Positions 1 through 63,386 are shown, counted from the first letter of the whole stretch. The stretch: 63,386 bases of DNA, filler included, from Basidiobolus ranarum (GCA_040143965.1; 46 parts of 46 records of this genome joined end to end with filler, not necessarily neighbours in it), one strand, 5' to 3'. Numbers and translations are program-made. Notes: generated by a model from the sequence alone, not told the origin.

Positions 1-175
1 TCTTTTGAATGTGCAATAATGTCTAAAAGTACTTTTCTTAAACATACCACATAAGTAAAATAAACTGTTTCCAAAATGGTAAATAACATTGTGCCGGATA
101 GTGCCCAATCATGCCAATTTGTGCTGGCACACTTTTTAGCTGGCATGATCTGGCTCAATAAAATTGAACAAGTCT
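1..175 (+). mobile_element. Right end of IS5/ISL2-like DDE transposon
   Basis: Collinear with about 28112-28286, which follows the DDE transposase ORF; ends ...TTGAACAAGTCT. Confidence 0.8.
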
Positions 176-580
176 AACTTTTGATAGGAAAGTGAATTAG
201 TTAGCATCAAGATATTAGATGACTAATTCTTATAAAAAATAATGTTATTGGATAGATAGATAGGTAAATATGTGAGTCATACATCAGCAGAAGTCTTGGC
301 AGTGAGAGATCATTGGTTCTGAATCTTGTGACTTACATTGACTTGCATACAGGCACATGTCTCCGAGATTAATACTGATTGGATAATAATAATGTGATTG
401 ATCATATGATCTGATAGAAGTGATAAGAGAATAGAGAGTTAGTCATGTGATAGTTCACATGATAGGATTACTGGATAAGGTCAGGTGACTAGTTGGTAAA
501 GATGATAAACTAAATAGTTATTCAAGCAAGTTGTATAGATATGGCATAAGTTAAACAACTTAGTATGTTGATACATAACA
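176..580 (-). repeat. LTR-D (partial), inserted in copia integrase and cut by the IS5-like element
   Basis: Minus strand starts TGTTATGTATCAACATAC; a matching start (TGTTATGCACCAACATAC) interrupts copia RT at 50983-51006. Confidence 0.6.
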
Positions 581-1285
581 AACACTATTTAAGCACTTTT
601 GCAAAGTTCATGGAATTAAGCAAGAAACTACTGCCCTCTATTCACCTCAACAAAATGGAGCTGCTGAAAGAGCTAACAGGACTACAATATAAATGGCACA
701 ATCTATGATAAATGCACAAAACTTATCTCATAACTTTTGCACAGAGTCTGTTACTACTGCTGTATATCTGAAGAATAGGAGTTTTAGTAGAAGTCTATCT
801 AACTCTACACCATATCAAGCTTGGTTTGGAGTTAAACCGGATGTAAAATATTTCACGATCATCATATACATTGCTTATAGCAAAATTAAGACCTAAAATT
901 GGTCTAAGTTTGATCCAGAAAGTAAGAAATGCATATTTCTGGGTTTTTGAACTCAAGTTGAGGCTGACAGACTCTACATTACCAGAATTTCCAAGTTAAA
1001 CAAGTCCAGGGATGTTTTGTTTAATGAAAATGAAAATGTTTCATCCAAAATGACCTCAGATGATAATGAAAATCACTTTTCTCCTTATCCAGGCATTCAA
1101 ATTGATTCAAACCAACACAATGAAGAAAATAGCATTTGTGTGCACCTTTAAACCAGAAGTTTGCCTACTGAAGTGCCCAATACAATGCCAGAAGTTGTGG
1201 TACCGTTATCCCAAAACCAAGACATCAAATCACATCAGAAACAGCCCTGATTACTATATCCATAGGTCCTAAAATTGGGCCTATG
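581..1285 (+). pseudogene. Ty1/copia integrase C-terminal region, degraded
   Basis: SPQQNGAAERANRT, TAVYLKNR and SKKCIFLG motifs with stops; homologous to 46974-47462 and 31280-31706. Confidence 0.85.
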
Positions 1286-1385
1286 NNNNNNNNNNNNNNN
1301 NNNNNNNNNNNNNNNNNNNNNNNNNNNNNTTAATTAATTAANNNNNNNNNNNNNNNNNNNNNNNNNNNNNNNNNNNNNNNNNNNN
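1286..1385. other. Artificial contig linker N44-TTAATTAATTAA-N44 (first of 45; last at 62013-62112)
   Basis: Identical 100-bp block about every 1.38 kb; intervening segments shrink monotonically from 1285 to 1274 bp; core has stops in all six frames. Confidence 0.98.
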
Positions 1386-1417
1386 CCACACCATCTGGTG
1401 CTTTTCATCCCCCCCCC

Positions 1418-1735
1418 TGAGATAATTATTTATTGTCCAGAAATATAGCATTTATACATTTTGAACAAAAATACAGAAAACTGACACTGGAGTTGTGTTC
1501 AGAGCATCTGTGGGAGTAAAATGAGCTATCTTTGGGGCATTTTGGACAAGTTTGAAATTTCCAATATGGAATTGCTAATTCTCACATTATTCACATATAT
1601 ATATAATATATGTTCTGATTTGCAGCTAAGTGATATTTGACTAAGTAACGTTAACTAACTTATATATGGTATATGAAATAGTAAGGTGTATATAGATAGA
1701 GATAACAAATATGATAAAGGCAATAAACTTCAACA
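1418..1735 (-). repeat. Copia LTR-A, truncated
   Basis: Matches LTR-A 11720-12097; begins TGTTGAAGTTTATTG on the minus strand. Confidence 0.9.
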
Positions 1736-2400
1736 GTTACCTCCACACTATTTTGATGTAGTACAGTAGAATTTTGGGCATTTTGTTGCCTGTTTGCAGC
1801 CAGTTGTTCTACAGTGCCTAATGCATGGATAGTTTGGTTCCTATTAGGCACCACTGGGTTTTGGGACTATTGGTTTGCTATTGTCCCACTTCAAACACTA
1901 CCTTCACCTCTTCTAGTAGGTAGATGTGGGAAGCATTCTTGATATTTTTGTGTCGTGATATTGCTTGAACCTTTAAATAAATCATCTTTGAGAAGATATG
2001 TCCATAGTTATATATTAAAGGCAGAAATGATGCATGCTTCATCATATCAACTATCATACCTAGCCATAATCTTTACTCTCATCTTTCATCAAGAGTATAC
2101 TTTGCAAATGTTGACATGTCAGCTGTTATCATAAAGCATAGCCATTGTATTTCTCTGGAGTAGTTGTAATGTGCAGTGGCTTGTCTGCAATCACCATGTT
2201 AATCATTAGTAGTCACTTGCACCACCCTATTATAGTGGATATGGAAATTCAGTAACTTCAAATGTTTTCAGGTTTGAGAACATCACATGAAGAGCAAAAT
2301 TACAACATGGTCATTATATTAGGCATGTCAAAAAATAAAGTTTTTAAAAAGTTGATCACATTTGTAATGTGCATTTAATGATTTATGATCTTCTTAACTC

Positions 2401-2670
2401 CTACATAGTGATCCCAAGTCCTATAGGCCTATTTCTTTGCTACCTACTTGCAGGAAGGTGTTTGAGCTCCTCTTAGTGAAATCCATTCATGAGAGGCTTC
2501 CATGCTTTCACACTAGTCAATTTGGCTTCCTTCCTAAGCTCTCCTTGGATATGGCTGTGGTACTCAGTCATGATAATGCTTTGCAATATCCACAAGCTGC
2601 CATTCTTTTTGATATCACCAAAGCCTTTGACTCAGTAGACAGAGATCTGCTGTGGAGAAAGCTTCAGTCT
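2401..2670 (+). mobile_element. Non-LTR retrotransposon (LINE) reverse transcriptase fragment
   Basis: SYRPISLL..CRKVFE, SQFGF and DITKAFDSVD are standard LINE RT motifs; truncated by the contig end. Confidence 0.85.
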
Positions 2671-2770
2671 NNNNNNNNNNNNNNNNNNNNNNNNNNNNNN
2701 NNNNNNNNNNNNNNTTAATTAATTAANNNNNNNNNNNNNNNNNNNNNNNNNNNNNNNNNNNNNNNNNNNN

Positions 2771-3680
2771 ACAATTGATCTGGGATTAAGATACACATAT
2801 TCTTATGAGAATAAGGATCTAATTGGGTTTAGTGATGCAGATTGGGGACGTGATATTGAGGACAGAAGATCTATCACTGGAAGTACCTTTCTCTATAATG
2901 AAGCAGCCATATCTTGGAATAGCAAGAAATAACCCACTGAAGCACCTTCAACAACTGAAGCAGAGTACATGGCAGCATCACATACAACAAAGGAGGCTAT
3001 GTGGTTAAGGAAACTGTTCAAACACTAGGGCTTTTTTTTAAAGTTCACCCACCATAATTGTCAAGGATAATCAAAGTTGTATTTCTTTAGCTAAAAATCC
3101 CAAATTTCATGCTAGAAGTAAGCACATTGCTATTCAACATCACTTTGTTAGGGAAGCTATTGAGAGTAAGTGCATCCAATAGAGTACTGTGCAACTGAGG
3201 ACATGATTGCTGACATCCTTACCAAACCATTACCTAAGCCCAAATTTGAAAAATTAAGATTTGAGTTGGGATTAAGATATATGAATATTTAGTTGAGTGG
3301 GAGTGTCAAAGTTTATTGTCTTTATCATATTTATTATCTCTATCTTTTTACACTTAACCATTTTACATATCACATATAAGTTAGTTAAAATTACTTACTT
3401 ATTTATCACTCAGCTAAAAATTGGAACATATATTTTATATATATGTGAATAATGTGAGAATTAGCATTTCATATTGAAAACTTCAGACCTGTCCAAATTG
3501 CCCCAAGTACAGCTCATTTTACTCCCACAGATGTTCTGAACACAACCCCAGTGTTAGTTTTCAATATTTCTATCAAAATGCAAAAATGCTTTATTTCTGG
3601 TAAATAAATAATCTTCTTGCAAAGCTATTCACAACTCCACTTTTATAAAGTTCCTCCAAACAGCCCATATCTTCCCAATA
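2771..3680 (+). mobile_element. Copia-A 3' end: RNase H remnant, PPT, 3' LTR-A (3304-3680)
   Basis: GFSDADW, STTEAEY, HARSKHI motifs; GAGTGGGAG PPT, then LTR ending CCCAATA. Confidence 0.9.
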
Positions 3681-4055
3681 GTTGATTCAGCAATGCTAAT
3701 ACAATGGTAGGCTTTGATGGAGATATTGTTACAAACTTGTGATGGATACGAACTAAACCTTGGGTATGAGCAACTCTATAAAAATATTCAGGACAATATA
3801 TCAAAGAAACTAGGGATTTTGAAGATGACAAATTAACATTCAAGTAGCAAATGTGTAAAAATTGAGTTACATTTTTTGCACATGTGTTGATCTTTAGTTT
3901 TCTGTGATTGCAGCCAATCATTTACAGTTATTTTGCAAGATCTTGAGATTTCACTCCAAAAGCCAAAAAAATTGATTAAAATCAAATCCAACCTGATGAT
4001 TTTATTATGGTGAGTAAACAGTGAATCCAAAATGGATTAAGAATGTGATGGTTTT
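3681..4055 (-). mobile_element. CACTA left subterminal region
   Basis: Reverse-complement match to 7818-8208 and 6925-7052. Confidence 0.8.
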
Positions 4056-4155
4056 NNNNNNNNNNNNNNNNNNNNNNNNNNNNNNNNNNNNNNNNNNNNT
4101 TAATTAATTAANNNNNNNNNNNNNNNNNNNNNNNNNNNNNNNNNNNNNNNNNNNN

Positions 4156-5091
4156 AGCCTACAAGGAAAGAGACAAGAAGGCCTTTAATATCATTTGTCA
4201 AAGTTTGAAGAATTCACAACTTGTGAATATTCAATATTGAAAGACTTCCCATCAAGCTTGGACTATATTGGAACAGTGTTATGAAGTAAAGATTCTTGCT
4301 AATATACTCTTTGTTAGACAAAAATTCTTCAATATAAAGATGGAAAAGTCTGATAGCATGGTTACTCATATAGCATATGTGAGATCTTTGGTAAAACAAC
4401 TGGAAAATATTGGTGCAACTTTACAGGAAGAAGCTGTCATTATGACTATCCTAAGTAGTCTACCAGAACAGTATTCAAACTTGGTCCCAGCATTGGAAGC
4501 AAGATCTGGCAAGTTGTCTTTGGAGTTTGTGATGGCAAGGTTAATGGATCAACACCTCAGAAGTAAGAATTTGGAAAAGGAATCTGAGGAAGTGGCTCTT
4601 TTTGGAGCTGGAAAACATAGATTTGGCAAGAACAAAGGTTACAAAAGAAGGAAACCAGTTTTATGCTATGGCTACAACAAATAGGGACACAAGTTAAAAG
4701 ATTGCAAATCAAGAAATTAAAACAAAAATGACAAGTCAGAACAAGCAAAATGGTTTCAACCAAAGAGGAAGCTTTATTCATCTTTACCCTATCAGTGACC
4801 TGTGAACAAGACTGCAGGTTGTGGTATATTGATTCTGGAGCCTCTCAACATTTCTCTAATCAAAAAAATGTCTTAAGACACTCAAAACTGACATAAACAA
4901 GAAGGTTTATATGGGAGATGACCAGCCACTAGAAGCTCCGAGAGTGGGTGAAATTGAAGTGGATCTTGGGGATATGTATTTACACTGAGAAACATGCTAT
5001 ATGTGCCTGGGATAGCAAAAAATTTGTTATCAGTGAGTAAAGATACATCTGAGGGATATTGCTTTGACTTTGATCAAAATGGCTGTTCTAT
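4156..5091 (+). pseudogene. Copia-A gag, zinc knuckle and protease, degraded
   Basis: LSSLPEQY gag motif, CX2CX4HX4C remnant, WYIDSGASQH protease motif. Confidence 0.9.
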
Positions 5092-5440
5092 AGACTTGTT
5101 CCATTTTATTGAGCCAGATCAGGCCTGCTAAAAAGTGTGCCAGCACAAATTGGCATGATTGCGCACTATCTGGCACAATGTTATTTACCTTTTTGCAAAC
5201 AGTTTATGTTACTTATGTGGTATATTTAAGAAAAGTTCTTTTAGACATTGTTGCACATTCAAAAGATGATGAAATCTTTATTCTTAGTGTTGTAACTTTA
5301 GAGCTCTCAATGGATATCTCTGAGTATGAATGTATTGAGAATTAATCAAGATTTTGACTACTTTGCCTAACTTTGATTGAGGCCTACAAAATGATTTTCC
5401 TCTATACTTTCCTGCTACAATGCTATATCTCTTTAGGAAA
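5092..5440 (-). mobile_element. IS5/ISL2-like element: right end plus transposase C-terminus, inserted in copia-A
   Basis: Begins AGACTTGTTCCATT; reverse complement of about 27938-28286. Confidence 0.85.
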
Positions 5441-5540
5441 NNNNNNNNNNNNNNNNNNNNNNNNNNNNNNNNNNNNNNNNNNNNTTAATTAATTAANNNN
5501 NNNNNNNNNNNNNNNNNNNNNNNNNNNNNNNNNNNNNNNN

Positions 5541-5815
5541 CATCTATTCCTAATATATACTGCAGTTGTGGCCAATTCAGCCCAGAACTGTTTTGGTAAA
5601 TCTTGATCATGAAGCATTGGTCTTGCCTTTTCCATTATTGATCTGTTTGCATGTTCTGCTACTCCATTCTGCTGTGGAGAATATGGCACTGTAGTCTGCT
5701 GTTTTATCCCATGTGTTGAGCTGAAGTTAGAGAAGAGTTTTGAGGTATATTCCTCTCCATTATGGATATGGATAATCTTAATCTTTAGACCTGTTTCAGT
5801 CTCCAGTACTATTTA
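5541..5815 (-). pseudogene. Copia integrase core fragment
   Basis: PYSPQQNGVAE and FWAELATTAVYIRNR. Confidence 0.85.
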
Positions 5816-6657
5816 TATAGATCTTCTGCAGCATTTTTTGAAGCAGACCAATTAACAGCAAAGCAATCTCCTTTTCATAACCCTTATCTTATATTCAGTC
5901 TGTTTTGAGCAACAGATATTGGGCCTTTAGCATGCCCCTGTGTTTTCACTTTTGCTTTACATAAAATACAATTATTATTATTCCATCTATATAAGGAGCC
6001 TAGAGGTTTGCAAATTTTTGTTATAATTTCAACACATGCTTAATCATGGTTAAGGTGACATAACACAATATGCTTGACACTTTTACCATCAAAACTTACT
6101 GTGACTAAGTTGCTTTACATTTTGTACCACTTTGAACATGTGCAAGTTGCAAATGAATAAATCTTTTCATCTCCTTTGTTCATAATAAGCTGATTAATTT
6201 GAGGAAACATTCATCAAGTTTACAGCCAGAATGTTCCTTTGCAAACTTAAATTAGTAATATGTGCTTATATCTTGGTAATGTTAATAATATATGACTCCA
6301 TGTAGAAAATTGAAATATTGTAATCCAATCCTGAGATATCCTGCACAAGCATGTAGTAATGGCTGCAAAGTAAGATTTAATATTGGTGTTGCAATTGCAA
6401 CCATAGTAAATGATGAACTTGCATACTACTTATTTTTCATGGGCTTATGACAGCTCTCTTCACATTGGCCAGTGCTTATGATGGCCCATAAGCATACCAT
6501 AATACAGCATTTCCTACATTGATATGTTCATCACCTTCTATGCTTTACTCAATTGTGTTTGCAACCTACTTGGCTGTAACAGTCTTGATAAGGCTTGCAA
6601 ATGATTGCATATAGGTTTTAGCCTGGTGATTATTTCTTCACATATACATTCAATAGA

Positions 6658-6824
6658 CCCTAACAAAAATAAAATCGATTTGATCCGGATTGGATCCACC
6701 CTCCAAAATAGCAAAACCGTCAGAGAGCCGTCACAATATTGTTGGCTTGCATTCTGCCAGGGATTTTGATGGTGTGACAGCGGTTTCTTGACGGTATCTT
6801 GGCGGTATTCATACATGTTAAAAT
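6658..6824 (-). mobile_element. CACTA right end (TIR CCCTAACAAAAAT) with CCGTCA subterminal repeats, CpG-retaining copy
   Basis: Shared terminus with eight other copies in the window. Confidence 0.85.
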
Positions 6825-6924
6825 NNNNNNNNNNNNNNNNNNNNNNNNNNNNNNNNNNNNNNNNNNNNTTAATTAATTAANNNNNNNNNNNNNNNNNNNN
6901 NNNNNNNNNNNNNNNNNNNNNNNN

Positions 6925-7645
6925 TCTCTTTGATATATTCTCCTGAATATTTTTATAGAGTTCTTCAAACCCAAGGTTTAGCTCATACCCAACACAAGTT
7001 TGTGTCAATATCTCCATCAAAGCCCACCATTGTATCAACGTTGCTGAATCAACATTTTTCCAGCTATCTGGTGAATACCCTGCAATATTGTGCCACTCTG
7101 TATTGAGTTCTTCCCAGATATCTGCACAGTCAACAACTGACTGAATGTCAAGTTCAATGTACTTCTGCTGAAGCTACTTTCTGCATACTGGTACTGCACC
7201 TTTCCTTTCATACTTTTGAAAATACTCCTCAAGCACTTTTATTATTTTATATATTCTTGTAGCGTGACACTACTAAAGGTGCTTTGCAATGTTTGTGCTG
7301 CATTTTGCTTGCCTTTGAGTTTGCCCTAATTTCAACACATTTAAAAGTACCAGTTGTGGTTGGAGAGCCATGAGTTTTATTTGCTGCTATTTTGGCTAGT
7401 CATCAGGTGCCAGGTGTTGGATAAACTTCCAAAATTAGCATTCTTCCAGCTGGTGTACCTGGTTCCATGGTAAAATTAAGCCTTTTTGCCAGTATATCTG
7501 CTGGTATTTCTGACTCTGGGAATACAGATCTTTGCAATGGTGTGAAGAATTTGATAAGTGGGACAGTTGAGCCTAAACTCCCTGGCTCCTTTGCTTTTCC
7601 CTTGGGTTTACTAGCTTCCTTCTCCTTAAGTACTTCTTTAGCTGA
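6925..7645 (-). pseudogene. CACTA accessory ORF2, C-terminal part running into the left subterminal region
   Basis: Overlaps 62113-62150 (AKEVLKE); one reading frame LEEYFQKY...SWKNVDSATLIQWWALMEIL crosses into left-end sequence with a single stop. Confidence 0.6.
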
Positions 7646-8208
7646 TGCATGTCAATTGTATAACTCATAACCCTTCAGTAATCCAGGTACCTTCATGTCC
7701 AAATGGTTGTTTGGTTTTAACTGGTGCTCTCAAAAACCTGAAGTCATGTTCTGCTTCTATACAATTGGAATCACTGAATCAGATAATTATTTTTCATATT
7801 TGGCATACATACCATAGCCCTAACAGAAATTTAGGATTGTTATTGTAGGAAAACCATCACAATTTCAATACATTTGGGATTGGCTGTTTACTTACCTTCA
7901 TAGAATTGTCAAGTTAGATTTGATTTTAATCAATTTTTCAGTTTCAGGAGTGAAATTTCAAAATCTTGCAAAAGGTTGCACATGATTGGCTACAATTTCA
8001 GCAAACTATGGATCAACACTTGTGTGAAAAACGTGACTCAAATTTTACACATTTGCCAGTTGAATGCTAATTTGTCACATTCAAAATGCCTGGTCTTTCT
8101 GATATATTCTCCTGAATATTCTTATAGAGTTCTTCATACCCAAGGTTTAGCTCATACCAAACACAAGTTTGTATCAATATCTCCATCAAAGCCCAATATT
8201 GTATTAAC
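7646..8208 (+). mobile_element. CACTA transposase fragment interrupted by a CACTA left end (TIR CCCTAACAGAAAT at 7818)
   Basis: PSCPNGC motif as at 23832-24124, then an abrupt switch to the left-end consensus. Confidence 0.8.
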
Positions 8209-8384
8209 NNNNNNNNNNNNNNNNNNNNNNNNNNNNNNNNNNNNNNNNNNNNTTAATTAATTAANNNNNNNNNNNNNNNNNNNNNNNNNNNNNNNNNNNN
8301 NNNNNNNNACTTATGTTGGGTATGAGCTAAACCTTGGGTATGAAGAACTCTTTAAAAATATTCAGGAGAATATAATGAATGACA

Positions 8385-9592
8385 TTGTTCCTTACATTTT
8401 GTAGTGTGCAAAAGCTGGAATTTAGGTCTTGCTGGAGGATTGAGTTGCTAGTAGGTGCAAGTTTGCCAACTACATCGGTAATCACTTGTCTCTTCCAGGG
8501 GGAAGTTGGAAAGAGTCTGGAAAGGTGGTCAGTTAGAATATTAAGAATTCCAGGGCATGAATGATGGTGTAATCATAATCCATTAGAGTATCCAGCCAGT
8601 TGATCAGCATTGGTGTTAGATTCTTCTGAGGGTCAATGTAGACAAGTGCTTGGTGGTTACTGTAAAGAGTAAATTGACTTCCCAGAGGTACTGGTGAAAT
8701 TTCTTCAGGGCAAACACAATGGCTAGTAATTTCTTCTTGGTAGCAGAATAATTTTCTTCAGCAGGATGCAATGATATGGCTTGGAAAGAAATCCAATGAG
8801 GTGGATTTTGGTCTTCATCCTGCTGAAGAACTGTCCCTAACCCAAGATTAGATGCATCAGTAGCAACAAAAAAGGCTTGGAAAAGTCAGGATAAGGTAGA
8901 GTATGGGCTTGGGGAAACAATGCAAGCAGTGAATCAAAGGCTTGGTCATTTAATTTGGTCCAAACTGAGGGTAGAGTTTGTTATGTCATAAAGAATCATG
9001 TGGTGCACTTAGAGAAGAGAAAAGTGGCATATGTTCCATAGAGTAGTTGAAGACTCCAAGGTAGTATTGAAGCTGTTTAGCAGTAGTGGGCTTAGGCCAA
9101 TCCTTGATGTTGACTAACTTGAAAGGATCTAATTGGTGGCCTGTATGAGTAACAATAAAACCAAGTAGATTGATTTTAAGGCAAGCAAAACTGCATTTTC
9201 TAGCATTCAGGAAAAGTCCAGCAGAAGTAAGATGGTTAACAGTATCCATAATGTGGGTTGCATGATCAGCTCTATCAGTTGAGAAAATAATAAAATCATC
9301 AACAAACCCTAAAGTGTAGCTAGCATCTTTGAGAATGACAGCCAATGTGAGAGTGGTTCTTGATGAAGGTATGGTGAAGTTTGGAGAATTCACCATGTTG
9401 AAATTTGCTTTGGCAAGATCTTGGAGACTTTCCTTAAGAATGGTGATTTCTTCCTTTTTGGAAGCAATGACTTCCTGTCGGTCTTGTCTTTGCTCTTCAT
9501 CAGCTCTTGATTGAAGAAGGAAAGTGTATTCCAAAACATGTGCATCTATCTTAGATATAAGTTGCCTGAGTTGTTGGGATATGTTTTCATAG
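8385..9592 (-). pseudogene. Ty3/gypsy family 2 RT-RNase H, degraded and internally deleted
   Basis: FVDDFIIFS, LNARKCSF, WPKPTTAKQLQYYLG, ATDASNLGLG and NYSATKKKLLAIVFAL motifs. Confidence 0.85.
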
Positions 9593-9692
9593 NNNNNNNN
9601 NNNNNNNNNNNNNNNNNNNNNNNNNNNNNNNNNNNNTTAATTAATTAANNNNNNNNNNNNNNNNNNNNNNNNNNNNNNNNNNNNNNNNNNNN

Positions 9693-10976
9693 GGAAAGTC
9701 TACTTGGGTGATAACTATGCACTACAAGCAGCTGGTAAGGGCACAGCTGTGCTCAATTTAGACCAAATTTGAGTAATACCATCTGCAAAGTTAGATGATG
9801 TATGCTATGTACCAAATTGAGCCAAGTAACTACTCTTAGTAAGCCAAGCAGCAACTCAAAGACTAAATTTTATGTTCAGCCAGGCTGGATGCACTCTCAC
9901 AGATCAGATTAGTACCAAATTTGCTACTGGTATCAAAGCTCAACAATTATACAAGCCAGAAAGCAACAAATAACATTCTGAGCATGTAAACTTGACCAAA
10001 ATTGAGTAAAAAAGTTCTCAAATGTGGCATACAAGATTTTGCTACAATGGGGAACAAAAACTGAGCAAAATGATCCAAAATCAGCTTGTTTTAGGCTTAG
10101 TAATCAAAAATATCTCCAACTTGGATCTGTGTGAAGGCTGCACATATGGGAAACATCACAGACAGCCATTATCAAGCTCTGGAAAGATCATATCCACTCA
10201 GAATCTTGCCTTATTTCACTTAGACCTATGTGGGCCCATGAAAAAAATCTTTCTAGGTGGGAAAAGGTGCTTTGTGACCTCTATTGATGACAAAACACAT
10301 ATTCTTGAGTGTTCTTTCTCAAGCCCAAATTTGAAGCCTTAGCTATGTTCAAGAGCTACAAAGTAATGGTAGAGAAAGAATTAGCACAAAAAAAAAGAGT
10401 ACCAAGGAGTAATAATGGTGGAGAATACTGCTCTAAAGACTTTACCAGTTATTGTTCTAAATATGAATTTAAGCAATTAACTACAGTACCTTATACTCCA
10501 AAGCAAAATGGAGCTTCAGAATAAGTTAATAGGACTATAGTGGAAATGGCTAGATCAATATCATATGGTCAAAAAATAGTTTATCAAAATTGGGCTGAAT
10601 GTATCCCCACTACAGTCTATGGCAAAAACAGATGCCCAACAAGATTGCTACAAAATTCTATTCCATTTGAAGCCCAATATGGATCAAAACTAAGTGTGAA
10701 GCATCTCAAGATTTTTGGTTGCACAGCAAGTTGCCTCATTTCAGCTCAAGAATGCTATATATTGCAACCAAAAGCAGGAAATGCATATTATTTGGCTACT
10801 GTGGTGAATCTAGGTCCTACCAACTGATTAATACCAAAGATCAGAAGTTCATTAAGTGCAGAGATGTGATTTTTGATGAAAAAGCACATTTTTTGCCTCA
10901 AATCACTGTTCCTAATCCAGAAAACACAAACAGGACTAGACAGGAAGTGTCTGACAAAATTCCAGCTGTATCTGAG
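9693..10976 (+). pseudogene. Copia protease, GAG-pre-integrase and integrase, degraded
   Basis: WHTRF..CEGC, HLDLCGPM, SNNGGEY, PYTPKQNG; frameshifted. Same family as 40084-41361. Confidence 0.9.
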
Positions 10977-11076
10977 NNNNNNNNNNNNNNNNNNNNNNNN
11001 NNNNNNNNNNNNNNNNNNNNTTAATTAATTAANNNNNNNNNNNNNNNNNNNNNNNNNNNNNNNNNNNNNNNNNNNN

Positions 11077-11687
11077 AAGAGCCACTTCCTCAGATTCTTT
11101 TTCCAAATTTTACTTCTGAGATGCTGATCCATTAGCCTTGCTATCACAAACTCCAAAGACAACTTGTCAGATCTTGCTTCCAAAGCTGTGACCAAGTTTG
11201 AATACTGTTCTGGTAGACTACTTAGAAGAGTCATAATGACATCTTCTTCCTGTAAAGTTGCACCAATATTTTCCAGTTGTTTTGCCAAAGATCTCACATT
11301 TGCAATATGAGTAACCATGCTTTCAGACTTTTCCATCTTTATATTGAAGAATTTTTGTCTGAGAAAGAGTCTATTAGCAAGACTCTTTGCTTCATAACAC
11401 TCTTCTAATATAGTCCAAGCTTGATGGGAAGTCTTTGCATATTGAATATTCACAAGTTGTGAATCCTTCAAACTTTGACAAATGACATTAAAGGCCTTCT
11501 TGTCTCTTTTCTTGTAAGCTTCCAATAAAGAAGGGTCAGAAGGTTCCTTTTCATCTCCAGAGACTACATCCCAAAGCTCCCTGTCTTCCAGCATGATTTG
11601 CATCTTGAACTTCCAGAAATTGTAATTTTCTCCATCAAGCTTTTCAACACTTGAGTTAATAAAAGTGGTAGTAGTGGTTTCTGTCAT
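11077..11687 (-). CDS. Copia-A Gag (open; truncated by contig end)
   Basis: KLDGENYNFWKFKMQ..LWDVVSG N-terminal gag motif; starts just downstream of LTR and PBS. Confidence 0.9.
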
Positions 11688-11706
11688 GCTGTAAAGGTTA
11701 GAACAT

Positions 11707-11719
11707 GGGGCTCATAACC
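11707..11719 (-). promoter_or_regulatory. Primer-binding site GGTTATGAGCCCC (half-tRNAiMet type)
   Basis: Abuts the 5' LTR-A; complementary to the GGGCUCAUAACC anticodon arm of fungal initiator tRNA. Confidence 0.85.
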
Positions 11720-12097
11720 TATTGGGAAAATATGGGCTGTTTGGAGGAACTTTAGAAAAGTGGAGTTGTGAATAGCTTTGTGAGATAATTATTTATTGAC
11801 CAGAAATTAAGCATTTATACATTTTGGTGGAAATACAGAAAACTAACACTGGGGTTGTGTTCAGAACATCTGTGGGAGTAAAATGAGCTATCTTTGGGGC
11901 AATTTGGACAAGTTTGAAATTTCCAATATGGAATTGCTAATTCTCACATTATTCACATATATATATAATATATGTTCCAATTTTCAGCCAAGTGATATTT
12001 GACTAAGTAATGTTAACTAACTTATATGTGATATATGAAATAGTTAGGTGTATAAAGATAAAGATAACAAATATCATAAAGACAATAAACTTCAACA
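11720..12097 (-). repeat. Complete 5' LTR-A (378 bp, TGTTG...CAATA)
   Basis: Same boundaries as copies at 3304-3680, 35109-35486 and 47463-47840. Confidence 0.92.
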
Positions 12098-12459
12098 CAC
12101 CATCCCACCACAATTGGACATGATGATTTTATTGGAGATATTGTGCCAGTGCATACCAAGTTACCTGATTTAGTATTGCCAAATTAAGATTTTGGGTAAC
12201 TGACAAAGCAAGTTCATCCCCTAGTTTGTAACTTACAAATTCCTGAATGTGTGACAATAAACAATTTATACTTTAACTTACCCAATCAAATGTATAACCA
12301 AGACATTCACATGTTTTTAGGCAAATCATTTGTCCCTCACTAACACAGTATCCTGATTTNNNNNNNNNNNNNNNNNNNNNNNNNNNNNNNNNNNNNNNNN
12401 NNNTTAATTAATTAANNNNNNNNNNNNNNNNNNNNNNNNNNNNNNNNNNNNNNNNNNNN

Positions 12460-12938
12460 GGAGGTGTTCCACCGCCTGACCCACCGTTTCCTCCATTGCC
12501 GCCGCCAAGGCAAACATTTACATCGGCTTTAACACCCAAAAGACTTAACTTTGCCACAATATCGTTACAAGCTCCGTTTCCGCCACCTCCATTTCCACCT
12601 CCATTGCCTCCTCCATTGCCTCCTCCATTTCCACCTCCATTACCACCACCGTTACCTCCAAGGCATATTTTAGCATCTACATTAATACCGAGAGCTTTGG
12701 CACTAGCAACCAGTTCTGGACAACTCATATTTCCAGGGTTTTTTCCGCCACCACCATTTCCACCGTTGCCAACACAGACCTTAGAATCAATATTGGCACC
12801 TAGTAGGTTTAATTTCGCGACAATTCCGCGACAATAACCATCACCCGACTTCTCTTTGTAATGTGGCGGAGCAGCTGAGGTCCCCCCTAAGGCAGCAACA
12901 GCAGAGAAAAATAAGATAGCTCTAGAAGAAAATTTCAT
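12460..12938 (-). CDS. Secreted Gly/Asn-rich protein with repeated Cys-bounded hydrophobic modules (3' truncated)
   Basis: Signal-peptide-like MKFSSRAILFFSAVAALGG; three C-x18-C modules separated by Gly/Asn linkers; CpG retained; TATAAA upstream. Confidence 0.85.
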
Positions 12939-13051
12939 ATTATAGTAAGTGTAAGGATGAACTGGTTGTTACTAGGTAGTTCAATATAATTTAACGAATG
13001 TATATGAGATAAATAGCTTGAATGATTTTTGAGTTCGAACCTGAACTCATA

Positions 13052-13057
13052 TTTATA
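13052..13057 (-). promoter_or_regulatory. Candidate TATA box of the Gly/Asn-rich gene
   Basis: TATAAA on the minus strand about 115 bp upstream of the ATG at 12938. Confidence 0.45.
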
Positions 13058-13842
13058 GCAGCAAAATATGCTCAACCCCTTGAAGTTGATGAGCCTTGGC
13101 TGTATAATCAAGGGGCGATGCAGAGTGTGAAAAACAGATGCTTAAATTTTAATTTAGTCGGCTTGAAGATTGCTTTCGCATCCATTTCTTCCCCCTTCTC
13201 CTTATTTTCAACATCATTATTTCTAACCACTTCCTGAGAAGGATCAACTAAAGTAGAATAGTGAGTCAAACAATAGATATTATTATTAGATCGTTCCAAG
13301 TAGTGTTTGACTATATGATTCATAGTACGAAAATACTGCTTAACTTAAAGGAGTTTATGCACTTTTTAATGAACATGCTGCATTGCACATTACTATTACT
13401 TCAAGTACTCTTACCGTTTTCAATAATTTATTTTATGAACCAGTGTAGATTTCCTTCCAGTAGTTTGTTTTAGGAACTAGTGTATAGTTATTCCGATTAA
13501 TTGAATTTGCAATTTGATGGTTAAATTGGTTTATTTATTGATATTTGTACTCAGTTGAATCGCTATGTGATCTCAACCAAGGATCTAAGTGTTATAATAT
13601 AATTGCCACTATATGCACCTAAATCCTAATTTCAATGCGTGGAAGGCAAACAACAGCTCTGACTTGGATCCCGAGAGCATTGATACGTGCTCTAATACCA
13701 TTACACATACGAGAATTGCCACCAGTAGCTCCATTGGATCCTNNNNNNNNNNNNNNNNNNNNNNNNNNNNNNNNNNNNNNNNNNNNTTAATTAATTAANN
13801 NNNNNNNNNNNNNNNNNNNNNNNNNNNNNNNNNNNNNNNNNN

Positions 13843-15125
13843 AAGTGGAGTTGTAATAGCTTTGTGAGATTTGACTAAGTAATGTTAACTAACTTATATG
13901 TGATATATGAAATAGGTAGCTGTATAAAGATAGAGATAACAAATATGATAAAGACAATAAACTTCAACACAACAAACCATTGTTAAACCATCAAAATCCC
14001 TGGCAGAATGCAAGCCACTGGTATTGTAATGGTTCTCAGATGGTTTTGCTATTTTGGAGGGTGGATCCAATCTGGATCAAATTGATTTTATTTTTGTCAG
14101 GGATTTAATTATTGAGGAGTGGAGAGTTCAATCCAATCTTAGCAACCAGGTGTTTATTGGTTTTCTTACACTCTTACCACAGTTAATTGGCAACTATTGC
14201 TTGCCATAGACCTGGTACTAGTGGAAAAGACTAGTCAAATGTATGACTTGTAATCCTTCCATAATTAACCTACCTTCATTTACAAATGGTTGTTTGGCAT
14301 TCACCTGGGATCTGAAAAACCTGAAGCCACAGACTGTTTGAACACAAATGGCAATCACTGAATCATGCAAATATAATTCATATTTGGCTTACATACTGTT
14401 GATTCCCCATCATAAAGTTTTGATCAGATCACCAAATATACATCTTTGATCCAACTTCAAAGTACTCACCATAAAGCTGATGGTATTAGCAGTATACTTG
14501 ATAGATATCACTACCAGAATCTGAAAAGTCAAGGTTTCTTTGAGAACATGTATGATCATGCATTTGCATAGGCTCTGGATGGCTTCTCACCAAACAAATA
14601 TTTCATTGGAAAGGCTTGCTAGCCAATAATACTAATCAACTTAAATTTTCCTCCTTCTGAATGGTATAAGAGTCATAATGTATTGATACCATCTATCATA
14701 TCTGGACCTAAATAACCAGTGCTTATAGATAGCTTCTTGGAGCCTTGAATTGTGGAATTTGAATGGTTATCTGATGGGGTTCAGATAAGTGAATGTTTTA
14801 TCAAAGCTAATATCATTGAATGTAGTGGCAACACTCCTGCCATCAGTAAACCTGAAGGTTTTTGTGGGCACAATGCACTAGCTTGCTGTAGATATGGTCA
14901 AATCAATAGAGTTTACTCTGTCAGGCATATACATTACAATTATCCAAATTCAACACTACACTCCATGATTTTACCATCAAGAGCCCAGTCAGATTTCAAC
15001 ATGATCACAGATATCAATTCAGCAAATAGTCAGTGAAAACATCAAACTTGGTATTAGCCATAAGCCTAAGATTATATTGCTAAAGAGGATCAACTGGGGC
15101 CAGATCTTCCAATTAGGAACTATGC
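13843..15125 (+). mobile_element. Nest: LTR-A piece (-, to 13969), CACTA right end (to 14102), CACTA Tnp2 transposase remnant
   Basis: LDGFS..WPI..NLPP..ISGPK.P..DSFLEPL (Transposase_21-like pattern, degraded) and GNTPAISK. Confidence 0.85.
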
Positions 15126-15225
15126 NNNNNNNNNNNNNNNNNNNNNNNNNNNNNNNNNNNNNNNNNNNNTTAATTAATTAANNNNNNNNNNNNNNNNNNN
15201 NNNNNNNNNNNNNNNNNNNNNNNNN

Positions 15226-16426
15226 AACCAGATATTTTTGTGGATCCTGAGCACCCTGAGGACATGTGTAAGCTACAAAAAGCACTGTATGGACTTGAAC
15301 AATCACTCGGGCCTGGTACACTAAGATAGATACATACTTGGAATCACTTAATTTCCAAAAGATTATGGTGGATTTTGGGATACACTTTAAGACAGATAAG
15401 GATGGTAAGGTGATACTTGCCTTATATGTAGATGATCTGATTATAGCTACCAATAATGATGAAGCTCTCAGGAACACCAAAGGAGATCTATCAGTCCAAT
15501 TCAAGATGACCAATTTAGGTGAACTTACGTATTTTTTAGATCTGCAGATCTATACAGCTATATTGCGTAAATGTATTACTCTGGATCAATCTAAATACAT
15601 CTCAGACATGCTCAGACGTTACAGGATGGAGAATTGCAAGCCAGTAGCAACTCCAATGGATCCAGGTGTGAAACTGGTCAAAAATCCCATCCAAATTGAT
15701 GAAAATTGGCCAAATAAGGCTCAAAATATGTCATTTGAAAGCCCTGAGTTCCCTTATCAATCTATGGTAGGTAGTTTGATCTATGCTATGACTGGAACCC
15801 AACCAGATATCTCTTTTGCAGTGGGAGTAGTCAGCCAACATGTGCAAAATCCAGGATCTGAGCATTATGCAGCAGTTAAGCGGATTTTCAGATATTTGAA
15901 GGGGACAATTGATCTGGGATTAAGATACACATATTCTTATGAGAATAAGGATCTAATTGGGTTTAGTGATGCAGATTGGGGATGTGATATTGAGGACAGA
16001 AGATCTATCACTGGATATACCTTTCTCTACAGTGAAGCAGCCATATCTTGGAATAGCAAGAAACAACCCACCATAGCACTTTCAACAACTGAAGCAGAAT
16101 ACATGGCAGCATCACATACAACAAAGGAGGCTATGTGGTTAAGGAAACTGTTCAAAGACTTGGGCATTATTCAAAGTTCACCCACCATAATTTTCAAGGA
16201 TAATCAAAGTTGCATTTCTTTAGCTAAAAATCCTAAATTTCATGCTAGAAGTAAGCACATTGATATTCAACATCACTTTGTTAGGGAAGCTATTGAGAAT
16301 AAGCATGTCCAACTACAGTACTGTCCAACTGAGGACATGATTGCTGACATCCTTACCAAACCATTACCCAAGCCTAAATTTGAAGAATTAAGATTTAAGT
16401 TAGGATTAAGATATATGAATATTTAG
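15226..16426 (+). CDS. Copia-A reverse transcriptase-RNase H (long open frame)
   Basis: LALYVDDLII, YQSMVGSLIY, SDADW, STTEAEY, SKHIDIQHHFVRE, ADILTKPL. Confidence 0.95.
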
Positions 16427-16428
16427 TT

Positions 16429-16508
16429 GAGTGGGAGTGTTGAAGTTTATTGTCTTTATCATATTTATTATCTCTATCTTTATACACCTAACTATTTCAT
16501 ATATCACA
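16429..16508 (+). repeat. PPT (GAGTGGGAG) and start of 3' LTR-A at 16438
   Basis: Immediately follows the pol stop codon; links LTR-A to this pol. Confidence 0.9.
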
Positions 16509-16608
16509 NNNNNNNNNNNNNNNNNNNNNNNNNNNNNNNNNNNNNNNNNNNNTTAATTAATTAANNNNNNNNNNNNNNNNNNNNNNNNNNNNNNNNNNNN
16601 NNNNNNNN

Positions 16609-17139
16609 AAATACAAGAGCTTATTCTCATTGTGAATGGTAACAATAGTCAGCTATTTGCCAAGTGTCAGTGCTATTCAAAATTTCAGATGTTTGGCAAT
16701 TTTTCCACCATTTGCTTGCTGGTAAAGCATATTGATGTTGTTGAGTTATGTCTGATCAGTTAAGAATGTGCATACATGGAGACTAAATATAACAAGATTC
16801 TTGTATTTTTGGATTCTCATTATGGCTGGAATACAAAGCCTAAAATATCTAAATAATGGCATGCATATTAAATCAAATTTCTACAGCAGTAAATCAAGTA
16901 ATTTGTTATTTGAAAATTAGATTTTTGCAAAAATTGCCGGATATTGACTAATGCATGACAAATTTGAAGATCAAAATTTTAACATGTGGGAATACCATCA
17001 AAATACCATCAAGAAACCACCATTACATCATCAAAATCCCTGGCAGAATGCAAGCCACCAACTTTGTGATGGCTCTGACAGTTTTGCAATTTGGAGGGTG
17101 GATCCAATCCAGATCAAATCACTTTTACTTTTGTTAGGG
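16609..17139 (+). mobile_element. CACTA transposase C-terminus and right end, inserted in copia-A RNase H
   Basis: Ends TTTGTTAGGG; flank 17140-17230 is the reverse complement of about 15945-16030. Confidence 0.85.
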
Positions 17140-17238
17140 TATAGAGAAAAGTATAACCAGTCATAGATCTTCTGTCCTCAATATCACATCCCCAATCTGC
17201 TTCACTAAGCCCAATTAGATCCTTATTCTGACAAAAAT

Positions 17239-17891
17239 TGTTGAAATTAGCATTGTCTAAACACCTATATATTCATATATAACTTAGTACTTGGTTATCT
17301 TATAACTCACTAAGATATTATGAATTATTCTCAATTGGAACTTACTTAGAATATTTTTATCAACTTAGAAGTTCTCAGATATATAGATTTTTCAAACTTG
17401 TGCTAGAATCCCCAAACTTTTCACACATGTTCCTGGGACCTTCCTTAACATATTCTACATGTTAGTTTGCTTACATCTTGACAAAACTATAAATGTCAAC
17501 TTTTGACTCAATAAATCAACAGGTGAAAACCACCTGTACCTCTAATTCTCCAAATCACTTCAACAGGCTCCCAAATGCTTTAACAGGCTATGAGCCCCAA
17601 GCTTGCACTCTCTGTAATGTCTACTTCTCAAATTTATGGAACTTTTCCCTCTTCTGAAAAATTGGAAGGAACCAATTAGCAAGTTTGGAAAATTAAACCA
17701 AAATGCTCCTGCAAGAAAAAGGACCTTGGGACACTGTTGTAGGAGAAGAAAACAATGTAAAACAATCTGAAACCAAAGTTTTATTCCAGGTTAAAAAAGA
17801 AAAAAGTGCCTTTAATACAATTTGTCTTAATGTTAAAGACAAATTGCTAATTCAATGTTCAAGAGCTAAAACTGCCAAGAAGGTATGGAAA
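17239..17891 (+). mobile_element. Copia-B 5' end: LTR-B (17239-17585, TGTT...AACA), PBS GGCTATGAGCCCC, gag remnant
   Basis: LTR matches about 26690-27037, 38171-38486, 45387-45495 and 59363-59588; gag EKLEG..WK.K..LLQEK..WD. Confidence 0.85.
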
Positions 17892-17991
17892 NNNNNNNNN
17901 NNNNNNNNNNNNNNNNNNNNNNNNNNNNNNNNNNNTTAATTAATTAANNNNNNNNNNNNNNNNNNNNNNNNNNNNNNNNNNNNNNNNNNNN

Positions 17992-19274
17992 TGCTGGGCT
18001 TGAACAATGGTGACAATCTTTGGATGGAGCAAATCACAAAATCACAGATTATTGTGATCACAAGAATCTTCAGTATTTTAGTACAACTAAAGTTCTCAAC
18101 CATCATCAAGCAAGATGGTCATTATTTCTTGCCAGTTTTGATTTTGTGATTACATATCAACCAGGTAGCCAGCAAGGAAAACCCAATGCCTTATCACACA
18201 GAGCAGAGTATCAGCCTAAAGAAGGGGATGAGGCCTTTGGCCAACAAAATACTTCCTTACTGAAGCCCCACCAACTTCAAATTAGTGCAACTGCCCTTTC
18301 TCTGCCTAGTTCAAGCACATTCCATGAAGACATCCGCAAACTTCAATCTGAAGACCCATTGGTAATATCAATCAAGAAAGCCCAGGAAACACCCAAAGAC
18401 CTCTCAAGCTTGAACTTGTACCGCCATTTCTCTATCATCAATGATCTCTTGTTTTATAAGAAGCACCTTTACATTCCAGACCACACTTCCAGACTCAAAA
18501 TCATGCAGGAAAGACATGACTCACCACTAGCAGGACACTTTGGTGTTGCCAAATCATATATGTTGGCATCCAGGGATTATTGGTGGCCCAAAATGTTTGC
18601 ATTTGTTAAGACTTATGTTTCCACCTGTGATACTTGTGCTTGAGTGAAGACTCCAAGACATCAGCCCTATGGCCTCCTACAGCCACTTCCAATTCCTGAT
18701 CAGCAGTGGAAATCCATATCCCTGGATTTCATAACTGATCTACCCTTGTCTGCCAAATATGATTCAATTCTGGTAATTGTTGACCATCTAACAAAGATGG
18801 CCCACTTTGTGCCCTGCAACAAGTCAATTGATGCAAAACAAACAGCAGAATTGGTAACTCAAAACATCTTCTGCCTACATAGCCTCCCTGAAACTATCAT
18901 CTCTGACCAAGAACCTCAGTTTGCTTCCAAATTCTGGAAAAGTCTCCTCCATATCTTGGTATCTCTGCCAATCTCTCCACTGCCTTCCACTCCCAATCTG
19001 ATGGCCAAACAGAAAGAGTCAATCAAGTTTTTGAACAATATTTGCAATGCACTATCAACTATAATCAGGATAATTGGACACAACTCTTGCCTCTTGCCAA
19101 ATTTGCTTACAACAACTCTTATCATACCTCAACAAAACAAACTCCCTTCTTTGCAAATTATGGATTCCATCCTTGTTTCACTATTCACCCACCATTCAAT
19201 CTACCTTGCCCTGCTGCCTCAGACCATGCCACTTACCTTAAGGACATCATAAACAATTAATATCGTCAAAAGTC
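17992..19274 (+). pseudogene. Tf1/sushi-like gypsy RNase H-integrase
   Basis: [52 protein letters not shown]; internal TGA at 18641-18643 and a frameshift. Confidence 0.93.
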
Positions 19275-19376
19275 NNNNNNNNNNNNNNNNNNNNNNNNNN
19301 NNNNNNNNNNNNNNNNNNTTAATTAATTAANNNNNNNNNNNNNNNNNNNNNNNNNNNNNNNNNNNNNNNNNNNNTA

Positions 19377-19541
19377 TGTATGATCCCATATGGCCCTGGA
19401 TCCGAATATAACACAATCATCCCTGCTACCGAAAATATGATTAAGAATGGACTTCGCAGTAGTGTGGCACTGCCCATGAAGCCAGCAAGTGGCTATAAGG
19501 CTCCATTTACCATGAATCCTTTTGAGAATATTGACTACTAG
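19377..19541 (+). CDS. Possible 3' end of an unknown host gene
   Basis: Frame open from the contig edge for 54 codons (CMIPYGPGSEY...FENIDY*); CpG-containing unique sequence; no family recognised. Confidence 0.35.
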   Translation, partial: CMIPYGPGSEYNTIIPATENMIKNGLRSSVALPMKPASGYKAPFTMNPFENIDY

Positions 19542-20756
19542 ATGACACGCTTACTGTATTACACGCTTACTGTATTATATCACTTACAACAATGTTAGTG
19601 CGTGTAATTTCCAAACCCATATTAATTGCTAAATAAATTTAAAATGTTACATTCACGCTGTCTCTCTCTGGTGTAGTTTATCTCTAAACTGCTCATGGTC
19701 AGTGTTGCAGGATAGTGGCCTTCATGTGGCAATTCCCAACTAGTTATCTCGAAATAAAAATCCAGGGTGAAGAACTTAATTTTGGTTTTGTTTGCCTGTA
19801 ATGAGCACAACAAGCGGGTCTGATTCATGAGTTTTACCAGTGCTCTTAATGCATCAAAATAAACAGTAAAAAATCAAGCGTATTGATATTTCGCATCAAT
19901 CAATTGCAAACAAACATCGAGATACCATACTATTAGTCACGGTTCGTAAATGGTAACTTTTTCCGTCTCCATGGCTACCTATCCATTACTACCGTTGCGA
20001 TCTTTCCCATTGCCATTGTTATTTTTGTTACCATTTCCATCGTTGTGGTCTCAGTCATTGTCATTTGTTTGGACAAGGCGCAAGTTACTCTTGTTCTAGG
20101 TCATGACAAGGGAAATGATCTTCGAGGCTACTTTCGGTTTACATCGCCATTCAAATACTGAGAGGTTAATGAGCGGATCTATATAGTTTATCTATTCCAA
20201 CCAGAACAATGTGTAACTCTGCTCTATATATCTACACCGGCTACACTAGCCCTATTTCTGTTCATCCAATAGAAATCTTCTAGCAAGATCTGGACCATTC
20301 GCTGAATTACAGTACGTATCTTGCATTGATCTATCACTTCAATACACACAGTTGATCTATCAGCTTGGAACAGAGAGTCGATCTATCAGCTAAGTACACA
20401 AAGGTAATCGATCGGTCTTGTGTTCGATATCGATTTCTCTTTTCGCATCTTTTGGCAAATCTACGAAATTTGTGTTGTGCACCATTCCACCCTATGGATG
20501 CTTCAGTTTACAGAAGAGCATTGCGGCCGCGCAAGCATTTTTGTCGGATTAATAGATTTAGCCGGTACAAAAGAATTTTCGGTTCACAAATATGCTTTCC
20601 GTGGGTAAGCGTGTGGGAGGGAGGTAGGGTACTAGAATATTCTATTAGCAAACAACNNNNNNNNNNNNNNNNNNNNNNNNNNNNNNNNNNNNNNNNNNNN
20701 TTAATTAATTAANNNNNNNNNNNNNNNNNNNNNNNNNNNNNNNNNNNNNNNNNNNN

Positions 20757-22038
20757 AATCAACTCTTTTGTTCGCTCCTTCACCATCTTCTCCAACTCGA
20801 TTCTTAGCTTTCCGAGTTCCAGATGAGTGTGTACTCGTGCAACAAGCTCTTTCGCACCAAATGGTTTGACCAAGTAATCATCAGCCCCAGCATTCAGTCC
20901 ATCCACACGTGCCTCTTCACCGGCCTGAGCACTCAAGAGTATTACTGGAATGAGCTTCGTAAGAGGCTGTGTACGCAATATTTTCAGCAAGCCAAACCCA
21001 TCCACATTTGGCATCATTACATCGCTCACAATTAGATCTGGTGGATCAGCTATTGCCATTTGGTACGCTTCCTCTCCATCGGATGCTTCAGTAATTTTCC
21101 ACCACTTATCAAGGATACTTTTAACGTATTTCCGCATATCTACGTTGTCATCCACTAACAGTATTCTACAACCACGACTCACCACTGGGAAAGTAATTGA
21201 GCCACCAGCATTGGATTCTGTACTGGATGTGTTCGAAACATATTCCGTAGTATCCTCATCTGATAAAGGAAGCCAGTTACGTGCCTCCTCAATAAATGAA
21301 CGGCCATACAAGCATGGGCGATCCGTACTTGATTCATCATCCTCGTCTGCACATGCCTCCATCAGTCGATCTTTTGGCAAATGAGCATTCCCTAGTGGAA
21401 TTTGCACCGAGAATGTACTGAAATAATCGTTTGCTGTTAGTCATTGGATACACAATATGCTGTCCATACTCCCCCCTCACAGGACATATCTCTAACTCTG
21501 TTTCGCACTCACCTTCCTTTTCCGAACTCACTTGCAACTTCAACACTACCTCCATGCAATTTCGCCAGCTCTTGTGTCAAAGCAAGTCCGATCCCTGTTC
21601 CTTCGTGGCTACGGCCTAGTCGTCCTTCTACTCGATGGAACCGCTCGAATACCCTTGATAGCTCATGCGTGGGTATTCCATTGCCAGTGTCTGACACTGA
21701 TAGCACAATGCTACTCTGGTCAGCAGATGGCTGAAGCGAGACTGTGATCGATCCTTTCAGAGTGAACTTGAATGCATTCCTAAACAAAATAGTGCGTCTT
21801 AGTTGCTACACTCGCTTATCAAACATCTCTCTCATTCCCTCATTCATCCATTGCTATACAACTTACCCTATCAAATTAAACACAATCTTCTCCCACATGT
21901 CGCGATCAACCCATGCTGTGCAGTCAGTTTCCTCGCACTTCACTTCGAACTTGACTCCTCCTTTCTCAATGGCTGAGCGAAACATGCTTGCAAGATCCGC
22001 TGTGAACTTGGCTAAATTGGTTTCTTGGAATGTAGCCT
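20757..22038 (-). CDS. Hybrid sensor histidine kinase fragment (HATPase_c, receiver, coiled coil); introns 21780-21866 and 21418-21512
   Basis: N box FNLIG/NAFKFT, G1 DTGNGI, F box FERFHR, G2 GTGIGL, GKG/STF; receiver LLVDDN..DVMMP..KPF; both GT-AG introns restore the frame. Confidence 0.93.
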
Positions 22039-22138
22039 NNNNNNNNNNNNNNNNNNNNNNNNNNNNNNNNNNNNNNNNNNNNTTAATTAATTAANNNNNN
22101 NNNNNNNNNNNNNNNNNNNNNNNNNNNNNNNNNNNNNN

Positions 22139-23420
22139 TTGATCCATAGTTCTCTGAGATTTTAGCCAATCATTTGCAACTATTTTGCGAGATCTTGAAA
22201 TTTCACTCCTGAAACTGAAAAAATTGATTAAAATCAAATCTAACTTGACAATTTTATGACGGTAAGTAAACGATCAATCCCAAATGGATTAAAATTGTCA
22301 TGGTTTTCCTACAATAACAATCCTCAAATTTCTGTTAGGGCAACCTGTCAGTGGGTAGCAATGCTACACCACTACAATGACCACTTTCAAGCTCAGAAGT
22401 GATTAAATCTACTCAGAATCATGACCTGATTACTTCTTATATATGTGGGCTCATCAAAAAGGTCTCACTAGGTGGCAAAAGGTAAGTTATGACCTCTATT
22501 GATGACAAAACAAGATATTTTTGAATATTCATTTTTAAATCAAGATCTGAAGCCTTAGTACATTCTGGTGCTACAAACCAACAATAGCAAAAGAATCAGC
22601 ACCAAAATTGAGGGCACTTAGGGGTGACCATGGTTGAGAATACTACTTCAAAGATTCTGGCTGGCTTTGCTATAATAATGGTATATACCAACAAAGTATT
22701 GTTCTTAAAGATGCACAGCAAAATGGATTGCAGAATATGCTAACAGGCCCATACTAGAAATGGCCAGATCAATGTTATAAAATCTAAAGTTTTTTTATCT
22801 ACATTGTGCTGAATCTGTCTCCACTACATTCAATATCATAGATAGATCCCTAACAAGATTGCTACATAGTTCTACTCCATTACAGCTGTATATAGATCAA
22901 AACCAAGCATGGACCATCTCAAGATTGTGTGTTGCACATCATTGTGCCTAATACCAACTCAAAAAGGCTCCAAATTGGAGCCCAAAAGCAGTAATTGCAT
23001 TTAAGTTGGTTATTGGGATGTATATAAGGCCTATTGACTGTTTGTTACCAAAAAATGGAAGTTTATTAAGTAGAGAGATGTGATTGCGGATGAAAAAAGC
23101 CAATTCTCATCTCAAGTCACAGTTCTTGATCCAGAAAGTTCAATTGGCTCTGTTCAGGAAGTGACTGACAAAATTGCAGTATATTCTGTTCCCAATTCAT
23201 TGAAAATTCCAGCCCCAATTTTACTAAAGGATAAATCCTGACTTCAAAGATCATCTAAAAGGAGCAATAGGCTAGGGTACTGGTATAACCCTTGCAATGA
23301 GGATGTCTATACTTTTGCACCATTCTGTGATCAGCAATAGACTATAGACCAAGCTCTGAAGTGTCCAGACTCAATACTCTGGGAAAAAGCAATACCTGTT
23401 GTGTTTTCTTCCCTTCAGAA
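22139..23420. mobile_element. Triple nest: CACTA left end (to 22340) in LTR-C tip (22341-22376) in copia integrase remnant
   Basis: TTTCTGTTAGGG terminus; the 36 bp reverse-match the LTR-C start; degraded integrase follows. Confidence 0.8.
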
Positions 23421-23520
23421 NNNNNNNNNNNNNNNNNNNNNNNNNNNNNNNNNNNNNNNNNNNNTTAATTAATTAANNNNNNNNNNNNNNNNNNNNNNNN
23501 NNNNNNNNNNNNNNNNNNNN

Positions 23521-24124
23521 TATATGGCCAGAATGATGTATATAGAAATGCAACTTTGGTTAAACCAGCAAGTCTAGACAACTTTAAGGACTTGCTGCTA
23601 GATGCTGACCTTGGTTATTCCAGTACTGATGGTAGTATATCAGAAGTTGAAAAAGAAGCCAATGGTTTTGTTATGGACTCTTTGTTGTTCGCAAACATTA
23701 GTTCACTCATAATACTTATTGTAAAGGAAGCAGCTTTGACTATTGAGGAGTGGAGAGTTCAATCTAATCTTAGCAACTGGGTGTTTATTGGTTTTCTTAC
23801 ACTTTTACCACAGTAGATTGGCAACTGTAGCTTGCCACAGACCTGCTACAAGTGGAAAACACTTGTCAATTGTATGACTTATAATCCTTCAGTAATTAAA
23901 CTACCTTCATGTCCAAATGGTTGTTTGGCTTTCACCAGTGATCTGAAAAACCTGAAGTCATGTACTGTTTGCACACAATTGGCAATCACTGAATCAGGTA
24001 AATATTGTTCATATTTGGCTTACATACCATTGATTCCCCATCTTAAAGTTTTGATGAAATCACCCAAATATAGATCATTGATCCAATACCAAAGTACTCA
24101 CTGTAAAGCTGATGGTATTACTGA
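23521..24124 (+). pseudogene. CACTA transposase N-terminal region
   Basis: SCPNGCLAF..SCTVC..YIPLIPHLK; homologous to 61381-62012. Confidence 0.8.
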
Positions 24125-24802
24125 TGTAGTGGGGTAGCATTGCTACCCACTGGCAGGTTAATTTATTTCTACTCAGAGCTCGTATCATTACTATTGAGCA
24201 ATTTCTACTTTGTTATCCATTTTGACTTACCCATATTTTTTAGCCAATCATATCACACCATTAGTATTTTCCCCTATTATTTCAGATTTCACCCACATCA
24301 GCCCTATTATTTTCTGGTAAATTCTACAATCTTCCAGAACATTCCACAAGATTCTTGGAATATTTGATGATTGATTGAGTTTTGACCAAACAAAACTTGA
24401 TTTTGCTGGAACATTCCATGACTTTCTGGATTATTCTACAACCCTCCAGACATTCCATGAATTACCAACCTTATGATTTATGGTGATATCATAACCCTAG
24501 ATTGTCACCAATAGAATTCTCTTGACTTTCAGGAAATTCTCATTAGTAATCATTTCTACCATCAGAAAAGTATTAATAGGAGCCATATCCTTTCAAATAA
24601 ACATCATCCTGGTTTTTAACTAACAATTACTACTTGTGATCACCCCTTATTTTCATCACCACTTACAAGACCTTTGAAGAGGAAGCTCAATAGAGACTAC
24701 TAGAGGCAGTTACAGGCTACTATGTGACTAGAAAGGACTTGACTGGCTCAAAGGAAGTACTGACAGGTAGGTGTTTTATTTCTGAAACTTTATATTTTTT
24801 TC
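24125..24802 (+). repeat. Gypsy-associated LTR-C (provisional 24125-24714, TGTAG...TTACA) and leader
   Basis: Same sharp 5' start in five copies; downstream leader shares a CAACAGAAAG..GACATTG motif with DNA upstream of gypsy gag (53700-53745). The 3' boundary is not proven. Confidence 0.7.
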
Positions 24803-24902
24803 NNNNNNNNNNNNNNNNNNNNNNNNNNNNNNNNNNNNNNNNNNNNTTAATTAATTAANNNNNNNNNNNNNNNNNNNNNNNNNNNNNNNNNNNNNNNNNN
24901 NN

Positions 24903-26183
24903 ACATTTTGGTGGAAATACAGAAATCTAACACTGCGGATGTGTTCAAGAACATCTGTGGGAGTAAAATGCGCTATCTTTGGGGCAATTTGGATGAGTTT
25001 GAAATTTCCAATATGGAATTGCTTATTCTAACATTATTCATATATATATATATAAAATATATGCTCTGATCTTCAGTTGCATAATATTTGACTAAGTAAT
25101 GTTAACTAACTTATATGTGATATATGAAATAGCTAGGTGTATAATGATTGAGATAACAAATATGATAAAGACAGTAAACCTCAACTTAACCTAAATCTGT
25201 TGAAGGTTTTCTTAACCATATTGCTTCTTTTGTTACTTCACAGGCAGCCATTCATTCAGCTTCTATTGTTGAAAGTGCTATGGTAGGTTGTTTTGTTGTA
25301 TTCCAAGAAATAGTGCCATTATAGCAAAGAAATAAGTATCCAGTTGTAGAACTCCTGTCTTCAATATCTGTTCCCGAAATTGCACCAGAGAATCCCATCA
25401 GATCAAAGTTTGATCCATAATAAGTGTATTTTAAGCCCAGATCCATAGTTCCATTCAAATATCTGAAGATTTGTTCAACTCCTATGAGTTGATCGAATTC
25501 ATAATTTTGAAGATACTGGCATATAACTCCCACAGAATATGCACTAACTGGCCATGTTGTAACCATCATATACATTAAACTCATAGCCATTGATTGATAA
25601 CAAAATTGCTGGCTTTCATTTGAATGCAAAAACACCTGATTTGATCCAGATTTGGTCAAGTTAAGATTTGTCTCCATTGGGATATAAACTGGATCACATT
25701 CTTTGTTTTAAACTTCTTTCTATATCTAGGATATACTTAGACTGGCTTAAAGTTATTGTTTTGGTAGTTCTATCTATCTTAATTTGGATTCCAAGATAGT
25801 ACATGAGTTCATCAAGATTAGTAAATTTGAATTTGGTGTATAAGCTGTATTTGGTTTTCTCTCAAGTCTTCATGTCAATGGTTACTATAATGCACTCATC
25901 TACATATAAGGCTAATAAGGCCATTTGTCTCATCTGCCCTGGAGAAGATTCTATAGTTGGCATTACTCTATTGGAATTGTAGTGTTTCCAAAAAAGTGAC
26001 TAACTTGCTTTTCCAAGCCCTTGGAGATTCTGTAACAGAAATTTGAGGATTGTTATTGTAGGAAAACCGTCATAATTTTAATCCATTTGGGATTGACCAT
26101 TTACTTACTGTCATAAAATTGTCAATCTAGATTTGATTTTAATAAATATTTCAGCTTCAGGAGTGAAATTTCAAGATCTTGCA
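24903..26183. mobile_element. LTR-A (-), copia RT-RNase H remnant (-), CACTA left end (from about 26031)
   Basis: LSTIEAE and YVDECII remnants; TAACAGAAATTTGAGG end. Confidence 0.8.
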
Positions 26184-26283
26184 NNNNNNNNNNNNNNNNN
26201 NNNNNNNNNNNNNNNNNNNNNNNNNNNTTAATTAATTAANNNNNNNNNNNNNNNNNNNNNNNNNNNNNNNNNNNNNNNNNNNN

Positions 26284-27037
26284 TTTAATGTCTTCTCCTG
26301 GCTTCATCTTTAAGTTAAAGAATTGTCTTCTTAGACACATCTTGTTGGCAGCAGAACTTGTTTGGTAGGTGTCTTCCAAGGCTTTCCATACCTTTTTGGC
26401 AGTTTTATCTCTTGAACATTGAATTAGCAATTTGTCTTTAACATTCAGACAAATTGTGTGAAAGACACTTTGTTCTTTTCTAATCTGGAGTAAAACTTTG
26501 GTTTCAGATAGTTTTGCATTGTTTTCTTCTCCTATAACAGTGTCTCAAAGTACTTTTTCTTGCAGCAGCATTTTCATTTTAATATTACAAGCTTGTTAAT
26601 TGGTTCCATCCAATTTTTCAGAAGAGGGAAAAGTTCAATAAATTTGAGAAGTAGACATTACAGAGAGTGCAAGCTTGGGGCTCTTGATCTTTTAAAGTAT
26701 TTGGGAGCCAGCTGGAAGTGGTTTGGAGAAATAGAGGAGTGGGTAGTTTTCACTTATTGATGTATTGAGTAGAAAGTTGACATTTATAGTTTTGTCAAGA
26801 TGTAAGCAGACTAACATGTAGAATGTGTTAAGGAAGGTCCCAGGAACATGTGTACAAAATTTGGGGCCTCTAGCACAAGTTTGAAAAATCTATATATCTG
26901 AGAACTTACAAGTTAGTAAAAATATTCTAAGTAAATTCCAAGTGAGAGTAATTGATAATATCTTACTTAAATATGAGATAACTAAGGACTAAGTTATATA
27001 TGACTATATAGGTGTTTAGACAATGCTAACTTCAATG
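26284..27037 (-). mobile_element. Copia-B LTR and gag remnant inserted in CACTA ORF2
   Basis: Reverse match to 17239-17891. Confidence 0.8.
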
Positions 27038-27564
27038 TCAACATGCCGCAAACTAATGCAAGTAATGATCAAGCATTGACCAATTTACCAGATGAGTTCC
27101 TTTCCAGCAATAGTGCAAGTGAAGAGATTATAATCCCCAATTATGTAGTAAAGCAATAGATGAGCAAAGTTTAACCAAAACACTGTCAAGACCATCAACT
27201 TTTGAGATGGCTACTTTGCCCACTATTAAACAACCCTCTATAGAAAATTTGGACAGAGTCATTACAACAAGGGAATTGTAGGCAGAACACCATAATGATT
27301 TGTATGAAATCGTAAGTAAAACTGCAAAGTTGCCATACAGGTCATGACAAGCAATAATGTTGCCATATTGCAATTGATGCCATGTTCTGAAGAACTTGTC
27401 AACAGTTAAAGAGTCAGTCAACAATGACACAAGACCTTTGGAATGCTGTACTTGTGCTACAGCAACATGCTGCTCCCTCTGTCCATTCTCATATGGGATT
27501 TCAATCAATCCCATACCATACATATGAACATCACCATGACAATCTAGTAGAGCAGAATATGTGT
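27038..27564 (+). pseudogene. CACTA ORF2 fragment
   Basis: Collinear with about 59985-60495. Confidence 0.7.
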
Positions 27565-27664
27565 NNNNNNNNNNNNNNNNNNNNNNNNNNNNNNNNNNNN
27601 NNNNNNNNTTAATTAATTAANNNNNNNNNNNNNNNNNNNNNNNNNNNNNNNNNNNNNNNNNNNN

Positions 27665-28286
27665 CCAGGCTTTGACAGATTTGCAAGGAAACATCATTTG
27701 GTTTAGTGGGCCACATCCAGGGAGACACCATGACAAAAGGCTTTGGGTTGAGAGGCATGCACCATTTGTAAGATATGAGAAGACTGTAGCTGATTTGGCA
27801 TATGTTGGTGGAGAATGTAGAAGACTAGGATGTGGCACTGCTAACAAGAGGCCCAGAGGAGAGATACTCACAGAGTGGCAAAAGCTTTATATTGACATTT
27901 TTTCCCCTTTTAGAGCAAGGGTAGAACATAGCTTTGGTTTCCTAAAGAGATATAGCATTGTAGCAGGAAAGTATAGAGGAAAATCATTTTGTGGGTCTCA
28001 ATCAAAGTTAGGCAAAGTATTCAAAATCTTGATTGATTCTCAATACATTCATACTCAAAGATAGCCATTGAGAGCTCTAGACTTAAGACACTATGAATAA
28101 AGCTTTCATCATCTTTCAAATGTGCAATAATGTTTAAAAGTACTTTTCTTAAATATACCACATAAGTAAAATAAATTGTTACCAAAAAGGTAAATAACAT
28201 TGTGCTGCATAGTGCCTAATCATGCCAATTTGCACTGGCACACTTCTTAGCTAGCCTGATCTGGCTCAATAGAATGGAACAAGTCA
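27665..28286 (+). mobile_element. IS5/ISL2-like (DDE_Tnp_4-type) transposase C-terminal half (stop at 28064) and right TIR
   Basis: Q..D..G.I..G..HD, ADLAY.G, KRPRG..LT, RARVEHSFGFLKRY.I catalytic pattern; end shared with three other copies. Confidence 0.85.
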
Positions 28287-28945
28287 AATAAGTCAATAAC
28301 CTTTGGATTAATGCCTGTCATTAGTTTCTCTACAATTGGCTCAAATCAAGGTAACTTTGGGCAAGAGTTCACACAGTTACCAAAATGTTAAACCATTCAT
28401 CATTAGAGCAAGCAGCAGCAGCTTAGATATTCAGAGTCTTTTGGTTTGCTGGTTTGCCTGCAAGACTTTCATGTGCCCAAGCAATTGTGAGTTATTTTGT
28501 AGGCGTACTGGTCCAACACATTTTCTGCTCAGCTTGCCTGGTTGTGTTCACATGAATGGTGTGGGAGTGATTGAAATCTCATATGAGAATAGAAGGAGGG
28601 AGCAGCATGTTGCTGTTGCTCACATCCAGCATTGTGAAGATCTTGTAGCATTGTTGAGAGACACTCTAACTGTTGACTAGTTGCTTCCTTACACTGCATT
28701 AATTGCAATATTGTGGCATTATTGCTTGTCATGGCATGTTAGCAACTTTATAGTTTTCAATTATGATTGCATACATATCATTATGGTGTTCTGCCTGCAA
28801 CTCCCTTGTTGTAATAATTTTATTCAAATTTTCTATGAGGGTCATTCAATAGTGGGCAAAGTAGCCATTTTGGAAGTTGATGGTCTTGATAGTGTTTTTG
28901 TTGAACTTTGCTCAACTATTGATTTACTATATAATTGGGGGATTT
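28287..28945 (-). pseudogene. CACTA ORF2 fragment (target of the IS5-like insertion)
   Basis: Collinear with about 62263-62932. Confidence 0.75.
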
Positions 28946-29399
28946 NNNNNNNNNNNNNNNNNNNNNNNNNNNNNNNNNNNNNNNNNNNNTTAATTAATTA
29001 ANNNNNNNNNNNNNNNNNNNNNNNNNNNNNNNNNNNNNNNNNNNNCAATGAAAAATATGGTAATCAGAAAAAGGATATTTTTCCAGCCAATCAGGAATCA
29101 GGAAATTGGGCTCAGAAACAAGGCAATAATTTTCTGACCAATCATATACCTAAGAAATATCCTACTCTCAATTTGGCTGATATTGGATGCAATCAATTAT
29201 TGGAAGTATGCAATCAATCACAACAAGTATTCAATCAATCACAAAATTCAGGCAATCAGGTCTCAGACATCCTACCAAGTGGAAATCAGAAACATCCTGT
29301 AAGTGAAACATCTGACCATTCTACCAAGGTCTTTGGATGTGTAAAATCAGAGCACAAAATCAACAGTTTCAATTCAGAAAAAGGGTGGAATATATCTGC

Positions 29400-30326
29400 T
29401 CATATAGCATCTTCTAAACCAGAAAATTTTACACAATCTCTGAAATGTGATGAAGCGACAAAATGGAGAAAAGCCACTGATGATGAAATTCACTCCCTAA
29501 ACAAGAATAAACATGTATCCTTGTGGACTTACCTGCTGGAAGAAAAACTATTGGTAATAGATGGGTGCCGAAACTGAAACTTAACTCAGATGGATATATC
29601 AACCAGTACAAAGCAAGATTAGTAGTAAAAGGCTATGCTCAGAAAAATGGCATTGACTTTGATGAAACATTTTCTCACATTGCTAAGTTTACCTCAATCA
29701 GAGTAATCCTAGCCATTGCTACCCACCAAGGAATGCTGATTGAACAAATGGATGTCAAGTCAGCATTTCTTAATGAAGAAATTGATAAAGCTATATACAT
29801 GGATCAACCAGAGGGAAATATTGCAAAAGGAAAAGAACATCAAGTATGCCAACTACAGAGATGTCCATATGGTCTGAAACAGGCTCCTTGTGCATGGAAT
29901 ACCAAAATCAATCAGATCTTGATGAAACATGTGTTCCATCATAGCAAAGCTGATCACTGCATATACTTTAAGACTATCAAAGCCACCAAGGTGATAATTG
30001 CTCTCTATATTGATGATATTATAACAGTTAGTAATTGCTCAAATCTGATGAAACAAACTAAGACCTGGCTATCTACCAAGTTTGAAATGCAAGATCTTGG
30101 TTCACTAGCATATTGTCTTGGAATGCAGATACATCAGAATTTGCCTATTGGAACACTCTGTATTACACAAGAAAAATATATTGGAGATGTTTTAAACAAA
30201 TTCAATATGTCAGAAAGTAAAACAGCTCAAATCCACTATGTATACCAAAACTCACTAAGAATATGGAAGCAAAGACCTCTCAAGATATTGAAGTCTTGAA
30301 GCATATTCTGTACCGTAGTGCAGTTG
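29400..30326 (+). pseudogene. Copia-E reverse transcriptase
   Basis: YKARLVVKGY.Q, QMDVKSAFLN, YGLKQAP, LYIDDII; same family as 49730-50982. Confidence 0.92.
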
Positions 30327-30426
30327 NNNNNNNNNNNNNNNNNNNNNNNNNNNNNNNNNNNNNNNNNNNNTTAATTAATTAANNNNNNNNNNNNNNNNNN
30401 NNNNNNNNNNNNNNNNNNNNNNNNNN

Positions 30427-31706
30427 AGTTAAGATTTGTCTCCATTGGGGTAGATACTGGATTACATTCTTCCATTTTAAACTTCTTTAGTATATCTAGG
30501 ATATACTTAGACTGGTTTAAAGTTATTGTGTTGGTAGGTCTATTTATCTGAATTTGGATTCCATGATAGTATGTCAGTTCAAGATCAGTCATTTTGAATT
30601 TGGCAGATAAGCTGGATTTGGTTTTCTCCAAAGTCTTCAAGTCATTGGCTGCTATAATAAGAATATCTACATAAAAGGCTAAGAAAACTGGGTTTATCTT
30701 ATCTGGCCTGAAGTTGATACTATAGTCAGCATTACTCTTTAGGAATTTGAGTGTTACCAAAAAGCATCTATCTTGCTACTCCAAGCTCTTGAAGATTGTT
30801 TTAAGCCATAGAGTGTTTTCCGGTATCTGCAAACTTTTTTAGGGGTTTCTGGGTCCACAAATCCATCTAGCTGGTCCATATAGATCTCCTCAGCAAGCGT
30901 ACCATTCAAAAAAGCAGCTTTAACATCCATTTGATGTATAATAAACTGATATTTAGCTGAAATTGCTAAAAACAATCTAATTGAATTAAACTTTGCTACA
31001 GGAGCAAAAGTTTCAGTATAATCTATTCCTGGTGTTTAGGAATAGCCTTTGGCTACTAGTCTAGCCTTGCACCTTTCTATATTGCCATCAGAGTTGTATT
31101 TAACTCTGAACACCCATTGGCAGCCAATCAATTTTCTATCATCAGATAAGTTGGTTAAAATCCAAGTTTGATTATCAAACAAAGCCTGGTACTCATCAGC
31201 CATTGCAGATCCCCAAAATTCTATGTGAGGGCCATTCAGGGCCTCCTTTACAGTCTGGGGTTCTTGTATTCAAGCTGTGCAGGCATAGGCCCAATTTTGG
31301 GACTCTTTGATATAGTAATTGGGGCTATTTCTGATCCGATTTTATCTCCCGGTTTGGGATAAAGGTACTACAACTTCTGGCATTGTATTGGGCACTTCAG
31401 TAGGCAAGATTTGGGTTGAAGGGTCCACAGGAATGCTATTTTCTTCATTGTTTTGGTTTGAATCAATTTGAATGAGTGGATCAGGAGAAAATTGATTTTT
31501 GTCATCATCTGAGGTCATTTGGGTGAAAAATATTCAATTTCATTAAACAAAACATCCCTGGACTTGATTAACTTGGATATTTCAGTATCATAGAGTCTGT
31601 GGGCCTTGGTCTGAGTGCAATAACCCAGAAATATGCATTTCTTACTTTTTGGATCAAATTTAGACCAATTTTGGTCATAATTTTGACATAAGCAATGCAT
31701 CCATAC
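30427..31706 (-). pseudogene. Copia integrase tail and RT, frameshifted
   Basis: KCIFLGY, HQMDVKAAFLNG, YGLKQSSRAW, YVDIL. Confidence 0.9.
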
Positions 31707-31806
31707 NNNNNNNNNNNNNNNNNNNNNNNNNNNNNNNNNNNNNNNNNNNNTTAATTAATTAANNNNNNNNNNNNNNNNNNNNNNNNNNNNNNNNNNNNNN
31801 NNNNNN

Positions 31807-31886
31807 AATTGACAGATGGCACCAGATGGTGTACTAGCAGGCTGGATCAAGCGGCACAATCTGACCTGGTCCAATGGAACAAGTCT
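31807..31886 (-). mobile_element. Probable left end of the IS5/ISL2-like element
   Basis: Ends AATGGAACAAGTCT, the same 14-bp TIR, but with a different subterminal sequence; abuts copia pre-integrase. Confidence 0.7.
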
Positions 31887-33086
31887 ATTGAAAAAATCAC
31901 AGACAGCTGTTTTCAAGCTATGGAGAGATCATGTCCACTCCAAAATTTGCCCAGACTCATTCTGACATATGTGGCCCCATAAAATATGTTTCAATTGGTG
32001 GCAACAGGTACTTTATTACCTTTATAGAAGACAAAACCAGATATTTGTAGGTATTCTTTCTAAAATCAAAGTCTCAAGCCTTAACTACAATAAAGCCTTA
32101 CAAAGCAATGGTAGACAGAGAGTCTGCACAAAGAATAAGGGTACTAATGAGTAATAAGTGTGGAAAAACTGCTCTAATGACTTGTCTAGGTTTTGTTACA
32201 AACATGTAATTCTGCATCAAACTACTGTACCTTATGCTTTGCAGTAAAATCGAGTTGCAGAACATGCTGATAGGACCATCATAGAGATGGCAAGATCAAT
32301 GGTACATGATCAAAATGCTTATGCAGCAATCTTTGATATGCCACAGATTCTAGATGTGTCCATAATTAATAATACCAGGAAAAGCAATGTCTGATGCATT
32401 TTCTTCACTTCAGGACAATAAAACATAGGTTTTGAGTCCTCTATCATCAGGAAGAAAGCCAATACCTTGCAAATGTGTCTACAAAGTCAAAAACTAAGCG
32501 GATAAACCATGGAATGATTCAAAGCAGGACTAGTTGCAAAAGGTTATTACTCAACTCCATGGGTTGGAATACTACTCTCACCCTAGCCAAAAGGAGCCTA
32601 GTGCTAATTTAGACTTTGCTGATGAATCCAAATCAGTACAGGAGGCTATGAAGTGTCCCAACACATAGTTTTGGAGTGCTGCAATAGCTGAGGAGTATAG
32701 GTCACTCATAGATAACCAAACTTGGACTTTGGTTAAGTTACCTGATGATCAAAAATTAATTGGATGCAAATGGGTGTTTAAAGTTAAACAGCAAGCTGAT
32801 GGATCTGTAGAAAGATATAAAGCCACACTTATGCCTAAAGGATACTCTCAAATGGAAGGAGTGGACTACAATGAAACATTTGCTCCTGTGGCAAAGTTTA
32901 ATTACCCTAACAGAAATTTGAGGATTGTTATTGTAGGAAAACTGTCACAATTTTAATCCATTTGGGGCTGACCGTTTACTTACCATCATAAAAATCTCAA
33001 GTTAGATTTGATTTTAATCAATTTTTTCAGTATCAGGAGTGAAATTTCAAGATCTTGCAAAGTAGTTGCAAAAGATTGGCTAAAAT
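31887..33086 (+). mobile_element. Patchwork of copia integrase/RT remnants interrupted by a CACTA left end at 32905
   Basis: HSDICGP, IGCKWVFK, ETFAPVAK, then CCCTAACAGAAAT. Confidence 0.85.
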
Positions 33087-33284
33087 NNNNNNNNNNNNNN
33101 NNNNNNNNNNNNNNNNNNNNNNNNNNNNNNTTAATTAATTAANNNNNNNNNNNNNNNNNNNNNNNNNNNNNNNNNNNNNNNNNNNNTAATTCAGGGTATT
33201 GTCATTTCTATCAAATTAATTCAGGGCATTTTCATTTCTAGCAAAAGGAACTATATCAAAATCTATAGTCTAAGAATCAGTTGC

Positions 33285-33839
33285 TTAATATTTGTTATAG
33301 TCATCATTTCCATGACCACCACCATGACCGCTGCCATATTTTTTACCATTACCATCGTAATTATCATCATCATAACCATCGCCACCACCGCCGCCATATT
33401 TCTTTCCTTTTCCGCCTCCACGATGATAGTCATCACCGTCATATTCATCATCATAATCACTGCCACCACCACCACCATATCTCTTGCCTCCTCCTCTTCC
33501 ATGCTTGTAATTACCTCCATCACCATTGCCATCGTATTCATCATCGTCATAGTCATCACCACCACCACCGTATTTCTTTCCTTTTCTATGACCATCATAT
33601 TTATCATCGTCATAGTCGCCATCACCATCGTACCCTTTTCCCTTGCCATGACCGTCACCGTCGTATTCTTCATAATCACCGTGACCACCACCACCTCCGT
33701 ATTTCCTGGTTCTTCCACCACCGTCACCACCATATCTTACTCCCTTGTAACTAGGATCATATGAGCGTTCGAGCACATTAGCACCGATAGCTAGAACAGC
33801 AGAAAGGACAATTAGTAGTTGAGAGGTTGAGTATTTCAT
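33285..33839 (-). CDS. Secreted Gly/Tyr/Asp/Lys-rich block-repeat protein (184 aa, complete, intronless)
   Basis: Signal-peptide-like MKYSTSQLLIVLSAVLAIGA; TATAAA at 33880-33885; repeating KKY-GGGG-DYDDD units. Confidence 0.88.
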   Translation of the reverse strand: MKYSTSQLLIVLSAVLAIGANVLERSYDPSYKGVRYGGDGGGRTRKYGGGGGHGDYEEYDGDGHGKGKGYDGDGDYDDDKYDGHRKGKKYGGGGDDYDDDEYDGNGDGGNYKHGRGGGKRYGGGGGSDYDDEYDGDDYHRGGGKGKKYGGGGGDGYDDDNYDGNGKKYGSGHGGGHGNDDYNKY

Positions 33840-34566
33840 TGTCAAGATAAGTTATTGAGTTACTGATGTTGTGGTGCTATTTATACTCCTTGGAGAGCTG
33901 TTTACCCCACGGCGCTGAAATGCAGAACACTGCATATTGAAAGAGTAAAGATATGTCTGAGTTGATGAACCTCCTTCAAGGCTGCTTCTCCTATATCGAG
34001 TCGTCAATACTGAAGTGCAAGCACGCCTGAACACTCGTGGATAGAGTAACAGTTCATAGAGTAACAATTAGTTTGATTAGATTGCTCTATACCGACCCTA
34101 TGCTAGTGGTACATGTGTTCTTCCATGCTGATCGCATGTGGTATGCGCTACAGTGACAAACACCGATCCGAGCAGATTTTAGTACAAATAGAATATAGAT
34201 TTAGATATTGGCAGCTCCCATGTTACAAGCATTCTATGTTTGGTTGGGAATCAAACAAGATTATTTGATTGCATCTGATCATGTAGTTGTTTACCGAAAT
34301 GAGATTGGGAATTAAAGTTAAATCACACACTAGTTTTGAGAGATGTAGACTAATTTTAATAGATGTTGACTAATGAGCGCATATCAGTTGAAGAATTAAG
34401 AAATAAGGATTTATCTTGAGTGAAAAGATGAGCTTTAATGTCCACTTTACGAGTGAAAAGATGAGCNNNNNNNNNNNNNNNNNNNNNNNNNNNNNNNNNN
34501 NNNNNNNNNNTTAATTAATTAANNNNNNNNNNNNNNNNNNNNNNNNNNNNNNNNNNNNNNNNNNNN

Positions 34567-35486
34567 TCCAACGCTGTGACCAAGTTTGAATACTGTTCTG
34601 GTAGACTACTTAGAAGAGTCATAATTACATCTTTTTCCTGTAAAGTTGCACCAATATTTTTCCAGTTGTTTTGCCAAAGAACTCACATTTGCCATATGAG
34701 TAACCATGCTTTCAGACTTTGCTATCTTTATATTGAAGAATTTTTTTCTGAGAAAGCGTGTATTAGCAAGACTCTTTGCTTCACAACACTCTTTGAATAT
34801 AGTACAAGCTTGATGGCAAGTCTTTGCATATTGAATATTTACAAGTTATGAATCTTACAAACTTTGACAAATAACATTAAAGTCCTTCTTGTATCTTTTC
34901 TTGTAAGCTTCCAATAAAGAAGGGTAAGAAGGTTTCTTTTCATTTCCAGAGACTACATCCCAAAGCTCCCTGTCTTTCAGCATGATTTTCATCTTAAACT
35001 TCCATAAATTGTAATTTTCTTCTTTAAGCTTTTCAACACTTGAGTTGATGAAAGTGGTAGTTGTGGTTTCTGTCATGCTGTAAAGGTTAGAACATGTGGC
35101 TCATAACCTATTGGGAAAATACCGGCTGTTTGGAGGAACTTTAGAAAAGTGGCATTGTGAGTAGGTTTGTGAGATAATTATTTATTGTCCAGAAATTAGA
35201 TATTTAGACATTTTGGTGGAAATACAGAAAACTGACACTGGGGTTGTGTTCAGAGCATCTGTGGGAGTAAGAAGAGCTATTTTGGGGGCAATTTGTTCCA
35301 GTTTGAAATTTCCAATATGGAATTGCTAATTCTCACATTATTGACATATACATATTATATATGTCCTGATTTGCGGTTAAGTGATATTTGACTAAGTCAT
35401 CTAAACTAACCTAAATGTGATTTATGAGGTAGTAAGGTGCATAAAGATAGAGATAACAAATATGATGAAGAGAATAAACTTCAACA
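34567..35486 (-). mobile_element. Copia-A 5' LTR (35109-35486), PBS and degraded gag, inserted upstream of CACTA ORF2
   Basis: Collinear with 11180-12097; flank 35487-35846 matches about 59726-60087. Confidence 0.9.
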
Positions 35487-35946
35487 GATGAGGCATCAGG
35501 GGATTTAGAAGATATTTCCAGTAATGGATAGCAATTTTGGCTCATTATAAGCTGTTTCTAAGCAATTGCGTTACACCAAGTTTACCATCTGAAAATTTCA
35601 ATGCCATTCAAAAAGCATTCAAAATCAAAATCAAAATTGGCTTCCAAGCAAAAGCCTGCTGGCACATAAGGACAAAAACCAGCAAGAGCAGAGGACTTAA
35701 TTGATGAGCAGTCTAGCAATCCACTATCCACTTTGGAAGGCATTAACATGCTGGAAATAACTCAAGTAATGATGAAGCATTAATCAATTTACCAGAGGTG
35801 TTCCTTTCCAGCAATAGTGCAAGTGAAGAGATTGTTATCCCCAATTNNNNNNNNNNNNNNNNNNNNNNNNNNNNNNNNNNNNNNNNNNNNTTAATTAATT
35901 AANNNNNNNNNNNNNNNNNNNNNNNNNNNNNNNNNNNNNNNNNNNN

Positions 35947-37225
35947 CTAGGAATATTCACCACATGGATTGGTAATGATATAAGTTTTGCCATATATTCA
36001 TCAGTGGATCATGTTTTAGACCTTTTCTCAGATGTGATATTTTCTAAATTTGGATAATGTTGATAGATAGTATCAGATTCCAAATTTGGCCTAATTCCAG
36101 TATCTATTTCAAATGTATCATTTTCCAACTTTTTTTCACAACTTGTTAGCTCAAGAATGGTTTCAGAACTTGTTAACTCAGAATTTAGGCTATTGAGAAA
36201 TTGATTTTCAGCCAAAATCAAATTCCCTTGATTGGAAGATTTGAGATTTTCTTCAATGAATATAGTATCTCTGGTGTTGATGATTTGATTTGTGGCAGCA
36301 ATTAGGAGGCAATAGCTATTGTTCTGATATCCTAATAGGATACATTTGATTGCCTTTTTGTTCAATTTCCTATGCTGAGCTTTAGGAATATGAGCATATA
36401 CTATTGATTCAAAATTCTAAGGTAATTCAGATTATGCTTGTTTCCAGTCCAGATTTCAACAGGAGTTTTAGAGTCATGGTTGCTATGTGTTGGACTTTGT
36501 TGTTGGCGATATATAGCTGTTAAAATAGCCTCACCCCAATTGGTCTTAGGCATATCTGGATCAATCAGCATTTACATGCTTTCTCAACTCAAGTCCTATT
36601 CATCCTTCCTGCAACTCCATTTTGTTCTGCACTATATGGAATAGTAAATAGCTGCTGAATTCCCTTTTCTTGACAAAAACTAGTCATGGCTTCATTGCAA
36701 AATTCAGTTCCATTATCACTGTGTAGGTATTTGATTATTCTTCCTGTTATGGTTGTGACCATTACTTTGTATATCTTGAATATTGAAACACTTCTCCATT
36801 GCTTGACAGAAGAGATGAGACTGTGAAGTGAGATTTATCATCAATAAAGATGAGTAAATATTGTTGCTTACATGGTGTCAGAGTTTGCATTGGGCCACAC
36901 AAGTCTGTATGAATAAGATCCAATAAATCTTTGGCTTTGCCAGCTACTTCTTTTGGAAATTGTTTTCTGGTTATTTTCTCTTGAATAAAGCTTTCACATT
37001 TAGTAATCTCTGAGGGCTTAAGATCCATTCCAGTACATAGGCTATTTTTATATAATAGTTTCACACTGTTATAGCTTTAATGACCCAAGCACTGATGCCA
37101 ATTCATCTAATTCTGGCAGTAGTTGTTGCAAAGTTAGAAACAGTCTCAGTTATTGGAGCAATATCCAGGTGATATAGATTTGCAATTCTTGTTCCAGTTG
37201 CTACTATCTAGTCCTTTGATTTGTA
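35947..37225 (-). pseudogene. Copia integrase of a further family
   Basis: IHTDLCGPMQ, DNGTEF, QNGVAGR, KCILLGY. Confidence 0.85.
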
Positions 37226-37325
37226 NNNNNNNNNNNNNNNNNNNNNNNNNNNNNNNNNNNNNNNNNNNNTTAATTAATTAANNNNNNNNNNNNNNNNNNN
37301 NNNNNNNNNNNNNNNNNNNNNNNNN

Positions 37326-38604
37326 GTGTTAGTTTTCTGTATTTCCACAAAATTGTATAAATGCTTTATTTCTGGACAATAAATAATTATCTCACAAAGC
37401 TATTCACAACTCCACTTTTCTAAAGTTCCTCCCAATAGCCCATATTTCTGCAATAAATATATGGCAAGCTCTATGGCTGTTCAAGAAGGTATATAGCTAT
37501 GGAGTCTTCTCAAGGAACTAGGATATGATTGAGTTAATCCTACCCCAATATATCAAGATTATATTAGTTGTATTTAGATCACCAAAAATTCTAGACATCA
37601 CTCAAGAATGAAACATGTTGACATAAGACATCATTTCATATGAGAGAAAGTTCAAGACAAAGAAGTGAACTTTATTTGCTGAAATACTGAAAATATGCTT
37701 GCAGATATTCTAACAAAACCACTCAAAACTTCAAGCATTGAGAAGTTAAGAGCAGGAATAGGCACTAGTGAATATAAGCACAATGTTAAATAAGAATTAA
37801 GGGAAGGTGTTGCATAATTAATCTTTATTTAACATCTTAGTTAACTTTAGTGATGATAGATATATCAGAAGCAGAAAGGAATGTATCTATAGCCCCTATG
37901 TCTATATAAGAATATCTCTGTATCTATATAACAAGTATGTCTTATTACCTCAACTTATCTTTTATATCTTATTATACAAACTCCTGAATATCTTAAACAA
38001 TTGATTTACTTTTTTACAATATAAGTCACCATATACTCTTAAGAATAAAGTAACTAAAACACACTATCATAAGTTGCTACTAATACACAAAGTCTACCCC
38101 CATTATGTCAAGATCCTTCCACAATAGTCATAGATAGTGTAGATATGAGCAATTGATCATATGTTGTAACTGTTAAAACATTTGGGAGCCTGTTGGAAGT
38201 GGTTTGGAGAAATAGAGAAATTGAAGGTTTTTACTTATTGATTTATTGAGTAGAAAGTTGACATTTATAGTTTTGTCAAGATGTTAGCAAACTAACATGT
38301 AAAATGTGCTAAGGATTGTCCCAGGAGCATGCATGTGTGCACAGTTTAGTGCTTCTAGCACAAGCTTGAAAAATCTATATATCTGAGAACTTCTAACTTG
38401 GTAAAAATATTCAAGGTAAGTTCCATTTGAGAGTGATAGGTAATATCTTAGTGAGATATAAGATAACTGAGTACTAAGCTATATATTGTTGGAGTTTATT
38501 GTCTTTATCATATTTGTTATCTGTATCTTTATACACCTAACTATTTCATATATCACATATAAGTTAGTTAACATTACTTAGTCAAATATCACTTAGCTGA
38601 AAAT
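37326..38604. mobile_element. Nest: LTR-A end (to 37455), copia-E RNase H, PPT and LTR-E (from 37808), LTR-B (-, 38171-38486), LTR-A (from 38487)
   Basis: KHVDIRHHF and ADILTKPL; AAGGGAAGG PPT then TGTTG; matches to LTR-A and LTR-B copies. Confidence 0.8.
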
Positions 38605-38704
38605 NNNNNNNNNNNNNNNNNNNNNNNNNNNNNNNNNNNNNNNNNNNNTTAATTAATTAANNNNNNNNNNNNNNNNNNNNNNNNNNNNNNNNNNNNNNNN
38701 NNNN

Positions 38705-39020
38705 TCCTGGTTCAGGAATATTAACCTGATTCCCTTTCGATAGGTGGTGCGGTGAATCGCACGCTTTAAAACGGAGCTTCCCTATCTCTTAGGATCGACT
38801 AACCCGTGTCCAACTGCTGTTCACACGGAACCTTTCTCCACTTCAGTCTTCAAAGTTCTCATTTGAATATTTGCTACTACCACCAAGATCTGCACTAGAG
38901 GCCGTTCGACTTGGGATCACTCCCGAAGCTTCTTCACAACCTCCACGCCTGCCTACTCGTCAAGGCTTCGCTTTAACCTTGACGGTGAGGTATGGGTAAC
39001 ACGCTTGAGCGCCATCCATT
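38705..39020 (-). rRNA. 28S (LSU) rRNA fragment
   Basis: Conserved AATGGATGGCGCTCAAGCG, GCAGATCTTGGTGGTAGTAGCAAATATTC and CGAAAGGGAATCAGGTTAATATTCC on the minus strand. Confidence 0.95.
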
Positions 39021-39059
39021 CACGAAGCTTCCCGAGCGTGAAAGGATTTGCCCAAATAT

Positions 39060-39665
39060 TAGTCAACAGAAAGCTAGACATTTCATTGTGGTTTATCACT
39101 CCTTAGACATTTCTAAAAGCTTGATTCCCTTTCACAAAGTGATCACAAGTAGTAATTGTTGGTTGAAAATCAGGATGATTTTTATTTGAAAGATATGTTC
39201 TTTTATACTTTTCTGATGGTAAAAATGATCACTATTGAGAATTTCTGGAAAATTACAGAGAATTCTAGAGGTGGGGATCTGGGGTTTTCATATCACCATA
39301 TATTGTAAGATTAGTAAGCCATGGAATGTTCTGGAAGAATATAGAATAATCCAGAAAGTCATGGAATGTTCTGGCAAAATCAAGTTTTGATTGGTCAAAA
39401 CTCAATAAATCTTCAAATATTCCAAGAATCTTGTGGAATGTTCTGGAAGATTGTAGAATTTTCCAGAAAATCATAGGGCCAATGCTGGTTAATACTGATA
39501 AATATGAAATAATTGGGGATAATACTAATGGTGTGATATGATTAGCTAGAACGTATGGGTAAGTCAAAAATGGATAATAAGATAAAAGTTGTGCAATAGT
39601 AATGGTATGAGCTAGGAGTGGAAGTAAGTCAACTTGCCAGTGAGTAGCAATGCTAAGTCACTATA
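39060..39665. repeat. Gypsy leader piece (+, about 39060-39138) joined to inverted partial LTR-C (-, about 39139-39665)
   Basis: Matches 56350-56426 forward and 24125-24643 in reverse. Confidence 0.8.
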
Positions 39666-40083
39666 TCCACCACTCTCTGAATTTTGAACTCAAGTGAAAA
39701 ACCACACTCAGCATGTTGAGTCATTTCCTCTATTCTTGAATAACTTTGGCCAGTTCCCTGCAACTGGTAGTCTGAGTTCTGTTCCATCAAGTTCTGCTGT
39801 TTAATAGCTTCTATACCAATATCCCAAAAAAGACATTTCTGGCTTTTTTGGCCTAATTTTGATCTCTTCTGGTCTGGATCATTGCATATGCAGTACTTCT
39901 AAAAACTCTGAGATTCGCCACATCTGGTTTACTTCCAAACCAAGCTTGATAAGGTGTCATAGCCAATAGAGACCTAGAAGGACNNNNNNNNNNNNNNNNN
40001 NNNNNNNNNNNNNNNNNNNNNNNNNNNTTAATTAATTAANNNNNNNNNNNNNNNNNNNNNNNNNNNNNNNNNNNNNNNNNNNN

Positions 40084-41361
40084 AATCTAACTTTTGATCA
40101 TGTAACATTGATCTTACCATCTCCACTATGGTCCTGTGAGCATGTTCTGCTACTCCACTTTGCTGTGGAGTATGAGGGACAACATTTTGTTGGTTAATTC
40201 CAAGTTTAGAGCAAAAACTAGCAAAGTCTTTAGAGCAGTATTCTCCACCATTATCACTCCTTAGTACCCTTATTTTTTGTGCTGATTCTTTCTCCACCAT
40301 TGCTTTGTAGTGTTTGAATGTAGCTAAGGCCACAGAATTTGATATGAGAAAGAATATCCAAGTATATCTTGTTTTGTCATCAATAAAGGTCATAAAGTAC
40401 CTTTTCCCACCAAGTGAGATGTTTTTCATGGGCTCACACAGATCAGAATGAATCAGGGCAAAGTTCTGAGTGGGGTTGATCTCTCCAGAGCTTGAAAATG
40501 GCTGTCTGTATTATTTTCATATATGCAACCTTCATGCAGATCCAATTTCCAAGCCTGGAACAAGCTGATTTCAGATTATTTGGGTTAATTTTTGTTCCTC
40601 AATGTGGCCTAATCTTCTATGCCATGATTGGCAGCTTATTTCACCAGTTTTGGCCAAGTTTGAATGCTCAGAATGCAATTTGTTGATTTCTAGCTTGTAT
40701 AAGTTTTGATTTTGATCCCTGTGGCTAATTTGGTATCATTCCAATCTGTGATAGTGCATCCAGCGTTTATAAACATGAAATTTAGTCCATGAGTTGTTGC
40801 TTGGCTTACTGAGAGTAGTTTCTTGGCTATATTTAGTATATAGAGTACATTGCCTAATTTTGCAGATGGTGTAGCTAAATCTTGGCTTCAATTGAGTGCA
40901 ACTGAGCCCTTACCAACTGAATCAAGTGTTAGTCATTACCCAAATAGACTTTCCTTGTTTGGATTGGTTTTAAGCTGGAAAACCATTCTTTCCTGATTGA
41001 CATATGCTGGGAAGCTCCTGAATCAATGTATCATGTTTCTGAGTCTTCCTTAGTGGTTACAGATGGGGCAGACACAAATAGATGATCTCTATCAGCTCTT
41101 ACTTGATTTGCTTGTTCCAATTTTGGCTTTTTGGCAAAAATCCTTTTTCCGCAATCTTTGATTAAATGGCCTGGTTTCTTGAAATACTTACAGAAGCTTA
41201 ATTTCCTGTTAGGGGCACCATTACAGAAGCCTGTTGGATGTTTTACAGCTCTGAAAAATGCCTGTTCTGCATTTTTTTGCTGAGAATTTGATCTCCTTAA
41301 TTCTTCATTCAAAAATCTAGCACCAACATATTCCATTGTTAGTGGGTCTGATCTTGAGGTT
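40084..41361 (-). pseudogene. Copia gag zinc knuckle, protease and integrase
   Basis: CKYFKKPGHLIKDC, YIDSGASQH, TFIDDKTRY, LRSDNGGEY. Confidence 0.92.
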
Positions 41362-41461
41362 NNNNNNNNNNNNNNNNNNNNNNNNNNNNNNNNNNNNNNN
41401 NNNNNTTAATTAATTAANNNNNNNNNNNNNNNNNNNNNNNNNNNNNNNNNNNNNNNNNNNN

Positions 41462-42739
41462 CCAAGTGTCAGTGCTATTCAAAATTTCAGATGTTTAGCA
41501 ATTTTTCCACTGTTAGTTTGCTGGTAAAACATATTGATGTTGCTGAGTTATGTCTAATCAGTGAAGTATGTGCATATATAGAGACTAAACACAACAAGAT
41601 TCTTGTATTTTTTGATTCCCATTATGGCTGGAATACAAAGCCTAAAATAACTAAACAAGGGCATGCATATTAATTTGAATTTCAACAGCAGTAAACCCAG
41701 TAATTTGCCTTTCAAAAATTATATTTTTGCATAAATTGCTGGATATTGAATAATGTATGCCAAATTTGAGAATCAATATTTTCACATGTCAAGAAACTGC
41801 TGTCACAATATAAAAATCCCTGGCAGAATGCAAGCCACCAATATTGTGATGGTTCTATGATGGTTTTTCTCCTTTGGAGAGTAGATCTAATCCAGATGAA
41901 ATTGATTTTATTTTTTTTAGGGGTTGAAACTGAAGTATCCTACTTTGCTTGAAGAGTGGTACTGTAACATTATGATGAAGAAAACTTACTGCACCCTGTT
42001 GCCTTTTACTCAAGAGAGTTTTCTGCAACAGAAATCAATCATGACATCTATGACAAGGAACTATTTGCAAGTATTGCTGCTTTTGAACAATGGGAACAAT
42101 ACTTGAATGGAGCCAATCACAAAACCACATTTTATTGCGATCATAAGAATCTTCAGTATTTTGTTATAACCAAAGTTCTCAGCTGCCATCAAGCAAAATG
42201 GTTATTATTTCTTGCCAACTTTGCTTTTGTGATTACATTTTGACCAGATAGCCAGCAAGGAAACCCTGATGCCTTGTCACATAGAGCAGAATATCAGCCA
42301 AAAGAAGGGGATGAGGCCTTTGGCCAACAAAATGCTTCCTTACTGAAGCTGCACCAACTTCAAAATAGTGCAACTGCCCTTTCTGTGCCTAGTTAAAGCA
42401 CGTTCCCAGAAGACATCCACAAACTTCAATCTGAAGTCACATTGGTAATATGAATGAACAAAGCCCAGGAAGCACCCACAGGCCTCTCAAGCTTCAAGTT
42501 GGACCACCATTTCTCCATCATCAATGCTCTTTTGTTCTTTCAGAGGCACCTTTTCATTCCAGACCACACATCCAGACTGAAAATCATGCATGATACACAC
42601 GACCCATCACTTGCAGAACACTTTGGTATTGCCAAATCATATATCTGGGTATCCAAGATATTTTTGGTGGCCCAAAATGTGTGCATTTGTCAAGACTTAT
42701 GTTTCCACCTGTGATACTTGAGCTCAAGTAAAAGCTCCA
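41462..42739 (+). mobile_element. CACTA right end (to 41922) inserted in Tf1-like gypsy RNase H-integrase remnant
   Basis: HPVAFYSR, IYDKELFA, DHKNLQYF; homologous to 17992-18660. Confidence 0.88.
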
Positions 42740-42839
42740 NNNNNNNNNNNNNNNNNNNNNNNNNNNNNNNNNNNNNNNNNNNNTTAATTAATTAANNNNN
42801 NNNNNNNNNNNNNNNNNNNNNNNNNNNNNNNNNNNNNNN

Positions 42840-44117
42840 ATCTGCCTGAGATCTGCCAATGTCAGTTGATGCCCTAAGAATATATTAACAGTATCCACAA
42901 ACAACTCCCAATTGTATTAATACTTATCAGGCCGGAATCCTTTCAAGATTCCACTTGAATATATATATAAATTCAATGCTCCCAGTCCTTGCATTTGAAT
43001 AAATGCCTAGATGAGTGGATATTGATGGGAGTCCTGGTAAAATATGATGGTATCTTGATGTTTCCAAGCATTTTTGAAATCAATTTAAACATTGATCTTA
43101 TCTCAAATGGCTCATTCATAATAAATTTTCCACTATATAGGTGAGTAAGTGGTATTGGAATGCTATTGAATAGTGAGTGCATAGTGCCTAATGGGAAGCT
43201 CTGGCTCCAGCTAATCCCCATTAGCAATATAATCTTTACCTTATGGCCAATACCAAGTTTGACGTTAGACTGACTACTTGGTAAACTGATATCATTGATC
43301 AGGTTGAAATCTGATGGGGCTCTTGATGGTAAAACCATGGAGTTTGGTGTTGTACTTGGATAGTAGCAATGTGTATGCTTGATAGAGTAAACTTCATTGA
43401 TTTAACAAAATCTACAGCAAGATAGTGCATTGTGCCGGCAAAAAACCTCCAAGTTTACTGATTGCAGGAGTGTTGCCAAAACATGCAATGATATGAGATT
43501 TAATAAAATATTCACCAATTGGAACCCCACTAGATAGTTGTTCCAATTCCACAATCAAAAGCTCCAAGAAGCTATCTACAACCACTGATGATTGACATCC
43601 AAATATGATGGAAGGTATCAAAACATTATGACTCTTATACCATTCAGAAGCAGGAAGATTGAAGTAAATCAAAATTATTGGCCAGCAAGCCATTCCAATG
43701 GTGTAGTTGTTTAGTGAGAAACCATTCAGAGTGAATACAAGTACATGTTCATATGTGTTCTCAAAGAAACCTTGACTTTCCAGATTTGGGTAGTAATATC
43801 TGTCAAGTATATTGGTAACACCATCAGCATTATGGTGAGTAATTTGGTATTTGATTAATGGTCTATACTTAGGAGATATCATCAAAACTTTAAGATGGGA
43901 AATCAATGGTATATAAGCCAAATATAAAAATATTTACCAATTCAGTAATTCAGTGATTGCAATTGTGTGTGCAAACAGTACATGACATCAGGTTTTTCAG
44001 ATCACCAGTAAAAGCTAAAGAGCCATTTGGACTTGAAGGTAGTTTATTTTCTGAAGGATTATAAGCCATACAATTAACAAGTGTTGTCCACTTGTAGCAG
44101 GGCAGTGGCAAGCAACA
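42840..44117 (-). pseudogene. CACTA/EnSpm Tnp2 transposase core
   Basis: TLNGFS..CWPIILIYFNLPASE..DSFLELLIVEL..L..GV, GNTPAISKL, MHSLFNSI, FKCKDW. Confidence 0.88.
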
Positions 44118-44384
44118 NNNNNNNNNNNNNNNNNNNNNNNNNNNNNNNNNNNNNNNNNNNNTTAATTAATTAANNNNNNNNNNNNNNNNNNNNNNNNNNN
44201 NNNNNNNNNNNNNNNNNGGCAAGTTCAATTGTTGGGGTGTTCGAGACTACAAGGATCAAAACAAAGAGGGATGAAGTAAGGATAATCAGGAGACCTTCCA
44301 TGGAAGTTCTTGGTGGAAATATATGATATGTGGGATGACATCATTGGTTAGGTTTCATGCAATGTTCTAAAGAACATGACTTCT

Positions 44385-45495
44385 TTCTGTTGAAAACTAT
44401 GCTGGCACCTGACAAAAAAATATACTGGCTTCAGTGTCCTTTGAGAATGATCAGGTAAAAAGGGTATATCCAATCAAAAACAACTGTAAACTCAGCTAGA
44501 GAGGTCTTGAATGAGGATGCACTAGTAGTGATTTTTCCAAGGACATGAAAAGTTTGTTGCCTATGCAGACAAAGCTAGGGAAAAAAATATAAGATATCAG
44601 AAATATAACACCTACCTGTCAGTACTTCCTTTGAGCCAGTCAAGTCCTTACTAGTCACACAGTAGCCTGTAACACTCTCTAGTAGTCTCTCTTGAGCTTC
44701 CTCTTTAAAGGTCCTGTAAGCAGTGCTGAAAATAAAGGGTTATCCTCAGTAGTAATTGTTAGTTGAGAACCAGGATGATTTCATTTGAAAAGATAAGGCT
44801 CCTATTTATACTTTTCCAAAGATAGAGATGAATACTAATGAAAATTTTTGGACAGTTCCAGAGAATTCTATTGGTAGCAATCTAGGGTTATGATATCATC
44901 ATAAGTCATATGATTAGTAATCCATGGAATGTTCTGGAAGGTTGTAGAATAATCTAGAAAGTCATGGGATATTCTGGCCTAATCAAGTATTAATTGGTCA
45001 AAATTCAATTAAACATCAAATGCTCCAAGAGTCTGGTGGAATGTTCTGGAAGATTATAGAATATTCCAGAATATAATATGGCAAATGTGGGCTAATACTG
45101 ATAAATCTCAAATAATATGTGATAATAGTAATGGTGCGATATGATTGGCTAGAAAATATGGATAATAAAAAAGAAATTGTGCAATAGTAATAATACAAGC
45201 TTGGAGTGGAAATAAGTCAACCTTCCAGTGGGTATCAATGCTATCCCACTACATTGTCAAGACCATCCCCTAACAAAAATAATATCAATTTGTTCCGGAT
45301 TGGATCCACCCTTCTGAATTGCAAAACCATTGGAGAACCATCACAATATCAGTGGCTTGCATTCTGCCAGGGATTTTGATGGTGTGTGTTGAAATTAGCA
45401 TTGCCTAAACACCTATATAGTCATATATAGCTTAGTACTTAGTTATCTTATAATTCACTAAGATATTATCAATTATTCTCAATTGGAATTTACTT
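44385..45495. mobile_element. LTR-C plus leader (-, to 45253), CACTA right end (45268-45386), LTR-B start (45387)
   Basis: Direct matches to the respective repeat copies. Confidence 0.82.
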
Positions 45496-45595
45496 NNNNN
45501 NNNNNNNNNNNNNNNNNNNNNNNNNNNNNNNNNNNNNNNTTAATTAATTAANNNNNNNNNNNNNNNNNNNNNNNNNNNNNNNNNNNNNNNNNNNN

Positions 45596-46873
45596 CATAT
45601 TAATTTGAATACCTACTGCAGTAAAGCCAGTAATTTGGCATTCAAAATTATATTTTTGCCAAAATTGGTGGTTAGTGAAGAGTGCAGGCCAAATTTGAGG
45701 GTCAAGATGTTACCAGGTATGAATGCCGTCAAGATACCGTCTAGAAACCGCCGTCACACCATCAAAATCCCTGGCAGAATGCAAGACAACAATATTGTGA
45801 CGGTTCTCTGACGGTTTTGCTATTTTGGAGGGTGGATCCAATCCGGATCAAATCATTTTATTTTTGTTAGGGAAATGGCAATCACTGAATCAGGTATATA
45901 TTTTTCATATTTGGCTAACACACCATTATTCCTCATTTTATAGTTTTGATGAAATCACCCATATATAGAGCATTGATCCAGTACCAAAGTACTCACCATA
46001 AAGCTGATGATATTTGATGGATATCACTAACAGATTCTGAAAAGTCAAGGTTTCTTTGATAACACTTTTGATCATGCATTTACGTTGGCTCTGGATGTTT
46101 TCTTACTAAACAAATATACCATTGGACAGGCTTGCTGGCCAATAATTCTAATTAACTTAAATCTTCCTTCTTGTGAATGGCATAAAAGTCATAATATTTT
46201 GATACTATCCATCATTTCTGGTCCTAAATCACCAGTGTCTATAGATAGCTTCATGGATCCTTTGATTGTGAAATTTGAATGTTTATCTAAGCAGGTTCAG
46301 ATGGGTGAGTATTTTATTAAAGCTAACATCATTGTATGTATTGGGGACACTCTTGCCATCAGTAAACTTTGAGGTTTTTGCATGCAAAACTCACTATTTA
46401 GGTGTAGATTTTGGCAAATCAATGTAGTTAACTATATCAGACATATGCATTACTACTATCCAAATACAAAACCAAACTCCATGATTAAACTTTCAAGAGC
46501 CTGGTCAGATTTCAACATGATCACTAATATCAATTCACCACATAGTCAGTCTCATATTAAACTTAGTATTAGCTGTAAGCCTAAGATTATATTGCTAAAG
46601 GGGATCAGCTGAAGCTAGAGCTACCCATTAGGCACTATGCTCTTACTATTTGACAACATTCCAATACTACATACTCAACTATACAGTGCTGAAGTTTATT
46701 GTTTTTATCATATTTGTTATCTCTATCTTTATACACCTAACTATTTCATATATCACATATAATTAGTTAACATTACTTAGTCAAATATCACTTAGCTGAA
46801 AATTGGAACATATATTATATATATATATATATGAATAATGTGAGAATTAGCAATTCCATATTGGAAATTTCAA
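45596..46873 (+). mobile_element. CACTA right end (to 45872) abutting CACTA Tnp2; LTR-A from 46687
   Basis: Intact CCGTC/TGACGG subterminal repeats; CWPIILINLNLP..ISGPKSP. Confidence 0.88.
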
Positions 46874-47462
46874 NNNNNNNNNNNNNNNNNNNNNNNNNNN
46901 NNNNNNNNNNNNNNNNNTTAATTAATTAANNNNNNNNNNNNNNNNNNNNNNNNNNNNNNNNNNNNNNNNNNNNATATGATGTCATAATCTAATAATAGAA
47001 GAGTTCCATATGCAGTGGATCAGTATGCCGAGATCAGAATCATGACAGAAAATACATACTGACAATGGTGGAAAATATACTTCAACACTCTTTAAGAACT
47101 TTTGGAAAGTTCATGGAATTAAGCAAGAAACTACTGCCCCCTATTCACCTTAACAAAATGGAGTTGTTGAAAGAGCTATCAGGACTAAAATAGAAATGGC
47201 AAGACCTATGATAAATGTACAAATTTTCTCTCATAATTATTGGGCAGAATCTGTTGCTACAGCTGTATATGTGAAGAATAGAAGCTTTACTAAAAGACTG
47301 TCTAACTCTACACCATATCAAGTTTGATGTGGAGATGAACCTGTTGTAAAACACTTGAGGGTCTTTGGATGCTTTACTTCTGTCAACATCATAACCAAAA
47401 ATTGGTCTAAATTTGATCCAAAAAGTAAGAAATGCATATTTCTGGATTACTGTACTCAAACC

Positions 47463-47840
47463 TGTTGAAGTTTATTGTCTTTATCATATTTGTTATCTCT
47501 ATCTTTATACACCTAACTATTTCATATATCACATATAAGTTAGTTAACATTACTTAGTCAAATATCACTTAGCTGAAAATTGGAACATATATTATAAATA
47601 TATGTGAATAATGTGTGAATTAGCAATTCCATATTGGAAATTTCAAGCTCATCCAAATTGCCCCAAAGATAGCTCATTTTACTCCCACAGATGTTCTGAA
47701 CACAACCCCAGTGTTAGTTTTCTGTATTTCCACCTAAAAGTATAAATGCTTTATTTCTGGACAATAAATAATTATCTCACAAAGCTATTCACAACTCCAC
47801 TTTTCTAAAGTTCCTCCAAACAGCCCATATTTTCCCAATA
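47463..47840 (+). repeat. Solo LTR-A (378 bp) without matching target-site duplication
   Basis: No PPT or PBS adjacent; flanks AAACC and ATCTT differ. Confidence 0.9.
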
Positions 47841-48564
47841 ATCTTCACTTTTACAGTTATAGAATATATCCAACTCTTAATCAAAGTCTTTGCCAATCTC
47901 AAAAGAACAATTTCTTTTTCTTCAGACTTCAAGTTAGAGAAACCACCAGAGTTTTATCTAGCTTGTAGCATTGAGAATTTTTGATAGTTCTATTATCAGA
48001 AATAACCTTTTCTCATAAAGTCTTCAAGCTATTGACATACTAAAGTATGTCTTTACCCTTTAAAGTTAGAGTGAAGAATATGTCTCCTATCAATATTTTT
48101 AAGCTTCCAGTATAATAAAATTGAGCTTTGCTGGAGATTTGTAGTGGGATTAAGCTTTATAACTGAATATATAAGTTAACACCCCTATCCTACACTACAG
48201 TGCCAATCATTTCTTTAACAGCAAGCTGGACATTGCATTGTGATTGTCATTNNNNNNNNNNNNNNNNNNNNNNNNNNNNNNNNNNNNNNNNNNNNTTAAT
48301 TAATTAANNNNNNNNNNNNNNNNNNNNNNNNNNNNNNNNNNNNNNNNNNNNTTGCTTTTGTCTAATAATCCAATTTTGTAACACTATGCCTATATTGCCA
48401 GGGAACCTTAACCTAGTCTGTCAATGTATGGTACTTTGGCATTTCAGCTTTACAAGCAACTGATTGGCCTTAGACTTTGTGTTCAGATGCAGTCACCATA
48501 CTCCATATTTTCCACTTTGGGAATTACTGTATGTACCACAAGTTACCAGACTTTCAACAATATC

Positions 48565-49629
48565 AACTTTCTACTCAATAAATCAATAAGTGAAAACAAC
48601 CAATTTCTCTAGTTTGCCAAACCACTTCCAACAGGCTCCAAATACTTTAACAGTTGGTAGTCATAGGTAGAGCAGATATGAGCAAGTGATCTTCTGCTGT
48701 AAACATAGTTCCAGATTCAATATGTTTTTCTTTTGCAATTCCTTAAAGCAGTCTTCACTTTGAATAGCCAGTTTTTTACAGTGATTGCTAAATGCATTTC
48801 TTTTTTTCTTAGAGTGCTCTTGACCTTTATAGGTAGGCTTCATAAAGCCTATTAAAGCATATTCTTCATTCTTTTGGTTGGATTCAATCAACATAAATCT
48901 TCATCTGGAAGTCTATATAATTTAAGGTCAAATTTTCAGTTCTTGATTCTAAAGCCATTACTAGGCTGTAAAAATCATGTGGTAGGCTATTCAGGGCTGT
49001 AACTATGATATCCTGATCAGTTATAGATACTCCAATACATTCCATTTCATCTGCTAAAATAATGATCCTATTAATTAATGATTTAATGTCTTCTCCTGTC
49101 TTTATCTTTGTATTGAAGAATTGCCCTCTTAGAAACATCTTTCTAGCAGCAGAATATGGTTAGTAGGTATCCTCCTAGTTTTTCCATACCTTCCTGCCAG
49201 TTTTAGTCTTGAACATTGAATTTGCAATTTATCTTTCACATGGAGACAAATTGTATAAAAGGCACTTTGTTCTTTTTTAACCTGGAGTAAAACTTTGGTT
49301 TCAGATAGTTTTGTATTGTTTTTTTTCTTCTACAATAGTGTCCCAAAGTCTTTTTTCTTGCAGCTGCATTTTCATTTTATTAATCCAAACTTGACAAATG
49401 ACTCCATCCAATCTTTCAGAAGAGGGAAAAGTTCCAGAAATCTGAGAAGTAGGCATTAGAGAGAGTGCAGGCCTAGGGCTCATAACTGGATAAAGTATTT
49501 GGGAGCCTGTTGGAAGTTGTTTGGAGAATGAAAGAAATTGGTGGTTTTCGCTTATTTATTTATTGAATAGAAACTTTGTTAAAGTATTTGGGAGCCTGTT
49601 GTAAGTGTTTTGGAGAATTAAAGAAGTTG
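48565..49629. mobile_element. LTR-B piece (+), copia-B gag (-), PBS (49475-49486) and tandemly duplicated LTR-B end
   Basis: ALNSLPHDF gag motif; AGGGCTCATAAC; AAAGTATTTGGGAGCCTGTTG occurs twice. Confidence 0.8.
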
Positions 49630-49729
49630 NNNNNNNNNNNNNNNNNNNNNNNNNNNNNNNNNNNNNNNNNNNNTTAATTAATTAANNNNNNNNNNNNNNN
49701 NNNNNNNNNNNNNNNNNNNNNNNNNNNNN

Positions 49730-50982
49730 GAATACAACTAATATTATCTTGATATATTGGGGTAGGATTAACTTGATCATATCCTAGTTCCTTGAGAAGA
49801 CTCCTTAGCCATATAGCTTCTTGAACAGCCATAGAGCTTGTCATATATTCTGCTTCTGTAGTTGATAATGCAACAGTTTATTGTTCGTTGCTAATCCAGC
49901 TTATTGGCCCACCTGCTAGCTTAAACACATATCCAGTTCTGGATTTATGGTCTTCTGTATTGTTAGCCCAGTCTGCATCAGCATATTCATCCAAAATAGG
50001 TGACATGTTGTACTGCTTACTATATTGAACTCCATGATGTATTGTTCCTTTCAAATAGTGTATTATCTGTTTCACTGCTATCCAATGGTCCATTGCAGGA
50101 TTTTCCATATATTTGCTTACTATGCTTACTGCAGTAGCAATATTAGGCCTAGTACCAGTTGTTGCATATATGAGACTTCCAACTGCACTATGATAGGAAT
50201 ATGTTTCATGATTTCAATATCTTCAGAGGTCTTTGGCTTAATATCCTTAGCAAGTTTTAGCATACATAGTGGATTTGAAGCTGTTTTACATTCTGACATA
50301 TTGAATCTGTTTAAAAAATCTCCAATATATTTATCTTGTGTAATACAGATTGTTCCAATGGTTGAATTTTGATGTATCTGCATTCCAAGACAATATGCTA
50401 GTAATCTAAGATCTTGCATTTCAAACTCAGTAGATCGCCAAGTCTTAGTTTGTTTCATCATATTTGAGTAATTAATAACTATTATGATATCATCAACATA
50501 GAGAGCAATTATCACTTTGGTGGCTTTGATAGTCTTGAAGTATATGCAGTGATCAGCTTTGCTATGATGGAAAAGATGTTGCAGGAAGATCAGATTGATC
50601 TGGGTATTCCACCTTCAAAGAGCCTGTTTCAGACCATATAGACTTCTCTGCAGCTTTCATACTTGATGTTCTTTTCTGTATGCAATATATCCCTCTGGTT
50701 GATCCATGTATATATCTTCATCAATTTCTCCATTAAGAAATGTTGTATTGACATCCATTTGTTCACTTAGCATTCCATGGTGGGTAGCAATGGCTAGGAT
50801 TACTCTGATTGAGGTAAACTTAGCAATGGGAGAAAATGTTTCATCATAGTCAATGCCATTTTTCTGAGTATAGCTTTTTACTACTAATGTTGCTTTGTAT
50901 TAGTTGATATATCCATCTGAGTTAAGTTTCAGTTTCAGCACCCAGCTATTACCAATAGTTTTTCTTCCAGTTGGTAAGTCCA
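49730..50982 (-). pseudogene. Copia-E RT-RNase H, interrupted by an LTR-D start at 50983
   Basis: LYVDDII, YADADWA, SRTGYVFKLAGGPISW. Confidence 0.92.
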
Positions 50983-51191
50983 TGTTATGCACCAACATAC
51001 AAAGTTNNNNNNNNNNNNNNNNNNNNNNNNNNNNNNNNNNNNNNNNNNNNTTAATTAATTAANNNNNNNNNNNNNNNNNNNNNNNNNNNNNNNNNNNNNN
51101 NNNNNNTGACGACTTAATGATCAAACTCTATTATAGCGTACTTGCTAAGTATATATGTACCCTTCAATATCATCCAACATATTGTACAAAC

Positions 51192-51962
51192 ATGCATTTC
51201 ACACTCAATTTACTCTTCACCTCTGCTGTGCTTGCGAAGTTGTCTATTAGTGCTCCATTGAGTGCACGTTCCTCCAGATATAGTAATGAGGCAGAGCCAC
51301 ACCTTGACCAATTGGAGGGAAATAGTCAGGGACAGTCCTCATCATTAAACCAGCCATCATACACAGATGGTCAACTTGAACAGTCACCGCTTCTCAGACA
51401 AGTATTTACTACCAAAACAAGAATTCACAACAACCTAAACGAAGCCAACATCAGCAACCAAAAGAATTCGGATATCAAGTATCAGTCTGGACCTAGCTTC
51501 GAAGCCGAAGGTACTGAGGCAAAGTCTAGCCAAGGTGAGTTGGCAGATCCAGATTCAGATGCCGGTGCCAGTAGTACTACTGAGACGCCAACTATCACTC
51601 AAGGTAATGAGTCAGGCCTACCAATACGATCTTCCGAAAATGTAGGGTCAGAGAGTACCTTACCAATCCAACAGTTGGGGGGTACTCTGAGCCAGTCATT
51701 ACCTCAGCGAGCCTTACTCGATCAGGTTCGAGAGAATTCAGCACAGACAGGACATGCTCTGTCCGATTCGAATCAGTTTGATCAAGTGCAACGGATCGAG
51801 CAAACTCTTTATCAACCTTCACAAAACTCCGAGCCTCCACAAATATCTGATGATCAAGAATCAGACGACTCAGACTCCACGTCAGGAAGTTCAGGCTGTA
51901 GTCGTTGTGGTTGCCGTCGCAGACATCGTGGCCGTAGATATCGCTTTGGTCGCAGATGTTAA
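51192..51962 (+). CDS. Secreted Ser/Gln/Glu-rich protein with Cys/Arg-rich C-terminal tail (256 aa, intronless)
   Basis: MHFTLNLLFTSAVLAKLSISAP signal-peptide-like start; TATATA about 40 bp upstream; CpG retained. Confidence 0.82.
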   Translation: MHFTLNLLFTSAVLAKLSISAPLSARSSRYSNEAEPHLDQLEGNSQGQSSSLNQPSYTDGQLEQSPLLRQVFTTKTRIHNNLNEANISNQKNSDIKYQSGPSFEAEGTEAKSSQGELADPDSDAGASSTTETPTITQGNESGLPIRSSENVGSESTLPIQQLGGTLSQSLPQRALLDQVRENSAQTGHALSDSNQFDQVQRIEQTLYQPSQNSEPPQISDDQESDDSDSTSGSSGCSRCGCRRRHRGRRYRFGRRC

Positions 51963-52483
51963 TTTCATACCTCTCATTACTGCATCATCTATGTATTTTA
52001 TGACATTCAGAAATAGCAATAAAGTGAGAAACTGATACTTAACCTATTGCTATTTTTCATTCACTATTATAGTGTAGCTCTCAACGTGTCTGGCTTTACT
52101 TTAGTGTTAACATAACTATGATTAAAGTTCATTATTAACCAACGTGTTCTAAGTTCAGTGCCCGTCATAATTTAAAGTTTGCAAATGTAGTACTAAACGT
52201 TCATGTGTACAATGCTGCGAGATATTGATATCACGCAAGGTATACGATTTTATAGCACAATAATTGTATAGATCATATCTAGGAAGTTTTATAGTGTTGA
52301 TGCTTATGTGGGATGTAATATTTAGCTCAAGAACAGGAGCTACGCATGATTGACTCGAATTTCGATATCTCCACTGTATCCGANNNNNNNNNNNNNNNNN
52401 NNNNNNNNNNNNNNNNNNNNNNNNNNNTTAATTAATTAANNNNNNNNNNNNNNNNNNNNNNNNNNNNNNNNNNNNNNNNNNNN

Positions 52484-53062
52484 GCAAGTTAGAGATATAT
52501 TGGCTGAATTCTTTATGGAAATTTGCCAAAATCCAAGAGCTTATTCTCATTGTGAATGGTAAAAAGAGTCAGCTATTTGCCAAGTGTCCATGCTATTCAA
52601 AATTCCAGATGTTTAGCAATTTTTCCACTGTTAGTTTGCTGGTAAAGCATATTGATGTTGTTGAGTTATGTCTAATCAGTCAAACATGTGCATATATAGA
52701 GACTAAACACAATGAGATTCTTGTATTTTTTGATTTTCATTATGGCTGGAATAGAAAGCCTAAAATATCTAAATAAAGGCATGCATATTAATTCAAATTC
52801 CTACAGCAGTAAAACTAGTAATTTGCCATTTGAAAATTATATTTTTGCAAAAATTGTTGGATATTGAATAACGCATGCCAAATTTGAGGATCAATGTTTT
52901 AACAAGTATGAATACCGTAAAAATACCGTCAAGAAACCCCTGTCACATCATCAAAATCCCTGGCAGAATGCAAGCCAATAATATTGTGATGGTTCTCTGA
53001 TGGTTTTGCTATTTTGGAGGTTGGATCCAATCTGGATCAAATCAATACTATTTTTTATAGAG
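52484..53062 (+). mobile_element. CACTA transposase C-terminus and degraded right end
   Basis: Collinear with 57165-57743. Confidence 0.85.
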
Positions 53063-53204
53063 TACATCAGGCTTTGTGCAGCTGGTGGCTTTGTACAGTG
53101 ACCATGCTTGTAATTATTTTTTTATGAAGACTCCGGCTTACATAGCACAAGAATTTGCAACAAAAATAGCAGGGCTTCTTCAAATATTTGTGTTGTGGCA
53201 TGCA

Positions 53205-53759
53205 GGCTTTGACCCTTGTTTAAGTGCACGGTGCTTGATGACTGAAGTTCTTTCCTTATCTGTATTTCCCAATGTGGCTTCCAGTTTGCAAGAAAGGCAA
53301 GGAAGTTTGAAAGAAGTGGAGATTGACTTTCCATCAAAGAAGCAAACTAAGATAGAGCTGTTTTGATAATAGTGTTGCCACTAAGCCTACTTTTGTTTGG
53401 TCAGAGGGGTAGTGGTGGGGATGTAACTGGATGATGAGCTTTCCTTGGTTAATAAAACCACAATAGTTTTGACAAGTGCCATCAAACGTATTTGGTAAGG
53501 AGATTTTGGGTTCAGGAGTTGGACTTGCAGGATAGTTGGGTGGAGCTGGATTCTGTACTTGGGCATGAGAAGCACAAAGTTCTTGATTTTCTTGCTGAAG
53601 CTGAGTTAGAGCTTCCATGATATCTTCCATTGTAGGGGCTGGTGTAGACATAATACTTACTATGTTGGGAGAGGGAAGTTTTAAAAACCACAAGTTTCTC
53701 TAGAAAATGATAATCACAATGCAATGTCCAACTTTCTGTTGAAGAAATGATTGGCACAT
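53205..53759 (-). pseudogene. Tf1/sushi-like gypsy gag N-terminus with leader
   Basis: EPKISLPNTFDG..GFINQ..YPSDQTKV..LLS, typical of Retrotrans_gag/PEG10-like proteins. Confidence 0.8.
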
Positions 53760-54851
53760 NNNNNNNNNNNNNNNNNNNNNNNNNNNNNNNNNNNNNNNNN
53801 NNNTTAATTAATTAANNNNNNNNNNNNNNNNNNNNNNNNNNNNNNNNNNNNNNNNNNNNTATTCTGCATATGTAGGCTGTGATGGAATCACCTTTTTACA
53901 ACCCCTAACTCTCTTCGACTTATAACCCTGGAACAATTTAAAGCGATTAAATATTAACCTTGGTACTATTCATAATATGGTCATTGTGTTGGGATCAAAA
54001 CATCATCTACTATTGTTCATATCAATTGTAGAAGCAATATTCATATGTAATGATCACTTTCTACTTTGTGTTTATGCATATAATCATCCGCTACACTCCT
54101 CCATCTTTACTTGATATCTTCATTATCAGACTATTGATTTGCTGCTTTCCATTCTGAATGGAGTTATTGTTTTTGTTTGTGTGTGATAGTATGCGTATAT
54201 GCTAAATTACATTGTGATAGAAAATGAAGTTTTCGAATGTATATGTACACGCTAGTATTGATGAGAGTAAAACTGAGAACTCAAGCAGCTAAAGTATATG
54301 TGTAAATCTCTCGCAAGCGATAGGATAAACCAGACAAATATGGTGTTGCGCAGAATAAGTAGTGTTGTTCACTCACCATACGTACCTAGTTTCTTCCCCT
54401 TTAGCTCTCTTCAGTCTGCTGTTCTTAAAAATATCATCGTTTCTAAGATTATGATGGATTTTAGCCATCTCCATTGTGTTTCCGTCTTTTCCCATTTCAA
54501 CCATCAAATTTATCACCACAATTATATAGTAACCCTCGATAAGTTAAACAACCATAATATTATAACCGAATATGTATAAGCGTCAATTGTATGATAACCT
54601 TCGATAAGTTAATCGCATCGTGGCATTATATCATAATTGAGAGAAATTCTTTAATATCCGACGCGAATCGGTTTGTTCGAGCTCAGATCATAGATTGAAG
54701 GAAGAAATGTTTGCTGCGCAACGGAGCCATCTTCAGCCAAATTGATTAATTGAATTTATCACTATGATCAGTAGTCACCATGTAAATACTGGTAGAGAGC
54801 AGTCTGATTTTAGGTTAAGAGTCAAATCCCAATTTAAAGCATTCTTTTTAG

Positions 54852-55135
54852 ACTTCTGAAATTAAGGAATGCTATCAACTCAGCTGACGATATTTTGAAA
54901 AGAACAGAAGCAAACTACCATAAGACAATCCTCTACATTATCAATCACTGAGTAAAGTACTAGATGAATATTGATCCATCTATGGAGGGTTATAATTCGG
55001 ATATATTACGTACTTCAAAGGAATTTCTAATTGAGAGAAGTCGTGATCTCATGACGCAAATATCAAAGATATACCCCATTAGTAGCTGTTCCGCCCGCTG
55101 GGAGTAAATACTCACAGGCGTGAACAGACCCAGAA
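54852..55135 (+). pseudogene. Possible UVRAG/Vps38-like remnant
   Basis: LIERSRDLMTQISKIYPI...ILTGVNRP resembles the IYPI..GV.LP motif; three in-frame stops. Confidence 0.3.
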
Positions 55136-55235
55136 NNNNNNNNNNNNNNNNNNNNNNNNNNNNNNNNNNNNNNNNNNNNTTAATTAATTAANNNNNNNNN
55201 NNNNNNNNNNNNNNNNNNNNNNNNNNNNNNNNNNN

Positions 55236-56511
55236 TTAAGCCACTCATCATCAGAGCAAGTGACAGTAGCTCTGCCATTTGGAGTCTTTTATTTTGCTGG
55301 TTTTCCTTTGAGATTTCTACTTTATATGTGGCCAAGCAATTTTTGGTTGTTATTTGGGCTTAATGGTCCAATGTATATTCTGCTCTGCTAGATTGTCATG
55401 GTAACACTCATATGGATGGTATGGGATTGATTGAAATCCCATATGAGAACAGGTGGAGGGAGCAGCATGTGGCAACTTCATAGCTTTTACCTATGATTGC
55501 ATACAAACCATTATGGTGTAGTAGGATAGCATTGCTCCCCACTGGCAGGTTGACTTATTTCCACTCCAAGCTCATATCATTACTATTACACAATTTCTAT
55601 TTTATTATCCTTATTTGACTTACCTATATTTTCTAGACAATTATATCACACTATTAGTATTATCCCCTATTACTTCAGATTTATCATTATTAACCTGCAT
55701 TAGCCCTATTATTTTCTGGAAAATTCTACAATCTTCCAGAACATTCCAATAGATTCTTGGATTATTTGATGATTGATTGAGTTTTGACCAATCAAAACTT
55801 GTATTTGCCAGAACATTCCATGGATTACTAATCTCATTATTTATGATGATATCATAACCCTGGATCCCCACCAATAGAAATCTCTGGAACTTTCCAGAAA
55901 TTTTCATTATTAATTATATCTACCACCAGAAAAGTATATATAGGAGCCATATCTTTTCAAATAAAAATCATCCTGGTTTTCAACTGACAATTACTACTTG
56001 TGATCATTCCTTATTTTCATCACCGCTTACAACACCTCTGAAGAGGAAGCTCAAAAGAGACTACTAGAGGCAGTTACAGGATACTATGTGACTAGAAAGG
56101 ACTTGACTGGCTCAAAGGAAGTACTGACAGGTACGTGTTATGTTTCTGATACTTTAAATTTTTTCCCTAGCTTTGTCCACATAGGCAAGGAACTTTTCAT
56201 ATCCTTGGATAAATCACTACTAGTGCATCCTTGTTCAAGACCCAGCTGGCCAACTTTACAGTTGTTTTTGATTGGATATACCCTTTGATCTGATCATTCC
56301 CAAAGGATGTTAAAGCCAGTATATCATTTTGTCAGGCTCCAGTATATTATTCAACAGAAAGCTTGACATTGGATTGTGGTTTATCAGTCCTTAGACATAT
56401 CTAGAGGCTTGATTCCCTTTCACAAAGACCCAAGAGGCAAGAGACAGACCCTTATTACAGTACATCCCAGAGTTATTCAACCGTGGTTATTGCACCCTTT
56501 GAACACCTCAC
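55236..56511. mobile_element. CACTA ORF2 remnant (-) interrupted by LTR-C (+, from 55517) and gypsy leader
   Basis: TGTAGTAGGATAGCATTGC start; collinear with 24125-24802. Confidence 0.82.
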
Positions 56512-56611
56512 NNNNNNNNNNNNNNNNNNNNNNNNNNNNNNNNNNNNNNNNNNNNTTAATTAATTAANNNNNNNNNNNNNNNNNNNNNNNNNNNNNNNNN
56601 NNNNNNNNNNN

Positions 56612-57887
56612 AAGATTTTGTAATTGGATATGAGAAACTTTATTACAAGTTTAAAGAAGATAGACTGAATCTATGCCAGTATTCAATACATTCCCTGCTG
56701 CATCTTTCACAATGCTTAGAGAATATGGGCCCTTGCCATACATTCTGGGAGCTCCCAATGGAGTGCACCTGTGGTGAAATGATGCTCTGTGTGAAGTTGT
56801 CAGTATTACCATATGCTAATTTGATTAACAATGTAGGTGCAAAATCAGTGATGGATGTAATGCAATGGGTTAATGAGACTCTAGAGCATATTAGCCTTCC
56901 AACAAAAGGCTCTTTTCAATGTGCTCACAGGTTTTGGCATTGTTTGAGCACAATAACAGCCTTATAACCCAATCTATAGACACAGAGTTAGTACCTCCAT
57001 AATTTAGACTAATTTGTTTCTGTGATTATCTGATGATATTTCTAGAAAAGCTGCTAGACAGACTTCTTGGTAAGAAAGATCAAGATACACAGTATCCTCA
57101 TTCTAGCCATGGGGTAATCTATCCAAGCAATGACACATCTACTTGTGGCAGGACATTGGTTGACTTCAAGTTGGAGATAAATTGGCTGAATTCTTTACGG
57201 AAATTTGCCAAAATCCAAGAGCTAATTCTCATTGTGAATGGTAAAAAGAGTCAGCTATTTGCCAAGTGTCAGTGCTATTCAAAATTTTAGATGTTTAGCA
57301 GTTTTTCTACCATAAGTTTGCTGGTAAAGCATATTGATGTTGTTGAGCAATGTCTGATCAGTCAATATATTCATATGCAGAGACCAAACATAACAAGATT
57401 CTTGTATTTTTTGATTCTCATTATGGCTGGAATACAAAGCTAAAAATATATATATAAAGGCCTGCATATTAGTTCAACTTCCTTCAGCAGCAAACCAAGT
57501 AATTTGCCATTTGAAAATTGGATTTTTCCAAAAATTGCCAGAAATTCAATAATGCATGCCAAAAATGAGGATCAATATTTTAACATGTATGAATACTGCT
57601 AAGCCACCATCAAGAAGCCACCATCACACAATCAAAATCCCTGGCAGAATGCAAGCCACCAATATTGTGATGGTTCTCTGATGGTATTGCAATTCCTAAG
57701 GGTAGATCCAATTGGGATCAAATCAATTTTATCTTTGTTAGGTTGGGTGGTCTCTCACTAAACAAATATACCATTGGTAAAGCTTGCCAGCCAACAATTT
57801 AAGTTAACCTGATTCTTCCTTCTACTGAATGGTACAAGATTCAAAATCTTTTGATACTATCCATCATATCAGGACTTAAATCACCAG
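56612..57887 (+). mobile_element. CACTA transposase C-terminal half through the right end (about 57743), abutting another Tnp2 piece
   Basis: HSLLHL..GPCHTFWELPMEC.CG (DUF4218-like pattern); places the transposase pointing towards the right TIR. Confidence 0.85.
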
Positions 57888-57987
57888 NNNNNNNNNNNNN
57901 NNNNNNNNNNNNNNNNNNNNNNNNNNNNNNNTTAATTAATTAANNNNNNNNNNNNNNNNNNNNNNNNNNNNNNNNNNNNNNNNNNNN

Positions 57988-59262
57988 TTTGTCAAAGTTT
58001 GAAGGATTCACAACTTGTGAATATTCAATATGCAAAGACTTCCCATCAAGCTTGGACTATATTGGAAGAATGTTATGAAGCAAAGAGTCTTGCTAATAAA
58101 CTCTTTCTCAGATGAACATTCTTCAATGTAAAGATGGAAAAGTCTGAAAGCATGGTTAATCAAATTGCAAATGTAAGATCTTTGGCAAAATAACTGGAAA
58201 ATATTGGTGCAACTTTACAGGAAGATGTCATTACAACTCTTCTAAGTAGTCTACCAGAACAGTATTTAAACTTGGTCACAGCTTTGGAAGCAAGATCTGA
58301 CAAGTTGCCTTTGGAGTGTGTGATAGTAAGGCTAATGGAGCAACACCTCAGAAGTAAGAATTTGGAAAAAGAATCTGAGGAAGTGGCTCTTTTTGGAGCT
58401 GGAAAGTGTAGCTTTGGCAAGTACAAAGGTTGCAAAAGAAGGAAACCAGGTTTATGCTTTGGTTGTAACAAACCAGGACACCATTTAAAAGATTGCAAAT
58501 CAAGAAATTACAACAAAAATGAGAAGTCAGAACAAGCAAATCAGGTTTAAGCCAAAGAGGAAGTTTTATTCATTTCTGCCCCATCAGTTGCCTCTGAACA
58601 AGACTGTAGGTTGTGGTATATTGATTCTGGAGCCTCTCAACATTTCTCTAATCAAAAAAACTGGTTTAAGGCACTCAAAACTGACATAAACAACAAGGTT
58701 TATATGGGAGATGACTGGCCACCAGAAGCTCTGGGAGTGGGAGAAATTGAAGTGGATCTTGAGGGCATCTCTGGGGACATGAATTTGACACTGAAATATG
58801 TGCTATATGCGCCTGGGATAGCAAAAAATTTGTTATCAACAAGTAAAGCTACATCTGAGGGATATAGCTTTAATTTTGATCAAAATGGCTGTTCAATCAG
58901 GGATCAAAAAGGGAATTACATAGCTTTGGTAGCTAAGCAAAATAACTTGTATAAACTTCATTATATTAGGCCAATATATGAACAAGTTAATACTGCCACA
59001 GCTGAAGAGATAGACTGGAAAATATGGCATAGGAGAATGGGTCATCTAGGCGCTGAAAATATGAGAAAAATAATCAAAAACAAGATGGTTTTGGGACTAA
59101 TTGTGTAATTCCACCGGATCTGGAGCTATGTGAAGGTTGCCTATATGTTAGACAACACAGACAGCCATTTGTGGGCTCTGGAATGAGCAAAATGGATCAA
59201 AATTTGAGCCTGCTACACTCAGATCTCTGTAGCCCAATGCAGACAAAATCCTTAGGCGGAAA
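57988..59262 (+). pseudogene. Copia-A gag, protease and pre-integrase
   Basis: CFGCNKPGHHLKDC, WYIDSGASQH, WHRRMGH, CEGC. Confidence 0.93.
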
Positions 59263-59362
59263 NNNNNNNNNNNNNNNNNNNNNNNNNNNNNNNNNNNNNN
59301 NNNNNNTTAATTAATTAANNNNNNNNNNNNNNNNNNNNNNNNNNNNNNNNNNNNNNNNNNNN

Positions 59363-60637
59363 TAACATGTAGAATATGTTAAGGAAGGTCCCAGGAACAT
59401 GTGTGCAAAATTTGGGGCTTCTAGCACAAGTTTTAAAAATCTTTATATCTGAGAACTTCTAAGTTGGTAAAAATATTCTAAGTAAATTCCAATTGGGAAT
59501 AGTTGATAATATCTTAGTCAATTATAAAATAACTAAGTACTAAGCTACATATGACTATATAGATGTTTAGGCAATGCTAATTTCAACAAATAATAGCAGG
59601 GCTTCTTTGAACATTTGTGTTGTGGCATGAGAAGGATTTCTTAGAAAAACGAATTCCTCCTACATAAGGGTGGTATTTTAGGTGTAGCCCATCAATATCA
59701 TCAGCGGATTCTGAGACAGTGTCACAGATGAGTCATCAGGGGATGTACAAGATATTTCTGGTAATGGATGGCAATTTTGGGTTTATTATAAGCTGTTTCT
59801 AAGCAATTCCATTACATCAAGCTTACCATCTATAAATTTCAATGCCATACAAAAAGTAATCAAGATCTAAATCAAAATTGGCTTCCAACCCAAAGCCACT
59901 GGCACAAAAGGAAAAAAACCAGCAAGAACAGAGGACTTGATTGATGAGGAGTTTAGCAATCCACTATCCACTTTGGAAGCCATTAACATGCTGGAAACTA
60001 ACTCAAGTAATGATGAAGCATTAATCATTTTACCACATGTGTTCCTTTCTAGCAAGATTGCAAGTGAAGAGATTGTAGTCCCCCAATTATGTAGTAAATC
60101 AATAGTTGAGCAAAGTTCAACCAAAGCACCATCAAGACGATCTACTTCCAAAATGGCTATTTTGCCCACTATTGGTCAACCCTCTGTAGAAAATTAGGAT
60201 TGAATTATTACAATAAGGGAATTGCAGGCAGAACACCGTAATAATATTTATGCAATCATAAGTAAAAACTATGAAGTTGCTATACAGGTCACAACAAGCT
60301 ATAACACCGCAATATTGCAACTAATGCAGAGTTTGGAAGCAACAAGTCAACAGTTAGAGAGTCACTCAACAATAATGCGAGACCTACAGAATGCTGTACT
60401 TGAGCTACAGCAACATGCTGCTCCCTCCATCCATTCTCATACAGGTTTTCAATCAATCCCACACCATGACAATCTAGCTGAGCAGAATATGCATTGGATC
60501 ATTATGCCTACACAACAACCCAAAATTGCTTGGGCTCATAAGAGTAGAAATATCATAGGAAAACCGGCAAACCAAAAGACTCTGAATGTTGGAGCTGCTG
60601 TCACTTGCTCTGATGATGAGTGGTTTAACATTTTGGA
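59363..60637. mobile_element. LTR-B (-, to 59588) inserted upstream of CACTA ORF2 (+)
   Basis: ORFs 59937-60197 and 60222 onward are one frame split by stops. Confidence 0.78.
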
Positions 60638-60737
60638 NNNNNNNNNNNNNNNNNNNNNNNNNNNNNNNNNNNNNNNNNNNNTTAATTAATTAANNNNNNN
60701 NNNNNNNNNNNNNNNNNNNNNNNNNNNNNNNNNNNNN

Positions 60738-62012
60738 GTGCATATGTAGAGACTAAACACAACAAGATCCTTGTATTTTTTGATTCTCATTATGGCTCAA
60801 ATACAAAGCCTAAAATATGTAAATAAAGGCCTTCATATTAATTCAAATCCTTACAGCAGTAAACCTAGAAATTTACCATTTAAAAATTATATTTTGCAAA
60901 ATTGCCAGATATTGAATAACACATGCCAAATTTGAGGATCAATATTTTAACATGTATGAATACCATCAAAATACCATCAAGAAACCCCCATCACACCATC
61001 AAAATCCCTAGCAGAATGCAAGCCACCAATATTGTGATGGTTCTCTGACAGTTTTGCTCTTTTGGAGGGTGGATCCAATCCGGATCAAATTGATTTTATT
61101 TTTGTCAGGGCCCATTAGATAACCATTCAAATTTCCCAATCAAAGGCTTCAAGAAGCTATTTATAGGCACTGGTGATTTAGGTCCAGATATGATGGATGG
61201 TATCAAGATATTACAACTCTTATACTGTTCAGAAGGAGGATGAGTTAAGTTAATCCAAATTTTTGGCCAGTAAGCCTTTCCAACAGTATATTTGTCAAGT
61301 GAGAAACCATCCAGAGCCAATGCAAATGCATGAGCATACATGTTCTTGAAGAAACCTGGACTTTTCAGATTCTGGTAGTGCTATCCATCAAGTATATTGG
61401 TAATATAATCAGCTTTAGAGTGAGTACTTTGATCTTGGATCAAACATCTATATTTGGGTGATTTCATCAAAACTTTAAGATGGGGAATCAATTGTATGTA
61501 AGCCAAATACAAACAATATTTACCTGATTCAGTGATTGCCAATTGTGTGCAAACAGCACTTGACTTCAGATTTTTTAGATCACTAGAGAAAGCCAAACCA
61601 CCATTTGGACATGAAGGTAGTTTGATTACGAAAGGATTGTAAGTTGTATGATTGACAAGTGTTCCCCACTTGTACCAGGTCTGTGGCAAGCAACAGTTGC
61701 CAATCAACTGTGGTAAAAGTGCAAGAAAACTGATAAACACCTGGTTGCTAAGATTAGATTGAACTCTCCACTCTTCAATAATCAAAGCTGCTTCATTTAC
61801 AGTAGGTGTTATGAGTGGACTAATGCTTGCCAATAACAAAGAGTTTGTAATTAAACCTTCATCTTCTTCTTAAACTTCTGATATACTACCATCAGTACTG
61901 GAATAACCAAGGTCAACATCTAGCAGCATGTCCTCAAAGTTGTCTGGACTTACTGGTTCAACTAAGTTTGCATTTCTATCTACATTGTTCTGGTCATTTA
62001 ACTGTGGTAACT
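60738..62012. mobile_element. CACTA right end (+, to 61110) abutting inverted CACTA Tnp2 N-terminal half (-)
   Basis: ALALDGFS..WPKIWINL..PP..ISGPKSP..FLKPL. Confidence 0.88.
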
Positions 62013-62112
62013 NNNNNNNNNNNNNNNNNNNNNNNNNNNNNNNNNNNNNNNNNNNNTTAATTAATTAANNNNNNNNNNNNNNNNNNNNNNNNNNNNNNNN
62101 NNNNNNNNNNNN

Positions 62113-63386
62113 TTACTAACTTCCTGCTCCTTCAGTACTTCTTTAGCTGCTTTTCTTTCTTTTCCAAGTCGATAATTGCGTACATTTTTGAGATGTTTCA
62201 TGAATAGGCCTATACTAGCCCAATTGCCATTTGCTTGCAAAAACCCAGGATAAGCCACATGAAATAAGTCAAGAACCTTCAGAGTAACGCCTGCTTTTTG
62301 GTTTTTCCACAATTGGCACAAATCCTGGTGATTTTGGGAAAGATTCCACACAGTTTCCAAAATGTTAAACCACTCATCATCAGAGCAAGTAATGGCAGCT
62401 CTGACATTCAGAGTTTTTGGGTGTGCCAGTTTTCCTGTGAGATTTCTACTTTCATGTGCCCAAGCAATTTCAGGTTGGTGTGTAGGTTTAATGGTCCAAC
62501 ACATATTCTGTTCTGCTAGATTGTCACAGTGACGTTCATATGTATGGTGTGGGAATGATTGAAATCATGTATGAGAATGGACACAGGGAGCAGCATAGTG
62601 CTGTAGCTCAAGTGCAGCATTTTAAAGGTCTTGTATCATTGTTGAGTGACTCTCTAATTGTTGAGTAATTGCTCCTGAATGCTGCATTAATTGCAATATT
62701 GAAGCATTAATACTTATCATGGCCTGTATAGCAACTTTGTAGTTTTTACTTATGATTGCATACAAATTATTATGGTGATCAGCCCACAATTCCTTTGTTG
62801 TAATATCTCTATCCAAAATTTCTGCAGAGGGTTGTATAATAGTGGGCAAAGTAGCCGTATTGGAAGTTGAGAGTCTTGATGGTGCTCTGGTTGAACTTTG
62901 CTCAACTATTGATTTACTATGTAATTGGGGGATAACACTCTTTTTACTTGCTGTACTGCAGGAAAGGAGTACACCTGATATATTGATTAATGCTTCATCA
63001 TTACCTGAGTTAGTTTCCAGCATGTTAATGCCTTTTAAGTATTGGCAACATTGGGAATTTTTTGTGGATATTGTTAACATTTTCTTATGGCATCAACTCA
63101 CATTGGCAGTTCTTAGGCAGATACAGCAACTGCACAAAGATTTTTTAAGTGGATGTGAAAAATTTTATTACAGGTTTAAAGAAGATAGATTGAATCTATG
63201 CTGGTATTAAACACATTCCTAATGCATCTTTCACAATGCTTAGAGACTATAGGCCCTTGCTATTGGAAAGGAATACATCTGGTAAGTTGCTTAATGCTTT
63301 GTCTTTACTTGAGTTAGTTTTCAGCATGGTAATGCCTTCCAAAGCACATAGTGGATTGCTAGACTGCTCATCAATTAAGTTCTCTG
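62113..63386 (-). pseudogene. CACTA ORF2 with an inverted Tnp2 fragment (about 63036-63260) inside
   Basis: ORFs 62061-62504 and 62622-63080; inserted piece overlaps 56612-56735. Confidence 0.75.

What the first reader, a model, noticed from the sequence alone, without database searches (positions are those of the whole stretch)
27665..28286. Compact bacterial-IS5/ISL2-like transposon that has been jumping inside fungal repeats
Seen: an intronless DDE transposase half (G..HD / ADLAY.G / RARVEHSFGFLKRY.I..KYR) followed by about 220 bp and a terminus. The same right end recurs at 1-175 and 5092-5440. A second end type with the same 14-bp TIR (AGACTTGTTCCATT) is at 31807-31886. The 3 bases outside the four ends are AAC, ATA (ATT in the uninterrupted copia-A at about 58890-58900), AAT and ATT, i.e. 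an AWT/ANT-like target. Targets are LTR-D, copia-A, CACTA ORF2 and another copia, so it transposed in this nuclear genome. Nothing is inserted into it. Knowledge: this motif spacing, AGAC- ends and ANT preference match my recollection of the ISL2 subgroup of bacterial IS5 and the Pangu-type members of the eukaryotic PHIS superfamily. Canonical PIF/Harbinger elements use TAA/TTA targets and a second Myb-like ORF, and no second ORF lies between this transposase and its right end. Inference: an undescribed PHIS family, possibly horizontally acquired from bacteria.
Basis: partly seen in the sequence, partly recalled or inferred. Interest (0 to 1): 0.75.

Follow-up and report, generated by a model that had tools for sequence, protein, structure and literature searches.

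The report
Decayed Harbinger-type transposon end in repeats
This is the broken 3' half of an ordinary cut-and-paste DNA transposon of the PIF/Harbinger-IS5 kind, sitting in repeat-rich scraps of a eukaryotic genome; its nearest relatives are eukaryotic, not bacterial.

Summary
The framing is not. The window is 46 unplaced contigs of about 1.28 kb joined by artificial 100-bp linkers, so the transposase "half" is simply cut by a contig end.

Positions 27666-28061 encode the last 132 residues of a DDE_Tnp_4 transposase, including the second D and the E of the triad. A TAG stop then interrupts the frame 12 codons before the natural stop. A 186-bp tail and a terminus (AGACTTGTTCCATT) follow. Two more right ends (88-94% identical) and one other end with the same 14 bases lie in other contigs. 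Paralogous uninterrupted repeat copies confirm three of the four junctions as true insertions.

The best database relative is a complete, uninterrupted 294-aa protein at 62% identity. All others are 44% or less. Nine metagenomic relatives carry a GT..AG intron at one conserved site. Three relatives are 3.5-3.9 kb, have AGAC/AGAG termini and carry an upstream second ORF with no known domain. That is the published Pangu/Harbinger2 description.

Bacterial matches cover only the catalytic core at 35% or less. Recent bacterial origin is not supported, and compactness is untestable here. The target-site duplication stays unresolved. Verdict: a new member of a known kind, of low interest.

The parts
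27565..27664 (.). Artificial linker (N44 + TTAATTAATTAA + N44). It marks the start of contig 27665-28945, so the transposase is cut here by the assembly.
   Evidence: 45 identical linkers separate 46 contigs sorted by length
27666..28061 (+). C-terminal 132 codons of the transposase, equivalent to residues 151-282 of the 294-aa relative P0001. No intron in this half.
   Evidence: Pfam DDE_Tnp_4 E 1.4e-9; tblastn with P0001 gives 62.5% over 144 aa without gaps
27792..27794 (+). GAT codon for the second catalytic Asp (ADLAY motif; D193 of P0001)
27924..27926 (+). GAA codon for the catalytic Glu (RVEHS motif; E237 of P0001)
28062..28064 (+). Premature TAG stop. Copy C has TAT (Tyr) here and P0001 has Tyr.
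28065..28100 (+). Remnant of the last 11 codons (PLRALDLRHYE) plus the natural TAA stop at 28098-28100
   Evidence: homology to P0001 runs to its last residue
28101..28286 (+). 186-bp non-coding 3' subterminal region. It ends in the terminal inverted repeat at 28273-28286, which reads TGACTTGTTCCATT on the minus strand.
28287..28289 (+). First three flanking bases, AAT. The uninterrupted paralogous site is 62262|62263.
1..175 (+). Copy B: right end only, because the window starts inside it. Terminus at 162-175; flanking bases AAC.
5092..5440 (-). Copy C: last 51 codons of the transposase (open up to a stop close to the natural one), the 3' region and the terminus at 5092-5105. It is cut by the contig end at 5440 and inserted in a copia gag-integrase region. 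The empty paralogous site is 58897|58898.
31807..31886 (-). Second end type. The terminal 14 nt (31873-31886) are identical, and the inner 66 nt are not clearly related to the right end. It is the candidate 5' end, or the end of a related element. It is inserted in a copia element; empty paralogous sites are 40521|40522 and 10145|10146.

Best explanation

**How it works (inferred from the superfamily).** The element's DDE transposase, about 294 aa when intact, binds the AGACTTGTTCC... terminal inverted repeats. It excises the element and re-inserts it at short A/T-rich targets, most likely ANT.

**What is shown.**
- The catalytic domain, with its second D and its E.
- A nonsense mutation in this copy.
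- A precisely defined right terminus.
- At least three dispersed right ends of one family, 88-94% identical, plus one further end that shares only the 14-nt terminus. All lie inside other repeats, and uninterrupted paralogous sites exist for 3 of the 4 junctions (two of the right ends and the second end type).

**What is inferred.** The element belongs to a sparse eukaryotic clade. The larger members of that clade have the architecture published for Pangu/Harbinger2: 3.5-3.9 kb, termini starting AG, a transposase with no extra domain, and an upstream second ORF with no known motif. These copies are old and no longer autonomous.
For: **Domain.** DDE_Tnp_4 scores E 1.4e-9 for the fragment and 8.6e-23 for the full-length relative P0001.

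**Relatives.**
- An exhaustive HMMER search of 1.84 billion representatives gave 158 hits at E<=1e-3. The best is P0001, 62% identical at E 1.7e-48. The next are 44% or less.
- The profile search found 25 proteins at E<=1e-5 among 5668 candidates. None carries an informative name.
- The window pairs with P0001 in the tree, SH-aLRT 99.
- P0001 shares an N-terminal region (from residues 15-16) with the metagenomic family loci, whereas bacterial loci match only from residue 121-135 onward.

**Eukaryotic origin of the clade.** All 9 family loci examined have a GT..AG gap at one conserved position.

**Architecture of relatives.**
- Inverted termini: L017 AGAGTTGTATCC... (32 nt, 3879-bp element); L021 and L022 AGACTTGGGTAG... 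(3530 and 3491 bp).
- All three have an upstream opposite-strand ORF with no Pfam hit, 3 of 3.
- None of the 9 family proteins scanned matches HTH_Tnp_4 or THAP.

**Insertions are real.** Empty paralogous sites exist for 3 of 4 junctions.

**Decay.** A TAG stop sits where copy C and P0001 have Tyr. The copies are 88-94% identical.

**Published description matched.** Passages of PMC4482050. A passage of PMC12730594 equates Repbase Harbinger2 with Pangu.
Against: - No reference Pangu/Harbinger2 transposase could be put in a tree. Repbase is not available and paper supplements are closed, so group membership rests on architecture alone.
- The duplication is not seen on both sides of any copy. Flanks fit ANT in 2 of 4 window junctions (3 of 4 using a paralogue) and in 3 of 7 metagenomic junctions whose termini were confirmed as inverted pairs. 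A 2-bp AT duplication of the ISL2EU type fits about as often.
- L017 and L021 do not show identical triplets on their two sides (ACT/TCA and TAT/CAT).
- The catalytic-core tree is weak: 159 columns, and the split between the bacterial and the other partition has SH-aLRT 89. An AU test did not reject placing window+P0001 with the bacterial clade (p 0.188).
- The 5' half, and any second ORF, of the window's own family is unseen.
- The 31807-31886 end shares only the 14 terminal bases with the right end. Beyond them, 39, 612 and 674 of 2000 shuffles reached the observed score.
Confidence: 0.72

Rival explanations
1. The window/P0001 sub-branch is a truly compact, single-ORF, intronless, IS-like eukaryotic PHIS element: a 294-aa transposase in roughly 1.3-1.8 kb overall. 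It moves without a second protein and forms a new variant next to Pangu.
For: - P0001 and P0151 are complete 294-aa proteins without interruption. They lack the C-terminal tail seen in P0010, P0014 and P0022.
- Several family members are 288-303 aa.
- The holding contigs are 1250-1765 bp.
- Han et al. say 'most', not all, Pangu candidates have two ORFs.
Against: - The window lacks everything upstream of codon 151, and no contig holds the 5' half. tblastn with 10 family proteins, including P0001, found nothing else below E 0.007.
- The geometry seen here, with the transposase stop 186 bp from the right end, matches the two-ORF relatives (about 250-330 bp in L021 and L017), where the second ORF lies upstream.
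- Short contigs cannot show that a second ORF is absent.
Confidence: 0.2
2. A bacterial IS5/ISL2-type insertion sequence recently transferred into this eukaryote, or bacterial contamination.
For: - The best NCBIfam model is the bacterial transpos_IS5_4.
- The transposase is small.
- The AU test does not reject a sister position to one bacterial clade (p 0.188).
- Han et al. place Pangu next to IS5.
Against: - The IS5_4 scores are 29.7 bits for the fragment and 54.8 bits for P0001, against a cut-off of 140.
- Plasmid tblastn gives 35.3% or less, best E 3e-7, across 25 records.
- The scan of 185,579 prokaryote species gave 11 loci. They are 33% or less over core matches of about 120 residues, with only short pieces higher, up to 49% over 35 residues.
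- The bacterial ORFs are 131-174 aa in 18 of the 19 rows of the bacterial clade (277 aa in L036) and lack the shared N-terminal region.
- Nine relatives have introns.
- The element is embedded in copia elements and has the same G+C as its flank, 37.9%.
- The copies have diverged 6-12% from each other.
Confidence: 0.04
3. A member of ISL2EU (2-bp AT duplication at A|AT|T) or of canonical PIF/Harbinger (TWA duplication, Myb/SANT partner protein).
For: - Several flanks fit the AT-type pattern (left ...AAT, right ATT...): the window's 31886 end, the paralogue state of copy C, and both L022 junctions.
- With the boundary shifted by one base, copy B reads TAA.
Against: - No THAP or HTH_Tnp_4 domain in any of the 9 family proteins scanned.
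- No YqaJ or Myb/SANT domain in any of the 3 second ORFs of relatives.
- Copies A and B start AA, not AT.
- With the shifted boundary only 1 of 4 flanks is TWA.
Confidence: 0.06
4. The junctions are assembly artefacts: chimeric short contigs in a repeat-rich draft.
For: - All contigs are about 1.28 kb unplaced leftovers.
- Three of the four element pieces touch a contig or window end.
Against: - Homology between the three right-end copies stops at the same base in three unrelated contexts.
- The flank resumes exactly at the matching base of an uninterrupted paralogue in 3 of 4 cases.
Confidence: 0.02

Closest known systems
Pangu group of the PHIS superfamily (Han et al. 2015, PMC4482050); called Harbinger2 in Repbase according to Kojima 2025 (PMC12730594)
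   Same: - DDE transposase with no additional recognised domain.
- Termini start with AG.
- The shared terminal repeat of 14 nt lies within the published 11-40 bp range.
- Flanks are enriched for ANT.
- Relatives are 3.5-3.9 kb, against a published mean of about 3487 bp, and have a second ORF with no known motif.
- The group has been reported in fungi, heterokonts, algae and animals.
   Different: - Membership by phylogeny with reference sequences could not be tested.
- The closest relative (P0001) is short at 294 aa and uninterrupted.
- The window's family shows no second ORF, because that part is missing.
- The duplication is not seen on both sides.
Bacterial IS5 family (NCBIfam NF033581 transpos_IS5_4).
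   Same: The same DDE fold family, a small transposase, and an ANT-type target as stated by Han et al..
   Different: - Scores lie far below the family cut-off: 29.7 and 54.8 bits against 140.
- Identity is 35% or less and is limited to the catalytic core.
- The bacterial ORFs recovered are about 150-aa core pieces without the family's N-terminal region.
Canonical PIF/Harbinger
   Same: The same Pfam domain (DDE_Tnp_4), a cut-and-paste mechanism, and two-ORF relatives.
   Different: - Flanks are not TWA.
- No HTH_Tnp_4 match in 9 family proteins.
- The second ORFs of relatives have no Myb/SANT domain.
ISL2EU
   Same: A/T-rich target. Several flanks fit A|AT|T.
   Different: No THAP domain in the transposases and no YqaJ exonuclease ORF in relatives.
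HarbingerS (named in PMC12730594 as related to Harbinger2/Pangu; from oomycetes; carries a SET-domain gene)
   Same: A possible neighbour lineage. Feature-based look-alikes of P0001 and of a copia RT from the window came from stramenopiles (diatoms, oomycetes), which is a weak lead.
   Different: No SET domain was seen in any relative, and no reference sequence was available.

Membership tests
PHIS superfamily (PIF/Harbinger-ISL2EU-Spy; Pfam DDE_Tnp_4) | Transposase catalytic region alignable to the family (Han et al. criterion E < 1e-4) | tested here: met
   DDE_Tnp_4 E 1.4e-9 for the fragment and 8.6e-23 for P0001
PHIS superfamily | Complete DDE triad | tested here: inconclusive
   The second D (27792-27794) and the E (27924-27926) are present. 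The first D lies upstream of the contig start. It is present in P0001 (D122) and invariant in alignment A1.
Pangu / Harbinger2 | 3-bp ANT target-site duplication | tested here: inconclusive
   Only one-sided junctions are available. The triplets are AAT, AAC, ATA (ATT in the paralogue) and AAT, so 2 of 4 fit directly and 3 of 4 via the paralogue. Of 7 junctions in relatives with confirmed inverted termini, 3 fit.
Pangu / Harbinger2 | Terminal inverted repeats of 11-40 bp, usually starting AG or GG | tested here: met
   AGACTTGTTCCATT is shared by the two end types. Relatives have AGAGTTGT... (32 nt) and AGACTTGGG... (15-17 nt).
Pangu / Harbinger2 | Transposase with a DDE domain and no other recognised domain | tested here: met
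   All 9 family proteins scanned match only DDE_Tnp_4 and DDE_Tnp_1 at E<=0.01. The window holds only the C-terminal half.
Pangu / Harbinger2 | Two ORFs, the second without a known motif; autonomous length about 3.5 kb | not testable with these tools
   The window lacks the 5' part and no genome is held. In relatives L017, L021 and L022 the feature is met.
Pangu / Harbinger2 | Falls in the Pangu clade with reference transposases | not testable with these tools
   No Repbase sequences are available and paper supplements are closed.
Bacterial IS5 family (NCBIfam NF033581) | Score at or above the curated cut-off of 140 bits | tested here: not met
   29.7 bits for the fragment and 54.8 bits for P0001
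Canonical PIF/Harbinger | TWA duplication | tested here: not met
   None of the 4 flanks is TAA or TTA at the boundary set by terminal complementarity. With a one-base shift, 1 of 4 fits. These are one-sided junctions only.
Canonical PIF/Harbinger | Second ORF with a Myb/SANT domain; transposase with an HTH motif | tested here: not met
   Relatives only. None of the 3 second ORFs has a Pfam hit at E<=1, and none of the 9 transposases matches HTH_Tnp_4.
ISL2EU | THAP-containing transposase, YqaJ second ORF, AT duplication | tested here: not met
   No THAP or YqaJ hit in relatives. The AT duplication itself is inconclusive, since about half of the flanks fit.

The most novel reading that the evidence does not exclude
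The window element and its 62%-identical relative P0001 represent a minimal eukaryotic PHIS transposon. It would have a single uninterrupted 294-aa transposase gene between AGAC termini, be under 2 kb, and have no partner protein. That is a bacterial-IS-like architecture kept or regained in a eukaryote, next to the two-ORF Pangu elements.
Probability: 0.2. Interest if true: 0.5.

Novelty: new member of a known kind. Interest (0 to 1): 0.2.

Why it matters
**If the main reading holds.** It adds one more decayed family to an already described transposon group, which is useful for repeat annotation of this genome and little else.

**What is mildly interesting.**
- The clade is very sparse in public data. 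Only 158 hits at E<=1e-3 were found among 1.84 billion representatives, and 25 in the profile search; none of the 25, and none of the ten best hits looked up by name, carries more than 'hypothetical protein'.
- Its closest member is a very small uninterrupted transposase. Single-protein PHIS elements would be simpler models or tools than the usual two-protein Harbingers.

**General caution.** Windows built from concatenated unplaced contigs make 'truncations' and 'neighbours' that are not biological.

Tried and rejected
**Searches that gave nothing usable**
- Whole-genome search for full-length copies: no genome is held.
- Word-index search for longer proteins with the fragment: no hit, although the exhaustive search then found relatives.
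- 5' half of the element inside the window: tblastn with 10 family proteins found only the two known pieces below E 0.007.
- Earlier scan notes: nothing by place or by sequence.
- A literature search for HarbingerS/Harbinger2 was swamped by the English word. Only PMC12730594 was relevant.

**Tests that were inconclusive**
- Host lineage: feature-based look-alikes pointed to diatoms for P0001 and to oomycetes and plants for a copia RT. That is too weak to name a host, so 'fungal' stays unverified.
- Subterminal similarity between the 31807-31886 end and the right ends, beyond the first 14 nt: not convincing. 39, 612 and 674 of 2000 shuffles reached the observed score.
- AU test forcing window+P0001 together with the 19-row bacterial clade: not rejected, p 0.188. 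The core-only tree cannot settle the deep relationship.
- Duplications from metagenomic relatives: the two sides disagree in L017 and L021, possibly because those contigs merge different copies.

**Leads rejected**
- The L065 'MITE' with AGAGTTGT ends: its flanks are themselves a 72-nt inverted repeat, so it is one long palindrome.
- The plain motif AGA[CG]TTG across the family loci: 21 hits against roughly 12 expected by my own estimate. I relied only on termini confirmed as inverted pairs.

**Rows left out of the tree**
- Only representatives of 230-520 aa were used, 67 of the other listed hits; shorter and longer ones were dropped.
- Only 20 of the 80 bacterial-type and metagenomic loci were used.

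Full report
**1. What the window is.**
The 63,386 bases are not one stretch of chromosome. They are 46 contigs of 1285 down to 1274 bp, sorted by length. Each pair is joined by an identical 100-bp linker of 44 N, TTAATTAATTAA and 44 N. This is a pseudomolecule of unplaced leftovers from a repeat-rich draft with 36% G+C.
- The finding lies in contig 27665-28945.
- Positions 27665, 5440 and 31807, where element pieces 'end', are contig ends. Position 1 is the window edge.
- Neighbouring contigs say nothing about genomic neighbourhood.

**2.
It matches Pfam DDE_Tnp_4 (E 1.4e-9, profile positions 33-151 of 158) and DDE_Tnp_1 (E 7.6e-8).
- The second Asp (27792-27794) and the Glu (27924-27926) of the triad are present. 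The first Asp would lie upstream of the contig start.
- The frame stops at TAG 28062-28064. Homology to the best relative runs on for 11 more codons to TAA 28098-28100. Copy C has TAT (Tyr) at the TAG position and P0001 has Tyr. This copy therefore carries a nonsense mutation.
- A 186-bp non-coding tail ends at 28286.
- The same right end recurs at 5092-5440 on the minus strand (90.8% over 348 bp) and at 1-174 (90.2%). Over the shared 174 nt the three copies match at 156, 153 and 163 positions.
- The 14-mer occurs four times with up to 2 mismatches, against 1.0 expected; 3 of 100 shuffles reached four. More telling, similarity among the three right ends stops at one and the same base.

**3. 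The insertions are real.**
The flanks have uninterrupted paralogues in other contigs, and the alignment resumes exactly at the junction:
- copy A against 62262|62263;
- copy C against 58897|58898;
- the 31886 end against 40521|40522 and 10145|10146.

No paralogue spans the junction of copy B. As for what the targets are:
- Copy C and the 31886 end sit in copia-type elements (Retrotran_gag_2 E 1.5e-25; RVT_2 E 6.7e-18).
- The repeat next to copy A has no Pfam match. In contig 26284-27564 its paralogue lies upstream of a copia gag on the same strand. 'CACTA ORF2' is therefore unverified.
- 'LTR-D' was not tested.

**4. Relatives.**
- An exhaustive HMMER search of 1.84 billion representatives found 158 proteins at E<=1e-3, 28 at <=1e-10 and 1 at <=1e-30.
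- That one, P0001, is a complete 294-aa protein, 62% identical over the whole fragment. It comes from assembled public reads on contigs of 1250-1765 bp. All other hits are 44% identical or less.
- A profile of 12 family members (A1) found 25 proteins at E<=1e-5 among 5668 candidates in the 5.8-billion set. Each is either unnamed or called 'hypothetical protein'.
- In the metagenome scan, 215 of 381 candidate stretches encode relatives and the best 80 were kept. Eighteen of these match P0001 from well upstream of the catalytic core, most of them from residues 15-51. Sixty match only from residues 121-138 onward at 29-36%; the remaining two (L024, L025) start at residue 91.

**5. The clade is eukaryotic.**
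- Nine family loci showed a break in the protein match at the same residue, after the Lys equivalent to K149 of P0001. In all nine the gap is bounded by GT..AG in phase 0.
- L017, L021 and L022 also have a second gap further downstream, plus a C-terminal tail absent from P0001.

**6. Architecture of relatives.**
- L017 has 32-nt inverted termini, AGAGTTGTATCC..., enclosing 3879 bp.
- L021 and L022 have AGACTTGGGTAG... termini enclosing 3530 and 3491 bp.
- The first seven bases match the window's AGACTTG, exactly in L021 and L022 and with one change in L017.
- In all three the transposase sits near the right end, and an ORF of 220-323 codons lies upstream on the other strand. None of these three ORFs has a Pfam hit at E<=1.
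- None of the 9 family transposases scanned matches HTH_Tnp_4 or THAP.
- This is what passages of Han et al. 2015 (PMC4482050) give for Pangu: termini of 11-40 bp starting AG or GG, a mean length of about 3487 bp, mostly two ORFs, a transposase with no other domain, a second ORF with no known motif, ANT duplications, and occurrence in ascomycetes, basidiomycetes, a heterokont, algae and animals.
- A passage of Kojima 2025 (PMC12730594) equates Repbase Harbinger2 with Pangu and calls HarbingerS related.

**7. The bacterial question.**
- tblastn against 72,556 plasmids gave 25 records. All are 35.3% identical or less, with a best E of 3e-7.
- The scan of one genome for each of 185,579 prokaryote species gave 11 loci. 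Identity is 28-33% over matches of about 120 residues; only short pieces score higher, for example 49% over 35 residues.
- The best NCBIfam model, transpos_IS5_4, scores 29.7 bits for the fragment and 54.8 for P0001, against a cut-off of 140.
- In the 19-row bacterial clade of the tree, the ORFs are 131-174 aa in 18 rows (277 aa in L036).
- Element and flank both have 37.9% G+C.
- In a tree of 108 rows and 159 core columns, the window joins P0001 (SH-aLRT 99). The six ORFs from named bacterial assemblies sit in a separate 19-row clade (SH-aLRT 99), nested in a 30-row clade (97). The window falls in the other partition, but that split has a support of only 89.
- Against my reading, an AU test did not reject forcing window+P0001 together with that bacterial clade (p 0.188).
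- The deep link to IS5 therefore stays open, as the literature already says. A recent transfer has nothing in its favour.

**8. Target site.**
- The element boundary was set by terminal complementarity. On that basis the flanks are AAT (copy A), AAC (copy B), ATA (copy C, ATT in the paralogue) and, for the other end in element orientation, AAT.
- ANT fits 2 of 4 directly, or 3 of 4 via the paralogue.
- Among 7 junctions in relatives whose termini were confirmed as inverted pairs, 3 fit.
- By my estimate from base composition, chance would give about one in ten, so a preference is likely.
- No copy shows both sides, however, and a 2-bp AT duplication fits about as often.
- TWA does not fit: 0 of 4, or 1 of 4 with a one-base shift.

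**9. Compactness.**
It fails because relatives keep their second ORF upstream, in the part this contig lacks.
- The only support for a compact form is P0001 itself: 294 aa, uninterrupted, no tail.
- I give that reading 0.2.

**10. The second end.**
Positions 31807-31886 share only the 14 terminal bases with the right end. This may be the 5' end, or the end of a related non-autonomous element.

**11. Verdict.**
- This is a decayed, contig-truncated copy of a eukaryotic PHIS transposon, most likely of the Pangu/Harbinger2 kind.
- The copies are 6-12% diverged and sit inside other repeats.
- It is a new family-level member of a known kind, and of low interest.
- The host lineage was not established. 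Weak look-alike leads point to stramenopiles or plants rather than fungi.

Noticed in passing
window 1-63386 (linkers e.g. 1286-1385, 27565-27664): The whole window is 46 contigs of 1285-1274 bp in descending length order, joined by N44+TTAATTAATTAA+N44. Adjacency between contigs is artificial, and every 'truncated' feature at a contig edge is an assembly effect.
   Followed up: yes
window 27665-27668; loci L017, L022, L023, L026, L028, L035, L040, L061, L065: The contig starts one base inside the codon that follows the family's conserved phase-0 intron site. All 9 relatives examined have a GT..AG gap there, while P0001 is uninterrupted. Whether this is coincidence or an assembly break inside an intron is open.
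   Followed up: partly
P0010, P0014, P0022; L017 3439-3873, L021 3045-3707, L022 2915-3652: Some family transposases carry a C-terminal tail of about 60 aa (VGTG...WW...V.V.L.G) after an acidic linker. It has no Pfam hit and is absent from P0001 and from the window copy. It could be a chromatin-reading module.
   Followed up: no
L022 161-649 (ends at 401 and 409): Two copies of the AGACTTGGGTAG element lie head to head, separated by 7 nt (ATTTAAT), forming a 244-nt palindrome.
   Followed up: no
window 28287-28945, 26284-27564, 59363-60637, 62113-63386: The repeat that copy A inserted into has four diverged copies in the window (74-82% identical) and no Pfam match. In contig 26284-27564 it lies upstream of a copia gag on the same strand, so it may be a copia 5' region rather than a CACTA ORF.
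   Followed up: partly
L001-L006 and the termite-gut-type metagenome loci (L027-L091): The bacterial relatives recovered have mostly short ORFs of 131-174 aa that cover only the DDE core. This suggests two-part transposase genes, perhaps joined by frameshifting.
   Followed up: no
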